Shown in pieces: positions 1 through 64,000 of a stretch of DNA of 64,000 nucleotides (positions are counted from its first letter, which is position 1; each line of letters begins with the position of its first letter). A program made the position numbers and the translations under genes. The stretch comes from Planctomycetota bacterium. Lineage in GTDB: Bacteria; Planctomycetota; SZUA-567; H5-PLA8. The notes beneath the pieces are model-generated. The model was not told where the DNA came from and did no database searches. It saw only the letters and a program-made list of their open reading frames with translations. The DNA lies in the NCBI GenBank assembly GCA_038227875.1, contig JBBRPR010000003.1, forward strand, positions 96,001-160,000, given 5' to 3'.

Positions 1-665
1 TTGAGGTATTTGATCTCGTAGTTCGTCCGGCCTTCCGGCGCGTCGGGCCAGGGCTCGGGATGTTCGCGGACCGCCAGCGCCACGCGCACGCGCGGGAGGA
101 GTTCTTCGTAATATTCGGCGTGATCGGTGGCGAAGTACAGAATGCCGCCGGGAATCAGCGTGCGCTTGAGCTGCGCGCAGAAACTTTCCGAGATCAGCCG
201 GCGCTTGTGGTGCCGCTTCTTCGGCCACGGGTCTGGGAAGTAGATGTGGTATTCGTGGACCGATGCGTCGGGAAAAAAGCGCGCGATCAGATACGTCGCG
301 TCGCAGCGCGTGATGCGGAAGTTGGGCATCAGCCGCTTCTCCGCGCGCTCGAGGAGCAGGCGGTAGTATTCGCCCGCGCGTTCGCAGCCTAGAAAATTCC
401 ACGCCGGCCGCGCTTCGGCCATGCCGATCACGGTGCGCCCGCCGCCGCAGCCAATCTCCACCGCCAGCGGCGCCGAACGGCCGTAGACCTTCGCAAAATC
501 CTTCGTCTCGCCGAGCACTCCCAGCGGCAGTTCACTTTTGTGAAGCGGAATCAGCGGCGGCGTGTGCGTGGGCTGCACCGGATGGTCCAGCTCAGCGTCA
601 TGAGGCTCGGTATCAGCAGCGATTTTGGTCGGGGCGTCAGCAGTGTCTTGCGGTTCAACGGGCAC
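1..665 (-). CDS. trmB: tRNA (guanine-N7)-methyltransferase, 3' end runs off the window
   Basis: Not in the ORF track. Manual minus-strand translation gives LAVEIGCGGG (SAM motif), HIYFPDPWPKKRHHKRRL, LYFATDHAEY and TNYEIKY. The GTG start at 665 is tentative. Confidence 0.9.
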   Translation of the reverse strand, partial: MPVEPQDTADAPTKIAADTEPHDAELDHPVQPTHTPPLIPLHKSELPLGVLGETKDFAKVYGRSAPLAVEIGCGGGRTVIGMAEARPAWNFLGCERAGEYYRLLLERAEKRLMPNFRITRCDATYLIARFFPDASVHEYHIYFPDPWPKKRHHKRRLISESFCAQLKRTLIPGGILYFATDHAEYYEELLPRVRVALAVREHPEPWPDAPEGRTNYEIKYL

Positions 666-723
666 AGTCGGAATCCTGGTTTAAGTTGCTTTGAAACGTG
701 AGGTCTGACTCACGAGAGAAAAT

Positions 724-1350
724 TTACGCGCCCACCGCTTCCATCCACGCCTGAGCGATGACCGCGTGTCCGGCAACGGTCGGATGGCAGCCGTCGCTGG
801 TCCAGCGCACGGTCGGATTGGCCTTGATCGCGCTGAGCAGCTTGGTGCGCGCCGGAACGTAGGGCGCATGAATTTCGCGCGCGAGCAACTGAACTTTGGC
901 GTCGTACTCCGCGATCATGCGGTTCATCTCGGTGTCCTGGTCGTCCTCGATCACCGTCGGCGAGACCAGCACCAGCCGTTGCACGCCGTAGCCCTTCGCC
1001 CGCTCAATCAGCGTGCGGTAGTTGGCGATGAACGCGTCGATCGGAATGTACCGCGACGGCGTTTTGGTTTTGCCGTACACATCGTTGATGCCGATCAATA
1101 TGGAGAGCCACGTCGGCTGGAGCGGCTTGACGTCGTCGTCCCAGCGCTTGAGCAGCTCTTCCGTGCGGTCGCCGCTGCTGCCGCGGTTGAGCACCGTGAC
1201 TTTCAATTCCGGATGCCGCGCCGAAAGCAGCCCACGCACCACGGAAACATAGCCGGTGCCGAGCGGATTGGCGTTCGACGTATCGCGACAGCCGCAGTCG
1301 GTGATGCTGTCCCCTTGAAAGAGGATGCGATCGCCGTTCTTAAAGATCAT
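724..1350 (-). CDS. SGNH/GDSL hydrolase family protein
   Basis: Motifs FQGDSITD, NRGSSG, IGIND and DGCHP; ATG at 1350. Confidence 0.9.
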   Translation of the reverse strand: MIFKNGDRILFQGDSITDCGCRDTSNANPLGTGYVSVVRGLLSARHPELKVTVLNRGSSGDRTEELLKRWDDDVKPLQPTWLSILIGINDVYGKTKTPSRYIPIDAFIANYRTLIERAKGYGVQRLVLVSPTVIEDDQDTEMNRMIAEYDAKVQLLAREIHAPYVPARTKLLSAIKANPTVRWTSDGCHPTVAGHAVIAQAWMEAVGA

Positions 1351-1367
1351 GCTGGACAAGAGAGTCT

Positions 1368-1474
1368 CGGCTCCTGGCTCTTAGCTCTTGGTGCTGTAGA
1401 CACGAACAAGGTTCAACAGACGCGCCATCGACGCTCCGCTCCCAAGAGCTAAGAGCCAACAGCCAAGAGCCGCC
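1368..1474. repeat. Inverted pair of heptamer tracts (GCTCTTG/CAAGAGC family)
   Basis: ggctcctggctcttagctcttgg at 1369-1391 and ccaagagctaagagccaacagccaagagcc at 1442-1471. Confidence 0.8.
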
Positions 1475-2668
1475 CTATTTCTTCTTTCGCTTTGCTTCCG
1501 CCGACAGCGGCATGTTCCAGACCTTCATGAAGCCTTCGGCCGCTTCGTTGTTGAGCGCGTCGCGCTCGGAGTTACCGGCCGTGTAGAGACTGAATTCGCT
1601 CGAACGCGCGACGATCGTCGCCAGGCCTTTGTACAAGCGCATCGTCACTTTGCCGGTGACGTTCTTGTTGATGCGTTCGTAGAAGCTGTCGAGCGCTTCG
1701 CGCAGGTCGCTGAACCACTGGCCGTTGTAGACGGCGCGTCCATAAGCGGTGGCCAGACCTTCGCGCACCTGCAGCGTTTCGCGCGAGAGGCACATCTGTT
1801 CCAGCGCGCGCTTGGCGCTGTAGAGCACCGTGGCGGCGGGCGCTTCGTAGACTTCGCGCGATTTGAATCCGATCAGGCGGTCTTCGATCACATCCTTGCG
1901 CCCGATGCCGTGTCCGCCGGCCATGGTGTTGAGCTTGTCGATCAGCGGCACGGGATTCATGCGCTTGCCGTTGATGCCGATGGGCAGGCCTTCGCGGAAT
2001 TCGATCTCGATCATTTCCGGTTCGTTGGGCGCGGCCATCGCGCTGACGGTCATCGTGTACGCTTCTTCCGGCGGCGGCTTGGACGGATCCTCCAGCGCTC
2101 CGCACTCGATCGACTGCCCCCACAGATTGCGGTCGTAGCCGTAACGCATGCCGGTCTGAGACTGCTTGGGCAGCGGCAGGCGCTTGGCCTTGGCGTACTC
2201 CAGACGCTGTTCGCGGTCGCGGTATTCCCACTCCCGCAGCGGCGCGACGATCTTGATGTACGGCGCGAGCACGCCGATGCTCGCTTCAAAGCGGATCTGG
2301 TCGTTGCCCTTGCTCGAACACCCGTGAGCCACGTGGGTGGCGCCTTCTTCCGAGGCGACGCGGACGAGCTCGCGCGCGATCAACGGCCGCGACAACGCGG
2401 ATGCGAGCAGGTAGTGAATTTCGTAATGCGCCAGCGCGCGCAGCGACGGCGTGATGTAATCCTTGAAGAACACCTCGCGCAAGTCTTCCACGCGTGCCGA
2501 AACCGCGCCGGCCCGCAGCGCCATTTCGCCGAGGTCGTCCAGATCGTCGTAGCCCTGTCCCAGATCGATGGCCAGCGCGACGACGTCGAGATTGCGCCGC
2601 TCCTTCAGCCACGAAATGGCGACGAGCGTGTCGAGACCCCCCGAAAATGCGAGCACACACTTGGCCAT
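1475..2668 (-). CDS. argG: Argininosuccinate synthase
   Basis: Motifs LAFSGGLDT, LSRPLIA, HGCSSKGNDQIRFE, DRNLWG and KSREVYEAP; ATG at 2668. Confidence 0.95.
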   Translation of the reverse strand: MAKCVLAFSGGLDTLVAISWLKERRNLDVVALAIDLGQGYDDLDDLGEMALRAGAVSARVEDLREVFFKDYITPSLRALAHYEIHYLLASALSRPLIARELVRVASEEGATHVAHGCSSKGNDQIRFEASIGVLAPYIKIVAPLREWEYRDREQRLEYAKAKRLPLPKQSQTGMRYGYDRNLWGQSIECGALEDPSKPPPEEAYTMTVSAMAAPNEPEMIEIEFREGLPIGINGKRMNPVPLIDKLNTMAGGHGIGRKDVIEDRLIGFKSREVYEAPAATVLYSAKRALEQMCLSRETLQVREGLATAYGRAVYNGQWFSDLREALDSFYERINKNVTGKVTMRLYKGLATIVARSSEFSLYTAGNSERDALNNEAAEGFMKVWNMPLSAEAKRKKK

Positions 2669-2735
2669 AAGCAACGCTCCTTCAAGCCCCGCGATTATCG
2701 CGCACGTGTGAGGGGATGGCAACGGTAAATAGAGT

Positions 2736-2897
2736 GGCGGCTCTTGGGTGTTAGCTCTCGGCTCTTGGGATTCCTGTCAGGCGAAGGTAGCTCCAGTGGA
2801 TGGCGCGGGGTGGACACCCCGCCCTGACACCCCGCGACGGCAGGATGCACTCCGCCCCTCGCACCCCCAAGAGCCAAAAGCTAAGAGCCAGGAGCCG
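2736..2897. repeat. Second GCTCTTG/CAAGAGC heptamer element, inverted relative to 1368-1474
   Basis: 2880-2897 is the exact reverse complement of 1368-1385; 2736-2747 is the exact reverse complement of 1463-1474. Confidence 0.8.
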
Positions 2898-2967
2898 CTT
2901 TCCCCCTTAATTCCATACGAAGCCGCCCGATGAGTTCGACAGTTGGTGTTCTCGGGGGAGAGTCAAC

Positions 2968-4521
2968 GTGCAGATTCAGACGGGGCCTGCCACTGCGGTC
3001 GGCCAGATTGATGTGTCACCGGATCAGACCGGTCAGGCCCTGGCTAACGCCAAGCCCGATCAGCTCATCCAAGCGCGCGTGCAGGCGGCCAGTGATGGCA
3101 GCGGCGCGATCATCAATCTGCTCGGCAACACCTTCCGTGTGCCGCCTTCGCTGGATCTGCCGATGGGATCCCAAGTGCTGCTGCGCGTGATGGAAAATTC
3201 CGGCGGCCGCCTGCAACTCGACATTTTTTCGCATCTGCCGCAGAAAGGCGCCACCTCGTCGCAGCGTGCGGGAGATTCTGCCGGCGCGCAGGAGCTCGGC
3301 ACGTTCGAAGCCACCGTGGAACTGGAGATCCCGTCGTCGGAAGTCGTCTCGCGGAAGGCCTCCACCAGCAACGCCGAATGGCAGGCGCTTTCGGACGAAG
3401 ATTACTCCGGCCAGCACCTGCCGACTAAACATGCCGACGAGACGGAGACGCCGGACGCGGCGGGAAAAGCCGGAGACTCCAAGCAGCCCGCCACTACGCG
3501 TCAATCCTCGTCGAGCAACGTCCGCATTCCTCCAGCGATCGCCGATCGGCTCGATGCGTACCAAACGTACGCGAGCGAAGCGGCTGACGCGACGGCGGCC
3601 AGCGACGTGCCGGCGCTGATGCAGCGCAAAGTCGACTTCGAGATGAATCTGCCCGCCGAATCCGCGCCCGCCGCCGCGGCTCTGGCGCGCGCGGGCTTGC
3701 CTGTCACCACGGCCAACGTCGTCAGCATCCGCCAGGCTCTGGCGCTGGGCCTCGCGCGCAGTCCGGAAACATTGGCGTGGCTGCGCGCGGCGCATGTCGA
3801 AGCCACTCCCGAACGCACCGCGGCGCTCGACAGCGTGCTGATGGCCAACGCCACCAAGCTCGGCGCGCTGCTGGCCCAATCCACGCCGGGGACCGCCGAG
3901 AACCTGCAGCCGATGCTGCTTCATCCCGAACGCCCGCCGGCGGAAGTCGCATCCGTCCTGCGCGACGTTCTGACGCACCTGACGCACGCGGAAGCCGGCG
4001 CGACGAAAACTGCCGCGCAGTCGGCGCAACTGGTGAGGGACGCATTTCCGGCGCTCCATCCCGATGCCGACCCGCGCGCCGCGGACGTCGCCACGAATTT
4101 GCGCGGGCAACTGCTGCTGCCGGCCGTTCAAGCCCGCACCGATGCGCCGCCGCAGGGGCTTTATCTGCAGATGCCCGTGCAGATGGGCGCGCAGCTGCGC
4201 ACGCTCGAATTGAAAATCACCCAGCGCCATTCCAGCCAGAGCCACCATGACGTGCCGGACATCACCGATATTTCCGTGCGACTGGACACCGAAGCCTTCG
4301 GCCCCGTCGACGCGCGCTTGACCGCGTTGGGGCGCAACGTCGCGCTGGCGTTTACGTTTCAGAACGCCGGGGCGCTGCGCACCTTTCAGAACGCTCAGGA
4401 AGAACTGCGCGCCGGCCTGGCCGAACAGAATGTGGCCTGCGGCGCGATCGTCTGCCGCGTCGCCCCAACGCTCCCGCCGCTGACGCACGACGGACGCTTG
4501 AACGTGGATGCGCGGGGATAA
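2968..4521 (+). CDS. Flagellar hook-length control FliK-like protein (C-terminal FliK domain)
   Basis: Low-complexity Ala/Pro-rich body; C-terminal YLQMPV..LELKI..SVRLDTEAFGPVDARL..EELRAGL; lies directly before an FlhB-C-like gene. Confidence 0.65.
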   Translation: MQIQTGPATAVGQIDVSPDQTGQALANAKPDQLIQARVQAASDGSGAIINLLGNTFRVPPSLDLPMGSQVLLRVMENSGGRLQLDIFSHLPQKGATSSQRAGDSAGAQELGTFEATVELEIPSSEVVSRKASTSNAEWQALSDEDYSGQHLPTKHADETETPDAAGKAGDSKQPATTRQSSSSNVRIPPAIADRLDAYQTYASEAADATAASDVPALMQRKVDFEMNLPAESAPAAAALARAGLPVTTANVVSIRQALALGLARSPETLAWLRAAHVEATPERTAALDSVLMANATKLGALLAQSTPGTAENLQPMLLHPERPPAEVASVLRDVLTHLTHAEAGATKTAAQSAQLVRDAFPALHPDADPRAADVATNLRGQLLLPAVQARTDAPPQGLYLQMPVQMGAQLRTLELKITQRHSSQSHHDVPDITDISVRLDTEAFGPVDARLTALGRNVALAFTFQNAGALRTFQNAQEELRAGLAEQNVACGAIVCRVAPTLPPLTHDGRLNVDARG

Positions 4522-4526
4522 CGATC

Positions 4527-4841
4527 ATGAACGACGCGACACGTTACAAGAAAGCCGCCGCACTCGAATTCGACGGCAGCGGCGCGCCCCGCGTGACGGC
4601 CAAGGGCAGCGGATTAATCGCCGAACAGATCATCCAGCGCGCCGAAGCCGCGGGCGTTCCCGTCCGCGAAGACCCCGCGCTGACCAAGCTGCTGACCACG
4701 CTGGACCTCGGCACGGAGATTCCGCCGGAGCTCTACTGCGCCGTCGCGGAGATCATTGCGTGGGTCTATAAGCTCGATCGGAAGAGCGCCGAATCCCGCC
4801 GCGATGAAGCTCACGCAGCCCGCGATCGGCGCCAGCGGTAG
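4527..4841 (+). CDS. Stand-alone FlhB cytoplasmic-domain (EscU/YscU/HrcU family) protein
   Basis: KAAALEFD..APRVTAKGSGLIAEQII..GVPVREDPAL..LDLGTEIPPELYCAVAEIIAWVY. Confidence 0.9.
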   Translation: MNDATRYKKAAALEFDGSGAPRVTAKGSGLIAEQIIQRAEAAGVPVREDPALTKLLTTLDLGTEIPPELYCAVAEIIAWVYKLDRKSAESRRDEAHAARDRRQR

Positions 4842-4857
4842 TACGGAGCTCGGACAC

Positions 4858-5286
4858 TCAGATGTTCAGCAGCCAGAGAATGACGCCCGGCACTGCGGTC
4901 AGAAGTCCACACACTTTCATCACGTTGCTCAGCACTCGATTCGTGCCGACGCTGTCCACGGCCGGCAAGCTCAGCAAAATGGGATCGGTCGGACTGGTGA
5001 TGCGCGATTTGTTGGCTACTGCAAGCGCCCAAGCGGCGGTGCTTGCGCGCACGATCCGGTTGTAGTTCCAGCGCAGCAGCGCGAAGATCAGGCTGCAGCC
5101 AATCAAAAATGTTCCGTAGGGCGGACCAAATCCGGGCAGACTCATCAGCACGGTACCAATCACCGAACCGGCTGCCGCAGCAACACACGCCAGGATTGTC
5201 GAAGCGATCACCGTGCTGATGGTCGTCTCGTCCGGAACAACATCCGGAAGCGGTGGCGGCATGATGTAGGATGGCAATTCGTCCAT
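4858..5286 (-). CDS. Hypothetical membrane protein
   Basis: 142-aa ORF with about 3 hydrophobic segments. Confidence 0.55.
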   Translation of the reverse strand: MDELPSYIMPPPLPDVVPDETTISTVIASTILACVAAAAGSVIGTVLMSLPGFGPPYGTFLIGCSLIFALLRWNYNRIVRASTAAWALAVANKSRITSPTDPILLSLPAVDSVGTNRVLSNVMKVCGLLTAVPGVILWLLNI

Positions 5287-5295
5287 GGAATCAGT

Positions 5296-5765
5296 TTACT
5301 TCGGTTTCAAAGCGCTGCCGCGAAAACTCCTCACGAGACCTCCTGGACGATGGTCCAGACACAGCGCGGGTGCGACGAGTTTCGCCGGTTGTTCCGGTTT
5401 GGCCGGCCGGAACTTCGCGGAGAGTTCGCGGCGGTTGAGCGTCAGTAGGCGCTGTTGCTCGTCGGGCGGGAATTCCGCGATCTTCGCGGCAGTGGATACC
5501 GCGAGTGCACCTTGATCCATTTGCCGATCAGTTCCGGAATGCCATTTTGGAGCAGCCGGCGTGCTCGATCGACGCTTGTGCCGGAGACATTGAAAATCTT
5601 GCCGACAACCTGCCTCGTCTTGCCCGGGCACCAATTGGTGCCCCGCCGAGTTGAAGGGGGTGCATTCCGTCGCTGCTCCACTTCATCCTCAAAATGAGGA
5701 AACATCCGCGCCGCCACCATCGCGCGCTGATTCTCCTTCAAGTGCCGCCGCCGCAGGTTCGCGAT
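5296..5765 (-). pseudogene. 5'-truncated, frameshifted remnant of a ParB-like/HTH mobile-element gene
   Basis: IANLRRRHLKENQRAMVAA...VSGTSVDRARRLLQNGIPELIGK, then after a frameshift near 5520 MDQGALAVSTAAKIAEFPPDEQ; an in-frame stop lies just upstream. Confidence 0.6.
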
Positions 5766-5862
5766 CGTTAGTTATTGAAATTAAATGTGTTATGAACGGC
5801 AAAAAGTTGGGATTATATTATTGGAAATGGATCTTGGAGCGCAGGGGCGCCTTGAAAAGGAG

Positions 5863-6051
5863 GTTGCCCGGCCTCTAAGGCCGGGTCGCTTGGCGACAAG
5901 AGGCTCCAAGACAGTCGCTGCCGTACGAGAATGGCAGCGTTTGTCCGGCACGCTTCGAAGTCGTATGAATTTTTCGGCAGGGGTGCGTCTGTCCTGGAGC
6001 TTCTTGTTGCTAACGCAACCCGGCCCGAGGGGCCGGGCCACCCCTCGCGGG
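5863..6051. repeat. REPIN-like long inverted repeat built from two GC hairpins
   Basis: Hairpins cccggcctctaaggccggg (5867-5885) and cccggcccgaggggccggg (6019-6037) sit in complementary arms; the right arm recurs at 14000-14092 and partly at 60129-60169. Confidence 0.75.
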
Positions 6052-6231
6052 ATTTGGCGATGACTTGAGAAGCGAACCGCGATTCCCGCTCCTCGGGTTC
6101 ATCGTTCATCAATCATCGTTCTGAATTTCGCTTTCTGAAATCCCCTCAAGTCGGCCTCATTTTCCGACGATCCCTCTGAGTACGCCTCAGCACCGTTGGC
6201 ATCAGGCCGCAACTCAGGGAGAATCATCATC

Positions 6232-7530
6232 GTGGGATTGGAAAAATTCGTCATTGAAGGCGGGCACAAGCTGAAGGGTGAAGTCACCGTCAGCGGTTCG
6301 AAAAATTCGGCCCTGCCGATCATGGCCGCCACGATTCTTGCCAATGGCCCCTGCAGCCTGGGCAACGTTCCGCGCCTGCGCGACGTCGACGTCCTTGGAC
6401 GCATCATGCAGATGCTCGGCGTCTCCGTCGAACGCGATGGCGCCGGCCGCCTGGCAACGCGCGTCGTCAATGAAGACGCCAGCGTCGCGCCGTATGAACT
6501 GGTCAGCATGATGCGCGCCAGCTTCTGCGTGCTCGGACCGCTGCTGGCCAAGCGCGGCTACGCCAAAGTTTCACTCCCCGGCGGCTGCGCCTTTGGCGAC
6601 CGGCCCGTCGACCTCCATCTTAAGGGACTGCGCGCGCTCGGCGCCGACATCCAGATCGAACACGGTTACGTCATCGCCAAAGCCACGAAACTGCGCGGCG
6701 CGAACATCTACCTCGGCGGCCCGTCCGGCTCGTCGGTGCTCGGCACCGGCAATGTGATGATGGCCGCGGTGCTGGCCGAAGGCCAGACGATCATCGAACA
6801 CGCGGCCTGCGAACCGGAAGTCGTCGACCTGGCGAATTTCCTGATCGCGATGGGCGCGAGCATCGAAGGCGCCGGCAGCCACCGCATCCGCATCCGCGGC
6901 GTGCGCACGCTGGAAGGCTGCAACTACGAAATCATTCCCGACCGCATCGAAGCCGCCACGCTGCTGATGGCCGGCGCGATGACCCACGGCGAAGTGGTCG
7001 TCCGCAACATCGACCCGACTCACCTGGAAGCGATCTGGGACAAATTCCGCGAAGCCAACATCGGCTTCAATCGCAACTGCAAGACCGTCTCCGTCCACAT
7101 GGAAGGCCGCCCGAAGGAAGTGGAGATCTCCACCCTCCCCTACCCCGGCTTCCCGACTGACCTGCAGGCGCAGATGATGACGTTGATGTGCCTGGGCAGT
7201 GGCGCGAGCGTCTTTACCGACGGCATTTACCCCGACCGCCTCAACCACGTCGCGGAACTCAAACGCATGGGCGCTCACGTCGTCCGCGTCAACAACACCG
7301 TGGTCGTGATCGGCGGCAACAAGCTGCAGGGCGCGCCCGTGATGGCCAGCGACCTGCGCGCCGGAGCGGCGTTGGTGATGGGCGGCCTGGCCGCTGAAGG
7401 CGAAACGACGATCCGCCGCATCTACCACATCGACCGCGGCTACGAGAATTTCGAAGGCAAGCTGCGCAGCCTCGGCGCGGTGATCAAACGCCTGCCGGAC
7501 GAGACGCCTGAGAAGCCACCGCAACTATAG
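6232..7530 (+). CDS. murA: UDP-N-acetylglucosamine 1-carboxyvinyltransferase
   Basis: Motifs SGSKNSALP, MRAS, LPGGCAFGDRPVDLH (catalytic Cys), PGFPTDLQ, SDLRAGA and HIDRGY; GTG start at 6232. Confidence 0.97.
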   Translation: MGLEKFVIEGGHKLKGEVTVSGSKNSALPIMAATILANGPCSLGNVPRLRDVDVLGRIMQMLGVSVERDGAGRLATRVVNEDASVAPYELVSMMRASFCVLGPLLAKRGYAKVSLPGGCAFGDRPVDLHLKGLRALGADIQIEHGYVIAKATKLRGANIYLGGPSGSSVLGTGNVMMAAVLAEGQTIIEHAACEPEVVDLANFLIAMGASIEGAGSHRIRIRGVRTLEGCNYEIIPDRIEAATLLMAGAMTHGEVVVRNIDPTHLEAIWDKFREANIGFNRNCKTVSVHMEGRPKEVEISTLPYPGFPTDLQAQMMTLMCLGSGASVFTDGIYPDRLNHVAELKRMGAHVVRVNNTVVVIGGNKLQGAPVMASDLRAGAALVMGGLAAEGETTIRRIYHIDRGYENFEGKLRSLGAVIKRLPDETPEKPPQL

Positions 7531-7566
7531 TCTCGCGCAAAGACGCAAAGAACGGCGAACAGACTT

Positions 7567-7596
7567 GGGGGTTCTGAGCAATTGCTCAGAACCCCC
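7567..7596. terminator. Perfect 30-bp palindrome between convergent genes, probable terminator
   Basis: GGGGGTTCTGAGCAATTGCTCAGAACCCCC. Confidence 0.65.
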
Positions 7597-7604
7597 CGCT
7601 AGTT

Positions 7605-8672
7605 TTAAGGTTGATCAAGCACTACTGTTCCATTTTTGAATTCGTACTTCCAATCGCCAAGTTTACAGATCCAGTTGAGCCACATATCAACGGTCATATC
7701 CGTCACCCGCAACGTAATGGATGGAAGTCTTGACAGGTCCTTGGTCATCCGCGGAGTGAGTTCACATTTAATTCCGGCCCGGTCCCACAGTTCGCGCTTG
7801 AGGCGATCCATATCGGCATCCAGCAACTCCGATGAGACGAGCAATTCTATTCGTTGTTCCTCTGGTACAAGCAACGGCGACCAACCTTCGGAATCATTAG
7901 GAATTCGCTGGATGTGAACATTCATTGACTGCGCGTTTTGGCGCATTTGAATTACTCGGGTTCTCAGTAAGGAAAGACGCTCTCGACCCTGTTGTTCAGA
8001 CACAATGGCGTCGTCGCTTCGTTCGTGTTCAAAATCACTATGACTCTGCTGATGTAGCATGTAGATGGTTATTGCCACGTTTTCATCCGGTTCGAGACTC
8101 ACGGGAGTCGCGGGTAACTTCGACACCGACAATTGCTGCTGCACCCAGGTTCGAATCTGTTGTTCGGAATGCGTGGGAAGTGCGCCACGAATCGAATCAA
8201 TCACTTCGGGTTCAAACTGGGCTCTTCATTCGGACAGAGTTTTGGCAAGAGTCTTGTTCGAACTCGCCAATTCTTCTTCCAGAACGGCAATCGCCTGCAA
8301 ATCGGATTGCACCGCTGCTTCTGCCGCGCGCACACGCTGGTCGCGCAGCACATAAGCTCCTGAATACGCACCCAGTGCCATCGCTAGTGAATACACAAGG
8401 TAATGCGGGATGCGGCGGCCTTCCGATCTCAGCGCGATGCGCAGCACCAGGCCGCTGCCCATCACGCCCAGACACGCGCCGGTCAGGAGCACGTTATCCG
8501 CACGGCTCCACGCCGCCGCGAACGCGAGCGTATACGCGGCCATCCACTCCAGCATGGTCGCCAGCGAAAAGCGTGTCTGTTCGCGCAGCTTCGCGGCGAC
8601 GCGGCGCAGCAAGGGCGGCCGTGGCGGGGCCGCGATGGCAGGCGGATTGATCGGATCTTCAAGCGCTGCCAT
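7605..8672 (-). pseudogene. Paralog 3 of a tandem membrane-protein family, interrupted by an in-frame TGA at 8226-8228
   Basis: ORFs 8226..8753 and 7605..8204 are in the same frame (TLSE*RAQFEPEVIDS); joined, they align end to end with the two upstream paralogs. Confidence 0.75.
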
Positions 8673-8736
8673 GGAATTTCTCCACGTCGATTCTGTCGAT
8701 ATTAGCAATGGCTCAAAATAATTTTCATTACTACGG

Positions 8737-9816
8737 TCACTCATCGATCTCATCGATCAACACCTTGTCCCCTTTGAACTCGCATTTCCAATTTCCGAGT
8801 CTGCAGACCCATAAAATCCAGAGCTCGGCGCTCATATCCGTCACACGCAGGTTGATATTTGCTGGGTAGCCAGTGAGGATTTGCTTCTGCATCGGTTGCG
8901 AAAATTCGCAACGCAGGCCCGTCAATTCCCAGACATCCCGCTTCAATTTCTCCGGGTCGGTGTCGATGAGGTCCGCTGATATGTGTAGATATTTCCGCCG
9001 CTCCACCGGCACCAGCAGTGGCGACCAGCCATTCGCCGTGGCGGGCAGCGGAACAATGCGGACATCCATGGACTCGGCTTCCTGCTTGATCTGGCAGAGC
9101 CGCGTTTTCAGCAGGTTCGACCGCTGCAACAGGTCGCGTTCCTTTTGTTCGTTGGCTAGTTCACTGGCTACGAAGTAATCCTCAAAGTGAGCTCTCTTTA
9201 ACTGGACCACCGAAGCGACCAAAGCTTCGCTCGAACCCGATTTGATCCTGTCCTTCTGAGATGCATTTCCGAGCCATTCTTGATCCACCCAGGATTTCAG
9301 CTGCTCATCCGTAGCATCCTTCATTTTCGCACTCAGCGATTTCATGGCTTCGGCTTTCAATTCCTCTTTGCGCTTTGCCTGTTCGTCGGCGACGGCTTGT
9401 TTCTGTCCCGCTCGCTCGGCCTCTACTGCTGTGACGTCGCGTTCTGCTTGCTCAAGCAACGGCGCCGCCGCTCGAATCCGTTGATCGCGCAGTACATAGG
9501 CGCCTGAATACGCGCCCAGGGCCATGGCCAGCGCAAACACCAGGTAGTGCGGGACACGCCGTCCTTCCGAACGCACTGCGATGCGCAGGATCAGACCGAA
9601 TCCGATAATGCCGAGGCACGCGCCGGACAACAGCGCGTTATCCGCGCGGCTCCACGCCGCCGCGAACGCGAGCGTGTATGCCGCCATCCACTCGAGCATC
9701 GTGGCGAGCGAAAAGCGCAACTGCTCGCGCAGCTTCGCGGCGATGCGGCGCAGCAGCGGCGGCCGCTTTGAAACCGGGGTCACAATTGCAGCGATCGGGT
9801 CTCGGAGTGCTTCCAT
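8737..9816 (-). CDS. Paralog 2: RFSLATML-motif membrane protein with coiled coil and C-terminal STN-like domain
   Basis: RFSLATMLEWMAAYTLAFAAAW, three TM segments, GWSPLLVP and INLRVTDMSAELWILWVCRL. Confidence 0.8.
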   Translation of the reverse strand: MEALRDPIAAIVTPVSKRPPLLRRIAAKLREQLRFSLATMLEWMAAYTLAFAAAWSRADNALLSGACLGIIGFGLILRIAVRSEGRRVPHYLVFALAMALGAYSGAYVLRDQRIRAAAPLLEQAERDVTAVEAERAGQKQAVADEQAKRKEELKAEAMKSLSAKMKDATDEQLKSWVDQEWLGNASQKDRIKSGSSEALVASVVQLKRAHFEDYFVASELANEQKERDLLQRSNLLKTRLCQIKQEAESMDVRIVPLPATANGWSPLLVPVERRKYLHISADLIDTDPEKLKRDVWELTGLRCEFSQPMQKQILTGYPANINLRVTDMSAELWILWVCRLGNWKCEFKGDKVLIDEIDE

Positions 9817-9832
9817 GGTTTCCGTTCCGTAG

Positions 9833-10927
9833 CTAGCGCTCATTCAGATCGAAGTAGAGCTTTCCACTCCTGATTTCGAAATTCATATCGAACGAGCCAC
9901 AGATGAAATGAAGCCATCTATCGGCGATCATCGGCGGTCCGCTTAAATCCAGAGTTGTGCTGATTGTGAGTCGCTTCGCCTCAAGGCGCTCCGAGAAAAC
10001 GCACTCCAATCCGGTCAGATCTTGGATTCTTGTCTTTAGTCGTTGGAGATCGATGTCATCCAGCCCGCAATATACTTCCAATTGCATCCGTCGATCGACC
10101 GGCACCAGTAGTGGAGTCCAGCCGTCAGGCGTGTCGGGAATTTTCACGATGTGGACATCCAAGGATTCTGCCTGCTGCTTGATTTGACAGAGCCAAGTGC
10201 TGAGGACAGCGATGCGTCGCTCAAGTTCGATCTTCTTGCGTCCGTAGTAGCTTCCCCGGTCGAGCTCAAATTGTTTAAAGCGCTCCACCTCAAGTCGCAC
10301 CAATGCTGCTGCGCGCACGTCAAGCTGGTCGGAATAATTCAAGGCGCCATTCTTGATTCGAGGTCCGTTCCATTCAAATGCCACGCCCTCATCAATGCGA
10401 TCTTCAAGATGTTGCTGATCCGTCGCAGCGGCAAAGTAGGTTTGCAGAGATTTCACGGACGCGGCGTACAAATCCTTTTTTCGCTGCGCCACTTCCGCGG
10501 TAATTGCCGCGCCCAATCCCGCTTGCTCATTTTTTACGGCTCGGATTTGGCTTTCCAGTTGTTGCAACACGGGTGCCGCCTCGCGTGCCCTTGGCCCGCA
10601 GAGCAAACGCGCACCCATGTAACCACCCAGCGCCACAGTCAGTGCGAAAACCAGATAGTGGCTGATGCGCCGCCCCTCCGATCGAAAGGCAATGCGCACC
10701 ACCAGGCCGGCTCCAATTGCGCCCAGACACGCGCCGGACAGCAGCTCATTGTCCGCGCGATTCCACGCCGCCGCGAACCCGAGCGTATACGCGGCTATCC
10801 ACTCCAGCATTGTCGCCAGCGAAAAACGCGTCTGCTCGCGCAGTTTCCCGGCGATGCGACTTTTGAACCGAGCGCGGGGCGGAGTTGCAACGGCGGGAGG
10901 CGCAATTGGATCTTCAAGTACAGCCAT
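9833..10927 (-). CDS. Paralog 1 of the same family
   Basis: RFSLATMLEWIAAYTLGFAAAW and GWTPLLVP; same layout as paralogs 2 and 3. Confidence 0.8.
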   Translation of the reverse strand: MAVLEDPIAPPAVATPPRARFKSRIAGKLREQTRFSLATMLEWIAAYTLGFAAAWNRADNELLSGACLGAIGAGLVVRIAFRSEGRRISHYLVFALTVALGGYMGARLLCGPRAREAAPVLQQLESQIRAVKNEQAGLGAAITAEVAQRKKDLYAASVKSLQTYFAAATDQQHLEDRIDEGVAFEWNGPRIKNGALNYSDQLDVRAAALVRLEVERFKQFELDRGSYYGRKKIELERRIAVLSTWLCQIKQQAESLDVHIVKIPDTPDGWTPLLVPVDRRMQLEVYCGLDDIDLQRLKTRIQDLTGLECVFSERLEAKRLTISTTLDLSGPPMIADRWLHFICGSFDMNFEIRSGKLYFDLNER

Positions 10928-11018
10928 AGAATTCCTCCACGACGATTGGACGACGATGGCCACTGAGCATTACACGGAGATTGTCGATTTTTCTCACAAA
11001 ACCCTTGCCCTCTTCAAA

Positions 11019-11045
11019 TTCATAGTGTTAAGTAAACACTATGAA
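11019..11045. promoter_or_regulatory. Palindromic operator, NrtR-box-like
   Basis: TTCATAGTGTT-AAGTA-AACACTATGAA: perfect 11-bp arms with a GT-N7-AC core, 12 bp upstream of the TIGR02452 start. Confidence 0.65.
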
Positions 11046-11057
11046 GGAGAGATTACT

Positions 11058-11912
11058 ATGAAACAAACACAACGCGTCACTGCAGCCAAGAAGACGCTGG
11101 AGATTATCGAACGGGGCGGCTACGCGAATCCTGCGGGACAAGACGTCCCGCTGCGCGCCGCGATCGAGCGCTGCGTCGGTGGTTCGAAATTGTATCTGCC
11201 GGAAGAACTGGACGTCCTCCGCGACGCCGTACTGGCCCAGTCCAAGCCCTACGCCACGACGCGGTTTGAACTTCGCAACGAAACCACGCTGGAAGGCGCG
11301 CTGCGCGTGGTCCGCAGCGGCGAATTCTCGAACGTCGCCGCGCTGAACTTCGCCTCCGCGCGCAATCCCGGCGGCGGATTCCTCGGCGGCGCGCAAGCGC
11401 AGGAAGAGAGCATCGCGCGCAGTTCGGCGCTGTATGCGAGTCTGCGGGCGTGTTTCGCGTTCTATGAATACCACCGCGGCATGCAATCGCTGCTCTACAC
11501 CGACCGCATGATCTACACGCCGCAGTGCCCCGTCTTCCGCACCGACAACGGCGCGCTGCTGAACGAGCCCTACTGCTTGAGCATCATTACCAGCCCGGCG
11601 CCGAACGCGGGCGCGCTGCAGCGCAACCAGCCGCAGGACGTGGCGAAGATCCCCGGCGTCTTCCGCGAGCGCACGGCCAAACTCCTGGCGCTGGCCGTGG
11701 AGCAACACTGCGACGCGCTGCTTCTCGGTGCGTGGGGCTGCGGCGTATTCAAGAATTCGCCCGCTGTCGTGGCCTCAACGTTCCGCGAACTCCTGGCGCC
11801 TGGCGGGGCCTTTCACGGACGCTTCAGTTTCGTGCTCTTCTCGGTCTACGACACGACCGAGGGTCTGCCGATCTACACGGAATTCGCGAAGCAGCTCGAA
11901 GAGTTCTGCTAG
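11058..11912 (+). CDS. TIGR02452 family PARG-like macrodomain protein
   Basis: LNFASARNPGGGFLGGAQAQEESIARSS and LGAWGCGVFKN; AGGAG RBS before the ATG at 11058. Confidence 0.9.
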   Translation: MKQTQRVTAAKKTLEIIERGGYANPAGQDVPLRAAIERCVGGSKLYLPEELDVLRDAVLAQSKPYATTRFELRNETTLEGALRVVRSGEFSNVAALNFASARNPGGGFLGGAQAQEESIARSSALYASLRACFAFYEYHRGMQSLLYTDRMIYTPQCPVFRTDNGALLNEPYCLSIITSPAPNAGALQRNQPQDVAKIPGVFRERTAKLLALAVEQHCDALLLGAWGCGVFKNSPAVVASTFRELLAPGGAFHGRFSFVLFSVYDTTEGLPIYTEFAKQLEEFC

Positions 11913-12541
11913 CCAGAACTCTCCAGCGTGAATTCCGACCCGGTGTACACCCGCACCGGATTTCCGCGCTCCAGGCTCTGGTGCTGCGCCCAGCGCTGCC
12001 GCTCGACGTGTTGAGCGGCGGCGCCGCTCTTTTGCGCGAGGGCTTCGGCCAAACGCGCGAAGGCGAGTTTCCGATTCGCGTGTTGCGAACGTTCTTCGCG
12101 ACCAACCACGACCAGGCCCGTGGGGACGTGCCGGATGCGCACGGCGCTTTCCGTTTTGTTCACGTGCTGACCGCCCGGACCACCAGCGCAGAGAAATGAA
12201 ATCTCGATCTCTTTCATCGACCACGCCGGTTTTTCCGGGACGCTCAGCGCATTGACGCCGACGAACCAGTTTCGCCGCTTGTAGTTCGCCCGGAACGGAC
12301 TCTTGCCGATCCACAGCACCGTTCCGGTCCACGTGGCGAGAAAGGCGGCGAGTCCCCGGCCGTCGACGGCCGTCAGCACCGAGTCGAGCGTCCCTGACTC
12401 GCGTCCCGCGACCGAATGCAGCAGCGTCACGCCGATGCCCACGCGCTGGGCTTCGCCGCAGAAGCAGCGCAACACGCGGGGCACGACCCAGGCGCATTCC
12501 GATGGCCCCTGCCCTGCGGTAATTTGAAGCCAGCAGCTCAT
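11909..12541 (-). CDS. prfH: Peptide chain release factor H
   Basis: LQITAGQGPSEC, WIGKSPFRANYKRRNWFVG, GPGGQHVNKTESAVR and ERGNPVRVY; ATGA overlap with rtcB. Confidence 0.95.
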   Translation of the reverse strand: MSCWLQITAGQGPSECAWVVPRVLRCFCGEAQRVGIGVTLLHSVAGRESGTLDSVLTAVDGRGLAAFLATWTGTVLWIGKSPFRANYKRRNWFVGVNALSVPEKPAWSMKEIEISFLCAGGPGGQHVNKTESAVRIRHVPTGLVVVGREERSQHANRKLAFARLAEALAQKSGAAAQHVERQRWAQHQSLERGNPVRVYTGSEFTLESSG

Positions 12542-13668
12542 CGCGCCTCCCTTCGCACCTTATAGGTGATCAGCGGCCGCAGGCGCGCGATCACGCGCAC
12601 CAGACCGGCCTGGACCAGATCGTTGACGACCACATCGACATTTTTGTACGCCTGCGGCGCTTCTTCGTAGAGCAGATCGCGATCTTCGCAGATCACGCGG
12701 CCGCCGATTTCCGTGCGCACCAGCTCCGCTTCGTCAAAGCGCCCGCGCAGCCGCGCGCGACAGTCGGTGCGATTCCATTTCCGGCCCGCGCCGTGCGAGA
12801 GACTCCACGCATGCGCCGCCTGCTCGCTGACCTCACCCCGCGGCATCACGAGGTAAGAGAGCGTGCCGCGGCTGCCGGGAATCATCAGCGCGCCGCGCGT
12901 CGAGGGGTTGGCTCCCTTGCGGTGCACCCACGCTTCGCCGCTCGACTCCACACGCTCGATGTAATTGTGCGGCAGGTCGAGCACCGTCTGCGCCTCCGAA
13001 CCCAGCGCATCCAGGAAACGGCTGGCGATCAATGCGCGACTGGCCTGCGCCCACGTCACGGCGTAATCGTGAAGCGCCGTGTATTCGCGCGCGTCATCGC
13101 CGTCGGTAGGCAACGCAGCATAGCCGTGCTTGAGCATGTGCGAGCGCAGGACGTCATGCCCGAGGCCCCGCGAGCCGCTGTGGACGAGCACCACGAGGCG
13201 GTCCTCGTCGAGTCCCAGCGCGGCGAAGGCCGCCGCGTCATCTACGCGCTCCACCTGCTGCAGCTCGCCAAAGTGATTGCCGCCGCCGATCGTGCCGAGC
13301 GACTGATCCTGCGCGCTGGGACCGATCGCGAAGTTGCTGAGCCACTTTTCGCGATCGCCGTTCCACGGTTGATCGAGGTCCGTCAGTTTCTTCTCCCAGC
13401 GTTCCAGCTTCGCCTTGCGGGCCATTAAGTCCGACCGCCACAGCCCCATGCCGCAGCCGACATCGTTGCCGACCAGGTGCGGATAGATCACACCGCGCGA
13501 GACGAATGCCGCGCCGACCGGCCCGCATTTTCCGGGATGCAAATCCGGCAAGCCCACCGCCAGTTCCATTCCCGGCAGCCCGGCGGTCCCCTTGAGCTGC
13601 GAGACCGCGTTTCCTTCGATCCAATTTTCATCCGACGAAATCAGACGCACGTTTGCAGAGACGCTCAT
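12538..13668 (-). CDS. rtcB: RtcB-family RNA ligase, release factor H-coupled type
   Basis: Motifs PDLHPGK, GNDVGCGM, GGGNHF, HSGSRG, HRKGA, SHGAGRKW and LYEEAPQAYK; GAGGA SD before the ATG at 13668. Confidence 0.93.
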   Translation of the reverse strand: MSVSANVRLISSDENWIEGNAVSQLKGTAGLPGMELAVGLPDLHPGKCGPVGAAFVSRGVIYPHLVGNDVGCGMGLWRSDLMARKAKLERWEKKLTDLDQPWNGDREKWLSNFAIGPSAQDQSLGTIGGGNHFGELQQVERVDDAAAFAALGLDEDRLVVLVHSGSRGLGHDVLRSHMLKHGYAALPTDGDDAREYTALHDYAVTWAQASRALIASRFLDALGSEAQTVLDLPHNYIERVESSGEAWVHRKGANPSTRGALMIPGSRGTLSYLVMPRGEVSEQAAHAWSLSHGAGRKWNRTDCRARLRGRFDEAELVRTEIGGRVICEDRDLLYEEAPQAYKNVDVVVNDLVQAGLVRVIARLRPLITYKVRREAR

Positions 13669-13862
13669 AAAAATCCTCACGAATCCGCGCTGCGAAGCAC
13701 GGAGCATCACACGGTCCAGACGCAAAGCGCGGCTGGAAAAAGTGACAGCGCTGAACCGGTGCGCAGTTTGAGCGCGTAACGGCAGAGCTTCAGACGAGTG
13801 AGTTTGGGTTTGGCGGATCGTGAAGGATTCGAGCGTGGAACGCGGGGTGTTGCAGAACTATT

Positions 13863-13916
13863 TTACGCGAGCGCAGCGCCGGATTTCAGATCGCCGAGAT
13901 TCGTGAGGTGCGTCAT
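13863..13916 (-). CDS. Putative leader peptide MTHLTNLGDLKSGAALA (17 aa) of the rtcB-prfH operon
   Basis: AGGAG SD at 13928-13924, 7 nt before the ATG; TAA at 13865-13863; codons 3-7 are complementary to the rtcB SD region. Confidence 0.65.
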   Translation of the reverse strand: MTHLTNLGDLKSGAALA

Positions 13917-13999
13917 GGGAGTGCTCCTATTAGTGCAGTCGCGGCCGTTCTGCCGCGCCTATTGTGAGCATGAACAAACCCCATGAATCGCACGTTGTC

Positions 14000-14107
14000 A
14001 AGTCGTATGAAATATCGGCAGGGGTAATTATGTCCTGGAGCTTCTTGTTGCTGACGCAACCCGGCCCGAGGGGCCGGGCCACCCCTCGCGGGTTGTTCGG
14101 TCACGCT
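14000..14107. repeat. Second copy of the REPIN right arm
   Basis: Nearly identical to 5958-6051 (gtcctggagcttcttgttgct.acgcaacccggcccgaggggccgggccacccctcgcggg). Confidence 0.85.
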
Positions 14108-14156
14108 AGAGAAATTAGCGCGCCGCTACTTCGTCATTCGTTATTCGACATTCGCA

Positions 14157-14624
14157 CTACTTCTTCCCGTTCGCCTTCAGCAAATCCGCCAGCGCGGTTG
14201 CCAGTTCGGCATTTTTGCCCAACGTCCAGGACGGCGTGTTCAGGCGGACGACGCCCCATTCTCCGTCGCCGTAGACCCAGACCTGGCGGAGCATCTTCGG
14301 GCCTTTGAAGCAGCGCAGCGTCATCGCGATTTCGCCGGCGGAAGGTTCGACTTCCGAGATTTTCATCGCGTCGGTGATCTTCTTCAGATCGTCGGCGTCG
14401 GTGATGTTCGCTTTTTTCGGCAGGCTCTGGTCGGGCGCGGTTTTCTCGAGCACGATCTCGATGCGGTCGCACGATTTGATCGCGGGAAGATCGGAACCCT
14501 TCCCCTGCCCAAGCGCGGCCTTCTGCGTCTCCGCGTCTTTTTCGTGATCGTCGGCGCCATACGTGGCCGTGGCGGTCACGCAGAACAACACCAATAGGGG
14601 GAGCATTCGAAGCAGCGTGCGCAT
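14157..14624 (-). CDS. Hypothetical secreted protein
   Basis: 155 aa, N-terminal signal peptide, host-like codon usage. Confidence 0.7.
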   Translation of the reverse strand: MRTLLRMLPLLVLFCVTATATYGADDHEKDAETQKAALGQGKGSDLPAIKSCDRIEIVLEKTAPDQSLPKKANITDADDLKKITDAMKISEVEPSAGEIAMTLRCFKGPKMLRQVWVYGDGEWGVVRLNTPSWTLGKNAELATALADLLKANGKK

Positions 14625-14747
14625 GAGCGGGATCCTCTTTTCAGTCGAGACGGTGCCACGTTACGCCTGCGCCGCCTTCGCGTCAACGCGCGCGATTGCT
14701 CTGCGCGTTGAACTCCACCTGCGCTCCGCTACGATGATTTCCGCATC

Positions 14748-16028
14748 ATGAGCGCCGCCGATCCGTACTCCGCCCTTCGACTCCGCGATTTTCGCTGCTA
14801 TCTCGCCAGTTCCATGTTGGGCACGATTGGCTTTCAGGTCCAGATTCTCGCGGTGCGTTACGAAGTCTTCGGCCGCTCCAACGACGACTACATGTCGCTG
14901 GGTTGGATGGGCCTGCTGATGACCGCCCCCGCCCTGCTGCTCACGCTGCCGGCCGGACAGATTGCCGACTGGTTCGACCGCCGCCTGGTAATATGCATCG
15001 CGCTCTTTGTCGCCGCGTGCGGTGCGCTGGGTTTGTACTTCGTCTCCATCTACCACGGTCCCTTGTGGATGGTCTACGCCGCGGTGTTGTTGCGCGCGAC
15101 GGCCGGCACGTTCACACAACCGGCGCGCGGCGCGTTGCTGCCGCAGATCGTGCCCAACGATGAGCTGGCCAACGCGATCACGTGGAATTCCAGCAACATG
15201 CAAATGGCGCTAATGGTCGGCCCGGCGCTCGGCGGCTTCATCGCATCGAAGAGCATCTCCGCCGCGTACCTCACCGACGCCGCCTGCATGATTGTCTCGC
15301 TCTTCAGCATTCTTGCGATCCGCCACCGCCGCCCCGTGGCCAAGCGCGAACCGGCGACGCTTCACGCGGTGATGGCCGGCCTGCGTTACGTGACAAAAAC
15401 GAAAGTCATTCTCGCCACGCTGACGCTGGATCTGATGGCGACGATCTTCGGCGGCGCCACCGCGCTGCTGCCGGGTTTCGCCAAGAATATTCTTCACGTC
15501 GGCCCGACTGAACTGGGCTGGCTCAACGCCGCTCCGGCCGCCGGAGCGGTGGTGATGTCCGGATTGATCGCGCACTTCGGGCCGCTCAAGAACGCCGGCC
15601 GCGCGTTGATCATCGCCGTGATCGGCTTCGGCGCGGCAACGGCGCTGTTCGGCATCTCCGAATCGTTTTACCTTTCGCTCTTCCTGCTCTTCCTGACCGG
15701 CGCGTTCGACAACATCAGCGTGGTGGTGCGGCACACGCTGGTGATGGCGCTGGCGCCGGAGAACATGCGCGGCCGCATCTCCGCGGTCAACAGTTTGTTC
15801 ATCGGCGCGAGCAATCGCTTGAGCGATTTTGAATCGGGATTGACGGCGCGTCTCTGGGGCCCGGTGGCGTCCGTGGTTTTCGGCGGTGTGGGATCGATGA
15901 TCTGCGTTGTCGCCGCCGCGGTGAAGTGGCCGGAACTCCGTCAGATCGGTTCGCTGGAAGACTTGCGGCCCGGCATCAGTCCCGCTGAAGCCGAGGAGAA
16001 GGGCGTTGAAGAGAAGGCTCCAGCGTAA
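14748..16028 (+). CDS. MFS transporter (MFS_3/EntS-like)
   Basis: About 12 TM segments; AGQIADWFDRR and PENMRGRISAV. Confidence 0.9.
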   Translation: MSAADPYSALRLRDFRCYLASSMLGTIGFQVQILAVRYEVFGRSNDDYMSLGWMGLLMTAPALLLTLPAGQIADWFDRRLVICIALFVAACGALGLYFVSIYHGPLWMVYAAVLLRATAGTFTQPARGALLPQIVPNDELANAITWNSSNMQMALMVGPALGGFIASKSISAAYLTDAACMIVSLFSILAIRHRRPVAKREPATLHAVMAGLRYVTKTKVILATLTLDLMATIFGGATALLPGFAKNILHVGPTELGWLNAAPAAGAVVMSGLIAHFGPLKNAGRALIIAVIGFGAATALFGISESFYLSLFLLFLTGAFDNISVVVRHTLVMALAPENMRGRISAVNSLFIGASNRLSDFESGLTARLWGPVASVVFGGVGSMICVVAAAVKWPELRQIGSLEDLRPGISPAEAEEKGVEEKAPA

Positions 16029-16116
16029 TTCCGCTGAATGCGATTGCACGCGCGACAATCTTCCCATAAGAAATCAGAAATACGAAATCACGTGAAATCC
16101 TATAAAAGGCGTCTCC

Positions 16117-17709
16117 ATGGCTGCTCCTGCCCGCGTCACGTGCCCCACTTGCGGGCAGGCGATCATCAATCCAGCCAGCCATGCGGGGAAGGTCCGCTGC
16201 GTCGGTTGCGAAGAGGAATTTCCGCTCGCTGACGCAGCCGACACCGGTGCTTCGCCCGACGCGTCACCGCCGCTCCCGCCGTTGGGCAAAGAGCCGACTT
16301 CGGGAACGTACGGCTTGCTCCTGATGTTCGCGTACGTCCTGCTCGCGCTGCGCGTGATCCTGGGCATCCAGGAACTCTACATGCTGATTGCGCGTCCTGA
16401 CGCCGCGATCAACGCGGCCGCCGCCTCGTCTACGATATCGCTGGGGACGCAATCGCGGGTGCTGCCGACGATTCAGGCCGTGTTCTCGATTTCGCTTCAT
16501 CTCGTCTGGGCGTTGCTCTCCGTACTCACAGTGGCACGCGTGGAATTAATCGACCGGCTGAGCACCTGGCTGGCCTGGCGCAGCGGCGCGCGCACCGAAG
16601 CGGTCTCCGAACCGCCGGGAAGTTCCCTGCCGTTCATTCTCCCGTGGACGGTCTGCGGCGGCCTGCTGGTCGTCAGCGGAATCGTCGTCTTCGCCAACTA
16701 CCATTCCGTTGAGCCCGGCACCGTACCGCCCCTGTCGCTCACTTCACGGTACGGCAGCCTGGCGCTGCTGGGCAGCGGCGTGATGTTATTTCTGATGGGC
16801 CTGGCCTGCGGCGAACTGCGCCGCTTTTTCTGGCGCATGCAGCAAGTCGCCCGCTCACTGCCGAGGCGCACGCGCGGCGAGGAACTCGGCATCGAACCTG
16901 CGCTCGCGCCCAAAGTAAAGCGCGCCGCCACCGGTTCGCCGGCCTACGTGCTGCTGATGTTGCCGGTGCTGCTGCTGCTCTACGCCTTGACCATCGCCAC
17001 GATGACGGCGACCGGCGCAACATTCAGCGCGCTGATCCAGGATAACTGGGCCATCGCCTTGGCCGCGTTGATCGGCATTGTCGGCGGCGCGTTTTCGATT
17101 TTCAAACTCACTGGCCACTTCAGCGAAACGTTGAGCGCCTGGGAGGCGGCGGCCGAAACGGTGAAGACGATCAAACGCAAAAGCTACGGCGCGTCCTCCA
17201 CGCGGGTGCTCACGATTGTGAATTGGACCGTCGGTGCGCTGTTCACCGCGGCTCAGGTCACCATGTTTCTGACCATGCCGCTGAGCGTTCCCGGCGAAGC
17301 CAAGGTGCTACTTTTCTGCTCGGGCATCATGATCATGCTGTTTCTGGGCTGGTTGGCATCGCTGAAGATCGATTGCACGCGGATCGTGAAGGCCACGTCA
17401 GCGTTCGGCCGCGGCACGCAGTCCTCCAGCGGCCTGCTGACCGCGACGAGGGCGTTGAAGATTCTCTGTGTCGTCTGCCTGATCTGGACCGGCGTGATGC
17501 TGGTCCCGGCCTATCTGGAGATCGCCGCGCTGTCCGCGTCGCCGATGATGAAGGACTACTTTCTAATGATGGTACTGGCGGCCATTCAGAGCGTGCTCGG
17601 CGTTCTGGCGATCACGTTGCTTCCGGCCTATTGGTTTTCGCTGATCGCGCTGGACCTTGATCAGGCCTGTGCGAATCTCCAGCACATTCAAGAAAACTCA
17701 CCCGGGTGA
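16117..17709 (+). CDS. Polytopic membrane protein with N-terminal zinc ribbon
   Basis: CPTC..CVGC followed by about 10 hydrophobic segments. Confidence 0.7.
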   Translation: MAAPARVTCPTCGQAIINPASHAGKVRCVGCEEEFPLADAADTGASPDASPPLPPLGKEPTSGTYGLLLMFAYVLLALRVILGIQELYMLIARPDAAINAAAASSTISLGTQSRVLPTIQAVFSISLHLVWALLSVLTVARVELIDRLSTWLAWRSGARTEAVSEPPGSSLPFILPWTVCGGLLVVSGIVVFANYHSVEPGTVPPLSLTSRYGSLALLGSGVMLFLMGLACGELRRFFWRMQQVARSLPRRTRGEELGIEPALAPKVKRAATGSPAYVLLMLPVLLLLYALTIATMTATGATFSALIQDNWAIALAALIGIVGGAFSIFKLTGHFSETLSAWEAAAETVKTIKRKSYGASSTRVLTIVNWTVGALFTAAQVTMFLTMPLSVPGEAKVLLFCSGIMIMLFLGWLASLKIDCTRIVKATSAFGRGTQSSSGLLTATRALKILCVVCLIWTGVMLVPAYLEIAALSASPMMKDYFLMMVLAAIQSVLGVLAITLLPAYWFSLIALDLDQACANLQHIQENSPG

Positions 17710-17731
17710 AATCCGACGTGTATAAATAGCG

Positions 17732-17765
17732 CGCTCCGAAATCCAACTGTCCGGATTTCGGAGCG
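17732..17765. terminator. Hairpin between convergent genes
   Basis: cgctccgaaatcc-aactgtcc-ggatttcggagcg. Confidence 0.55.
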
Positions 17766-17783
17766 TGTTGACTTAAAATCGAG

Positions 17784-18164
17784 CTACTTCTTGCTCGTAT
17801 CAACGAACGGATTGTTGCTTCCGTTTCCTTGGTCGACGGGCGCTCCGGCCGGATCGTGGTGCGCCGGTTCAACGTGCTGGACGTTCTGGTCATGGTGCAC
17901 TGGCTCGTCGTGTCCGCCATTCTGATACGACGTGCCGCTGGTCACGGCCGGGCTCTTCACGGGAACCCGGTTCTGCGGCGGCGTTTCGACGCCCTGTTCC
18001 TGCGGCCGCGGCGCGTTCTTGGCATCGGGGTCGGGATTGGGATTGGTCGTCGTCACCGTCGCCTGCTTGGGCGTATCACTGGTCGGCGCGACATCCGCAG
18101 CCGAGGCATTGCTCAACACGAGAAAGACGGCGATGAACGTGGGAAGAATGAGTGTTCTAAGCAT
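17784..18164 (-). CDS. Hypothetical secreted low-complexity protein
   Basis: Signal peptide followed by Pro/Thr/Asn/His-rich sequence; GGAGG SD upstream. Confidence 0.7.
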   Translation of the reverse strand: MLRTLILPTFIAVFLVLSNASAADVAPTSDTPKQATVTTTNPNPDPDAKNAPRPQEQGVETPPQNRVPVKSPAVTSGTSYQNGGHDEPVHHDQNVQHVEPAHHDPAGAPVDQGNGSNNPFVDTSKK

Positions 18165-18367
18165 ATATTTTTGACCTCCATCACGGCAGCCGCGGTACTT
18201 CCGCTAGCTGCGCTGACGTGAGGTATTGCAAACGAATGCCCAGTTGAACATGTTTTTAGAAATGGCGCGGCGAGCTCCGTCCCGCCTATGGTACTGAGTG
18301 CGCTTTTCGCCGCGTGGACCCGTATGGCCAGTGTACTCACCACTATCGCTCAATAAGGACTCTCGCC

Positions 18368-19912
18368 ATGCGCTACGCCGCCGTACTGATTCTCGCCCTC
18401 ACTCTCGCGGGTTTCGCCCGCGCTGAAGACGAACCGACCGTCTGGCAGAACGCCACGGGAGATCTCGGTGGGTCCGAATGGAAAAAGGATGGCATCTGGA
18501 AAATCGTCGCCGTGCCGGGCAGCAAGGAGCTCGTCTGTTCGATGATCGGGCTGGGACTGTGGTCGAGCCTCGACGGCGGCACGACGTGGAAGCGCCTGGG
18601 CGTCGAAGGCAGCCGCCCGATCAACCAGGGCCAGGCCGTGCAATTCGTTTTCGATCCGAAGGACTCCAAACAATGGTGGACCAGCGGCATGTACAATTAC
18701 GCCGTCTGGAAAACCTCCGACGGCGGCGCACACTTCACCAAGCTCGGCGACTTCAATCATGCTGACGGCATCGGCGTCGACTTCACCGATCCCGAACGCA
18801 AGACGGTCGTGATCGGGCTCCACGAACAGGAGCGCAGCCTCCACAAATCCACCGACGGCGGGAAGACGTGGGTGAAGATCGGCGACAAGCTGCCCGAAAA
18901 TTCCGCCTTCAGCACCGACCCGATTGTGCTCGATGCAAAGACCTACATCACCAGCGGCGCGGGTTACAAAAAGAACGAACCGTGGGGCATCTACCGCACC
19001 GAAGACGGCGGCGCGTCGTGGGGAAAAGTCTCCGACGCCGGCGCGTCGGGCAATCCGCTGGTCACTTCCGACGGTTTGATTTTCTGGAGCTGCCTCTGGG
19101 ACGGATCGCTAATCAAGAGCGCCGACAAAGGCAAAACATTCACGTCCGTACAAGGGCCCGTGCGTGGGATGTTGATCGAACTGCCCGGCCACCGCATCGT
19201 CGGCGTCAAGGAAACGCAACTCTTCGTCTCCGTCGATGCCGGCGCGACGTGGGCGGCGTTTGGTGAGCCGCTGCCATTCAAGCCTTCGGGTCTCGCCTAC
19301 AGCGACGGTCTGCGCAGCCTCGTGGCGTATCAGGCCGGCGGCAAGGGTCCGAAGGTGATTGTGCGCTGGGAACTTCCGTCGGATATCGACTCCGCCTTCA
19401 AGGCCGTGGTGCCGGGAAAGCTGATGGTGTTCGACGGCGAAGGTTTCGCCGGCGGCAGCGGCTGGTCCGGCGGTGGTTTCGTCAAAATTCAGAAAGCGGA
19501 AAAGCACAGCGGCGCGCAGGCGCTGGAGTACCACGTCGAAGGCGTCGAGAAATGGGAAGGTGGCTTCAACTGGTTCAATTGGGCGCAGACGCAACTGACC
19601 GACACGACCGGCTTCAAGAATCTGTCGATCTGGGTGAAGTACGCCGGCGGCGCGACGAAGCCCACCGAATTGAATGTCGCGCTCAATTGCGGCCCGAACA
19701 AAATGTCCTCCGAATATGTCCCGCTCGCGACGTACTGTCCAGAGATCTTCGACGGCCAGTGGCACGACGTCCGCATCCCGCTCAAGGACCTCGCCAAGCA
19801 GAACTTCGACCCCCGCAGCGTCTACGAACTACGCGTCTCTGCCGCGACGACCAAAGAGAACAAGTTCAGCGTCTTCATCGACGACGTTCGCTTCGACAAC
19901 CGCGAGAAGTAG
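18368..19912 (+). CDS. Secreted BNR/Asp-box beta-propeller protein with C-terminal carbohydrate-binding-like domain
   Basis: Repeated SxDGGxTW Asp-boxes; the C-terminus (GQWHDVRIPL..FIDDVRF) resembles CBM11/CIA30-type domains. Confidence 0.8.
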   Translation: MRYAAVLILALTLAGFARAEDEPTVWQNATGDLGGSEWKKDGIWKIVAVPGSKELVCSMIGLGLWSSLDGGTTWKRLGVEGSRPINQGQAVQFVFDPKDSKQWWTSGMYNYAVWKTSDGGAHFTKLGDFNHADGIGVDFTDPERKTVVIGLHEQERSLHKSTDGGKTWVKIGDKLPENSAFSTDPIVLDAKTYITSGAGYKKNEPWGIYRTEDGGASWGKVSDAGASGNPLVTSDGLIFWSCLWDGSLIKSADKGKTFTSVQGPVRGMLIELPGHRIVGVKETQLFVSVDAGATWAAFGEPLPFKPSGLAYSDGLRSLVAYQAGGKGPKVIVRWELPSDIDSAFKAVVPGKLMVFDGEGFAGGSGWSGGGFVKIQKAEKHSGAQALEYHVEGVEKWEGGFNWFNWAQTQLTDTTGFKNLSIWVKYAGGATKPTELNVALNCGPNKMSSEYVPLATYCPEIFDGQWHDVRIPLKDLAKQNFDPRSVYELRVSAATTKENKFSVFIDDVRFDNREK

Positions 19913-20173
19913 CGAACTCGCGCCATCGCGAAGCAGAAGAAAATCGCCGCAATCAATTTCGTAACGCTGGCCGACCCATCGCCGGAGGTCGCCAGAAAAA
20001 TCATGGAACTGAGCCCCAGCCTGGAGTGGTTCAACTACCTCGGCGTCGCTGATTCCACCGGAGCCACCAAGCCCGGATTCGATGCGATGAAAAGGTGGAA
20101 AGCACTGAAGCGGGAGTAAATCCCGCTTCAACACCCGTCGCCGTTCTTTGCGTCTTTGCGAGAGATTAGAGAC

Positions 20174-20764
20174 TCAGTTCTTCCGGTTAAGCAGCCGCAG
20201 CGGCGAGGCGTCGAGTTTGCTCGTCAGGATCAATCCCTTGAGCAGCGTGCGGCCGTGCGTCGCGACTTTGCGCAAGTAGCCGACGCGGGCGCGGCGGAAA
20301 TCGAGATCGCTGTGCTCCTCTTTCGCGGCGCGTTCCTTGGCGTCGTGCGACTGTTCCTTCAAGGTCTCTTCGGCGCGCTGGAACGTTTCGCAGGCGCTAT
20401 CGACTTCGCGCAGTTCGCGGTCCGAGAGCACGCGCGTGACCATCTTCCAGATGTCCTCTTCGGCGCGGAAGTACTCCTTGCGGTCGGCCGGCTTGTGCGC
20501 GCGGGTGACGGTGCCCCAGAGCTGCAGTTCGTTGAGCGCCATCGAGACAGCGCCGGAACTCATGGTGAGCTTGTCGCCGATCTCCGCGGCGCTTAACGGC
20601 TGTGGTGCGAGATACAGGAGCGCCCACACGCGCCCGAGCGCGCGCTTGAAGCCCCAGAATTCGATCAAGCGGCCGACCGATTCGACGACTTCCGCTTCGG
20701 GATCGACGCCGAGCCGACCTGAACCATAGCCACTGCCGGGAGGGGGAGTTCCGTCTGCGTGCAT
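20174..20764 (-). CDS. GbsR/MarR family transcriptional regulator
   Basis: WGFKRALGRVWALLYLAPQPLSAAEI..SSGAVSMALNELQLWG..DRKEYFRAE. Confidence 0.88.
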   Translation of the reverse strand: MHADGTPPPGSGYGSGRLGVDPEAEVVESVGRLIEFWGFKRALGRVWALLYLAPQPLSAAEIGDKLTMSSGAVSMALNELQLWGTVTRAHKPADRKEYFRAEEDIWKMVTRVLSDRELREVDSACETFQRAEETLKEQSHDAKERAAKEEHSDLDFRRARVGYLRKVATHGRTLLKGLILTSKLDASPLRLLNRKN

Positions 20765-20795
20765 GGTTGTTTTCTCCAATCTGTGCATTCTAAAC

Positions 20796-20813
20796 TTTCA
20801 ATATCTATTGAAA
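20796..20813. promoter_or_regulatory. Palindromic operator upstream of the GbsR-family gene, probably autoregulatory
   Basis: TTTCAATA-TC-TATTGAAA. Confidence 0.55.
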
Positions 20814-20880
20814 CTATAGCATGTTCAGAGAGGACAAGCAAGGGAAAAGGTCGGCTCTTAGGACCAATAGCAATGAGCCA

Positions 20881-20911
20881 AAACAAAGCGGGCGAGCTTT
20901 CGCTCGCCCGC
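20881..20911 (-). terminator. Rho-independent terminator
   Basis: gcgggcgagc-tttc-gctcgcccgc hairpin, followed by a T-rich run on the minus strand. Confidence 0.75.
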
Positions 20912-20939
20912 CGGTTTGAAAAGTGTACTGCGGCGTTGC

Positions 20940-21872
20940 TCAGCCGTTGCCCTTGATTTCGCCATCGAATTCGCCCAGCGGCTTCTTGTCCTGCGGGTCG
21001 CCGGGGGAGTTCTTGTACATCCAGCGGTAGACCGGCGTCGAGCTGCCATGGTTCAGGAACGGCGGGATGATGCGCTGCTGTGAGGCCTGATCGTAGTGGC
21101 CGCGGGTCATCATCACGGCCGCGATGCTGGCGGTGAACGCGAAGAGGACCGTGTTGACAATCATGATCGCGGTCATGAACGGATGTGCGGGCTTGGGCTG
21201 GTAGACGGCCGCGGTGCGGCGCGACGTCGCCATGCTCACACCCTGATTGGCCGGGGCGCGGGCGACGCGGCTCTGTCCGCCGATCGCGGGAGCGCCCGTC
21301 AACGGCGGCGCCTGGCGGCGGCCGGAACCGACGGCGGTGGCCGAGCCGGTCGCGACGTTCGGGGCGTCTTCCATAACGGTCATCTGGCCGGTGATCACGC
21401 CTGACGTGACGCCGGAAGTCTGACCCGATTCGATCACGGTCTGGCCGCCGATGCCAGTCTGGTGTCCGGTCTGGACGCCCGTCTGGATCGTGACCTGCTG
21501 CGTGCCGGCGGCGTCCATATCCGTGGGCATCAGCTCAATGTCTTCCAGCACGATCTCGCCGGTCTGTTCGCCGGGCGGAGTGGCCGGGTGAACGGCGCTG
21601 GCGATGCGTGACGGCGGCTTGGCGGGACTGCCCAGCGCCGGGAGAATTCCGCTGCCGCCGGTCTTCTTGGCTCCGGCTGCGGGAATAATGATGGTCGGCT
21701 CGGTGCCCTTTTCAGATTTCAGGGAGCCAACGTCGTCGCGCCGGAACTTCATCGTGCCGGCGGAACGGAACGCGCGCAAGTCGCCGCGGGCGACAAGCGT
21801 CTGAAGCTCATTCTCGTTGATGCCGAGAATCTGCATTGCTTCTCGCGCGTCGAGCAAATCACCTTCAGCCAT
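20940..21872 (-). CDS. Excisionase-like HTH protein with low-complexity linker and C-terminal TM anchor
   Basis: N-terminal LLDAREAMQILGINENELQTLVARGDLRAFRSAGTMKFRRDDV; TM segment near aa 230-255. Confidence 0.8.
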   Translation of the reverse strand: MAEGDLLDAREAMQILGINENELQTLVARGDLRAFRSAGTMKFRRDDVGSLKSEKGTEPTIIIPAAGAKKTGGSGILPALGSPAKPPSRIASAVHPATPPGEQTGEIVLEDIELMPTDMDAAGTQQVTIQTGVQTGHQTGIGGQTVIESGQTSGVTSGVITGQMTVMEDAPNVATGSATAVGSGRRQAPPLTGAPAIGGQSRVARAPANQGVSMATSRRTAAVYQPKPAHPFMTAIMIVNTVLFAFTASIAAVMMTRGHYDQASQQRIIPPFLNHGSSTPVYRWMYKNSPGDPQDKKPLGEFDGEIKGNG

Positions 21873-21957
21873 CGGTATTCCCTCGTCTGAAAAACGCGGT
21901 CGTAGGTCCAAAGACTACTCACGCGTAAGTTTAGCTTTTCTCACTATTAACGCAAGA

Positions 21958-22347
21958 CTACTTATTCTTATCCTGCCAGTCGCGGAAGACTTCCGTGAAC
22001 GTGGCGCCCTGCTGGTACTTCTGTTCGACCTGCTGGCTGGCTGACGTATCGACCAGTTCGACGTCGTACTTAAAGGAGCGCGCGCCGATGAGACGGAACT
22101 TGCCGTTGGCGCCTTCCGCGCGGTAGATCATGATGTTCTGGCCGGAGGTCTTGTCATTGGGATCCGTGTTCAGCAGAATCAACTGTTCGTTCTGACTGGC
22201 GGCAATCGCCATGATGCCGTTGGTTTCCCAACCGCCGCCGGCCGCGAGCGCCGTCGAGCTGCCGGTATTGAGGTAGAAGCCAACGAGCAGGACCAGGATG
22301 ATGGCCAGCAGTCCGTTGATCAACCAGGCGTTTCGTTTTTCGTTCAT
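21958..22347 (-). CDS. Hypothetical exported protein, paralog of 22391-22840
   Basis: N-terminal TM; LILLNTD..IMIYR..FRLIGARSFKYD. Confidence 0.7.
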   Translation of the reverse strand: MNEKRNAWLINGLLAIILVLLVGFYLNTGSSTALAAGGGWETNGIMAIAASQNEQLILLNTDPNDKTSGQNIMIYRAEGANGKFRLIGARSFKYDVELVDTSASQQVEQKYQQGATFTEVFRDWQDKNK

Positions 22348-22390
22348 CTTCACTGACTCCATTATTATTGACGCGGGAGCGGCGAATGTG

Positions 22391-22840
22391 TCAGGGCTTT
22401 TTCTTACCCTGTTCAATCAGCTTCTGCATGTCTTCGGCGAACTTCTTGGCCTGATCGCGCGTGGCGCCGTCGCCGCCTTCCATGGCCTTGCCGTTCATCA
22501 GCGGCAGGCTCGCGTCCCAAATCTTTTCGTCTTCATCGAACTTGCGCGCGGCGACCAGGCGAATGGCCGCGGTCTGAATGCGGTAAACGCAGATCACCTT
22601 TTTGTTCGTATCGATGATGTAGAATTTGTCGGTGCCACCCGTCGTCGCGAGCGCCAGGTAATTGGGCGCGGAACAAATTCCGCCGCCGGCGTTGGCGGTG
22701 CTCATGCGAAACGGATTGGCGGAGAGGCGCTGTTGCGGCGGCGCGGTAATCAACAGCGCCGCGACTACGGCAATACCGGCCAGCAGCAGATAGCGGCTGA
22801 TGCGGCACGCACAATCACCCCACTCGGTCATTGATGCCAT
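22391..22840 (-). CDS. Hypothetical exported protein
   Basis: N-terminal TM; FYIIDTNKKVICVYR..IRLVAARKFDED. Confidence 0.7.
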   Translation of the reverse strand: MASMTEWGDCACRISRYLLLAGIAVVAALLITAPPQQRLSANPFRMSTANAGGGICSAPNYLALATTGGTDKFYIIDTNKKVICVYRIQTAAIRLVAARKFDEDEKIWDASLPLMNGKAMEGGDGATRDQAKKFAEDMQKLIEQGKKKP

Positions 22841-23000
22841 TTTTTCTTTTCCTCAGTGACGACGCTGCCAGATAAGCTGACCTGACACCTCGCCGATTAT
22901 TACGCGAAAAAGGACTTATACTTACTTCCGCAAATGCCCGCAAGCAGTTTTACATATTAGGATAATATTCGGTCGCATTGCTTTGGGTCGTTTGAGGCGC

Positions 23001-23963
23001 TCATCCGACGTGACCGACGCCCATCAACTTCATGATCCGCTCGAAGTCTTCGACGGAGTAAAACTCGATCGTGATGCGACCGGCCGTCGCGCCATCTTCG
23101 ACGCGGACGCGGGTGCCGAAATGTTCACGGAGGCGGCGTTCAACTTCCTGGTGATCGGAGTTGATGTAGTTGCGCGTCATCACGCGCGACGGGCGTGACA
23201 GCGCTCCGGGCTTGGCTTTGGGGCGGTCGGCGGCGATCAGGCGTTCGAGGTCGCGGACGGTCAGATTCTCGGCCTGCGCTTTGGCGGCGAGTTGGGATTG
23301 GATTTTGGAGTCGGGCACCGCCAGCAGCGCTTTGGCGTGACCGATGGAAAGCTTGTTGGACTTCAGCGCATCCTGGACGGCTTCGGGCAGGTCCAGCAGG
23401 CGGATGAAATTGGAGATGGTGACTCTCCCCTTGCCCACCCCGTCGGCGATCTGTTCCTGCGTCAGGTTGAACGTCTTGGCGAGGCGATCGTACGCGAGGG
23501 CTTCTTCGATGGGATTGAGGTCGTCACGCTGCAGATTTTCGACCAGCGAAAGCAACAGGATGTCGCGCTCGACAAACGTGTTTTTAACGACGACGGGAAT
23601 CGTCTTTAGTCCAGCCAACTGCGAGGCGCGCCAGCGACGCTCACCGGCGATGAGCTCGTAGCGATGACTAGTCGTGCCATGCTCTTCGGGCTTGAGTGGC
23701 CGGACGACTGCCGGCTGGATGATGCCTTGAACTTTGATCGAGGCGGCGAGTTCCTGGAGCGCTTCGGGATCGAACTCGGTGCGGGGCTGGTTGGGATTGG
23801 CGCGTACGGTGACGATGTCGACTTGAAGCAGCGCCAGCCCGTCCGGCGACGCGCTGGTTTCCGCGGTCGCGGGTGACGTTGGCGGGGACGCGGTTTCGGC
23901 GGGTTTGGAGGTATTGGCGAGCAGCGCCATGAGTCCGCGCTTGGGTTTTGCAGCGTTGTCCAT
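23001..23963 (-). CDS. parB: Chromosome partitioning protein ParB/Spo0J
   Basis: KRGLMALL N-terminal peptide, NPNQPRTEF, ELIAGERRWRA, ENLQRDDLNPIEEA, an HTH and a C-terminal dimerization region. Confidence 0.95.
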   Translation of the reverse strand: MDNAAKPKRGLMALLANTSKPAETASPPTSPATAETSASPDGLALLQVDIVTVRANPNQPRTEFDPEALQELAASIKVQGIIQPAVVRPLKPEEHGTTSHRYELIAGERRWRASQLAGLKTIPVVVKNTFVERDILLLSLVENLQRDDLNPIEEALAYDRLAKTFNLTQEQIADGVGKGRVTISNFIRLLDLPEAVQDALKSNKLSIGHAKALLAVPDSKIQSQLAAKAQAENLTVRDLERLIAADRPKAKPGALSRPSRVMTRNYINSDHQEVERRLREHFGTRVRVEDGATAGRITIEFYSVEDFERIMKLMGVGHVG

Positions 23964-24031
23964 AGTTTCGAGCTTCTCCGATGCGTTGTTGAGCGCGATT
24001 GTCTCCAGAACCGAGCGAAGTGCAAGGAAAA

Positions 24032-24047
24032 TGTTCCACGTGGAACA
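24032..24047. promoter_or_regulatory. parS site 1
   Basis: TGTTCCACGTGGAACA, a perfect parS palindrome. Confidence 0.92.
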
Positions 24048-24085
24048 TTAGGGTATATTTAGCCTGCAGCGTGTCGATTTGACCT

Positions 24086-24113
24086 AATGTTACAAAATGT
24101 TACATAATGTTAC
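24086..24113. repeat. Three AATGTTAC direct repeats at 10-bp period
   Basis: AATGTTAC starts at 24086, 24096 and 24106. Confidence 0.7.
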
Positions 24114-24168
24114 TATACTCGGGCGGGCAGCATGCCATTTTTGGCTAGGACCTCTGCTTCGATCAAAA

Positions 24169-24184
24169 TGTTCCACGTGGAACA
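24169..24184. promoter_or_regulatory. parS site 2
   Basis: TGTTCCACGTGGAACA. Confidence 0.92.
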
Positions 24185-24210
24185 TTAGGGTGTTCTTCGC
24201 AACGAGCGAA

Positions 24211-24226
24211 TGTTTCACGTGGAACA
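24211..24226. promoter_or_regulatory. parS site 3
   Basis: TGTTTCACGTGGAACA. Confidence 0.92.
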
Positions 24227-24348
24227 TTAGGGTGGAATCAAGAGCTAGGTGCCCTCCGCTTTCCTGTGGAAATTTTCGCTGCACATGTTATCACTATATC
24301 CATCACCGTTTCCCAGTTCCCACCGTCGGACCTCAGGGGAGCCGTCTT

Positions 24349-25275
24349 ATGATTCTTGCTCTGATCAACAACAAAGGTGGAGTCGGTAAGACCACCACGG
24401 CCGTGAACCTCGCCGCAGCGCTCGCCAAAGATGGGCAGCGCGTGTTGCTGATCGACTTGGATAGCCAGGGCGCCGCCAGCTTGTCCTGCGGCCTCCGACG
24501 CTCGGAGTTGAATCCATCGGCTGCGGAGATGCTCTTTCAGAACGCGCCGATCGCGTCCGTGATCCGCAAGACGTCCATGGAGAACCTCGACCTGATCCCC
24601 GGCTCCAACGATCTCGCCGACGCCGACCGCCTGCTGGCTACTGCGGACGATCGCGAGATTCGGCTCCGAGCGATTCTTGAATCGGTCCGCGGGAATTACG
24701 ACGCGATCATCATCGACTGTCCGCCGAGCCTCACCGTGTTGTCCAGCAACGCGCTGATCGCCGCCGACGCGTACCTCGTCCCCGTTCCGCCGCATTACCT
24801 GGCGCTGGGCGGGCTCGCCAGTCTGCTCGAAGGAGTCAACCGGCTCTGCGATGCCGGCAAGGGCGATGTCGCGGAGTTGCTGGGCTTCGTGCTGACGCTG
24901 GTCGACTACCGCAACAAGATGACGCCGACGATGATCGAAGCGCTCCGCAAGAACTGGAATCAGAACGTCTTCAAGACCGAGATCCGCGTCAACGTGAAGC
25001 TGACGGAAGCCCCACAGCACGGTAAGTCGATCTTCGAATACGCCAGCGATTCCACCGGCGCGAAGTCGTACCGCGCGCTGGCCAAGGAGGTGAAGCGGCG
25101 CTTCGAGTCGTTGTTCGCTGAGGCCGGCCAAGCCGGCGAGGGGTCAGGGGCCAGGGGCCAGGGGTCAGAGGAGTGCAACGGCCCCGCGAATGGCAATGGG
25201 AATGGGGTGGAGGAGGGGAGCCAAGCCTCAACCACTGCTCCGGCCGCGCAGAGCGAGACGCAGCCGACTGCGTAG
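24349..25275 (+). CDS. parA: ParA/Soj family ATPase
   Basis: NNKGGVGKTTT deviant Walker A, LIDLDSQG, IIDCPPSL and EIRVNVKLTEAP; low-complexity C-terminal tail. Confidence 0.9.
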   Translation: MILALINNKGGVGKTTTAVNLAAALAKDGQRVLLIDLDSQGAASLSCGLRRSELNPSAAEMLFQNAPIASVIRKTSMENLDLIPGSNDLADADRLLATADDREIRLRAILESVRGNYDAIIIDCPPSLTVLSSNALIAADAYLVPVPPHYLALGGLASLLEGVNRLCDAGKGDVAELLGFVLTLVDYRNKMTPTMIEALRKNWNQNVFKTEIRVNVKLTEAPQHGKSIFEYASDSTGAKSYRALAKEVKRRFESLFAEAGQAGEGSGARGQGSEECNGPANGNGNGVEEGSQASTTAPAAQSETQPTA

Positions 25276-25484
25276 TACCTATTTACTAGTATTTTTATAT
25301 TTAGCTATCCTTGCCTGCGGCTCGTATTTTTATTAAACCGTAATCGAACTCTACGAGCAGCCGATTGCGGACTTCAAGTCACTGATGCGAAACATTTTAC
25401 CTTAAAGTATTGCGACTCTGATTCCTCCCTCTAACATACAGGGTTCGAACGTGCACGTGCCGCCAATTGTTCCGGAAAGAAAAC

Positions 25485-28400
25485 ATGTATCGAATCACGC
25501 TCATGATAGTCGCGCTGACGCTTTGCGCCCTGCCGCGCGCACTCTTTGCGCTGGCGGCCTCGGACATGAGTCCCACGCCTGGCACGACGCTGACCACGCC
25601 GCCGACGAGCATTACCGTGACGCTCGACCAACCGCCCGCAACGGGCAGCGTGAATGCGTACTCGGTGCGTCTCGTTCGTGCCGGTGCCGATGGGGTGCTT
25701 GGCACTGCCGACGATCTCACGATCCTACCCGCGGGCATTTCGACGAGTGGCACGACCATCACGCTGGATTTGACAGGCGTGAAACTGCCGAACGATCAGT
25801 ATCAAGTGACGCTGGTGAGTGGACAAAGCACGACTTCCGGGCTGGTCGCCCATTGGAAGTTCGACGAAGGCAGCGGCACGACTGTGCTGGATTCGTCAGG
25901 TAACGGCAATTCGGGAGCGCTCAACAGCGGCGCGACATTTACCTCGACCAATTTGGTCCTGCCGGGAAGCGCGGTGAAATTCGATGGCGTCACCGGCGCG
26001 ATCAAGGTTCCACAAAGCGCGTCATTGGAGCCCGCATTGGCCGTGACAGTCAGCATGTGGGGCTACATCACGGACACGATGGGCGGTGGTGTGGGAGAAT
26101 TGTTACGCAAGCAGACCAAGGATTTTGGCGGATACATTCTCCGCTGGAACGTCGACGACGGACACATCGGCTGGTTTATCTGCGCCAACAACGGGTCCTA
26201 TTGGTATTCGCGGGACCCCCAGCCGAATTCGAATTACCTCAACGCGTGGCATCACTACGCCGCGACCTACGATACCGCCACACACCTCTTGGATTTGTAT
26301 ATCGATGGAACGCTGCGCAACTCCGTGTCTGGCGGGCCGGCCGGAGGACTCGACCACACCGACGATCTCTATCTGATGTTTAGAAACAACAACACGACCA
26401 ACGCCACGCCCGGCACGCTGGACGACGTCCGGGTTTTCAACCGCGCGTTGACCGCTGCCGAGATTCAGACTCTCGCCCGCGTTCCCATTACCGATTCCAG
26501 CGGCAACCCGCTGGACGGAAAATTCACCGGCACGTTTCCGTCGGGCGACGGCGCGTTGACGGACTTTGCCGCAACGTTTACGATTGCAGCGCCGCCCTTG
26601 CAAGTGACCGCACTGACGCCGGCTCTTAACGCGGTGCTGGCCGCGCCGCCCGCGTCGCTCGTCGCGACGCTCAGCAAGAACGTTGATCCGGCATCCGTCG
26701 ACGGTTCCTCGGTTCGTTTGATTCGTGCGGGGCCGGATGGGGTGCTGGGAACTGCCGACGATTTCTCCGTGCCGGTAACGTCGGTCAACGCAAGCGGCGG
26801 ACAGATCACGGTCGATTTAACCAGCACACACGTCCCCAACGACCTCTATCAATTCAAGCTATTGGCTCGGCGCGCGGGAGGGCTGACCTTTACGGATTCG
26901 CAATTGGTCGCCATTCCGGATCGGCCCATTTATCAAGTCACTGATTTCACCGTGGAAGCCTGGTTTCGCGCGGATGCCGTGCCTACCTCTGACGAGCAGA
27001 TATTTTTCCGCGCCGATGACCGGTCTGGCTTGGATCCGTTCAGCTTGAAACTGGTCTCAGGCGGCAATGTGGCATTTCGCATTGATACCCAGAGCAACAG
27101 CAATTTTACCGTGACGAGCCCGGCGGTAGTAGCGCAGGGCTCCTGGGTTCATGCCGCGGGAACCTTCGATTCCGCATCCAAGACGTTGAGTCTTTACGTA
27201 AACGGCACCTTGGTGGGCAGCGCCGTTGCCGATGATCTCCCGGTGACGACGTTGAGTGGCGCCAATCCGGGTCTGGCGATTGGAAATATCCAATCGCTGC
27301 TCATCCGCGGGCCTCAGGGTTTCCAGGGCGAAATCCGGGACGTACGCCTTTGGAATGTCGCGCGGAGCCAGACGGAAATCGCCGCGGCGATGTCGCAGAC
27401 TCTGACCGGAGCGGAAGCCGGACTGCTGGGTCTCTGGCCGGTGGATGAAGGCAGCGGTCAGGTCGTTCATGACCGGACCAGCAATGCCAATGCGGGGACC
27501 TTGGGAGCCGACGCCAGTGCTGGCAGCGATGATCCCGCATGGGATCCTTTAACCAGTGCCGCGGTTACCGATGCCGCCGGCAATCCGCTCGATGGAAAAT
27601 TCACCGGTACTTTCCCGTCCGGCGACGGGACCTTCGCGGATTTCACCTCGACGTTCACGGTCGCAGCGCCGTTGTTGCACGTCACCGCGCTGACCGTGGC
27701 GCCGAACGCGGTGCTGAATGCACCGCCATCGTCAATCGTCGCCACGTTCAATAAGAATGTCGATCCGGCTACAGCGAATGGAAACTCAGTTCTGCTGATC
27801 GGCGCCGGGCCGGACAAGACCTTCGGTACCGCGGACGATGTGACGATTTCGCCGTCATCTCTCGTAGCGTCAGGCAATCTGGTCACGATAAACCTGAATG
27901 GACAGACAGCGCCAGGCAAATACCGACTGAAGTTCAAGTCCACGCCGGTCAGTGTCACCGATCTGGATGGAAATCTCATCGACGGTGAATTCGTCGGCAC
28001 TTTCCCCTCCGGCAACGGCACTGCCGGCGGCGACTTTGTCTCCGATTTCCGCATCAACGGCCTGCCCGTGGCGTCGGCACAGGCACTATCGCTCCATTCG
28101 AGTACGTCGCTTCCGATTGTGCTTGTCGCCACCGACGGCGACAACGATCCCGTGAGCTATTCGATCGTCACGGCTCCCAGCCACGGAACGTTGACCGGCA
28201 CGCCGCCGAACGTGACCTATTCGACTTCAGGTTACGCGGGTCCGGACAGTTTCACGTTCAAAGCCAATGACGGCCTGGCCGATGGAAACGTCGCGACCAT
28301 CACCATCAACGTCACCAACAACACGCCAGTCGCTCAGGCGCAGACCGCGAGTGTCCATTCCAGGGTCGCACTACCACTCGCGCTTGCCGCGACCGACGCC

Positions 28401-29579
28401 GACGGCGATGCGCTTACCTATTCCATCGTCACGCCACCCGCGCATGGAACGCTGAGCGGTGTGCTGCCCAATGTCACCTACACCTCTGGAGCCTACGCCG
28501 GCCCCGACAGCTTCACCTTTAAGGCCAACGACGGCGTCGCGGACAGCACTCCCGCCACGGTCTCGATCAGCCTGGTCGATCAGCCGCCCACCGCGTCGCT
28601 GACTGCAACGCCGACGATTCTCATCGAAGGACAGTCGGTCGACTTTATTTCCGGCGCATCCGATCCCGACGGAGATGCTTTGCCCTACGCCTGGGATTTC
28701 GGCGACGGCGGCAGTTCCACCGATGCCAACCCCGCGCATGTGTACGCGGCCGCGGGCGTCTACACGGCTACGCTAACGGTTACGGACACCGCTGGCCTGA
28801 CGGCGATGCAGAGCATCACCATCAACGTTTACCACGATTCCGACCGTCCGATCGCGCGCTTTGTTTCCAGCGATCTCAACGGCTACGTCGGCCAGCCGAT
28901 CGGTTTCGATGCGACATTCAGTACCGATCCGGCCAACCGCATCGTCTCGTATCTCTGGGATTTCGGCGACGGTTCGCCATCTGGAGTCGGGCAATTGATC
29001 TCGCGCGATTACACTGCGACCGGGACGTACACGGTGACGCTGACGATCACCAACGCCCAGGGGCTGACGGATACCACGTCGCTGACGATGGTCGTGCTGC
29101 CGGCGGCGCAGGCCGGGCTGTTCAGCGCGAACATCAAGTACAGCGTCAGTTGGAACCGCACGGCGCAGAATTCGGACACGCTGAGCCTGACTGCGACGGT
29201 GAACGCCGGCACGACCGTCGTGACCCGCTCGTCGCTGTTGTCGTTAGACGTGGTCGGCCAGACATTCAGCGGCACCTCGTCGACGAAGCTCTCGCTGTCG
29301 CGCGCGGCGCGCGGCGGCGTTCAAGTGAAGTGGCAGATCAAAGCAAACACGAAAAAAGGCGCGCCGAAGGGAACGTACGACCTGAAATGCGCGATCACGC
29401 ACGCGACGCTCGGCAATGCGTTCGCGCGGGCGGGAGCGACCGGCGTAAAAAATTCGACCACGAAGATTCCGATTCGCCTGGGCATCGGCGCGAGTTCATT
29501 CGAATCGTCGATCACGTCGCTATTCCGCTTCGGTGGCAACGGAGCGAAGGCCAGCGGCGGCGGGCAAGGGCCGAAGTAA
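25485..29579 (+). CDS. Large secreted multidomain protein (SbsA/Ig-like x3, LamG x2, cadherin-like Ig x2, PKD x2)
   Basis: Signal peptide; repeated RAGxDGVLGTADD and DGKFTGTFPSGDG; LamG motifs (WHHYAATYD, LDDVRVFNRAL); PDSFTFKANDG; WDFGDG twice. Confidence 0.85.
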   Translation: MYRITLMIVALTLCALPRALFALAASDMSPTPGTTLTTPPTSITVTLDQPPATGSVNAYSVRLVRAGADGVLGTADDLTILPAGISTSGTTITLDLTGVKLPNDQYQVTLVSGQSTTSGLVAHWKFDEGSGTTVLDSSGNGNSGALNSGATFTSTNLVLPGSAVKFDGVTGAIKVPQSASLEPALAVTVSMWGYITDTMGGGVGELLRKQTKDFGGYILRWNVDDGHIGWFICANNGSYWYSRDPQPNSNYLNAWHHYAATYDTATHLLDLYIDGTLRNSVSGGPAGGLDHTDDLYLMFRNNNTTNATPGTLDDVRVFNRALTAAEIQTLARVPITDSSGNPLDGKFTGTFPSGDGALTDFAATFTIAAPPLQVTALTPALNAVLAAPPASLVATLSKNVDPASVDGSSVRLIRAGPDGVLGTADDFSVPVTSVNASGGQITVDLTSTHVPNDLYQFKLLARRAGGLTFTDSQLVAIPDRPIYQVTDFTVEAWFRADAVPTSDEQIFFRADDRSGLDPFSLKLVSGGNVAFRIDTQSNSNFTVTSPAVVAQGSWVHAAGTFDSASKTLSLYVNGTLVGSAVADDLPVTTLSGANPGLAIGNIQSLLIRGPQGFQGEIRDVRLWNVARSQTEIAAAMSQTLTGAEAGLLGLWPVDEGSGQVVHDRTSNANAGTLGADASAGSDDPAWDPLTSAAVTDAAGNPLDGKFTGTFPSGDGTFADFTSTFTVAAPLLHVTALTVAPNAVLNAPPSSIVATFNKNVDPATANGNSVLLIGAGPDKTFGTADDVTISPSSLVASGNLVTINLNGQTAPGKYRLKFKSTPVSVTDLDGNLIDGEFVGTFPSGNGTAGGDFVSDFRINGLPVASAQALSLHSSTSLPIVLVATDGDNDPVSYSIVTAPSHGTLTGTPPNVTYSTSGYAGPDSFTFKANDGLADGNVATITINVTNNTPVAQAQTASVHSRVALPLALAATDADGDALTYSIVTPPAHGTLSGVLPNVTYTSGAYAGPDSFTFKANDGVADSTPATVSISLVDQPPTASLTATPTILIEGQSVDFISGASDPDGDALPYAWDFGDGGSSTDANPAHVYAAAGVYTATLTVTDTAGLTAMQSITINVYHDSDRPIARFVSSDLNGYVGQPIGFDATFSTDPANRIVSYLWDFGDGSPSGVGQLISRDYTATGTYTVTLTITNAQGLTDTTSLTMVVLPAAQAGLFSANIKYSVSWNRTAQNSDTLSLTATVNAGTTVVTRSSLLSLDVVGQTFSGTSSTKLSLSRAARGGVQVKWQIKANTKKGAPKGTYDLKCAITHATLGNAFARAGATGVKNSTTKIPIRLGIGASSFESSITSLFRFGGNGAKASGGGQGPK

Positions 29580-29821
29580 GGGCTCGTTGAATCTCCACCC
29601 AGCTACATTGTGGCGGGTTCGTCGGTGCGGTTGCGCCGGGAGCTCACGGAGATTGCGGCGGCGCTCGCGGCCAATCGGGGGCTGGAGTTGCTTAACGAGC
29701 AACAGGTCCGTGCGATTCGAAGCGGGTGTGCGCAGATGCAGAAACTGAGCGGGAATTACCTTCGAAACCGCGGCAAGGCACCTGAAAAAGTCCTCACGGA
29801 CACGTCAGGCCAATTGTTTTT

Positions 29822-30568
29822 ATGAAACAAGAAAAGAGTTCAGCTGTGTGGGACTTCCTCTTTCTCGGTTCCCTGGTTGTTCCCAAGTGGCGAGAATATT
29901 GGTGGCGTTACCTGCTGCTTCTTTTCATCGGAGTTGCGGTTCTCGGGTTGACCACTTTTCATAACGTTTGGCTGCACCAAAACGATGCTTCGTCGACCGT
30001 TAACTCATTCGGAATTACCTTACATCCGGATGATACCGTAGTGGACTTCCAAGAATTCATAAATGTTGTTTACCGAGCCACCCTGCTGATAATTTGGAGC
30101 GTGTACGTCCTGCTCGTCATCGCCATCTATGGTCCGCGCCGGTTTTGGCAAGCTGCAACTCGCGCCTCCATGAAAACGGTCGCGTGCTACATCGTTGGAG
30201 TTGGCGCTATGCTCGTATTTGGGGGATATCTGATTGAACGGTTCGGGGCTTACTCAGGAGATCCCACTAATCAGCGCACATCCACGACGGCACTATATCT
30301 TTTCAGCGTGATGGGTCCCCTCATGGAAGAGATGTTTGCGCGGTTCACTCTATTCCAGATGATACGCGCCAAGTTCCCCTTTTGGGTCGCGGCGACTCTG
30401 TCTTCGTTGGTGTTCGGCCTTCTCCATTTCGGTTACCCAGAGCCGATCAAGATGCTGATGGCCGGTATCTCCGGTATTTTGCTTTGCTGGACATACGAGA
30501 AGACGGATTCCATTGCTACGCCGATTGGTATCCACGTCCTGAATAATCTTTGGATGCTGCTGGGATGA
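29822..30568 (+). CDS. CPBP (CAAX protease/Abi) family intramembrane metalloprotease
   Basis: PLMEEMFAR, FGLLH and IGIHVLNN; lower GC than the flanks. Confidence 0.85.
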   Translation: MKQEKSSAVWDFLFLGSLVVPKWREYWWRYLLLLFIGVAVLGLTTFHNVWLHQNDASSTVNSFGITLHPDDTVVDFQEFINVVYRATLLIIWSVYVLLVIAIYGPRRFWQAATRASMKTVACYIVGVGAMLVFGGYLIERFGAYSGDPTNQRTSTTALYLFSVMGPLMEEMFARFTLFQMIRAKFPFWVAATLSSLVFGLLHFGYPEPIKMLMAGISGILLCWTYEKTDSIATPIGIHVLNNLWMLLG

Positions 30569-30642
30569 ATTACAGCGGGGGCGACTCCCGCAACTTAAGG
30601 GCGCAAGACGACAGCGGCGGGTGGAGACTTCGGCCACGCTTC

Positions 30643-30745
30643 GGCCACAACTCTTTCAGAGTTGGTCGCGTTTGGGAATTGGTAACCCAGGGTAGCACCT
30701 GCGGTGCAACCCTGGGCTTTGTAGCCGATGCCGCGTTGGGGCATT
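30643..30745. repeat. REP-like palindromic element between convergent genes
   Basis: Hairpins caactctttcagagttg (30648-30664) and cccagggtagcacc-tgc-ggtgcaaccctggg (30686-30716). Confidence 0.6.
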
Positions 30746-30774
30746 GGGGATGTACTACGTCTATCGCTTCTTCC

Positions 30775-32193
30775 CTACTTCTTTTCCGGCGCGGGGGCGG
30801 GGGCGGGGGCGTCTTGGGGCTTGGCGGGAGCTTTGGCTCCGCCTTCTTTGGCCGGGCCGATCACGATCGTGTGCGCGACGGGGACCACAGCGGCGCGGAC
30901 GTCGCTCTGGAGTTTCTCTTCCTTCGCGTAGAACTTCTTCTTCAGCACGTCGACGGCGGCGGTGACTTCGGCGTCGCCAGGGAAGGTGTTGGCCAGTGAA
31001 CCGAAGCGGGTGATGTTGTTCTTGATCATGTCGGTTTCGAAGTTCTGCTTCGCGGCGATCATGCCTTCGATCTTCGCGAAGGGCGCGGAGAACGGATTGT
31101 CCGGGAACGCGGCGGCCAGGTTGATGCCCTTCTCCAGATCGGCCTTGCTGAAATTCTTGAATTCCGCCCCCCACGTCACGCTCATTTCGTCGGCGTCGAC
31201 GTTCTTGACGATCAGCGTGAAGCGGTTGAGCTCGTCGTTGAACGGCAGCAGGCCGAGGATCGAGCGCGGACTCGCCGGGGACTTCGGATCGCCGCCGCTG
31301 AAGCAGTACGGGTAGCGGGAGCTCTGCAGATCGACTTTGCCGCCTTCGGACTTTACCACGGTGTGGCCTTCGCTGGCGGTGGTCTGGCCTTTCAGGTCGA
31401 CGGTGATCGTGCCGATCTCGCCGTCGAGACCCATTCCCTTTAAGAGGGAATAGGCCATGATCACATGGCCGTTGGGTCGCGGGTGGACGCCGTCCTGGCC
31501 GCAGACGTCGTATGCGTCGCCGAATTCGGTCTTGGCCTTGGCCATCACGTTGACCATCGTTTCGTGCAGGTCGGCGAAGGGCATGCCGGTACTTTCGGCC
31601 AGTGCCTTGTCGATGTCGCGCAGCTTGCCCAGCGTCTCGTTGTAGACTTTGGCCTGCTCGGGACTGTTGTGATAGTACTTCGTGTCCACGGCGCCCGGCG
31701 AGCCGATCACCACGACGGCTTCGGCCTTCTTCAGGCGCGAGACGATCTCCGTCATCGCCGCTTTGTACGTGTTGCCCGTGTTGTCATTGAAGGCGGTGTA
31801 GTTTCCATCGTTCATGCCGTAAACGGTGGTCACCACGGTCGGCTCAAAGGGCATCAGATCGTTGTTCATGCGATTCTGAAAGCCGGGCGCGCGTTCGCCG
31901 CTCCAGCCAAACTGCATCACTTTCAATTCGTACTGCGGCACGCAGAGGGTCAGGTAGGCTTCCATGAATTTGCTGTAGAGCTTCTGTTCGGTGATCGAGT
32001 CGCCGACGATCGCGACGTGACCGCCCTTTTTCAACAGCAGCTTTGCGGCGGCAGCTGGCGCGGCCGGAGCGGGAGCTGGGACTGGGGCGGGGGCCGGAGC
32101 AGGCGCGGGCGTGGGCGGTGCGTCCTCCGCGAAGACGCCGCCACAGGACAGCATGGAACCCAGCACCAAGGCTCGAACAGTTTGGAAATTCAC
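30775..32193 (-). CDS. Secreted SGNH/GDSL hydrolase
   Basis: Signal peptide; VGDSITEQ, GWSGE, YGMND and DGVHP; Pro/Ala linkers. Confidence 0.88.
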   Translation of the reverse strand: MNFQTVRALVLGSMLSCGGVFAEDAPPTPAPAPAPAPVPAPAPAAPAAAAKLLLKKGGHVAIVGDSITEQKLYSKFMEAYLTLCVPQYELKVMQFGWSGERAPGFQNRMNNDLMPFEPTVVTTVYGMNDGNYTAFNDNTGNTYKAAMTEIVSRLKKAEAVVVIGSPGAVDTKYYHNSPEQAKVYNETLGKLRDIDKALAESTGMPFADLHETMVNVMAKAKTEFGDAYDVCGQDGVHPRPNGHVIMAYSLLKGMGLDGEIGTITVDLKGQTTASEGHTVVKSEGGKVDLQSSRYPYCFSGGDPKSPASPRSILGLLPFNDELNRFTLIVKNVDADEMSVTWGAEFKNFSKADLEKGINLAAAFPDNPFSAPFAKIEGMIAAKQNFETDMIKNNITRFGSLANTFPGDAEVTAAVDVLKKKFYAKEEKLQSDVRAAVVPVAHTIVIGPAKEGGAKAPAKPQDAPAPAPAPEKK

Positions 32194-32249
32194 AGTCACC
32201 CCCAATGAAAAGTGGTTCAGGTAAATCGTCGGCCACCGAACAGCCAATG

Positions 32250-32314
32250 TTGAATTTTTAATTTTGAATTTTGAATTTTCCATCTGCAGCGCAATTTAAA
32301 ATTCAAAATTTAAA
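32250..32314. repeat. Inverted heptamer tracts (TTTTGAA/TTCAAAA)
   Basis: ttgaatttttaattttgaattttgaatt ... aatttaaaattcaaaatttaaa. Confidence 0.7.
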
Positions 32315-32316
32315 CG

Positions 32317-33075
32317 TCATCCCTTTAAGAACGCTTCTGCAATCCCAATGTCTTCCGGTCGCGTGACCTTGATGTTCCGGTCGCTGGATTCGATCAGCGC
32401 GACGGGTGCGTTGAAGTATTCGCAGATCGAGGCGTCGTCGGTGAATTCATGATTCGGAGCTTTGGCGGCGATGCGCTGAAAGAGGTCCAGGATCAGCGCT
32501 CGCTGGAAGACCTGCGGCGTCTGCGCCAGCCACAGTCCATCGCGCGGGACGGTCTCTTCGATCGCGACGGAACCGGGGACGGCGCGCTTGACGGTGTCTT
32601 TGACTTTGCAGGCGAGAATCGCGGCGCCGCCGCCGAGCGCCGAGACGCAGGCGTGGAGCATCGCGTCCTGAGCGGGAAAGGGGCGCGCGGCGTCATGGAT
32701 CAGAACAAGGTCGGCGTCGGGCTTCGTTGCGTTGAGACCGTTGAAGACGGAATCCTGCCGCCGCGCGCCGCCGTCGGCGAAGTCGAGCGAGACGTAGCGG
32801 GGCAGCTTCGCCAGCTTGGCGGCGTTCATCGCTCGCCGGCGGTCTTCGGGCCGGGTGACCAGCACGATCTGGCGCAGCTGCGGAATTTTGCCGAGCGCGC
32901 CGAGCGTCCAGGCGAGGATGGGCTTGCCCTTCAGCTTCAGATACGGTTTGCGGACCTTGCCGCCCATGCGCGACGAGGACCCGGCCGCGACGACGATCGC
33001 GGAACATTGAAACTCGGGAACTGCCGGCACCGCTGCTGCTTTGGTTTTGCTCACGAAATCATTTTTCCGAATCAA
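32317..33075 (-). CDS. ispD: 2-C-methyl-D-erythritol 4-phosphate cytidylyltransferase
   Basis: AAGSSSRMG, GGARRQDSV, IHDAARP, AQTPQVF, TDDA and NIKVT. The exact start is uncertain. Confidence 0.93.
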   Translation of the reverse strand: MIRKNDFVSKTKAAAVPAVPEFQCSAIVVAAGSSSRMGGKVRKPYLKLKGKPILAWTLGALGKIPQLRQIVLVTRPEDRRRAMNAAKLAKLPRYVSLDFADGGARRQDSVFNGLNATKPDADLVLIHDAARPFPAQDAMLHACVSALGGGAAILACKVKDTVKRAVPGSVAIEETVPRDGLWLAQTPQVFQRALILDLFQRIAAKAPNHEFTDDASICEYFNAPVALIESSDRNIKVTRPEDIGIAEAFLKG

Positions 33076-33695
33076 GAGTTACCGAAATTGCGGATGATCT
33101 GCAGGCCGGTGTTCTGGCTTTTCTCCGGGTGGAACTGGACGCCGGCGATGTTTCCCCGCCCCGCTGCGGCGCAGAACCGGAAACCGTACTCGGACCACGC
33201 CAGCACATCGGCCGGGTCGGTGGCTTCCGCGTAGAAACTGTGGACGAAGTAGACGTGGCTGCCTGCCGTCAGGCCGCGGAAGAGCGGCTGATTGCCGGCA
33301 ACTTCAAGACTGTTCCAGCCGATCTGCGGGACTTTCAAGGCGCTGCCGCCTTCGAACTGCGGGCCAGCGAATTTTCGCACGCGCCCCTTTAATAGGCCCA
33401 GGCCCTTGACGCCGGGGGATTCCTCGCTGCCTTCGAAGAGCATCTGCAGGCCGACGCAGATCCCCAGGAGCGGCTTGCCACTGGCGACGGCGTCCCGCAG
33501 CGGCGCGACGAAACCGTGCGATTCCAGATTTGACATGCATTCGCCAAACGCGCCGACGCCGGGCAGCACGACTTTCTTCGCCGACGCGAGGCTGGCCGGG
33601 TCGCTGACGAGATGGGCGTCAAAGCCGAGATGCTGAAAGGCCTTCTCCGCGCTGCGCAGGTTACCGATGCCGTAGTCGATGATCGCGATGTCCAT
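33072..33695 (-). CDS. hisH: Imidazole glycerol phosphate synthase glutaminase subunit
   Basis: IIDYGIGNL, LPGVGAF, GICVGLQ, YFVHSF and QFHPEKS. Confidence 0.95.
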   Translation of the reverse strand: MDIAIIDYGIGNLRSAEKAFQHLGFDAHLVSDPASLASAKKVVLPGVGAFGECMSNLESHGFVAPLRDAVASGKPLLGICVGLQMLFEGSEESPGVKGLGLLKGRVRKFAGPQFEGGSALKVPQIGWNSLEVAGNQPLFRGLTAGSHVYFVHSFYAEATDPADVLAWSEYGFRFCAAAGRGNIAGVQFHPEKSQNTGLQIIRNFGNS

Positions 33696-33812
33696 GATGG
33701 TGGAAGCGTACCCGAAGGCTGGCGGCGGGAAAAGTGGAGGGGAGAGCGGGGGAGGGGGCTCGGCCGCATCCTGACATGTACGATTCCTCCCTTTATTGTA
33801 ATCTGATGGACC

Positions 33813-34961
33813 ATGGCTAAGAAACCTGCACCTCAAGCCCTCTCCGCGCGCGATGCAAAATGGACGCGGGAGACGCTGCCGCGCGTCGTGCTGATCATCG
33901 GGCCGGAGACGACTCTGCGCGAAGATGCCATCGCGGCGGCCAAGAAGGCGGCGCTGGGCGAAGCGGGGGACGACACGGGAATAAATTGGATCGTCAAGCA
34001 TGGGCCGCAGAATCAGAACGATCCCGATACGCTCAAGCCCGCCGATGTCCTCGACGAACTCTGCACGGCGTCGATGTTCTCCTCGGGCGATGAAATCAAG
34101 GTCGTGCTCGTGCGCCAGGCGGACATCTTTCTGAAGAAGTACTTCGCGGTGCTCGAGGACAACTACAAGAATATTCCGAGTACGTCGACGCTGATCCTGG
34201 AAGCCAGCGGGTATGGCAACATGAAGTCGACGCGCTTCTACGCGCAGCTGGCGGAAAACCGCGGCGTGATCGACTGCGAATCGCTGGCGGGAAAATTCGG
34301 CGACAGCAGTGAGCTCGAGCAGGAAGTCAGCCGCCGCGCGCTGGCTCGCGGTCTGGTGTTGCAGCCGGCGGCGCTGATCGCGCTGATGAACCGCAGTGCC
34401 AAGACGCTGGCGGCCATCGACGAAGAGCTGAGCAAGCTGGCCCTGGCCTTGAAGCCCGCGGGAGAAGAAGGCGCGGGCGCGACGGGGATCAAGGTCTCGC
34501 AGGAGGACATCGAAGAAATCTGCGCCTCGACGGCGACGTTCAATGCTTTCAACTTCGCCGACGCGGTGCTGGAACGGAACGCGCGGCAGTCGCTGGAGAT
34601 TCTCGGCTCGCTGCTCGAGCGCGGGCTGGCAGACTCCGCCAAGCCGGGGAAGGTGATCTCCAATGAAGGCGCGATCGCGATCATGCTTTTCGCCGCGCTG
34701 AACTACAAGCTCTGCCAGCTGCAGGACATTCGCGCGATTCTCGACAATGGCTCAAGCGAAAACGAAGCGTACAAGGCGGCGAAAGTGCCGTACTTCCGGC
34801 AACAGGCGATGGCCGCGACGCTGCGCCGGCACACGGGAGCGTCGCTGCGCCGCTGCATGGACGCGCTTTTCCAGGCGAATCTGAACATGCGCATGGGCGG
34901 CGGCACTAATCCGCGCGACGTGATGGAAGAGATGGTCTGGAAAATCTGCAAGTCGAATTAG
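33813..34961 (+). CDS. holA: DNA polymerase III delta subunit
   Basis: LIIGPE..LRED, TASMFS..KVVLV, ELSKLAL and FNFADAVL; length 382 aa. Confidence 0.75.
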   Translation: MAKKPAPQALSARDAKWTRETLPRVVLIIGPETTLREDAIAAAKKAALGEAGDDTGINWIVKHGPQNQNDPDTLKPADVLDELCTASMFSSGDEIKVVLVRQADIFLKKYFAVLEDNYKNIPSTSTLILEASGYGNMKSTRFYAQLAENRGVIDCESLAGKFGDSSELEQEVSRRALARGLVLQPAALIALMNRSAKTLAAIDEELSKLALALKPAGEEGAGATGIKVSQEDIEEICASTATFNAFNFADAVLERNARQSLEILGSLLERGLADSAKPGKVISNEGAIAIMLFAALNYKLCQLQDIRAILDNGSSENEAYKAAKVPYFRQQAMAATLRRHTGASLRRCMDALFQANLNMRMGGGTNPRDVMEEMVWKICKSN

Positions 34962-34995
34962 AAATTCAAAAGTCATAATTCAAAAACGCACGCGG

Positions 34996-35592
34996 ATGGG
35001 GGCGGTCATGAGCCAGACGAAGATTTCTCTGCCTTACCCGGATGAGCACGTGGACATTGACGCGATTTACGCGACTCCGACGGTGGATCCGAGCGTGTGG
35101 ATTTCGCCCAACGCTGTGGTGAATGGGCGGGTGACGCTGAAGGCGCGGGCCTCGGTCTGGTACAACTGCGTGCTGCGCGGCGATAGCGAACGGATTGAAG
35201 TGGGCGAAGAGAGTAACATTCAGGACGGCTCGATTCTGCATGTCGACCAGGGCTATCCCTGCATCGTCGGCAAGCGCGTGACGCTGGGGCACAACGCGAT
35301 CGTGCATGGTTGCGAAGTTCACGACGGCGCGCTGATCGGCATCGCGGCGACGGTGCTCAGCCGCAGCGTCATTGGCGAAGGCGCGCTGATCGCGGCTGGA
35401 GCGTTGATCCTCGAAGGGACCGTCGTTCCCCCGCACACGCTCTGGGTCGGCTCCCCGGCCAAGCAGGTGAAGGAATTGACCCCGGCGCAGCGCGAACGAC
35501 TGGCGACCACCTATCGCCACTACGTCAATAATGGAGCGGTCTACTTGGCCCGGTACGGCCGCGCGCACATTGATGCGATGCTCAAAGCGTGA
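34996..35592 (+). CDS. Gamma carbonic anhydrase family hexapeptide-repeat protein
   Basis: VLRGD, SNIQDGSILH, LGHNAIVHGC and GSPAK. Confidence 0.9.
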   Translation: MGAVMSQTKISLPYPDEHVDIDAIYATPTVDPSVWISPNAVVNGRVTLKARASVWYNCVLRGDSERIEVGEESNIQDGSILHVDQGYPCIVGKRVTLGHNAIVHGCEVHDGALIGIAATVLSRSVIGEGALIAAGALILEGTVVPPHTLWVGSPAKQVKELTPAQRERLATTYRHYVNNGAVYLARYGRAHIDAMLKA

Positions 35593-35695
35593 CCCGTTTT
35601 TGTTAAGAATGATTTGTTGACGTGTATCCCATCTCGGTGCAAGTATAGTAAGGTTTCAACGACGGAATATTTAAAGGTTCCACGGGAGACTGACC

Positions 35696-37909
35696 ATGTC
35701 GGGCAAAGCTGAAAGGGCCGTTCGCACCACCATTGTAAAGGCATTGGAGCGCGAAGGGATCGGTTCGGACCACTTCAACAACCGCGAGCTGAGCTGGCTG
35801 GAGTTCAATTCCCGCGTCCTGGAAGAGGCTCGCGATCCCAGCGTGCCGTTGCTGGAACGCTTGAAGTTCCTCGCCATTTTCAGTTCCAATCTCGACGAAT
35901 TTTTCATGATCCGCGTCGCCGGCGTGAAGCATCAGATCTCCGCGGGCATAGAAGAAGTCGGCCCCGACGGGCTGACGCCGACGGTGGCGATGGAAGCGAT
36001 CTCCAAGCGCATCCATCAACTGACCAAGCTCCAGCATCTGTGCTTCAAAGAGGAGATCGGACCGCTGCTGGAAGCGCAGGGCATCCGCATCGTTCCTCCC
36101 GATCGGCTCGACGACAAGCAGCGCGAGTTCGTGCTTGATTACTTCAAGAAGACGCTGTTTCCCGTGATCACGCCGCTGGCGCTCGATCCGGGACATCCGT
36201 TCCCGCATCTGGCCAACAAGACGCTCTGCCTCGTGGCGCAGTTGAAGCCGTTAAAGTCGAGCGCGATTCCGTTCAGCAACACGGCGTTCATTCACGTGCC
36301 GAGCTCGGTGGTTAACCGTTTCATCAAATTGCCAGCGGGACCGGGGCAGCACGATTTCATTCTGCTCGAAGACGTGCTGCGCATGAACGTGATGCATCTG
36401 TTCAACGGTTACGAAGTGAAGACCTGTGTACCGATCCGCTTGACCCGCGACAGCGACGTGCTGATCGACGAAGACAACGCCGCCGACTTGATGACGATCA
36501 TCGAGCAGGGACTCCGCGGACGCCGGCGCGGTTCGGTCGTGCGCCTGCAGTACCACAGCGCGCTACCCGACTCGACGCTCGACACGCTCGTCGACCAGCT
36601 CGATCTGAAGGAATGCGATCTCTATCCCACCGACGACTTCATAGCCTTCTCCGATCTCTTCCAGCTCTATAGCGCGCTGGATCTGCCGGCCTTGAAAGAC
36701 GCGTCGTTTACGCCACAGCCGTCGCCGGCCTTCCAAGGCGCCGACCACGTCTTCGCGGCGATTCGCGAGCAGGATATTCTCGTTCATCATCCGTACGAGA
36801 ACTTCGATCCGGTGATCCAGTTCATCCGCCAGGCCGCCGACGATCCGAAGGTTCTGGCGATCAAGATGACGCTTTACCGCGTCGGCAACCACAGTCCCAT
36901 CGCGCAGGACCTCGTGCGCGCGGCGCTCAACGGCAAGCAGGTCGCGGTGCTCATGGAATTGAAAGCGCGCTTCGACGAAGAGGCCAATATCCTCTGGGCG
37001 CGGCGACTCGTCGACGCCGGCGCGCATGTCATCTATGGGCTGGTGGGATTGAAGACGCATTGCAAGGCCGCGCTGGTAGTCCGGCGCGAAGGCATGGGCA
37101 TCCGCCGCTACGTCCATCTCGGCACCGGAAATTACAACGACCGCACTGCGCGCTTGTACGCCGACTTCGGGCTCTTCACCACTGATGAGAAGACCGGCGA
37201 AGACATCACCAATCTCTTCAACATCATCACCGGCTATTCGCGGCCGCCGACGTTCCATCACATCGAAATCGCGCCGACCGGTCTGCGCACCAAACTGCTC
37301 AGCCTGATCCGCCGCGAAGTCGAGAACAAGAAAGCCGGCAAGGTCGGGCACATGATTCTGAAGGTGAACAATCTCCAGGATCCATTGCTGATCGCGGAAC
37401 TCTACGCCGCTTCAAAGGCCGGCGTGAAGATCGATCTGATCCTGCGCTCCGTCTGCTGCCTGAAACCGGGCGTGCCGGGGTTGAGCGAGAACATCCGCTG
37501 CGTCAGCATCCTCGATCGTTTCCTGGAACACACGCGCCTGGCGTACTTCCACAACGACGGCAAGCCGGAATATTACCTCGCGTCCGCCGACTGGATGCAG
37601 CGCAATCTCGATCGGCGTATCGAGCTGATGTTCCCAATCGTCGACAAGCGGCTGCATGAACACCTCTGGAGCTTCCTGCAGTTGCAGCTGGCCGACAACG
37701 TGAAGGCGCGGTTGCTGAAGCCCGATTGCACCAACACCCGCCTGCAGCCGGCCAAGGGCGCGCCACGTGTGCGTTCGCAAGAACGGCTGATCGAAGCGGC
37801 CATGGGCCTGGCGATGAACGGTCAATGGGGCAATCTCAAACCGGAATACGTCGCCTCGGAATCGAAGATCTCGTCGGCCGTCTCGTCGGAAACGCATCTG
37901 GCGAGCTGA
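35696..37909 (+). CDS. ppk1: Polyphosphate kinase 1
   Basis: NRELSWLEFNSRVL, NLDEFFMIRV, HHPY, ELKARFDE, KTHCK, GTGNYN, RFLEH and SADWMQRNL. Confidence 0.97.
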   Translation: MSGKAERAVRTTIVKALEREGIGSDHFNNRELSWLEFNSRVLEEARDPSVPLLERLKFLAIFSSNLDEFFMIRVAGVKHQISAGIEEVGPDGLTPTVAMEAISKRIHQLTKLQHLCFKEEIGPLLEAQGIRIVPPDRLDDKQREFVLDYFKKTLFPVITPLALDPGHPFPHLANKTLCLVAQLKPLKSSAIPFSNTAFIHVPSSVVNRFIKLPAGPGQHDFILLEDVLRMNVMHLFNGYEVKTCVPIRLTRDSDVLIDEDNAADLMTIIEQGLRGRRRGSVVRLQYHSALPDSTLDTLVDQLDLKECDLYPTDDFIAFSDLFQLYSALDLPALKDASFTPQPSPAFQGADHVFAAIREQDILVHHPYENFDPVIQFIRQAADDPKVLAIKMTLYRVGNHSPIAQDLVRAALNGKQVAVLMELKARFDEEANILWARRLVDAGAHVIYGLVGLKTHCKAALVVRREGMGIRRYVHLGTGNYNDRTARLYADFGLFTTDEKTGEDITNLFNIITGYSRPPTFHHIEIAPTGLRTKLLSLIRREVENKKAGKVGHMILKVNNLQDPLLIAELYAASKAGVKIDLILRSVCCLKPGVPGLSENIRCVSILDRFLEHTRLAYFHNDGKPEYYLASADWMQRNLDRRIELMFPIVDKRLHEHLWSFLQLQLADNVKARLLKPDCTNTRLQPAKGAPRVRSQERLIEAAMGLAMNGQWGNLKPEYVASESKISSAVSSETHLAS

Positions 37910-38060
37910 CCTGAAATAAGCGCGATGCTATTTTTCCTACTGGCGGATGGCTGAAAGCCGCCAGTTTGCCCACCTTTCTCCACCCGCATTCGAAAATCTG
38001 TTGCATCGTGCACATTGTGTGCCAAGATGACTTCTCGACTATGTTGGGGAGTCGCAGGCC

Positions 38061-39524
38061 ATGAATTTCTATTTCTGCGAGACGTGCGGCAAGCGCGTTA
38101 CCGATATCGATATCCAAAAAGGCGACGGCCGCGACAAGAAGCTCAAGGGCGTCTACTGTTCCTCCTGTGCCGTCGGCGTGAATACGATGGAAATGGAAGC
38201 GATCACCGACGCGGAAATCCAGTCCTCCCAATCCAAGTCCGTACATTCGCACACCACCGCCGACATGGAAGCGGTCTCCGACCCACCGCGGCGCATCCCG
38301 ACCACGACGATGCGTGCGACGAAACTCAGCGAAACCAAAGCCACAACCCACACCACCGCAGCCCGCGTCTCCGGCGGCAAGAAGCCACCCAGCGGTTCGG
38401 CCGACCGGGTTAAAAACAACACGCCGCTCCTTCTCGGCGGCGCGGCGCTCATCGTGATGACGCTGGGTGTGATTGTGCTGCTGGCGACAGGGAAAAGTAC
38501 TGCGGAGAAGAAAACCGCCGCGGCTCCCGAGCTCAAGAAAACAGCCGAGCCCGCTCCCGCTCCTGCCAACGCCGTTGAATCGCCGCATGAGCTGCCAGCC
38601 TCAGCCCCGTTGACTCGCGCCACGACACCTGAGGCTGCGCCTCCCGCATCCGTAACCGCGCAGCCGGTGTCGGTCTTTCAGGATCAGGGCGAAGACATCC
38701 GTGACTCGCTGGCAGCCCAGAAGCTCAGCGACATCGAACAACTCAAGAAAGACGGCAAGCTAAGCATCGAACAGCTCCGGGCAAAGTACACCGAGCTGGC
38801 GGAGTCCTCCTACAAGACAACGAAGGCCGGCAAACAGGCGGCGGAACTCCTGCTCAAACTGCCTCCCCAAGAAAAACCCGCGTCGGACGTGGCGCAAGCT
38901 CCGGCTCCAGCCGCACCGGAAATTCCTGTTTTGTCTGGTCAACCCCAACCGCCACCCGCCGGCGCAACCACACCGCCCGTAAAAACGGCTGCCACTGCGC
39001 CTGCCACTCCTGCGACGACAGGCAAGAGCGTCTGGTGGGAAGGCGAGAGCGCCATCGAGAACAACTTCATCTGGCACGTCTGGCTGGCCGAGCAGCTCGA
39101 CAAGAACAATCTCTCCGGCGGCAAGTACCTCAACCATCTCAACGATCTCGTCTGGATCAAGAGTCAGCGCAAGACCCCGCCGACGACTCTGCATGCCAAG
39201 TGGATCGTCGATGTGCCGGCCGACGCCACCTACACGCTCTGGGTGCGCGAATACGATCCGTTCTGCGGCGTGCTCTGGAAATTCAAGTGGGACGAAACTG
39301 GCACCTTCTTCAGCGTTCCGGCCAACTACCCTTCAGAGAACCGCGTCGAGGTGGGCAAGGACCGTCCGCTGGTCTGGCGCAACTATCCCAATCAGGTTCT
39401 GAAAAAGGGAAAGCACACGTTTATCATGGAGGCCCCGGTCGAAGGCGCGCATACCGTGGCGGGATTCGACTGCTTCTACCTGACGACCGACCCGTTCAAA
39501 CCCGACGGCGCAAAAAAGCCTTAA
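38061..39524 (+). CDS. Zn-ribbon, single-TM protein with C-terminal carbohydrate-binding-like domain
   Basis: FCETCGKR..YCSSC, a TM at about aa 125-143, a Pro/Ala linker and C-terminal VWWEGES..LSGGKYL..FDCFYLT. Confidence 0.75.
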   Translation: MNFYFCETCGKRVTDIDIQKGDGRDKKLKGVYCSSCAVGVNTMEMEAITDAEIQSSQSKSVHSHTTADMEAVSDPPRRIPTTTMRATKLSETKATTHTTAARVSGGKKPPSGSADRVKNNTPLLLGGAALIVMTLGVIVLLATGKSTAEKKTAAAPELKKTAEPAPAPANAVESPHELPASAPLTRATTPEAAPPASVTAQPVSVFQDQGEDIRDSLAAQKLSDIEQLKKDGKLSIEQLRAKYTELAESSYKTTKAGKQAAELLLKLPPQEKPASDVAQAPAPAAPEIPVLSGQPQPPPAGATTPPVKTAATAPATPATTGKSVWWEGESAIENNFIWHVWLAEQLDKNNLSGGKYLNHLNDLVWIKSQRKTPPTTLHAKWIVDVPADATYTLWVREYDPFCGVLWKFKWDETGTFFSVPANYPSENRVEVGKDRPLVWRNYPNQVLKKGKHTFIMEAPVEGAHTVAGFDCFYLTTDPFKPDGAKKP

Positions 39525-39532
39525 GCCCGCCA

Positions 39533-40012
39533 CTACGCGCCGAACATCTTCACACGCGTTTCCGTCGCCAGCTCGTCGCAGCGTTCGTTCTCGGGATGGC
39601 CCGAATGGCCGCGCGTCCATTCCCACTTCACCGTGTGTTTCTGTATCAGCGCGTCAAGCGCTTCCCAGAGTTCGCGGTTTTTCACGGGCTGCTTCGTTGA
39701 ACTCTTCCAGCCGTTGCGCTTCCAGTTTACGATCCAGTTCTGGCGGAAGGCATTGGCGACGTACTCGCTGTCGGTGACGATCGTGACCAGGCACGGCACC
39801 TTCAACTCTTCCAGCGCGCGCGTGACAGCGGTCAGTTCCATGCGATTGTTGGTCGTCTGCGCTTCGCCGCCGGTCAGTTCCTTCTCTTTTTCGCCGTAGC
39901 GCAGGATCGCCGCCCAGGCCCCCGGCCCGGGATTCGGGCGGCAGCCGCCATCGCAGAAAATCATGACCTTGGGCGCAGCCTTGGCCGCCGGTGGTTTGGC
40001 GTCAGCGCTCAT
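39533..40012 (-). CDS. rnhA: Ribonuclease HI
   Basis: [32 protein letters not shown] and [12 protein letters not shown]. Confidence 0.96.
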
Positions 40013-41161
40013 TTAGAGGATCACCAGGTTGTCGCGATGGACGACTTCTTCGAATAGGAGCTGCCCGATCTCTTTCAGCACCTGCGACGTCTTCTTGCCC
40101 CGAATCCGCTCGATTTCATTGGCGGAAAAGTTGGTCAGTCCGCGCGCGAACTCGCGGTCGTTGCACATCAGCGAGACCAGTTCGCCCGAATCGTATTTGC
40201 CCTTCACCGCCACGACGCCCGACGGCAGCAGGCTCTTGTGGCCCTTCACCAGCGCGTCGCGCGCACCGGCGTCGACGCAGATGGAACCCTTCGGGTGGCT
40301 GGTGAACGCCAGCCAGTGCTTACGCGCACTGATGCGGTCGACGCGCGGCTTGAAAAACGTGCCGACCTCGCGGCCAGCGATGATGTCCTGGAGAATCGAC
40401 GGATCGTGACCCGGCGCAAGCACCAGCATGAAGCCCGAAGCCATCGCGATTTTCGCCGCCTGCAGTTTGCTGACCATGCCGCCGGTGCCCAGAAACGAGC
40501 CCGTCGGCCGCGCCACTGCTTCGAGCGCCGGGGTCATCTCCTCCACCAGCGGAATGACTTTGGCATCGGGATTCGAACGTGGATCGGCGTCCATCAGGCC
40601 GGCGACATCGGTCAGGATGATCAGCAGATCCGATTCCGAGACGCCCGCCACCAGCGCCGAAAGCGTGTCGTTATCGCCGAAGCGGATTTCCTCGACGCTG
40701 ACCGTGTCGTTCTCGTTGATGATCGGCACCGCGCGCTTTTTCAGCAGCGTCAGCATGGTGTTGCGTGTGTTCAGGTACCGGTCGCGTTCAACCAGGCCAT
40801 CGCGCGTGAGCAGCAGTTGACCGACGCTGAGCTTCGGTTTGGTGCGCTTGAACGCCTGCGCGTAAATCTTCATCAGCTCCACTTGCCCGGCGGCCGCGCA
40901 GGCCTGGCGCTCGGGGAGCGTATCGGGGCGCTTCTCATAGCCGAGCACACCGCACCCCGCGCCAATCGCGCCGGACGTGACGATCGCCACTTCACGCCCT
41001 TCGGCCCACAGCGCGCTAACGGCGCGGCTGAGCTTGATCACGAAGCGCCGGTCGACGGTGGTCGAATTTCCGGTCAGCAGCGCCGTGCCGACTTTGACGA
41101 TGATGCGCCGCGCGGATTTAAGCTCCACGCGCTCGAGAGAGAGGGGACTTTGGCGATGCAT
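40013..41161 (-). CDS. proB: Glutamate 5-kinase
   Basis: VKVGT, VTSGAIGAG, PIINENDTVS, FGDNDTLSA, GTGGMVSKL and a PUA domain. Confidence 0.95.
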   Translation of the reverse strand: MHRQSPLSLERVELKSARRIIVKVGTALLTGNSTTVDRRFVIKLSRAVSALWAEGREVAIVTSGAIGAGCGVLGYEKRPDTLPERQACAAAGQVELMKIYAQAFKRTKPKLSVGQLLLTRDGLVERDRYLNTRNTMLTLLKKRAVPIINENDTVSVEEIRFGDNDTLSALVAGVSESDLLIILTDVAGLMDADPRSNPDAKVIPLVEEMTPALEAVARPTGSFLGTGGMVSKLQAAKIAMASGFMLVLAPGHDPSILQDIIAGREVGTFFKPRVDRISARKHWLAFTSHPKGSICVDAGARDALVKGHKSLLPSGVVAVKGKYDSGELVSLMCNDREFARGLTNFSANEIERIRGKKTSQVLKEIGQLLFEEVVHRDNLVIL

Positions 41162-41395
41162 GGGAACATAATAGGGATGCGGTGAAAAAACTCCAGCGTA
41201 CCGCCGCTGTACGACCGGCAACGCGCTGGGCCCCTTTTTCGCTCCTCGAAAATATGGCGTCCTTGACCCATTGCATGTGATCCTTGTAAAAGTGATACTG
41301 CCCAACGGGGATTCTTGCGAATTCTCCGCACCACACGTGCGTCGTGTGTATGCAAAATCACGTCGACTACCCATAGGGAAATACGGGGAAATACC

Positions 41396-44300
41396 ATGCT
41401 TAATCTTCGCCACGCCGGTCTCACGCTCCTGCTGCTCTGCTCCGCTTCCGCGCTGGCCGGGGAGAATGTCTGGATCGAAGGCGAAGCGGCGAAGACCAAC
41501 GACTTCGTCAAACACAACTGGTACGACGCCGTCCACAAGGAAGGCATGTCGGGCAAGGCGTGGCTTTCGCACTACGACGGCGCAAAACCCGGCACAGCCA
41601 CGTATGAACTGGAATCCAAAGAGGGCGGGAATTTTGTCTTCTGGCTGCGCTGCAATTACTACTCCTGTGAGATGGACTACAAGCTCAACGACGCCGACTT
41701 CAAAGCCATCGACTTCGCCACCGAAAACGTCCGCGACGGTTTCATGATCTCCGAAAAGCCCGATCATCGTTTTCTCGGCTGGGTGAAAGTCGGCACGGTG
41801 GCCTTGAACAAGGGCCCGAACACGCTCGCGCTGAAAATTCACAGCAAGCTCTCCAACCACGGCGGCATCGATTGCTTCGTGCTCTCCAACACCGGCTTCA
41901 TTCCATCGGGCGCGGTGAAGCCCGGCAAGGAAGACGCGGGCGCGGAAACGCTCGATCCCGATGCGATCTGGGTCGAAGGCGAGGACGCCGAAACCCGCGA
42001 CGTCTCCAAGCACAACTGGTACGACGCCGGCGACGTCGCCAAGGAAGCGATGTCCGGCAAGGAATGGCTGAGCCATTACGGCGACAAGGCCGGCAGTGCC
42101 AAGTACAGTTTCACCGCGAAGAAGGACAGCGACGTGGTGCTCTGGCTGCGCTGCAATCCGTTCCAGGCGAAGATCGAATACAAGCTCGACGGCGCGGACT
42201 TCAAACCCCTCGACACCAGCGAAGGCAGCATCCGCGACTACTTGAAAGTCTCGAAGAATCCCGATCACCGTTTTCTGGCGTGGGCCCGCGCCGGAGCGAT
42301 GAAGCTCACCGCCGGCAAGCACACGCTGGAATTGAAGCTCGACGGCGGCATCAGTCACAGCACGGCGATCGATTGCTTCGTCTTCGCCAACGCCGAATTC
42401 ATTCCCAGCGGCGCGCAGAAGCCGACAGTTTCCAGCGGCACCGTTAGTCCCGACGCGTGGTTCCGCGTCGTCGCGGATGTCGATCAGTTCTCAGATAAAT
42501 CGCTGATCGACATGAGCAAACTGATTCCCGCTCCGGCCGGGCAGTTCGGATTTTTGAAGCGCGAGGGCAAGGAGCTGAAATTCGAGAAGGGCGACCAGCC
42601 GGTGAAATTCTGGGGCATCTGCGCCGGCTGCAACACCGGCGAGACCAGCGCGCAGATGGCCGTGCGCGCGCATTACTATGCCAAGCACGGCATCAACATG
42701 ATCCGTCAGCATCCGCTCTTTGGCATTCTCGGGCCGCTGAAGAACGGGCAGTTCGACGCCAAGGCGCTCGACGGCTGGGACCGCTGGTTCGCGGCGCTGA
42801 AGAACCAGGGCATCTACATGACGTGGTCGATTTTCTATCCGCTGCGCATCACCGACGCCGACGGCTATCCGCCGGAACTGCTCAAGGAACTCGATTTCAA
42901 TCCCGGCGACAAAACCTACGGCACGTACGGCATGGCAACGTTCTCGCGCAAACTACAGGACCTGGAAATCGCGTACGCGCAAGTCATTCTCAATCACGTC
43001 AACCCGTACACCAAGCTCGCGTACAAGGACGATCCCGCGCTGGCTGTGCTGGAAGTCCACAACGAAGACTGCGTCTTCTTCCACAATCCGCTTTCGGGCC
43101 TCGCCAATCCGCAGACCAAAACGCCGCTCCACGCGAAAATGCTGCGGCAGATGTTCTGCGAGTGGGCGAAGAAAGCGTACGGCACCGACGACGCGCTGCA
43201 GAAGGCCTGGGGCACCAAGGACACGCTGGCCAACGGCGAACTGCCGCTCTACGCCACGTGGCAGATGACGCCGGCGCGGACCAACGTCGACAGCAAGGCC
43301 AAGCTCGGCGCGTTCATCCATTTCCTCACCGACATGGAACGCGAATTTTATGATCGGCGCATGAAGGAATACCGCGACGCCGGCTACAAGGCCGTGACCA
43401 TCACCACCGCGTGGTTCACCGAGACGCTGGCGCAGCCGGCCAATCTCTACTGCGATTCGGCCGCGGATCTGATCGACCGTCACAACTATTTCGGCGGCGG
43501 CGTCGGAGGCCACGGGATTTCCGCGGGCAAGGTGAACAACGATACTCACATGCGTTCGCCCGGCGGCGGCATTCTCTCCTCCGGATTTTTCCAGATGGAA
43601 GACCGGCCCTTCTCGCTGACCGAATGGACGTCCTGTCCGCCCAATCAATTCAAGGCCGAGATCGCGCCGCTCTTCGCGTTTTATGGCATGGGGCTGCAGG
43701 GCTGGGACGCGTCGTACCACTTCGCTAGCGGAGCCACGCGCATCGGCGACGGCTGGCCGGGCTTGAGCTCCTACTGCACCGACACGCCGCACTACATCGG
43801 CCAATTCCCCGCGCTGGCCTACGCGCTCTATAAGGGGCACATCAAGGAAGCACCGCTGGCCGCCGCGCGGCGCTTGAAGATGGACGAACTTTTCACAGGC
43901 GACGATCCGCTCGGCGAAGCCGCCGCGGCCGGCGGCGGCAATGGCTTCGACCAGAAGCAGACCACCGGCGTCCAGACGCCCAACGAAGTCCTCGCGATCG
44001 GCCGCGTCACCGTCAGCTTCGACGGCAAAGCTCCGGAGAAAACCGATTGGAGCAAGTACTGGAACAAGGAGAAGAAAACCGTCGCCTCAATGACCGGCGA
44101 ACTGAATTGGGATTACGGCAACCGCATCGTCACGCTCACCGCGCCGAAAACGCAGGCCGTGATCGGCTTCGCCGGCGGCAGCACGCAGGAACTTCCCGGC
44201 GCGACCGTGGCCGTGAAGACGCCGTTCGTCAGCCTGATCTTCACGCCGCTGGACGACAAGCCTCTGGCCGAATCGGCGAGCATCCTGATCACCGCAATGG

Positions 44301-44542
44301 CCGAGGACAAGCAATCGAACACCCAATACAACGCCGACGGCACGCAGCTCATCGCCATCGGCGGACCGCCCTTGTTGATGGAGCCGGTGCAGGCGACCAT
44401 CACGCTCAAAGGCGCCGCGCCGAAGACCGTCGAGGTCCTCGACATTTACGGCGTACCCAACGGCAAGCAGGTGAAGACCAGCGGCAACGCGTTCACCATC
44501 GACGGCACTTACAAGACGTACTATTACCACGTCACGCGCTGA
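41396..44542 (+). CDS. Secreted glycoside hydrolase (clan-A/GH5-like) with two N-terminal CBM-like repeats
   Basis: Signal peptide; duplicated WxEGE..HNWYD..MSGKxWLSHY..LRCN..IDCFV modules; NPYTKLAYKDDPALAVLEVHNE, IDRHNY and FSLTEW. Confidence 0.75.
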   Translation: MLNLRHAGLTLLLLCSASALAGENVWIEGEAAKTNDFVKHNWYDAVHKEGMSGKAWLSHYDGAKPGTATYELESKEGGNFVFWLRCNYYSCEMDYKLNDADFKAIDFATENVRDGFMISEKPDHRFLGWVKVGTVALNKGPNTLALKIHSKLSNHGGIDCFVLSNTGFIPSGAVKPGKEDAGAETLDPDAIWVEGEDAETRDVSKHNWYDAGDVAKEAMSGKEWLSHYGDKAGSAKYSFTAKKDSDVVLWLRCNPFQAKIEYKLDGADFKPLDTSEGSIRDYLKVSKNPDHRFLAWARAGAMKLTAGKHTLELKLDGGISHSTAIDCFVFANAEFIPSGAQKPTVSSGTVSPDAWFRVVADVDQFSDKSLIDMSKLIPAPAGQFGFLKREGKELKFEKGDQPVKFWGICAGCNTGETSAQMAVRAHYYAKHGINMIRQHPLFGILGPLKNGQFDAKALDGWDRWFAALKNQGIYMTWSIFYPLRITDADGYPPELLKELDFNPGDKTYGTYGMATFSRKLQDLEIAYAQVILNHVNPYTKLAYKDDPALAVLEVHNEDCVFFHNPLSGLANPQTKTPLHAKMLRQMFCEWAKKAYGTDDALQKAWGTKDTLANGELPLYATWQMTPARTNVDSKAKLGAFIHFLTDMEREFYDRRMKEYRDAGYKAVTITTAWFTETLAQPANLYCDSAADLIDRHNYFGGGVGGHGISAGKVNNDTHMRSPGGGILSSGFFQMEDRPFSLTEWTSCPPNQFKAEIAPLFAFYGMGLQGWDASYHFASGATRIGDGWPGLSSYCTDTPHYIGQFPALAYALYKGHIKEAPLAAARRLKMDELFTGDDPLGEAAAAGGGNGFDQKQTTGVQTPNEVLAIGRVTVSFDGKAPEKTDWSKYWNKEKKTVASMTGELNWDYGNRIVTLTAPKTQAVIGFAGGSTQELPGATVAVKTPFVSLIFTPLDDKPLAESASILITAMAEDKQSNTQYNADGTQLIAIGGPPLLMEPVQATITLKGAAPKTVEVLDIYGVPNGKQVKTSGNAFTIDGTYKTYYYHVTR

Positions 44543-44726
44543 CCGGGGCCGGCGGGGCCGACCGCGAATTGCGTCTCTAATTTTGGCGCGGTTCGACACG
44601 TCTACAGAGTGTCATAGGAGGCCAAGGTGCAACTTTTACCAATGCACCTTGTGAGTACTCCTTGACGAAAATGCGCCGCGACGTTCTAATGTAGTGTTCT
44701 TACATCGGGCGAGAGGATTAGAAGCC

Positions 44727-45161
44727 ATGCCGGTTCATGTCAAATTGCGCTGCAGCGAATGTGAAACGTTGCGTGAAGAAGATCTCAAGATGGAAGACAC
44801 CGAGATCACCTGTCCGGCCTGCGGTCGCCGCATGGCCAATCTCCAGCAGAACGAATACGTCGAAATCGAATCGAATTTGAAGAAGCAACAGCTCTTCTCG
44901 ATCATCAGCCTGGTCGCGTTTGGCATCACCGTCATCCTGCTGATCATGTGGGCGGTTCCGCATTCCGTGGCCACCGCTGCGCCGGCCACGGTGACACCCG
45001 GCCAGCCCGCTCCGACTGGATTCATGATCGACTGGATCTCCGGCACCGGCACCGAAAAAGCCGCCAACCAGGGCATGTTCATCGCCGCGCTGGTCTGCGG
45101 CCTGATCTCGCTGGTGCTCGGCGTCCTGGCTTCGATGAAGCGCTACATCATCGAATTCTAA
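44727..45161 (+). CDS. Small Zn-ribbon membrane protein
   Basis: CSEC..CPAC followed by two TM segments; GAGG SD. Confidence 0.7.
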   Translation: MPVHVKLRCSECETLREEDLKMEDTEITCPACGRRMANLQQNEYVEIESNLKKQQLFSIISLVAFGITVILLIMWAVPHSVATAAPATVTPGQPAPTGFMIDWISGTGTEKAANQGMFIAALVCGLISLVLGVLASMKRYIIEF

Positions 45162-45181
45162 ACAACTCTTCCCATCAAAAT

Positions 45182-45211
45182 AAAACTCCCGGCCATCAGG
45201 CCGGGAGTTTT
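45182..45211. terminator. Bidirectional rho-independent terminator
   Basis: aaaactcccggcc-atca-ggccgggagtttt. Confidence 0.85.
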
Positions 45212-45234
45212 TGTTTCGACATTCGACATTCCCA

Positions 45235-46533
45235 TCACGCATCTTTCAAGAACAACTCCACCACCGGTACCGTCACGCCTGGTTTGTGGACCGGCAGTTC
45301 CAGGGTCAGCGTGTCGGCGGAAATTCCACCCGGCGTCGTGCAGTTGGCCTGCTGATGCGGGTCGATGGTCATCATGCGGACTTCCGACGCATCGTTAAGC
45401 AGCTGCGCGTATTCGACGCGCCTGGCCAGGCCGGGAAGATGGACGTTCTTGAACGGCCACGCGAACAGATGCAGGTAGAGACGATTGCCGTTCTGCGTGT
45501 AGCGGCAATCGGTCGGCGGCGTGAAGTCGCTGGCCGTGCAACCGTAGATCGAGCGATTGTGCAGGCGCATCCATTCGCCCATGCCGCGCAGCCGGTCGAT
45601 GGCGCGCGGGTCGAGTTCGCCGCGGCCGTTGGGTCCGACGTTCAGCAGCAGGTTGCCGCCTTTGGAAACGCCATCGATGAGCATCTGGATCAGCATCTCG
45701 GTGGACTTCCACGACATCTCGTCGCGGTGGTAGCCCCAGCTTCCGCTGAAGGTCTGGCACGCTTCCCAGACCACGGGCTTGCCATTCACTTCCAGCCAGC
45801 CGTGCGGTTGAAATTGTTCCGGCGTCTTGATGTCGCCGCCGAGTTCCAGGCGGTCGTTGAGGACGATGTGCGGCTGCAGTTCGCGGACCATCTTCAGGAG
45901 TTTCTCGGACTGCCAGTCGGCCTTGCCCTTACCCTTCATGCCGTCGTGGACGCTGCCGGCGTAGGAAAAGTCGAACCACATCACGCTGACTTTGCCGAAC
46001 TCCGTGAGCAGTTCGCGGGTCTGGCCGTGGAGATACTCGGCGTACTTGCGGATGTCGCGGTGCTGCTGAGCCGCGCGGAAGTCCTTGTTGTCGCGCATCG
46101 GATGCAGGCCATCGATCGGAAATTCCGGATGATGCCAGTCGATCAGCGAATGGTAGAAACCGGTCTTCAGACCTTCCTTGCTGAACGCATCGACCATCGG
46201 CCGCAGCACGTCCTTGCCATACGGCGTGCGCGTGGCTTTGTAGTCGGTCAGCTTCGAATCCCACAGGCAGAAGCCCTCGTGATGCTTGGTGGTGATCACG
46301 AAGTACTTCATCCCCGCGTTGCGCGCCTCCTTCGCCCATAGCGCCGGGTCATAGAGATCGGGATCGAAATGCTTGAAGTACTTGTCGTATTTCTCACCGG
46401 GGATGCGCTCGTAGTTCTGGACCCACTCGTGCCGCCCCGCCAGCGAGTAGGTGCCCCAGTGGATGAACAGCCCGAAACGTTCCTTCTGGAACCAGGACGT
46501 GTCTCCTTCAGTGGGTTCTGGCAGTCGTGGCAT
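45235..46533 (-). CDS. Alpha-L-fucosidase (GH29)
   Basis: FGLFIHWG, TTKHHEGFCLWD, YHSLIDWHHP, WFDFS and GNLLLNVGP. Confidence 0.93.
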   Translation of the reverse strand: MPRLPEPTEGDTSWFQKERFGLFIHWGTYSLAGRHEWVQNYERIPGEKYDKYFKHFDPDLYDPALWAKEARNAGMKYFVITTKHHEGFCLWDSKLTDYKATRTPYGKDVLRPMVDAFSKEGLKTGFYHSLIDWHHPEFPIDGLHPMRDNKDFRAAQQHRDIRKYAEYLHGQTRELLTEFGKVSVMWFDFSYAGSVHDGMKGKGKADWQSEKLLKMVRELQPHIVLNDRLELGGDIKTPEQFQPHGWLEVNGKPVVWEACQTFSGSWGYHRDEMSWKSTEMLIQMLIDGVSKGGNLLLNVGPNGRGELDPRAIDRLRGMGEWMRLHNRSIYGCTASDFTPPTDCRYTQNGNRLYLHLFAWPFKNVHLPGLARRVEYAQLLNDASEVRMMTIDPHQQANCTTPGGISADTLTLELPVHKPGVTVPVVELFLKDA

Positions 46534-46868
46534 GTAGGACTCCTTTCAAGAATAGTATTTTGCGTTCATAGTACAATTTTAACCAATTGGCAAGGATTAA
46601 TCGCCGACGTTTCGTTCGCCGGACGGCCAGGAGTCGACAGGCGGGAGTCGAGTTCCTGTAGCTGAAAACATCTTCGCAAAGTCAGGACATTACAGCGGGC
46701 CGGCTGATTGTTTTCTGTACATGCAACGTACAACCGACGGCTGCGCAAAACTGCTCAACCGACTGCGATTTCATAGGAGAACCGGCCGAAATTGCTGGCC
46801 GCACAAGGACGCTTTTCTGGCTTCAAACTTGCGATTTAGTCCCCACACACGAACCACGGAGATTGGGG

Positions 46869-47234
46869 ATGTCTTTGAAGATTGTCTGCGTCTCGGCGCG
46901 GGGCGCACAGATTTTTACCGGGGAGCTTCGTCAGCGCATCCAGTCCGGCGGCGTGAAAGGCTGGACCAGCCACAGCGGCCACATTACGCACGCGGAAAAA
47001 CAGTGGAGCAAGAAAGGGTACTTCCAGCTTCCCGACACCATCAGTCCCAAGCGCAACGCCTTCGACCTGCAGTTCCAATGGCCCAACGATATGCCCGACG
47101 ACCCGCTGACCGTCTACGCGCATTACCACGCCCAGTTCGTCTACATGCTGCTAACCACGAAATTCGACGCGCGCCTGCTGGGCATTTCAGCAGACCCAAA
47201 TTACGCGCTGCTGGGGGCGGCTCGTGGCTCTTAG
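46869..47234 (+). CDS. Hypothetical protein
   Basis: About 121 aa with host-like codon usage. Confidence 0.6.
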   Translation: MSLKIVCVSARGAQIFTGELRQRIQSGGVKGWTSHSGHITHAEKQWSKKGYFQLPDTISPKRNAFDLQFQWPNDMPDDPLTVYAHYHAQFVYMLLTTKFDARLLGISADPNYALLGAARGS

Positions 47235-47355
47235 CTCGTGGGGCTGCGAGAGCGCTGGTCGGGCAATTTTGAATTTTCTGTTTTGAACTGAACGGCGTGA
47301 CTCCAGCCGCCCATCGTCGGTACACAGTGCGGACGCCCTATGAAAGACACGCACT

Positions 47356-47490
47356 ATGGATTTTCCATTTCCGCTATTGAACTCATTTTGTCCCGGCAAC
47401 GACGACACGCTCATCCCGACGTGGCCATTCGCCTTCGGAATTATCTTAATCGTCGCCGCCTTCTTTCTATTGCGCGAACCCAAGCAGTAA
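47356..47490 (+). CDS. Putative 44-aa single-TM small protein
   Basis: MDFPFPLLNSFCPGNDDTLIPTWPFAFGIILIVAAFFLLREPKQ; below the ORF-track size cut-off. Confidence 0.4.
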   Translation: MDFPFPLLNSFCPGNDDTLIPTWPFAFGIILIVAAFFLLREPKQ

Positions 47491-47512
47491 CGCCTTGCGT
47501 CGCGCAAAATAA

Positions 47513-47538
47513 AATGGGCGGGATCGCTCCCGCCCATT
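47513..47538 (-). terminator. Rho-independent terminator
   Basis: aatgggcggga-tcgc-tcccgcccatt, with a T-run on the minus strand. Confidence 0.7.
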
Positions 47539-47601
47539 CGTCATTCTCTTTTCGACATTCCGTCAGTTCATCGCTCATCATTCATAATTCATAACTCAAC
47601 G

Positions 47602-50280
<2,679 letters not shown>

Positions 50281-50462
50281 GCTTCTCGTCCCCCGCCTCT
50301 ATTTTTTTGTGTGTCGCTTTTATATAAAGTGGTGTAACCGCTGGCAAGGCTGTTACCGTTGTTTGCGAAAATACCATGCACGAGTGAGGTGCGACGCAAA
50401 CCGTTTTGCGCGGCTACCGATTGAATTCGCGTAACATCCGTGTCGAACTCGAGGAATTAGTG

Positions 50463-51149
50463 ATGAAAATGCCGTCCCTGTCCCTGATCGCGCTCTGTTT
50501 CTGTGCCTGTCTTTCCGCCGCTGAACCGAAAACGACCACCCCGGCCGTGAAAAACCCGGAGCGGCACACCGGCTTCCTCGATGACATCAAGAAAATGAAC
50601 GGCACCGTCGACCTGGTCTTCGTCGGCGATTCGATCACCGATGGCTGGCGCGGCGGCGGCAAGGCCGTCTGGCAGAAAACCTGGAGCAAGGATCACCCGC
50701 TGAATCTCGGCATCTCCGGCGACCGCACCGAGCATGTCCTCTGGCGCATGAAAAACGGCGAACTGGACGGTTACAAGGCCAAGCTCTTCGTCATCATGAT
50801 CGGCACCAACAACGGTGGCGATTCGGCCGCCGACGTCGCCGCCGGCATCACCGCGATTGTCAAAGAAATTCAATCCAAGCAGCCGCAGGCCAAAATCCTG
50901 CTGCTGGGCATCTTCCCCCGCGGCGAAAAACCCAATCCGGCGCGCACCAAGAACGAGGAAGTCAACAAGATCGTCGCCAAGCTCGACGACGGCAAGGCGC
51001 TGAAGTACCTCGACATTGGCGACAAGTTCCTCACTGCCGACAAGACCTTGACCAAGGACATCATGCCCGACGCCCTCCACCCCAATCTCAAAGGCTACGA
51101 GATCTGGGCCAAAGAGACCGACCCCATCATTCAGCAGATGCTGCAATAA
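50463..51149 (+). CDS. Secreted SGNH/GDSL esterase (PAF-acetylhydrolase-like)
   Basis: FVGDSITDGW, LGISGDRT, IGTNN and DALHP. Confidence 0.9.
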   Translation: MKMPSLSLIALCFCACLSAAEPKTTTPAVKNPERHTGFLDDIKKMNGTVDLVFVGDSITDGWRGGGKAVWQKTWSKDHPLNLGISGDRTEHVLWRMKNGELDGYKAKLFVIMIGTNNGGDSAADVAAGITAIVKEIQSKQPQAKILLLGIFPRGEKPNPARTKNEEVNKIVAKLDDGKALKYLDIGDKFLTADKTLTKDIMPDALHPNLKGYEIWAKETDPIIQQMLQ

Positions 51150-51172
51150 GGGACAGAACTGAGGACTGAGGA

Positions 51173-51200
51173 AAAACTCCCCGCTTACGCGGGGAGTTTT
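51173..51200 (+). terminator. Rho-independent terminator, flanked by CTGAGGA/TCCTCAG heptamer tracts (51159-51268)
   Basis: aaaactccccgc-ttac-gcggggagtttt. Confidence 0.85.
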
Positions 51201-51360
51201 GTTGAGTCGACTTAACGAGCTAAGCGACGCGCCGTAACCTCAGTCCTCAATCCTCAGTCCTCAGCCCTCGGTCCTTCTGTTTACACACATTAGGTTTGCT
51301 CTTTTCACTCCCAAGGTGTAGTCATAAGTAGTTGTTTCTCCTCCACGCTCCGGAGGCTCC

Positions 51361-52224
51361 ATGTCCGACACCGTGACGGTCGTTGAAACTCCCCGCGACG
51401 CCTTTCAGGGGCTGCCCACTTTCATTCCCACAGCTGAAAAAATTCAGTACATCCAGGCGGTGATCGATGCCGGCGTGAAGCACGTCGACCTGGGCAGTTT
51501 TGTTTCACCGAAAGCCGTGCCGCAGATGGCCGATTCCGAAGAGGTCGTCCGCTCGTTCCGCAAAGCCCCGGAGCTGGAACGCATCGCCATCGTCGTCAAC
51601 GGCAAGGGCGTGCAGCGCGCGATTGAAGTCGGCGGGCTGGACGCCATTGGCTTTCCCTTCAGCCTCTCCCGCGATTTTCAGCTTCACAACACCAAGATGA
51701 CCAGCACGCAGACCTGGCCGCTGGTCGAACAGTTCATCATCCAGACCGAACTTCACGACATGTCGTTCATCCTCTATCTGTCGATGGCCTTTGGCAATCC
51801 TTACGGCGAAGCGTGGGACGAACAGGCGCTGCTGCGCTACATCAAAAGTCTCGCGGCGATGGGCGTGCGGCATGTCTCACTGGCCGACACAGTCGCGGTC
51901 GCCAAACCCGATCAGGTCAAACGCGTGTTCACGCAGGTGATCCGCGATTATCCGGAGATCGAATTCAGCGCGCACTTCCACGGTCGCCCGCACGATTGGT
52001 TTGCGTGCGTGGACGCGGCGCTGGAGGCCGGTTGCCGGCGCTTCGACGCGGCCTGCGGCGGACTCGGCGGCTGCCCGTTCGCACAGGACAAACTGATCGC
52101 CAACATTCCCACGGAAGGACTGGTCGACCGCCTGGAGCGCGCGGGTTTCAAGACCGGCGTGGACGTCGATAAACTTCGCCACTGCGCCGAGAGCGCGCGC
52201 GGGTTGCAGCAGAAATACGGATGA
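51361..52224 (+). CDS. Hydroxymethylglutaryl-CoA lyase family protein
   Basis: ETPRDAFQG, SFVSPKAVPQMAD, SLADT, AHFH and GLGGCPFA. Confidence 0.9.
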   Translation: MSDTVTVVETPRDAFQGLPTFIPTAEKIQYIQAVIDAGVKHVDLGSFVSPKAVPQMADSEEVVRSFRKAPELERIAIVVNGKGVQRAIEVGGLDAIGFPFSLSRDFQLHNTKMTSTQTWPLVEQFIIQTELHDMSFILYLSMAFGNPYGEAWDEQALLRYIKSLAAMGVRHVSLADTVAVAKPDQVKRVFTQVIRDYPEIEFSAHFHGRPHDWFACVDAALEAGCRRFDAACGGLGGCPFAQDKLIANIPTEGLVDRLERAGFKTGVDVDKLRHCAESARGLQQKYG

Positions 52225-52240
52225 GCGCACGCGTCGCGCT

Positions 52241-53293
52241 TCACTGCGCGACGACGACGCGGAAGCCGACGCAGTAGCTGCGCTTGTCCGGGCGGAAGGC
52301 GTTGCGCGTTGAGGCGCGGCAGCGGGACTCGGTGTCCAGCCACGAGCTCCCGCGCACGACGCGGAACATGCCCGTCATGGGCCCGGTCGGATCCGGCACG
52401 GGCGAGATGGCGTAGTATCCTTCGTCGAACCAATCCTGGCACCACTGCATCACGTTGCCGTGCATGTCATACAAACCCCACGCGTTGGGCTTGATGTTCT
52501 TGACGCTGTCGTCGGCGCTGTGCGTGGTGTTCTTGCTGTTCGCGCCAAACCACGCAAGCTTGCCGAGTTCCTGCGGATTGTCCGTGCCGGAGTACAGCGT
52601 GCGCGACCCGGCGCGGCAGGCGTATTCCCATTCCGCCTCGGTGGGCAGCCGCACCGTCCGTCCGCTGGCCTTGCTCACGCGCGAACAGAACGCCGCCGCG
52701 TCCTCCCAACTGATCTGCTCGACCGGGTGGTCGGGCGCTTTGAAAAAGCTGTAATTGATCCGCATGACCGCATCAAACTGCTGCTGCGAAACGCAGAATT
52801 TACCCATGAGAAACGGCCGCGTAATGGAGACCGCGTGCACCGGACGTTCGTTGGGCAGCGCGGTTAACTCGCTGCGGTCGGAGTTACTCTTGCGCCAGCG
52901 CAGCAGGCCGACCATGCCCACGCCAAACGCGAGCGTGCCGCCGAGCAGCACCAATAGCGAAAAGCGCGGCCGTTCGTGGTTGATCATCGCGCGCGCGATG
53001 ACGACCACGACGAGGGAAATGATGATGCCGGTCGCACCCAGCAACAATCCCAGCCCCACCCACGGCGATTCCGGCAGCTTCTCCGTCGCGCCCATCTGAA
53101 ACGAGCCGGACGGAATTGAGACCAGTTCCATCGACAAGCCACCGCCAAGATCCAGGCGATCGCTGGCCACCGCAGGCTTCGCGGGAGCCGGATCTGGCGT
53201 CGGAGCCGGCGCAGTCTCCTCCGCTGCCCCGCCGCTGAAAGCGAGCAGCGCGCAGATAAGCACGAACGATGTAAAAATGGTACGCATGGGCAT
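52241..53293 (-). CDS. Formylglycine-generating enzyme (FGE-sulfatase) family protein with an inserted TM hairpin
   Basis: HPVEQISW, RLPTEAEWEYACRAG, PNAWGLYDMHGNV and GFRVV. Confidence 0.88.
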   Translation of the reverse strand: MPMRTIFTSFVLICALLAFSGGAAEETAPAPTPDPAPAKPAVASDRLDLGGGLSMELVSIPSGSFQMGATEKLPESPWVGLGLLLGATGIIISLVVVVIARAMINHERPRFSLLVLLGGTLAFGVGMVGLLRWRKSNSDRSELTALPNERPVHAVSITRPFLMGKFCVSQQQFDAVMRINYSFFKAPDHPVEQISWEDAAAFCSRVSKASGRTVRLPTEAEWEYACRAGSRTLYSGTDNPQELGKLAWFGANSKNTTHSADDSVKNIKPNAWGLYDMHGNVMQWCQDWFDEGYYAISPVPDPTGPMTGMFRVVRGSSWLDTESRCRASTRNAFRPDKRSYCVGFRVVVAQ

Positions 53294-53444
53294 CCCCCCA
53301 TTTTAGCGCGTTTCCCTCCGAGTGGAAAGGAAGGGGGATTTAAATTCAGAATTCAGAGTGATACCACTGGCACCAACGCGTACGCAGCATTTGATTCGGG
53401 CTGATGCGAGGCCACCCGTCGTGTTCTTTACTCCTCGTTCATCG

Positions 53445-53745
53445 TTACTTTTCCACGTCGTCGCTGCGAATGATCACGACGCCGCGTTGGAGCAAGTGCG
53501 GGAAGTCTTCGCTGTTCAGCAGTTCGCTGAGTTCGGCGCGCCAGTTCTTCATCGAGAGCTTCAAGCGCAGACGTTCTCCGCACCGCTTCAAGCCACGTGT
53601 TTATAGTTGAGTAGGGAGACGGATTTGACGAACATCTCGTCGCGTGCCCGTTCAGCCTCGGTCAGGCCGGGGTGCGTGACGGGTTTAGCTGGTTCCGCCG
53701 GTTGCTCCGGTTTCGCCGGTCGGAATTTCGCGGCGAGTTCGCGGG
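53445..53745 (-). pseudogene. Frameshifted gene remnant related to 5296-5765
   Basis: Encodes RELAAKFRPAKPEQPA (compare RELSAKFRPAKPEQPA near 5385-5432) and continues in another frame as LKRCGERLRLKLSMKNWRAELSELL...VEK*. Confidence 0.5.
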
Positions 53746-53816
53746 TTTTCGGAGTGAGGCCGAGCTTCTGACACGCGAGCACGCGGGTGCAAAATATTAG
53801 CGCCAGTTTCCACATA

Positions 53817-53888
53817 AAAAAATCCCCCGCTGAATGCGGGGGAATTTTTGCTCAGTCCTCAGTCCTCAGTCCTCAGTCCTCAGTCCTG
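53817..53888. terminator. Terminator hairpin followed by (CAGTCCT)x5 heptamer tract
   Basis: aaaaaatcccccgc-tgaat-gcgggggaattttt, then ctcagtcctcagtcct... Confidence 0.8.
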
Positions 53889-53892
53889 TCCG

Positions 53893-55167
<1,275 letters not shown>

Positions 55168-55586
55168 GGATGAAATCTCCTTTAAAAGAAGGGTTGGGTT
55201 GGGCGTAACGCTCATAAATGTAAGAGAACGGGGTCGGGAAGCCACATTTATTTTGCCGGACATAATAAATATTGACGGACATATTAAGGACAGTTTTAAG
55301 TGGTGAGTATTGAGTTTTAAATTAGCGCACGCTGCGACACCATATCGTGCGCAAATCCTTTGTCACTTTGACTTACTCCCCTCGGTGGTAGGTCTTTATG
55401 ATATGTGGAACTGGCAATTTACCCTCAAGGATGCTTTGTCAACTTTAAATGAATCAAGGAGTTACACAATAATTTTTGATGGCGTTGGGTTTGCTCCCTT
55501 GGCGACTAACGTCTGCAGTAGTTTGAGTAACCAGTTTCGCAGACAGTTTTTAAGACACGGAAGCATGCCTTTAAGGAGAGCCAAAC

Positions 55587-57524
55587 GTGGGTAAAATCAT
55601 CGGCATCGACCTCGGGACGACCAACAGCGTGGTGGCCATCCATGAAGGCAAAGAAACGAAAGTCCTCGTCAACGCGGAAGGTTCGCGCCTCACGCCGTCG
55701 GTGGTCGCATTCACCGATGACGGCCGACTCGTCGGCCGCGCGGCCAAGAGCCAGGCGGTAACCAACCCGTCCCGCACCATCTATAGTATCAAGCGATTCA
55801 TGGGCCGCCGCCACAAGGAAGTCGCGAGCGAAGAGAAGCTCGTCCCTTACAAGGTGGTCGGCGCCGAAGAGGAACTCGTACAGGTCGAGATCGACGGCAA
55901 GCGCTACTACCCGCCGGAGATTTCGGCGATCGTGCTGCAGGACCTGAAGAAGAGCGCCGAGACGTACCTGGGCGAAGCGGTCACCGAAGCGGTGATCACC
56001 GTCCCCGCGTACTTTAACGACGCTCAGCGACAGGCCACGAAAGAAGCCGGCAAGATCGCGGGCCTGGACGTGAAGCGCATCCTGAATGAACCGACGGCCG
56101 CCGCTTTGGCGTACGGCCTGGACAAGAAAAAGAACGAGAAGATCGCGATCTTCGACTTGGGTGGCGGTACGTTCGACATCTCCGTGCTGGATGTCGGCGA
56201 CGGCGTCTTCGAAGTGCTCGCGACCAACGGCGACACCCACCTGGGCGGCGACGACTGGGACCGCGTAATCGTCGACTACGTGGCCGATGAATTCAAGAAG
56301 TCGGCCGGCGTCGACCTGCGCAAGGATCCGATGGCGTTGCAGCGTCTGACGGAAGCCTGCGAAAAGGCGAAGTGCGATCTTTCGACGATGCCGCAGACGA
56401 CGATCAATCTGCCGTACATCACGGCCGATAAGACCGGACCGAAGCATTTGCAGCAGACATTGACGCGCGCGAAGTTCGAAAGCATCTGCGAAAGCCTGTT
56501 CGAACGGCTGCGCGCCCCGGTGCTCTCGGCGCTGAAGGATGCGGGCGTGACGCCCAAGGACATCGACGAAGTGGTGCTGGTCGGCGGCTCGACGCGCATG
56601 CCCAAGTGCCAGGAAATCTGCAAGATCATCTTCGACGGCAAGGAACCGCATAAGGGCGTGAATCCCGACGAAGTCGTCGCGATCGGCGCTGCGATCCAGG
56701 CCGCGGTGCTCTCCGGTGACGTCCAGGACATCGTGCTGCTCGACGTTTCTCCGCTCTCGCTGGGCGTGGAAACCCTCGGCGGCGTAACGACCGTCCTGAT
56801 CCCGCGCAACACCACGATCCCGACGCGCAAGACCGAAACGTTCTCGACGGCCGCCGACAGCCAGCCGGCGGTGGACATCCACATTCTGCAGGGCGAACGC
56901 AAGATGTCGGCCGACAACCGCACGCTGGGCCGCTTCCAGCTCGCGGGACTTCCGCCGGCGCCGCGCGGTGTACCGCAGATCGAAGTGACGTTCGACATCG
57001 ACGCGAACGGCATCCTCAACGTCTCCGCCAAGGACAAGGGGACGAACAAGGAACAGAAGATCGAGATCAAGGCGTCGTCGGGTCTGGACAAGGCCGACGT
57101 TGAACGCATGGTCCGCGAAGCCGCGTCGCACGAGTCGGAAGACAAGGCCAAGGCCGAAGTGATCGAAGCCCGCAACAAGGCCGATCAGCTCTGCTACCAG
57201 ACGGAAAAATTCATCAAGGACAACGACGCGAAGGTCTCTGCCGGAAACAAGGAAAAGGCCGACGTTGCAATCAAAGCCGTGCGTGCCGTCCTCAAGGACA
57301 CGCCCGACGACAAGACAAAGCTGGACAAGGCCGTGGCCGAACTGGAAGGCGTAAGCCACAAGATCGCCGAGGAGATTTACAAGGCCGCGGCGGCCGAAGC
57401 GCCCCAAGGCGAACCGAAGGCTCCGGGTGCCGAAGGTCCGGATGCTGGAGACAGCGCCAAGAAGCCCGCGCCGGAAGGCGAAGTCATCGACGCGGATTTC
57501 AAGGTCGTCGACGACAAGAAGTAA
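55587..57524 (+). CDS. dnaK: Chaperone DnaK
   Basis: [37 protein letters not shown] and C-terminal VIDADF. Confidence 0.98.
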
Positions 57525-57621
57525 ACTTCACGACGTAAGTGCAGGACCGCGATGCTGGGCAACAGGGCCGGACCTCCCTGGTGTCCAGCATTGTTTTTTG
57601 ATGAGATGGCCTTGCGGCCAT

Positions 57622-57866
57622 AGGGTCAGGGGTCAGGGGTCAGGGGTCAGGGGTCAGACAGATGACCAAACCGCGATGCCACTGCGATCGCACTGGCAAA
57701 GCCAGACTTTCGCTCCGCTCCAAGTCCGTCTGTGCCAGTGGCACCAACGCGGTTTGGAATTCGGCGCGCGCAACTTTACTGCCTTCTGCCTACTTGTTTT
57801 CCCATCCGATCAAACCATACTTCAGCACGCACGCGCACCCAACTCTGACCCCTGGCCCCTGACCCT
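57622..57866. repeat. Inverted GGGGTCA/TGACCCC heptamer tracts enclosing a CACTGGC..GCCAGTGGCACC REP-like palindrome
   Basis: About five ggggtca units at 57622-57658; ctgacccctggcccctgaccc at 57844-57865; gtgccagtggcacc near 57732-57745. Confidence 0.75.
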
Positions 57867-57871
57867 GCTGT

Positions 57872-58810
57872 ATGAGCGACTTTCTCGATCCTCTCGATCC
57901 GCAAAATCGCGCGCTACTGAAGCGCTATTTGTCGTCGGCGCTCGGCGGGGATGTGGCGCAGTTCATTGGCATTCCGGAAGCGCCCAAAGCTACACGGGGC
58001 GGGGTGGAGAATCGCAATTACGAGCTGACGGCGTTTGTCGGCGATGTCAGCCGGCGCTTCGTGCTGCGGTGTCCGCCCGCGGAGATTCCGGAATGGCGAT
58101 CGCTGGACGGGCTCTACGATCTGCACCGCGAATTCCGCGTGCTCCAGGAGCTCCAGAATTTTCCGCAGCTGGGCGCACCGAAAGCGTACGGCTACGACGC
58201 GGGCGAGACGTTCGGTGCGCCGTGTTTTCTGATGGACACCGTCGATGGCGCGCCGCTGACCGAACACCTCGTACCCGAGCTGAATCCGAAGCTGCTCCGC
58301 CAGTTCACCGCACGCCTCGCGGAGATCAGTCGCGTGGCGTACCAGGACAACCCCTGGCTGAACGAACATCTGCCGCGCTGGACGAATGAGTGGTGGTTCG
58401 GCTGGTTCGAGCGGATGGTCAAACCCGAGGCGAAGGATGCCTTGTACGAACGCGCGCTGGCGTGGTTGAAAGAGAAGCAGCCGGCGAAGCGCGCGCTGGT
58501 CTTCGCACACGGCGACGCGAATCCCGGTAACTTTCTCGTCCGCGACGACGCGATCAGCGGCGTGGTCGACTGGGAATTCGCGGGGCTGAGCGACGATCCG
58601 TTCAGCGAGATCGGATTCTTCGTCTGGCTTCACGACGGCCAGCTGGCCAAACCGCTCGCGCAGGAACTTTCCGATGTCCTCCAGCGCGACATCAAGGAAA
58701 CGAAGTGGTACTTCGTCCGCGCATGGCTGGGCATCACCTTTCTCGGCACGGATCCGGCGTCGGAGCTTTTCCAACTGCGCCGTGAGGTGCTGGCGCAGCT
58801 GACGGCGTGA
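57872..58810 (+). CDS. APH/choline-kinase-like phosphotransferase family protein
   Basis: FVLR, HGDANPGNFL and VVDWEFA. Confidence 0.85.
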   Translation: MSDFLDPLDPQNRALLKRYLSSALGGDVAQFIGIPEAPKATRGGVENRNYELTAFVGDVSRRFVLRCPPAEIPEWRSLDGLYDLHREFRVLQELQNFPQLGAPKAYGYDAGETFGAPCFLMDTVDGAPLTEHLVPELNPKLLRQFTARLAEISRVAYQDNPWLNEHLPRWTNEWWFGWFERMVKPEAKDALYERALAWLKEKQPAKRALVFAHGDANPGNFLVRDDAISGVVDWEFAGLSDDPFSEIGFFVWLHDGQLAKPLAQELSDVLQRDIKETKWYFVRAWLGITFLGTDPASELFQLRREVLAQLTA

Positions 58811-58828
58811 GTTGGTGATCGGCGATCT

Positions 58829-58985
58829 GGTGTGACGGATACGCAAAAGTCAGAGCGTAGCGAAAACTTTTGTTCGTCCGTGAGTGACGCGCCGCAAGAG
58901 CCAACAGGCTCCGCCAGTTCGATGCGTCACGCACGGATGAACGGACACTTTTGCTACGGTCAAGCGCCTGCGCATCCGTGGCACC
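58829..58985. repeat. Structured element with GGTGCCACGGATGCGCAG-type terminal inverted repeats
   Basis: The right end ctgcgcatccgtggcacc is identical to 63942-63959; internal stem 58872-58890/58924-58942. Confidence 0.6.
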
Positions 58986-59057
58986 AGGAGCACCAGTGGC
59001 ATCCGCGGCACCAGAAGATTTTGACCCTGCGGTAAATTTACCTTAGGGTGGAAAGCC

Positions 59058-60089
59058 ATGGGCACGCGCAATTATGGTCCGGAACCGGAGTGGGGGCTGG
59101 AGTTCTTCCATGCGCACTCGCATCCGCTGGACGAATTCCCGGCGCTGACGCATGTTCACGAAGTCCGCTCCGGACCTAACAACACGATTCCCGAGCACAT
59201 TCACGAGACGTTTGAGATCTGTTACATCCACTCGGGTTTCGGCGAGTGGTTTGCCGAAGGGCGAAACTACCGGGTCAAACCGGGCGACCTTTACATCGTC
59301 AAGCCCGGCGAACGCCACGGCGGCCGCGTCGATCCGAAAGATCCCTACCACATTTTTGTGCTCGGCATCGACCCCACGGCGCTGCCGCTGCTGCCGGGAA
59401 CGTCCCTGCTCCCCGCGCCACGCGAAAATCCGCACCGGCAGCGGGTCGAAGCGATCAAGAAGCAGGGCGTGAAAGTGTTCGACGCGCCACTGCGCGACGT
59501 GACGCAGGCCATCAGCGAGGCGCGCGCGCTCAGCGACGACTTCACTGCGCTCGACCAGCGCGTGATTCCCGGCGGGCAGGGGATCGAGCAGATTTACCGG
59601 CGCATCCTGACGGAACTCGACGCCCCCGACGACGGCAATGCCAAATCACGCGAACTGAAAATTCTGATGGTCCAGGCGCTGATCGTCGAACTGCTCGTCT
59701 TCATCGCGCGCCGTTACACCGCGCACCGTCAGCACAGCCGCAGCGCGACGCTCGGCACACTGCCGACGCGCGCGGAGATCGGGGAACTCCAGACGTGGCT
59801 GCGCAGCCGCATTTCCGATCCGCCGTCGCTGACGCAGATGGCCGAGAAAATCGGCTTATCGCCAGCGCATTTCGCGATGGTCTTCAAGCAGGAGACGGGC
59901 ATGACCGCGCTGGAATTCATGACTGCCGCCCGCATCGACGAAGCCGCCGCGCGCCTGCGCGCCAACCGCCGCACGAGCGTCACCGACATCGCGCTCGACC
60001 TGGGCTTCAGCTCCTCGCAGTACTTCAGCCTGGTGTTTAAGAAGTACAAGGGGTGTACGCCGAAGGAGTGGAGGAATGTCGAAAGATGA
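59058..60089 (+). CDS. AraC family transcriptional regulator
   Basis: N-terminal cupin (HIHETFEICY); C-terminal SPAHFAMVFKQETG..TDIALDLGFSSSQYFS..TPKEWR. Confidence 0.92.
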   Translation: MGTRNYGPEPEWGLEFFHAHSHPLDEFPALTHVHEVRSGPNNTIPEHIHETFEICYIHSGFGEWFAEGRNYRVKPGDLYIVKPGERHGGRVDPKDPYHIFVLGIDPTALPLLPGTSLLPAPRENPHRQRVEAIKKQGVKVFDAPLRDVTQAISEARALSDDFTALDQRVIPGGQGIEQIYRRILTELDAPDDGNAKSRELKILMVQALIVELLVFIARRYTAHRQHSRSATLGTLPTRAEIGELQTWLRSRISDPPSLTQMAEKIGLSPAHFAMVFKQETGMTALEFMTAARIDEAAARLRANRRTSVTDIALDLGFSSSQYFSLVFKKYKGCTPKEWRNVER

Positions 60090-60173
60090 ATGTCGAATGT
60101 CGAAGAGCTGAGGTCGCGGCAATTTCACGCGAGGGACCGGTCCACCCCTCGCGGGTTATTCAGTCACGCCTAT

Positions 60174-60208
60174 GAAAAAACGCGCCGCTACATGCGGCGC
60201 GTTTTTTC
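60174..60208. terminator. Bidirectional terminator
   Basis: gaaaaaacgcgccgc-tacat-gcggcgcgttttttc. Confidence 0.85.
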
Positions 60209-60225
60209 GACATTCGACATTCGCC

Positions 60226-62103
60226 TCAGTCCTTCTTTTCCGCCCGGTCGATCATGTGATAGCGGTAGTAGACTTCCATGCAGAGGATGTTCAGGGCGGT
60301 CTGGCCGACGCGGCCCCATTTGATTGAGCCTTCGCCGTGCGGGTTCCAGCTGCCGTCGTTTTCCTGGCGCATCAGCACGGCTTCCTTCAACTTCTCGTTC
60401 CATTCCTTCCAGACTTCGCCGCCCACTTGGAACATGACCAGTGTGTCGTAGTACCAGCCATACATGTTGACTGACCAATCCACGTCGCGGTGTGTCTTGT
60501 CGGTATTGGGCAGATCGGCGCGCTTGTCGGAGATCAGCCAGTGCGCGGCGTCTTCGAGTTCATGGACCGGCGTGCCGGTGTAGAGGCGGCAGAGCAGGGC
60601 GATGGCGGTGCGTTGCTTGGTGACTCCGGGGAAGCCGGCCTTGACGGGATAGTATTGGTAGCGATGTCCGTAGGGATCGCCGGCGTCTTTGACCTGGCAG
60701 GCGTTGAGAAAGTTGATGCCGCCTTCCAGCGCAAAGGTGTCGACGTGAAGCCCGGCGACTTTCGCGGACTTCAGCAGCATGATGTGCCAGCCGGTGTTGC
60801 TCATGTCGGGGAGATTGTTGCCCTTGGCGTACGTCCAGCCGGATTTCTCAGAGCCTTCACCCTGCTGCATTTTGATGGTGTAATCGACGCAGCCCTGCGC
60901 GGCGGTTTTCGTTTCGGGCACGCGGGCCATGCCCGTCGCTTCGCAGAGCGCCATGCCGGCGATGGCGTGGGCGTAGCCGAACTTTGTCAGGCTGCCGTCG
61001 GGTTGCTGCTTGCTGATCAGGTACTTCACCGCGCGCTGGACATGATCCTTGTAGTGGCCGACTTTCTCCGTGTGCCCGGCGCCGAGGAACGCCAGCAGCG
61101 CCAGCCCGGTGCAGGCGATGTCGTAATCTTCCGCCGAGGTCGCTGTGCCGCCGGCGACGAATTGCGAGCCGTGTTTCACCGAATCCCAGCGGCCATCCTG
61201 TTCCTGATTTTTCGCCAGCCACTCCAGGCCCTTGTCGACGGCACCTTCCGTCTGCTTGGAGCCGCCCATCTTCTGGACCATCAGTTTGCGTCCGCCGCCG
61301 GTGCGCGAACCAAACGCGCCCTTGCCCGCGCCGCTTCCGGTGCCCACGCCTGTGCCGTCGCCGCCGCCGAACCCGCCGCCCTTGCCTTTGCTCGGGCTGC
61401 CGCCGACGCCGATCAGATCTTCCATCCCGACGCTGCCACCCATGCCACCGCCACCCGCGGCGTCCGCGTTGCCGCCCACACTGTGGAAGCTCTCCGCCTC
61501 GGGATTGCCATAGGCGCTTTGCGTGTCCGGCCGGTCCGGGTTGATGGTCTCGAAGTGATCGCCCAACTGCGCCTGCGCGAGAATGTCCGGCGGCACGTCG
61601 ATCTTGGACTGAATGTCAGAAGTCGGATCCGTGGCCTTCACGTCCTTGGACTGCAGGACATCGGTGAGTTCCGAGCGTGTCTTCTCCGGCTCATCCGTGA
61701 TTTTCGGCGCGGGCGTGAGCTCGGTCATCATGATCACCGCGTCATCGGACTTCGGCATCTCAATGGCCATCGAAACCAGGCCGGCCAGCGAAATCACGAG
61801 CGTGTGAAGCGCGACCGAGACGAACCACCAGGGCACACCGGTCAGGCGCGTCATCAGGCTCTCGGCCGGCTGAGCGGATGTGGCGATGCCCGCTGCGCCC
61901 TCACGCGAGTCGCCGGTAATCGGCTGGACCTGCGAGTATTCCATCAAGCTGTGGACTTCACGGAAGGACGCGAGCTGCGCGCGGCAACTTGCACAGCCGG
62001 CGACATGCGCTTCCAGCGCGCGGATGGTGTCGTCGGAGAGCGTGCCGTCGAGATAACTTTCCGCGTGCTCCTGGACGAGCTCGCACTGGTCGATTGCAAT
62101 CAT
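60226..62103 (-). CDS. Zinc-finger (zf-HC2) anti-sigma factor fused via a TM and Gly-rich linker to a prenyltransferase/squalene-cyclase-repeat domain
   Basis: C..YLDGTL..HVAGCASCR; TM WWFVSVALHTLVI; AVDKGLEWLAKNQEQDGRW, TGLALLAFLGAG and QENDGSW. Confidence 0.8.
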   Translation of the reverse strand: MIAIDQCELVQEHAESYLDGTLSDDTIRALEAHVAGCASCRAQLASFREVHSLMEYSQVQPITGDSREGAAGIATSAQPAESLMTRLTGVPWWFVSVALHTLVISLAGLVSMAIEMPKSDDAVIMMTELTPAPKITDEPEKTRSELTDVLQSKDVKATDPTSDIQSKIDVPPDILAQAQLGDHFETINPDRPDTQSAYGNPEAESFHSVGGNADAAGGGGMGGSVGMEDLIGVGGSPSKGKGGGFGGGDGTGVGTGSGAGKGAFGSRTGGGRKLMVQKMGGSKQTEGAVDKGLEWLAKNQEQDGRWDSVKHGSQFVAGGTATSAEDYDIACTGLALLAFLGAGHTEKVGHYKDHVQRAVKYLISKQQPDGSLTKFGYAHAIAGMALCEATGMARVPETKTAAQGCVDYTIKMQQGEGSEKSGWTYAKGNNLPDMSNTGWHIMLLKSAKVAGLHVDTFALEGGINFLNACQVKDAGDPYGHRYQYYPVKAGFPGVTKQRTAIALLCRLYTGTPVHELEDAAHWLISDKRADLPNTDKTHRDVDWSVNMYGWYYDTLVMFQVGGEVWKEWNEKLKEAVLMRQENDGSWNPHGEGSIKWGRVGQTALNILCMEVYYRYHMIDRAEKKD

Positions 62104-62741
62104 GGATGACTCCCTGGATGTTGCGTCTCGATGTCGTCGCTCAACTCTTCGCCCGGCGGAGTGCCAGGGCGCGGGGGCGCCGACTTGAATTGTTCACGCA
62201 GCACGCCGTGCAGCAGGACGTTGGCCTGAAACAGCTGCCGCTTCAGCGTGCTGAACGGAATGTTGAGCTGCTCGGAAATCTCTTTGGAAGACAGGTGTTG
62301 AAAGTAGCGCAGACGGACAATCTCGCGGAGTTCGACGGGCAGTTTCTCCAGCGCTTTGCGGACGGAGTCGCGCAGTTCGAGCATGCTGAAACCGCCGGTC
62401 GTGAATGCGGAATCCTGATCGCGCAGCGCGTCTTTCTTCTGGCCCACGGTGCGGTGATTTTCGCGCGCGCGGTCCAGCGCATTGCGGCGGTTGATCATGC
62501 GCAGCCACTGGCCGATGGAGCTGCCTTGAGTCTGGGGCGTATGCGTGCGGTCGCTGAACGCTTCGACGAAGGTTTTCTGGACCACGTCTTCGGCGTCGTC
62601 GCGGTTGCCGAGAATGCCGGTGGCCTGGTTGGTCAGTTCGGTGCGGTACTGTTCGAGCAACTCCCAGAACTCTTCGGGAATGGCGGACCGGGGATCGGAG
62701 GAGGCGTTGTTCAAGATGGTTTGCGCCGCAGTGGTGATCAT
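62100..62741 (-). CDS. ECF sigma-70 factor
   Basis: DAEDVVQKTF, WLRMINRRNALD and LEKLP..REIVRLRYF..SSKEISEQLNIP; ATGA overlap with the anti-sigma gene. Confidence 0.9.
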   Translation of the reverse strand: MITTAAQTILNNASSDPRSAIPEEFWELLEQYRTELTNQATGILGNRDDAEDVVQKTFVEAFSDRTHTPQTQGSSIGQWLRMINRRNALDRARENHRTVGQKKDALRDQDSAFTTGGFSMLELRDSVRKALEKLPVELREIVRLRYFQHLSSKEISEQLNIPFSTLKRQLFQANVLLHGVLREQFKSAPPRPGTPPGEELSDDIETQHPGSHP

Positions 62742-63198
62742 GGTTCCGCTGTGCCTTTCTACCAACCTATCGCTTGAGCCCAGCCCGGAGGCTCATATTC
62801 TTTCAAACTTTTTTCAGGAGGACTATGGACAGCTCTATCCACGCGTTCACGAGTGCATCCGCGCATTCCGCGACACGCACGCGTGCGATGAGCTTCGAAG
62901 TCCTCTATAGAAGGGAGGAATCAACAGCCGTGCCAGTTGCGGAAGCAGCAACGAACAAGTGCAAACCTTTTGGTGCAAGGAGCCGATTGGAATAGAATAC
63001 AAACCGGCACATAAAACTATTGAACGCCTATAAATCAATTGAAACAGTCGTTAACATATTATAAAACCTAAAATTCATTGAGAATGCGCGGTTAAAAACA
63101 CGCACGGTCGCAAGCAACCCTGGATGTTCACGGACACTCCGTCACCGTTTGACCTTCCTTACTCCCCGCGCATCCATTAACCTGAGGCCGCAGAAGAC

Positions 63199-63849
63199 TT
63201 GAAGACGCCACTCCACCGTTACGCCCCCTCCACCACAGGTTTCGAACCTCCCCCGAATGCGCTCGACCTGCGGAAGATCATTGGACTCAAACATTGCCCG
63301 CCGCTGGAAACCGGTGAAGACGTCGCTCGCGCGTTTGCCGAGATGACCGCGCTGAAGCACGAAGTCGTCGTGTCCGGAGCGGTGGACCGCCGTTCACGGC
63401 TGGTGGGTTGGAACGTCGTCGCGGCCAGTACGCACGATCCGCATGCATTGCGCGTGGGCGACGTGTTTACGCCGGTGATGAAGACTTCGGGCGCGAGCAT
63501 TGTGCTCGTGCGCAACAGTACCACGGCGCACTTGCGAACTTCCGCGCGCGAGTTCGAATTCATCCGCAACGTTTCTGAAGCTGCGCAACTGCTGGGCTAC
63601 ACCTTGCTCGACTATATCGTGCTGTCGCGCAAAGTGTGGTGCAGCCTGCTCGAAACCCCGATGGTCGAGGCCCACGCGCCGTTACTGAATCTCCATCGCG
63701 TAGAACTGGCGAAATCCGGATCCGGCGAATGGCAGTGCCGGATGTGCCGCAAGTCCAACCGTCATGTTCAACCCACGCGTCCGGTGATCTACGGCCAATA
63801 CACCACGACCCATTGCGCCCACTGCCGTACGTTCGCGTGGCTGTACTGA
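63199..63849 (+). CDS. RadC-like JAB-domain protein with degenerate metal site and C-terminal Zn ribbon
   Basis: VGDVFTPVMKTSGASIVLVRN...EAAQLLGYTLLDYIVL; C-terminal CRMC..CAHC. Confidence 0.65.
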   Translation: MKTPLHRYAPSTTGFEPPPNALDLRKIIGLKHCPPLETGEDVARAFAEMTALKHEVVVSGAVDRRSRLVGWNVVAASTHDPHALRVGDVFTPVMKTSGASIVLVRNSTTAHLRTSAREFEFIRNVSEAAQLLGYTLLDYIVLSRKVWCSLLETPMVEAHAPLLNLHRVELAKSGSGEWQCRMCRKSNRHVQPTRPVIYGQYTTTHCAHCRTFAWLY

Positions 63850-63861
63850 ATGGTGACTTTT

Positions 63862-63959
63862 GGTGCCACGGATGTGCGGATTTCTGAGCGTCGCGAAGAA
63901 ATGCGCTCTTCCATGCGATGCGCAATTCCATCGCGGAGCGTCTGCGCATCCGTGGCACC
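63862..63959. repeat. REP-like element with GGTGCCACGGATG terminal inverted repeats
   Basis: ggtgccacggatgtgcgga ... tctgcgcatccgtggcacc. Confidence 0.65.
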
Positions 63960-64000
63960 CTTCTATCGCCTGAATTTCGGTTGACCCCCACCCATAACAC

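Follow-up and report, generated by a model that had tools for sequence, protein, structure and literature searches.

To our knowledge, RtcB2-PrfH is the sole system that rejoins rRNA cut in the decoding centre, and we know of a description of how its synthesis is controlled for Pseudomonas aeruginosa only. In that organism the leader ahead of these genes also drives aminoglycoside-induced MexXY efflux. In the 2009 work of Morita this leader, PA5471.1, is said to have 13 codons (17 in the leader described here), and abolishing its initiation reportedly made expression constitutive. In translational attenuation of the ermC, cat and cmlA type, a ribosome stalled on the leader re-pairs an RNA of four interacting segments and exposes the Shine-Dalgarno (SD) sequence. 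The tnaC-tnaA and toiL-topAI genes of Escherichia coli are under Rho-dependent attenuation controlled by an upstream ORF (uORF), and toiL responds to ribosome-targeting antibiotics. A literature search found no description of rtcB2 leader peptides outside Pseudomonas.

The P. aeruginosa operon consists of a promoter, the leader PA5471.1, armZ (PA5471), which encodes an RtcB-like ligase, and PA5470, which is prfH; passages of two reviews describe the control by PA5471.1 as transcription attenuation and not as SD sequestration (PMC12057347, PMC13041342). The preliminary description of the locus studied here had named this operon as its precedent, and the precedent is in print, with armZ and PA5470 assigned as above in those passages. 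The E. coli RtcB2-PrfH pair is presented as a ribosome rescue and repair module in three papers (PMC9304027, PMC9223846, PMC13166195); in the passages of PMC9223846 that were searched for it, neither a native leader nor a mechanism of induction is described.

We analyzed a 64,000-nt stretch of a Planctomycetota genome (the window), in which rtcB2 and prfH lie on the minus strand; the organism is represented by metagenomic assemblies alone. The gene rtcB2 (12538..13668, ATG at 13668) encodes a 376-aa RNA ligase of the PrfH-associated subfamily, and prfH (11909..12541, 210 aa) overlaps its stop codon by 4 nt. The rtcB2 product matched NCBIfam PRK09588 at 501 bits (cut-off 407) and also TIGR03073 (release_rtcB), and the prfH product matched TIGR03072 (release_prfH) at 231 bits (cut-off 166.65). 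All scores with curated models were above cut-off and the order was that of the PA5471.1-type operon, an RtcB-family ligase followed by prfH. The two gene calls made earlier from the letters thus held, and the positions given for the uORF, the SDs, the ATGs and the complementary segments were exact to the single base when read on the minus strand. The E. coli module has the same two curated families in the same order with overlapping ORFs.

The locus resembles the PA5471.1 operon in having an SD-preceded leader ORF about 250 nt ahead of an RtcB-family gene, then prfH, with a promoter, here a putative one, 5' of the leader. Since this layout of promoter (putative here), leader ORF, rtcB-like gene and prfH is shared, we classed the planctomycete leader with PA5471.1-type control. 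Ribosome stalling on the leader is the proposed signal in both, as far as the review passages on P. aeruginosa go (PMC12057347, PMC13041342). The two systems differ in phylum, this one being in Planctomycetota; in the published 3:4 terminator of P. aeruginosa, whereas no canonical terminator is evident here; in the rtcB ribosome-binding site (RBS), which is predicted here to be sequestered directly by two anti-SD elements; and in the extra anti-repressor role of ArmZ, which has no counterpart here. Our reading, to which we give equal weight for and against, is that the rtcB2-prfH leader senses translation trouble by means of a leader peptide and is the planctomycete counterpart of PA5471.1-armZ-PA5470. 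The broader claim that the translation status of the uORF controls the operon at all is likely.

Promoter, leader ORF and relatives

All leader features given below are on the minus strand. A -35-like box, TTGACA, was read directly at 13996..14001, and a -10-like box, TTTGTT (13973..13978), lies 17 nt beyond it. Upstream of the uORF a promoter-like box with an invariant TTGAC was present in all nine leaders of the clade, and at the same spacing the relatives carry T-rich hexamers (TTATTT, TTAGTT, TTAAGT, TAAGCT and TATTGT) at the -10 position. We infer a transcription start near 13966 and a leader transcript of ~300 nt.

The leader ORF (13863..13916), 17 codons followed by TAA, encodes MTHLTNLGDLKSGAALA and opens with an ATG at 13916 that is preceded at a distance of 7 nt by the SD sequence AGGAG (13924..13928). 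Its stop lies 194 nt before the rtcB ATG (13668) and its start 248 nt upstream of it. An SD-preceded short ORF ~250 nt 5' of an RtcB-family gene is also the arrangement of PA5471.1. The unannotated 17-aa uORF of the preliminary description was found as it had been described.

Relatives of the operon were few. Of the 17 genomes in the GTDB family 5 carried the operon, and among 401 sampled Planctomycetota genomes true prfH was found in 5, two of which had no adjacent rtcB2. A search of genome contigs recovered the same four relatives. A metagenome search gave one relative at 92% (L063) and three more at 60-71%. The global alignment of the nine leaders could be trusted only at the promoter and where the uORF and rtcB begin, and for that reason it was left out of the covariation analysis. 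A search for sequencing runs covering 13400-14100 turned up no RNA run, and four DNA read runs at the locus gave short identical fragments only and no variants usable for covariation.

The closest relative, L063, has an RtcB that is 92% identical and a leader that is 80% identical to that of the window across 315 nt. The two leaders also share identical blocks of 24 nt and 27 nt outside the uORF; leader blocks had no further copies elsewhere in the genome of the window. Within the uORF 3 of the 54 nt differ, every one at a third position and synonymous, and the peptide is identical. The uORFs of L004 and L005 have 20 codons each and differ from one another 6, 6 and 13 times at the first, second and third codon positions. 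An SD and a short uORF with many Thr codons early on were seen in all nine clade leaders. By our scan criteria an SD preceded the uORF in 8 of the 9, and the same number had an SD-preceded uORF of 17-20 codons at the homologous position, the one in L069 having 42 codons. Threonine made up 22 of the 48 residues at peptide positions 2-7 of the clade uORFs against a background of 5.5%. Judged by this pattern of substitution and length, the uORF appears to be a genuine, conserved coding frame. The alignment of relatives that the preliminary description had proposed thus came out in favor of the uORF, with the identical L063 peptide and with frame and length preserved in 8 of the 9 leaders of the clade. 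No uORF was found ahead of the provisional start codons of the three other RtcB genes in the genome of the window, which are paralogues.

We also considered a leader that senses tRNAs cut by colicin E5-type toxins (His, Tyr, Asn and Asp codons). L003 and peptides of the MRNIHTHN type fit this idea but the other peptides of the clade do not, and it was rejected.

Pairings of the rtcB ribosome-binding region

The rtcB ribosome-binding region (13672..13688) contains the SD core GAGG (13678-13675) and provides the 3' arms of two helices, A (13685-13675) and A' (13688-13672). The 5' arm of helix A, here called anti-SD 1 (13898..13908), lies in uORF codons 3-7. Its sequence CCTCACGAATC (13908-13898) is the exact reverse complement of GATTCGTGAGG (13685-13675), and an inverted-repeat search returned the pair as 11 nt at 100%, in agreement with the perfect 11-bp complementarity noted earlier. 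All 11 pairs are present in the window and 10 of 11 in L063. In the unconstrained ensemble 8 pairs of helix A had probabilities of 0.97-0.99 and the GAGG core had a P(unpaired) of 0.00, indicating that the SD is sequestered in the resting RNA. Helix A was the dominant SD pairing in both the window and L063, and its proposed role as the resting, OFF-state pairing is consistent with the fold. A local hairpin, UCCGUGC-UUCGCA-GCGCGGA (13684..13703), was found by folding immediately 5' of the SD.

A second element, anti-SD 2 (AAUCCUUCACGAUCCGC, 13813..13829), is a near-duplicate of anti-SD 1 situated 85 nt downstream in a C-rich spacer. As the 5' arm of helix A' it pairs 16/16 with 13688-13672 (two bulges, -21.7 kcal/mol); in L063 13 of the 16 pairs are kept and three are lost. 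Codons 8-12 of the uORF (13883..13895) form the 5' arm of helix D, the 3' arm of which (13828-13812) overlaps anti-SD 2, and they are a candidate anti-anti-SD that can trap this element. Helix D has all 13 of its pairs in the window and again in L063, where a compensatory change (A13884G/U13827C) preserves one of them, and RNAalifold on the two sequences retained an 8-bp core of helix A together with the complete helix D including the compensatory pair. The covariation evidence comes from one close relative, L063, and consists of one compensatory pair in helix D.

The preliminary description had assigned the ON state to another helix, B, with its 5' arm at 13872..13885. This helix exists as complementarity, 13/13 with 13694-13682 with one bulge (10/13 in L063, with one compensatory and two one-sided changes; A13884G is compensatory within helix B as well), and in that part the claim stood. 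As the ON helix it was rejected, since its pair probability was 0.00 in the unconstrained fold and stayed there when a ribosome occupied the early codons. The uORF-blocked folds suggested earlier likewise gave a divided answer. Helix A was lost as expected, but the SD was not freed and paired instead with anti-SD 2 (13829-13813), an element that the preliminary description had missed. A 28-nt ribosome footprint was placed in turn on all 18 codons of the window's uORF, and P(SD core unpaired) at equilibrium was 0.00 every time. The equilibrium P(SD free) in L063 was 0.10, 0.27 and 0.21 at codons 1-3 and at most 0.03 elsewhere.

Folding of nascent transcripts gave a different picture of helix D according to the position of the ribosome. 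In transcripts ending at 13805-13690 its mean probability was 0.78-0.93 when the uORF was free of ribosomes or had a ribosome with its P site on either of the first two codons. Moving the P site to codon 4 or to codon 8 brought it to 0.00-0.03. When helix D was enforced with a ribosome at codon 1, the SD was confined to a weak AU/GU hairpin. Compared with the helix A' state, this one was less stable by 5.1 kcal/mol. On the basis of these folds, the core idea of the preliminary description can be rescued as a kinetic version that would operate through helix D rather than helix B.

The mechanism that we propose begins with the promoter-like box, which would drive a leader that opens with the well-initiated 17-codon uORF. 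The rtcB RBS could be locked by either anti-SD, the one in codons 3-7 (helix A) or the one in the C-rich spacer (helix A'). When the uORF is free of ribosomes, helices A and D would form and the operon would be OFF. A ribosome traversing codons 4-12 would melt helix D, helix A' would form, and the operon would again be OFF. A ribosome arrested while its P site is on either of the first two codons would cover anti-SD 1, and codons 8-12 would stay available to pair with anti-SD 2; the RBS would then be engaged only in a local hairpin of low stability and the operon would be ON, at these positions and no others. Such a ribosome would be one that initiates and cannot elongate, for example after damage to its decoding centre or under a drug block, and the ON state would be kinetic and co-transcriptional, not one of equilibrium. 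In the OFF states, premature termination by Rho at the naked C-rich tract 3' of the uORF stop probably contributes as well.

This scheme shares with ermC, cat and cmlA a leader ORF and four interacting segments that govern an SD. It differs from them in that the SD is 194 nt from the leader stop and not adjacent to it, one anti-SD lies within the leader ORF, the productive stall is at codons 1-2 and not at a specific internal codon, and no ON state is predicted at equilibrium. The four-element model also predicts that loss of uORF initiation would leave the operon OFF, unlike the constitutive expression reported for P. aeruginosa. The lower stability of the ON state, by the 5.1 kcal/mol noted above, and the failure of every ribosome position in the window to free the SD at equilibrium both speak against the model. 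As the main mechanism in this lineage a four-element RBS switch is possible and short of likely. The full form of the proposal, a start-proximal stall detector with two redundant anti-SDs and an anti-anti-SD in codons 8-12 that opens the RBS only upon arrest at codon 1 or 2, is doubtful.

The pairings themselves were restricted to few leaders. We compared the pairing of each uORF with the RBS against dinucleotide shuffles of the uORF, and the native pairing was matched by 0/200 shuffles in the window, 1/200 in L063 and, marginally, 4/200 in L064. Pairing beyond that of shuffles was missing in the remaining 6 clade leaders and in all 24 leaders from other conserved uORF families. The expectation that the pairing would be conserved in relatives was therefore not borne out, with two of nine clade leaders beyond shuffles and a third marginal. 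Most clade leaders were also no better than composition-preserving shuffles in the pairing of the mid-leader with the RBS and of the uORF with the anti-SD. A mid-leader anti-SD as a specific element of the whole clade was rejected since it did not exceed shuffles except in the window (0.025). Taken as it was first put forward, the SD-sequestration switch is only partly supported.

Alternative readings of the leader

The most serious alternative places control mainly at the level of transcription, along the lines put forward for PA5471.1: Rho, or a hairpin with a U-run (13792-13737), would end transcription before rtcB. Under normal translation of the uORF, Rho would load on the naked C-rich tract at the uORF stop; a stalled ribosome, or a refolding caused by the stall (e.g. 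helix D occupying the C-rich tract), would prevent termination. Sequestration of the RBS would merely hold rtcB untranslated so that termination could act, and helix A would be a lineage-specific extra. A 78-nt C-rich, G-poor tract (13796..13873; C 32, G 11) begins at the uORF stop and is a candidate rut site. Its score was 0.27, and scores of at least 0.25 were reached by 2.9% of random 250-nt stretches of the same genome. Comparable tracts starting at most 20 nt from the uORF stop were found in 6 of the 9 clade leaders (scores 0.24-0.32), and the genome encodes Rho (682 bits, cut-off 509), so that both parts expected of a Rho attenuator, a C-rich G-poor tract 3' of the uORF and the Rho gene, were present. 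An anti-SD platform, however, would look equally C-rich. The locus is like tnaC and toiL in that an unstructured C-rich tract comes straight after a short uORF and the downstream RBS is predicted to be sequestered; it differs from them in the regulated genes, which are unrelated, and in that Rho is here only a candidate.

The intrinsic-terminator version of this reading depends on a branched GC-rich hairpin (13743..13792) followed by C-UUUUU-CC (U-run at 13741-13737), which is a weak candidate. Its strength of -15.8 kcal/mol was attained by 0 of 12 shuffles, and a hairpin and U-run of -11 kcal/mol or stronger occurred in 5 of 9 clade leaders against 16 of 108 shuffles. On the other hand, the window hairpin is branched and its U-run comes only after CAC, a consensus terminator scan called none in the leader, L068 and L005 are without a terminator-like site, and no fold of the leader showed an antiterminator alternative. 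Folding also placed a hairpin, CCAGCCGC-GCUUU-GCGUCUGG, at 13716..13736. By eye, a hairpin is present near this position in all nine clade leaders with differing stems, in a part where the alignment is unreliable. Features at the level of composition are conserved in the clade whereas the specific long-range helices are not, which favors transcriptional control; so does the precedent, the Pseudomonas system being termed transcription attenuation in the review passages (PMC12057347, PMC13041342), but according to a passage of one of them that model still awaits confirmation (PMC12057347). We consider control mainly at the level of transcription to be a possibility somewhat on the unlikely side.

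A second alternative accepts the uORF as a genuine leader and takes the 11-bp helix A as a by-product with no regulatory role, in which a CCUC of the coding sequence, which is anti-SD-like, meets the SD by chance. We searched the same genome for a perfect complement of at least 11 nt to the RBS 25-mer within 300 nt upstream, and 27 of 4961 SD-ATG-long-ORF sites (0.54%) had an RBS complement as long as that of helix A. At this rate helix A is rare per gene, yet not negligible when ~50 genes are scanned, and there is about a one-in-four chance of such a complement somewhere per 64-kb window. The absence of helix A from six of the nine clade leaders and all 24 leaders of other families also favors chance, as does the 3'-arm substitution in L063, which breaks a pair of helix A and is uncompensated. 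Coding and SD constraints alone could account for the conservation of the helix A arms; helix A would then have been kept in the nearest relative only through unrelated constraints on its two arms. Against this, helix A dominates the SD pairing in both the window and L063, and its nesting with helix D and the near-duplicate anti-SD 2 looks designed. A helix A without any role is quite unlikely.

The weakest alternative, that the uORF is untranslated or upstream of the true start and that a structured 5' UTR answers a protein, a small RNA or a metabolite, could draw on a sigma-70-like site (9/12 matches) inside the uORF (13889-13860), which we counted against the uORF-switch model, and on the identical blocks shared with L063 as a sign of RNA-level or protein-binding constraint elsewhere, but it is very unlikely given the synonymous-only change in the uORF, the frame and length conserved across the clade, the strong and correctly spaced SD, the -35 box upstream of the uORF in 9/9 leaders and the absence of any Rfam family at E <= 1 in a scan of 11000-16000.

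Leader peptides and ribosome repair

If the stall-detector mechanism is true, damage to the decoding centre of the colicin E3 type should yield the state of arrest at codon 1 or 2, and translation of the repair operon would then scale with the share of ribosomes that are damaged. The signal for early arrest would include the Thr-rich beginning of the peptide, which is conserved in the clade. The leader in the window contributes a concrete pairing scheme that can be mutated.

Distinct conserved leader peptides were also found ahead of rtcB2 in Melainabacteria, Acidobacteria, Alphaproteobacteria and Enterobacterales, and rtcB2 leaders of other phyla repeatedly show T/H-rich motifs. Together, the conserved leader of Planctomycetota and the distinct leaders of these four groups suggest, on comparison of their sequences, that sensing of ribosome trouble by a tiny ORF may be a general and repeatedly re-invented property of the RtcB2-PrfH module.

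Layout and distribution of the rtcB2-prfH operon

The leader lies on the minus strand, in the intergenic stretch that separates rtcB from a 155-aa gene (14624-14157) belonging to no known family. By reading the sequence we identified a -35-like TTGACA (14001-13996), followed after 17 nt by a -10-like TTTGTT (13978-13973), and a small 5' hairpin between the latter box and the Shine-Dalgarno (SD) sequence AGGAG (13928-13924). Seven nt after AGGAG, the ATG at 13916 opens a 17-codon upstream ORF (uORF), MTHLTNLGDLKSGAALA, whose TAA ends at 13863. From this stop, 194 nt lead to the rtcB ATG (13668), which is preceded by the SD core GAGG (13678-13675). The uORF, its SD and spacing, and the rtcB coordinates were as the preliminary description had placed them.

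The 376-aa rtcB product matched the curated models of PrfH-associated RtcB, PRK09588 (501 bits; cut-off 407) and TIGR03073, and the next ORF, overlapping it by 4 nt, encodes peptide chain release factor H (prfH; TIGR03072, 231 bits; cut-off 166.65). A microbial-type PARG gene (TIGR02452; 10665-11912, plus strand) converges on the operon end and overlaps the prfH stop, and the unit therefore consists of rtcB2-prfH alone.

The operon was found in 5 of 17 genomes of the GTDB family, including its own (9.3 Mb, 176 contigs), with RtcB identities of 68-72%. Across a sample of the phylum, prfH exceeded the curated cut-off in only 5 of 401 genomes, and in two of these rtcB2 was absent beside it. Such stand-alone prfH genes above the TIGR03072 cut-off, without adjacent rtcB2, are those of two Planctomycetota genomes other than that of the window (L061 in G242, 2462-3202, minus strand; L062 in G068, 5125-5766, plus strand); the L062 gene directly follows a GspE/PilB-type ATPase gene with a GspD secretin upstream, an unexpected company. 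A metagenome scan contributed one close relative, L063 (RtcB 92% identical), and L064, L068 and L069 at 60-71%, and the clade was compared as nine distinct leaders.

Conservation of the leader peptide

Comparison with the relatives' leaders showed the uORF to be conserved as coding sequence. TTGAC is invariant in the alignment, at the same position in all nine leaders, and an SD with its short ORF comes 58-85 nt further on; this ORF has 42 codons in L069 and 17-20 in each of the other eight. The L063 peptide has the identical 17 residues, its 54 nt differing by three third-position synonymous changes only, and the whole leaders are 80% identical over 315 nt. The 20-codon uORFs of relatives L004 and L005 differ by 6/6/13 changes at the three codon positions. 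The window and L063 also share identical blocks of 24 nt (13779-13802) and 27 nt (13697-13723) on the minus strand, with the rest of the leader at ~80%; neither block has another copy in the genome, and the former contains UCUGAA, a hexamer found again in the uORF and in several relatives.

The peptides begin with Thr-rich stretches (MPRTTTN, MKLTTTA, MPRPTTL, MQPTQTT, MPQTKTT, MTQTTTL, MMYTHTH and MTHLTN; 13913-13896, minus strand, in the window, with homologous starts in L002-L005, L064, L068 and L069). Thr made up 22 of 48 residues (46%) at positions 2-7 of eight distinct clade peptides, a statistic inflated by related sequences, against a background of 5.5% in long ORFs of the window's genome. 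A codon/tRNA effect, a nascent-peptide effect and G-poor unstructured RNA are candidate causes. T/H-rich starts (THTH, MTH) also occur in leaders from other phyla.

An SD+ATG ORF of 8-40 codons was present in 27 of 65 distinct rtcB2 leaders, as compared to 16 on the reverse complement, so this criterion alone is weak. Clustering of candidate peptides from 129 leaders gave separate conserved families upstream of rtcB2 (loci L080-L221): Melainabacteria (9 loci; MLQSTSRE.., 17 aa), Acidobacteria (5 loci; ..TTRPS.SM.GIAST), Alphaproteobacteria (4 loci; MRTATAA.. type, 31-33 aa), Enterobacterales/Kosakonia-type (4 loci; MTHHALISLCRPLQA) and an MRNIHTHN/MINTYTHTR type (4 loci; 8-9 residues). In none of 24 leaders of these other uORF families did uORF pairing with the ribosome-binding site (RBS) exceed shuffles (fraction ≤0.05).

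Pairing at the rtcB ribosome-binding site

A sequence reading and a repeat search confirmed the claimed 11-nt perfect complementarity (helix A) between uORF codons 3-7 (anti-SD 1, 13908-13898) and the rtcB RBS (13685-13675). Helix A was dominant in the unconstrained ensemble (p 0.97-0.99, eight pairs), the whole-leader fold having a modest z-score of -1.78, and equally good pairing with the 25-nt RBS region was not reached by any of 200 dinucleotide-shuffled uORFs. A perfect RBS complement of at least 11 nt, no more than 300 nt upstream, was counted at 27 of 4961 SD-ATG-long-ORF sites (0.54%) of the same genome. Helix A is rare per gene; for a reader scanning about fifty genes the chance of meeting such a helix is about 1 in 4, and helix A therefore needs other support. 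The fraction of 200 shuffles whose pairing with the RBS equalled or exceeded that of the real uORF was 0/200 for the window, 1/200 for L063 and 4/200 for L064, and 0.15-0.89 for L002, L068, L003, L004, L005 and L069. Neither mid-leader:RBS pairing nor uORF pairing with the mid-leader element exceeded composition-preserving shuffles in most clade leaders.

The complementarity of helix B (13885-13872 with 13694-13682), previously proposed as the ON helix, is present in the sequence, but this role was not borne out, its pair probability being 0.00 in every ensemble. L063 loses three of its pairs, A13884G being compensatory there with U13683C. Forcing the early codons single-stranded, a fold that the preliminary description had suggested, did not free the SD, which re-paired with anti-SD 2, AAUCCUUCACGAUCCGC (13829-13813, minus strand; found by folding and complementarity). 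The resulting helix A' has 16 pairs and two bulges (-21.7 kcal/mol vs -17.2 for helix A). A 28-nt ribosome footprint was placed on every one of the 18 codons in turn; P(SD core unpaired) was 0.00 throughout in the window and rose in L063 only at codons 1-3 (0.10, 0.27 and 0.21). L063 loses one pair of helix A (U13683C, uncompensated) and three of helix A'. A sigma-70-like site, CTGAAA-18-TAAAAT (9/12 matches), lies within the uORF (13860-13889, minus strand); if active, it would give transcripts without the uORF yet with anti-SD 2.

The unconstrained fold also contained helix D, in which codons 8-12 (13895-13883) pair with 13828-13812, anti-SD 2 itself. All 13 pairs form in both the window and L063, A13884G being compensated by U13827C, and in the RNAalifold structure of the two leaders helix D persisted, as did an 8-bp core of helix A. 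In nascent transcripts ending before the SD, helix D was probable without a ribosome or with codon 1 or 2 in the P site (p 0.78-0.93), all but absent when codon 4 or 8 occupied the P site (0.00-0.03), and again probable with the ribosome at the stop codon (0.60-0.89). Enforcing helix D together with a codon-1 ribosome left a weak AU/GU hairpin as the sole pairing of the SD, at a cost of 5.1 kcal/mol relative to the helix A' state. Since the window's P(SD unpaired) is 0.00 and the helix D state lies higher, an open RBS is predicted to be reached only kinetically. Arrest of a ribosome on codons 1-2 would hide anti-SD 1, and helix D, made before the SD is transcribed, would hold anti-SD 2 and leave the RBS open. 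The central idea that early-codon arrest switches the operon on is thus retained in kinetic form, as a putative four-element switch with helix D replacing helix B. RNAalifold also paired seven bases at 13965-13971 with 13661-13667, the rtcB start-codon region, with two pairs changed on both sides; the 5' arm, at the presumed transcript start, may precede the real transcription start, and the pairing may hence be a coincidence.

Candidate termination signals and the PA5471.1 precedent

What recurs across the clade is composition and layout. A 78-nt C-rich, G-poor tract starting no more than 20 nt from the uORF stop occurs in 6 of 9 leaders (scores 0.24-0.32; C 32 and G 11 in the window), a score of at least 0.25 being reached by 2.9% of random 250-nt stretches of the window's genome. 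GC-rich hairpins of ≤-11 kcal/mol with a U-rich run on their 3' side were found in 5 of 9 leaders as compared to 16 of 108 shuffles. Comparison by eye showed an additional hairpin nearer rtcB in clade leaders, and Rho is encoded in the genome. uORF-linked premature termination would account for these features at least as well as a translational switch; the two are not mutually exclusive.

According to passages of two articles (PMC12057347, 2025; PMC13041342, 2026), armZ (PA5471) encodes an RtcB-like ligase, PA5470 corresponds to prfH, and both are controlled by the upstream leader peptide PA5471.1. The proposed mechanism is transcription attenuation, in which full translation of the leader favours a 3:4 terminator, and the operon is induced by ribosome stalling from drugs or from suhB or cca mutations; the 2025 review (PMC12057347) notes that the model has yet to be confirmed. 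The passages searched in the E. coli RtcB2-PrfH paper (PMC9223846) and in the 2006 prfH hypothesis paper make no mention of a leader, and a full-text literature search found no description of such rtcB2 leaders outside Pseudomonas.

By analogy, the window leader appears to be a new member of the PA5471.1 kind, in which a leader peptide would sense ribosome trouble and control a ribosome-repair operon, here in a phylum far from Pseudomonas. The earlier interpretation appears right in kind and is only partly right in mechanism. With its double anti-SD arrangement, which is specific to this lineage, the leader may be a translational variant of that kind.
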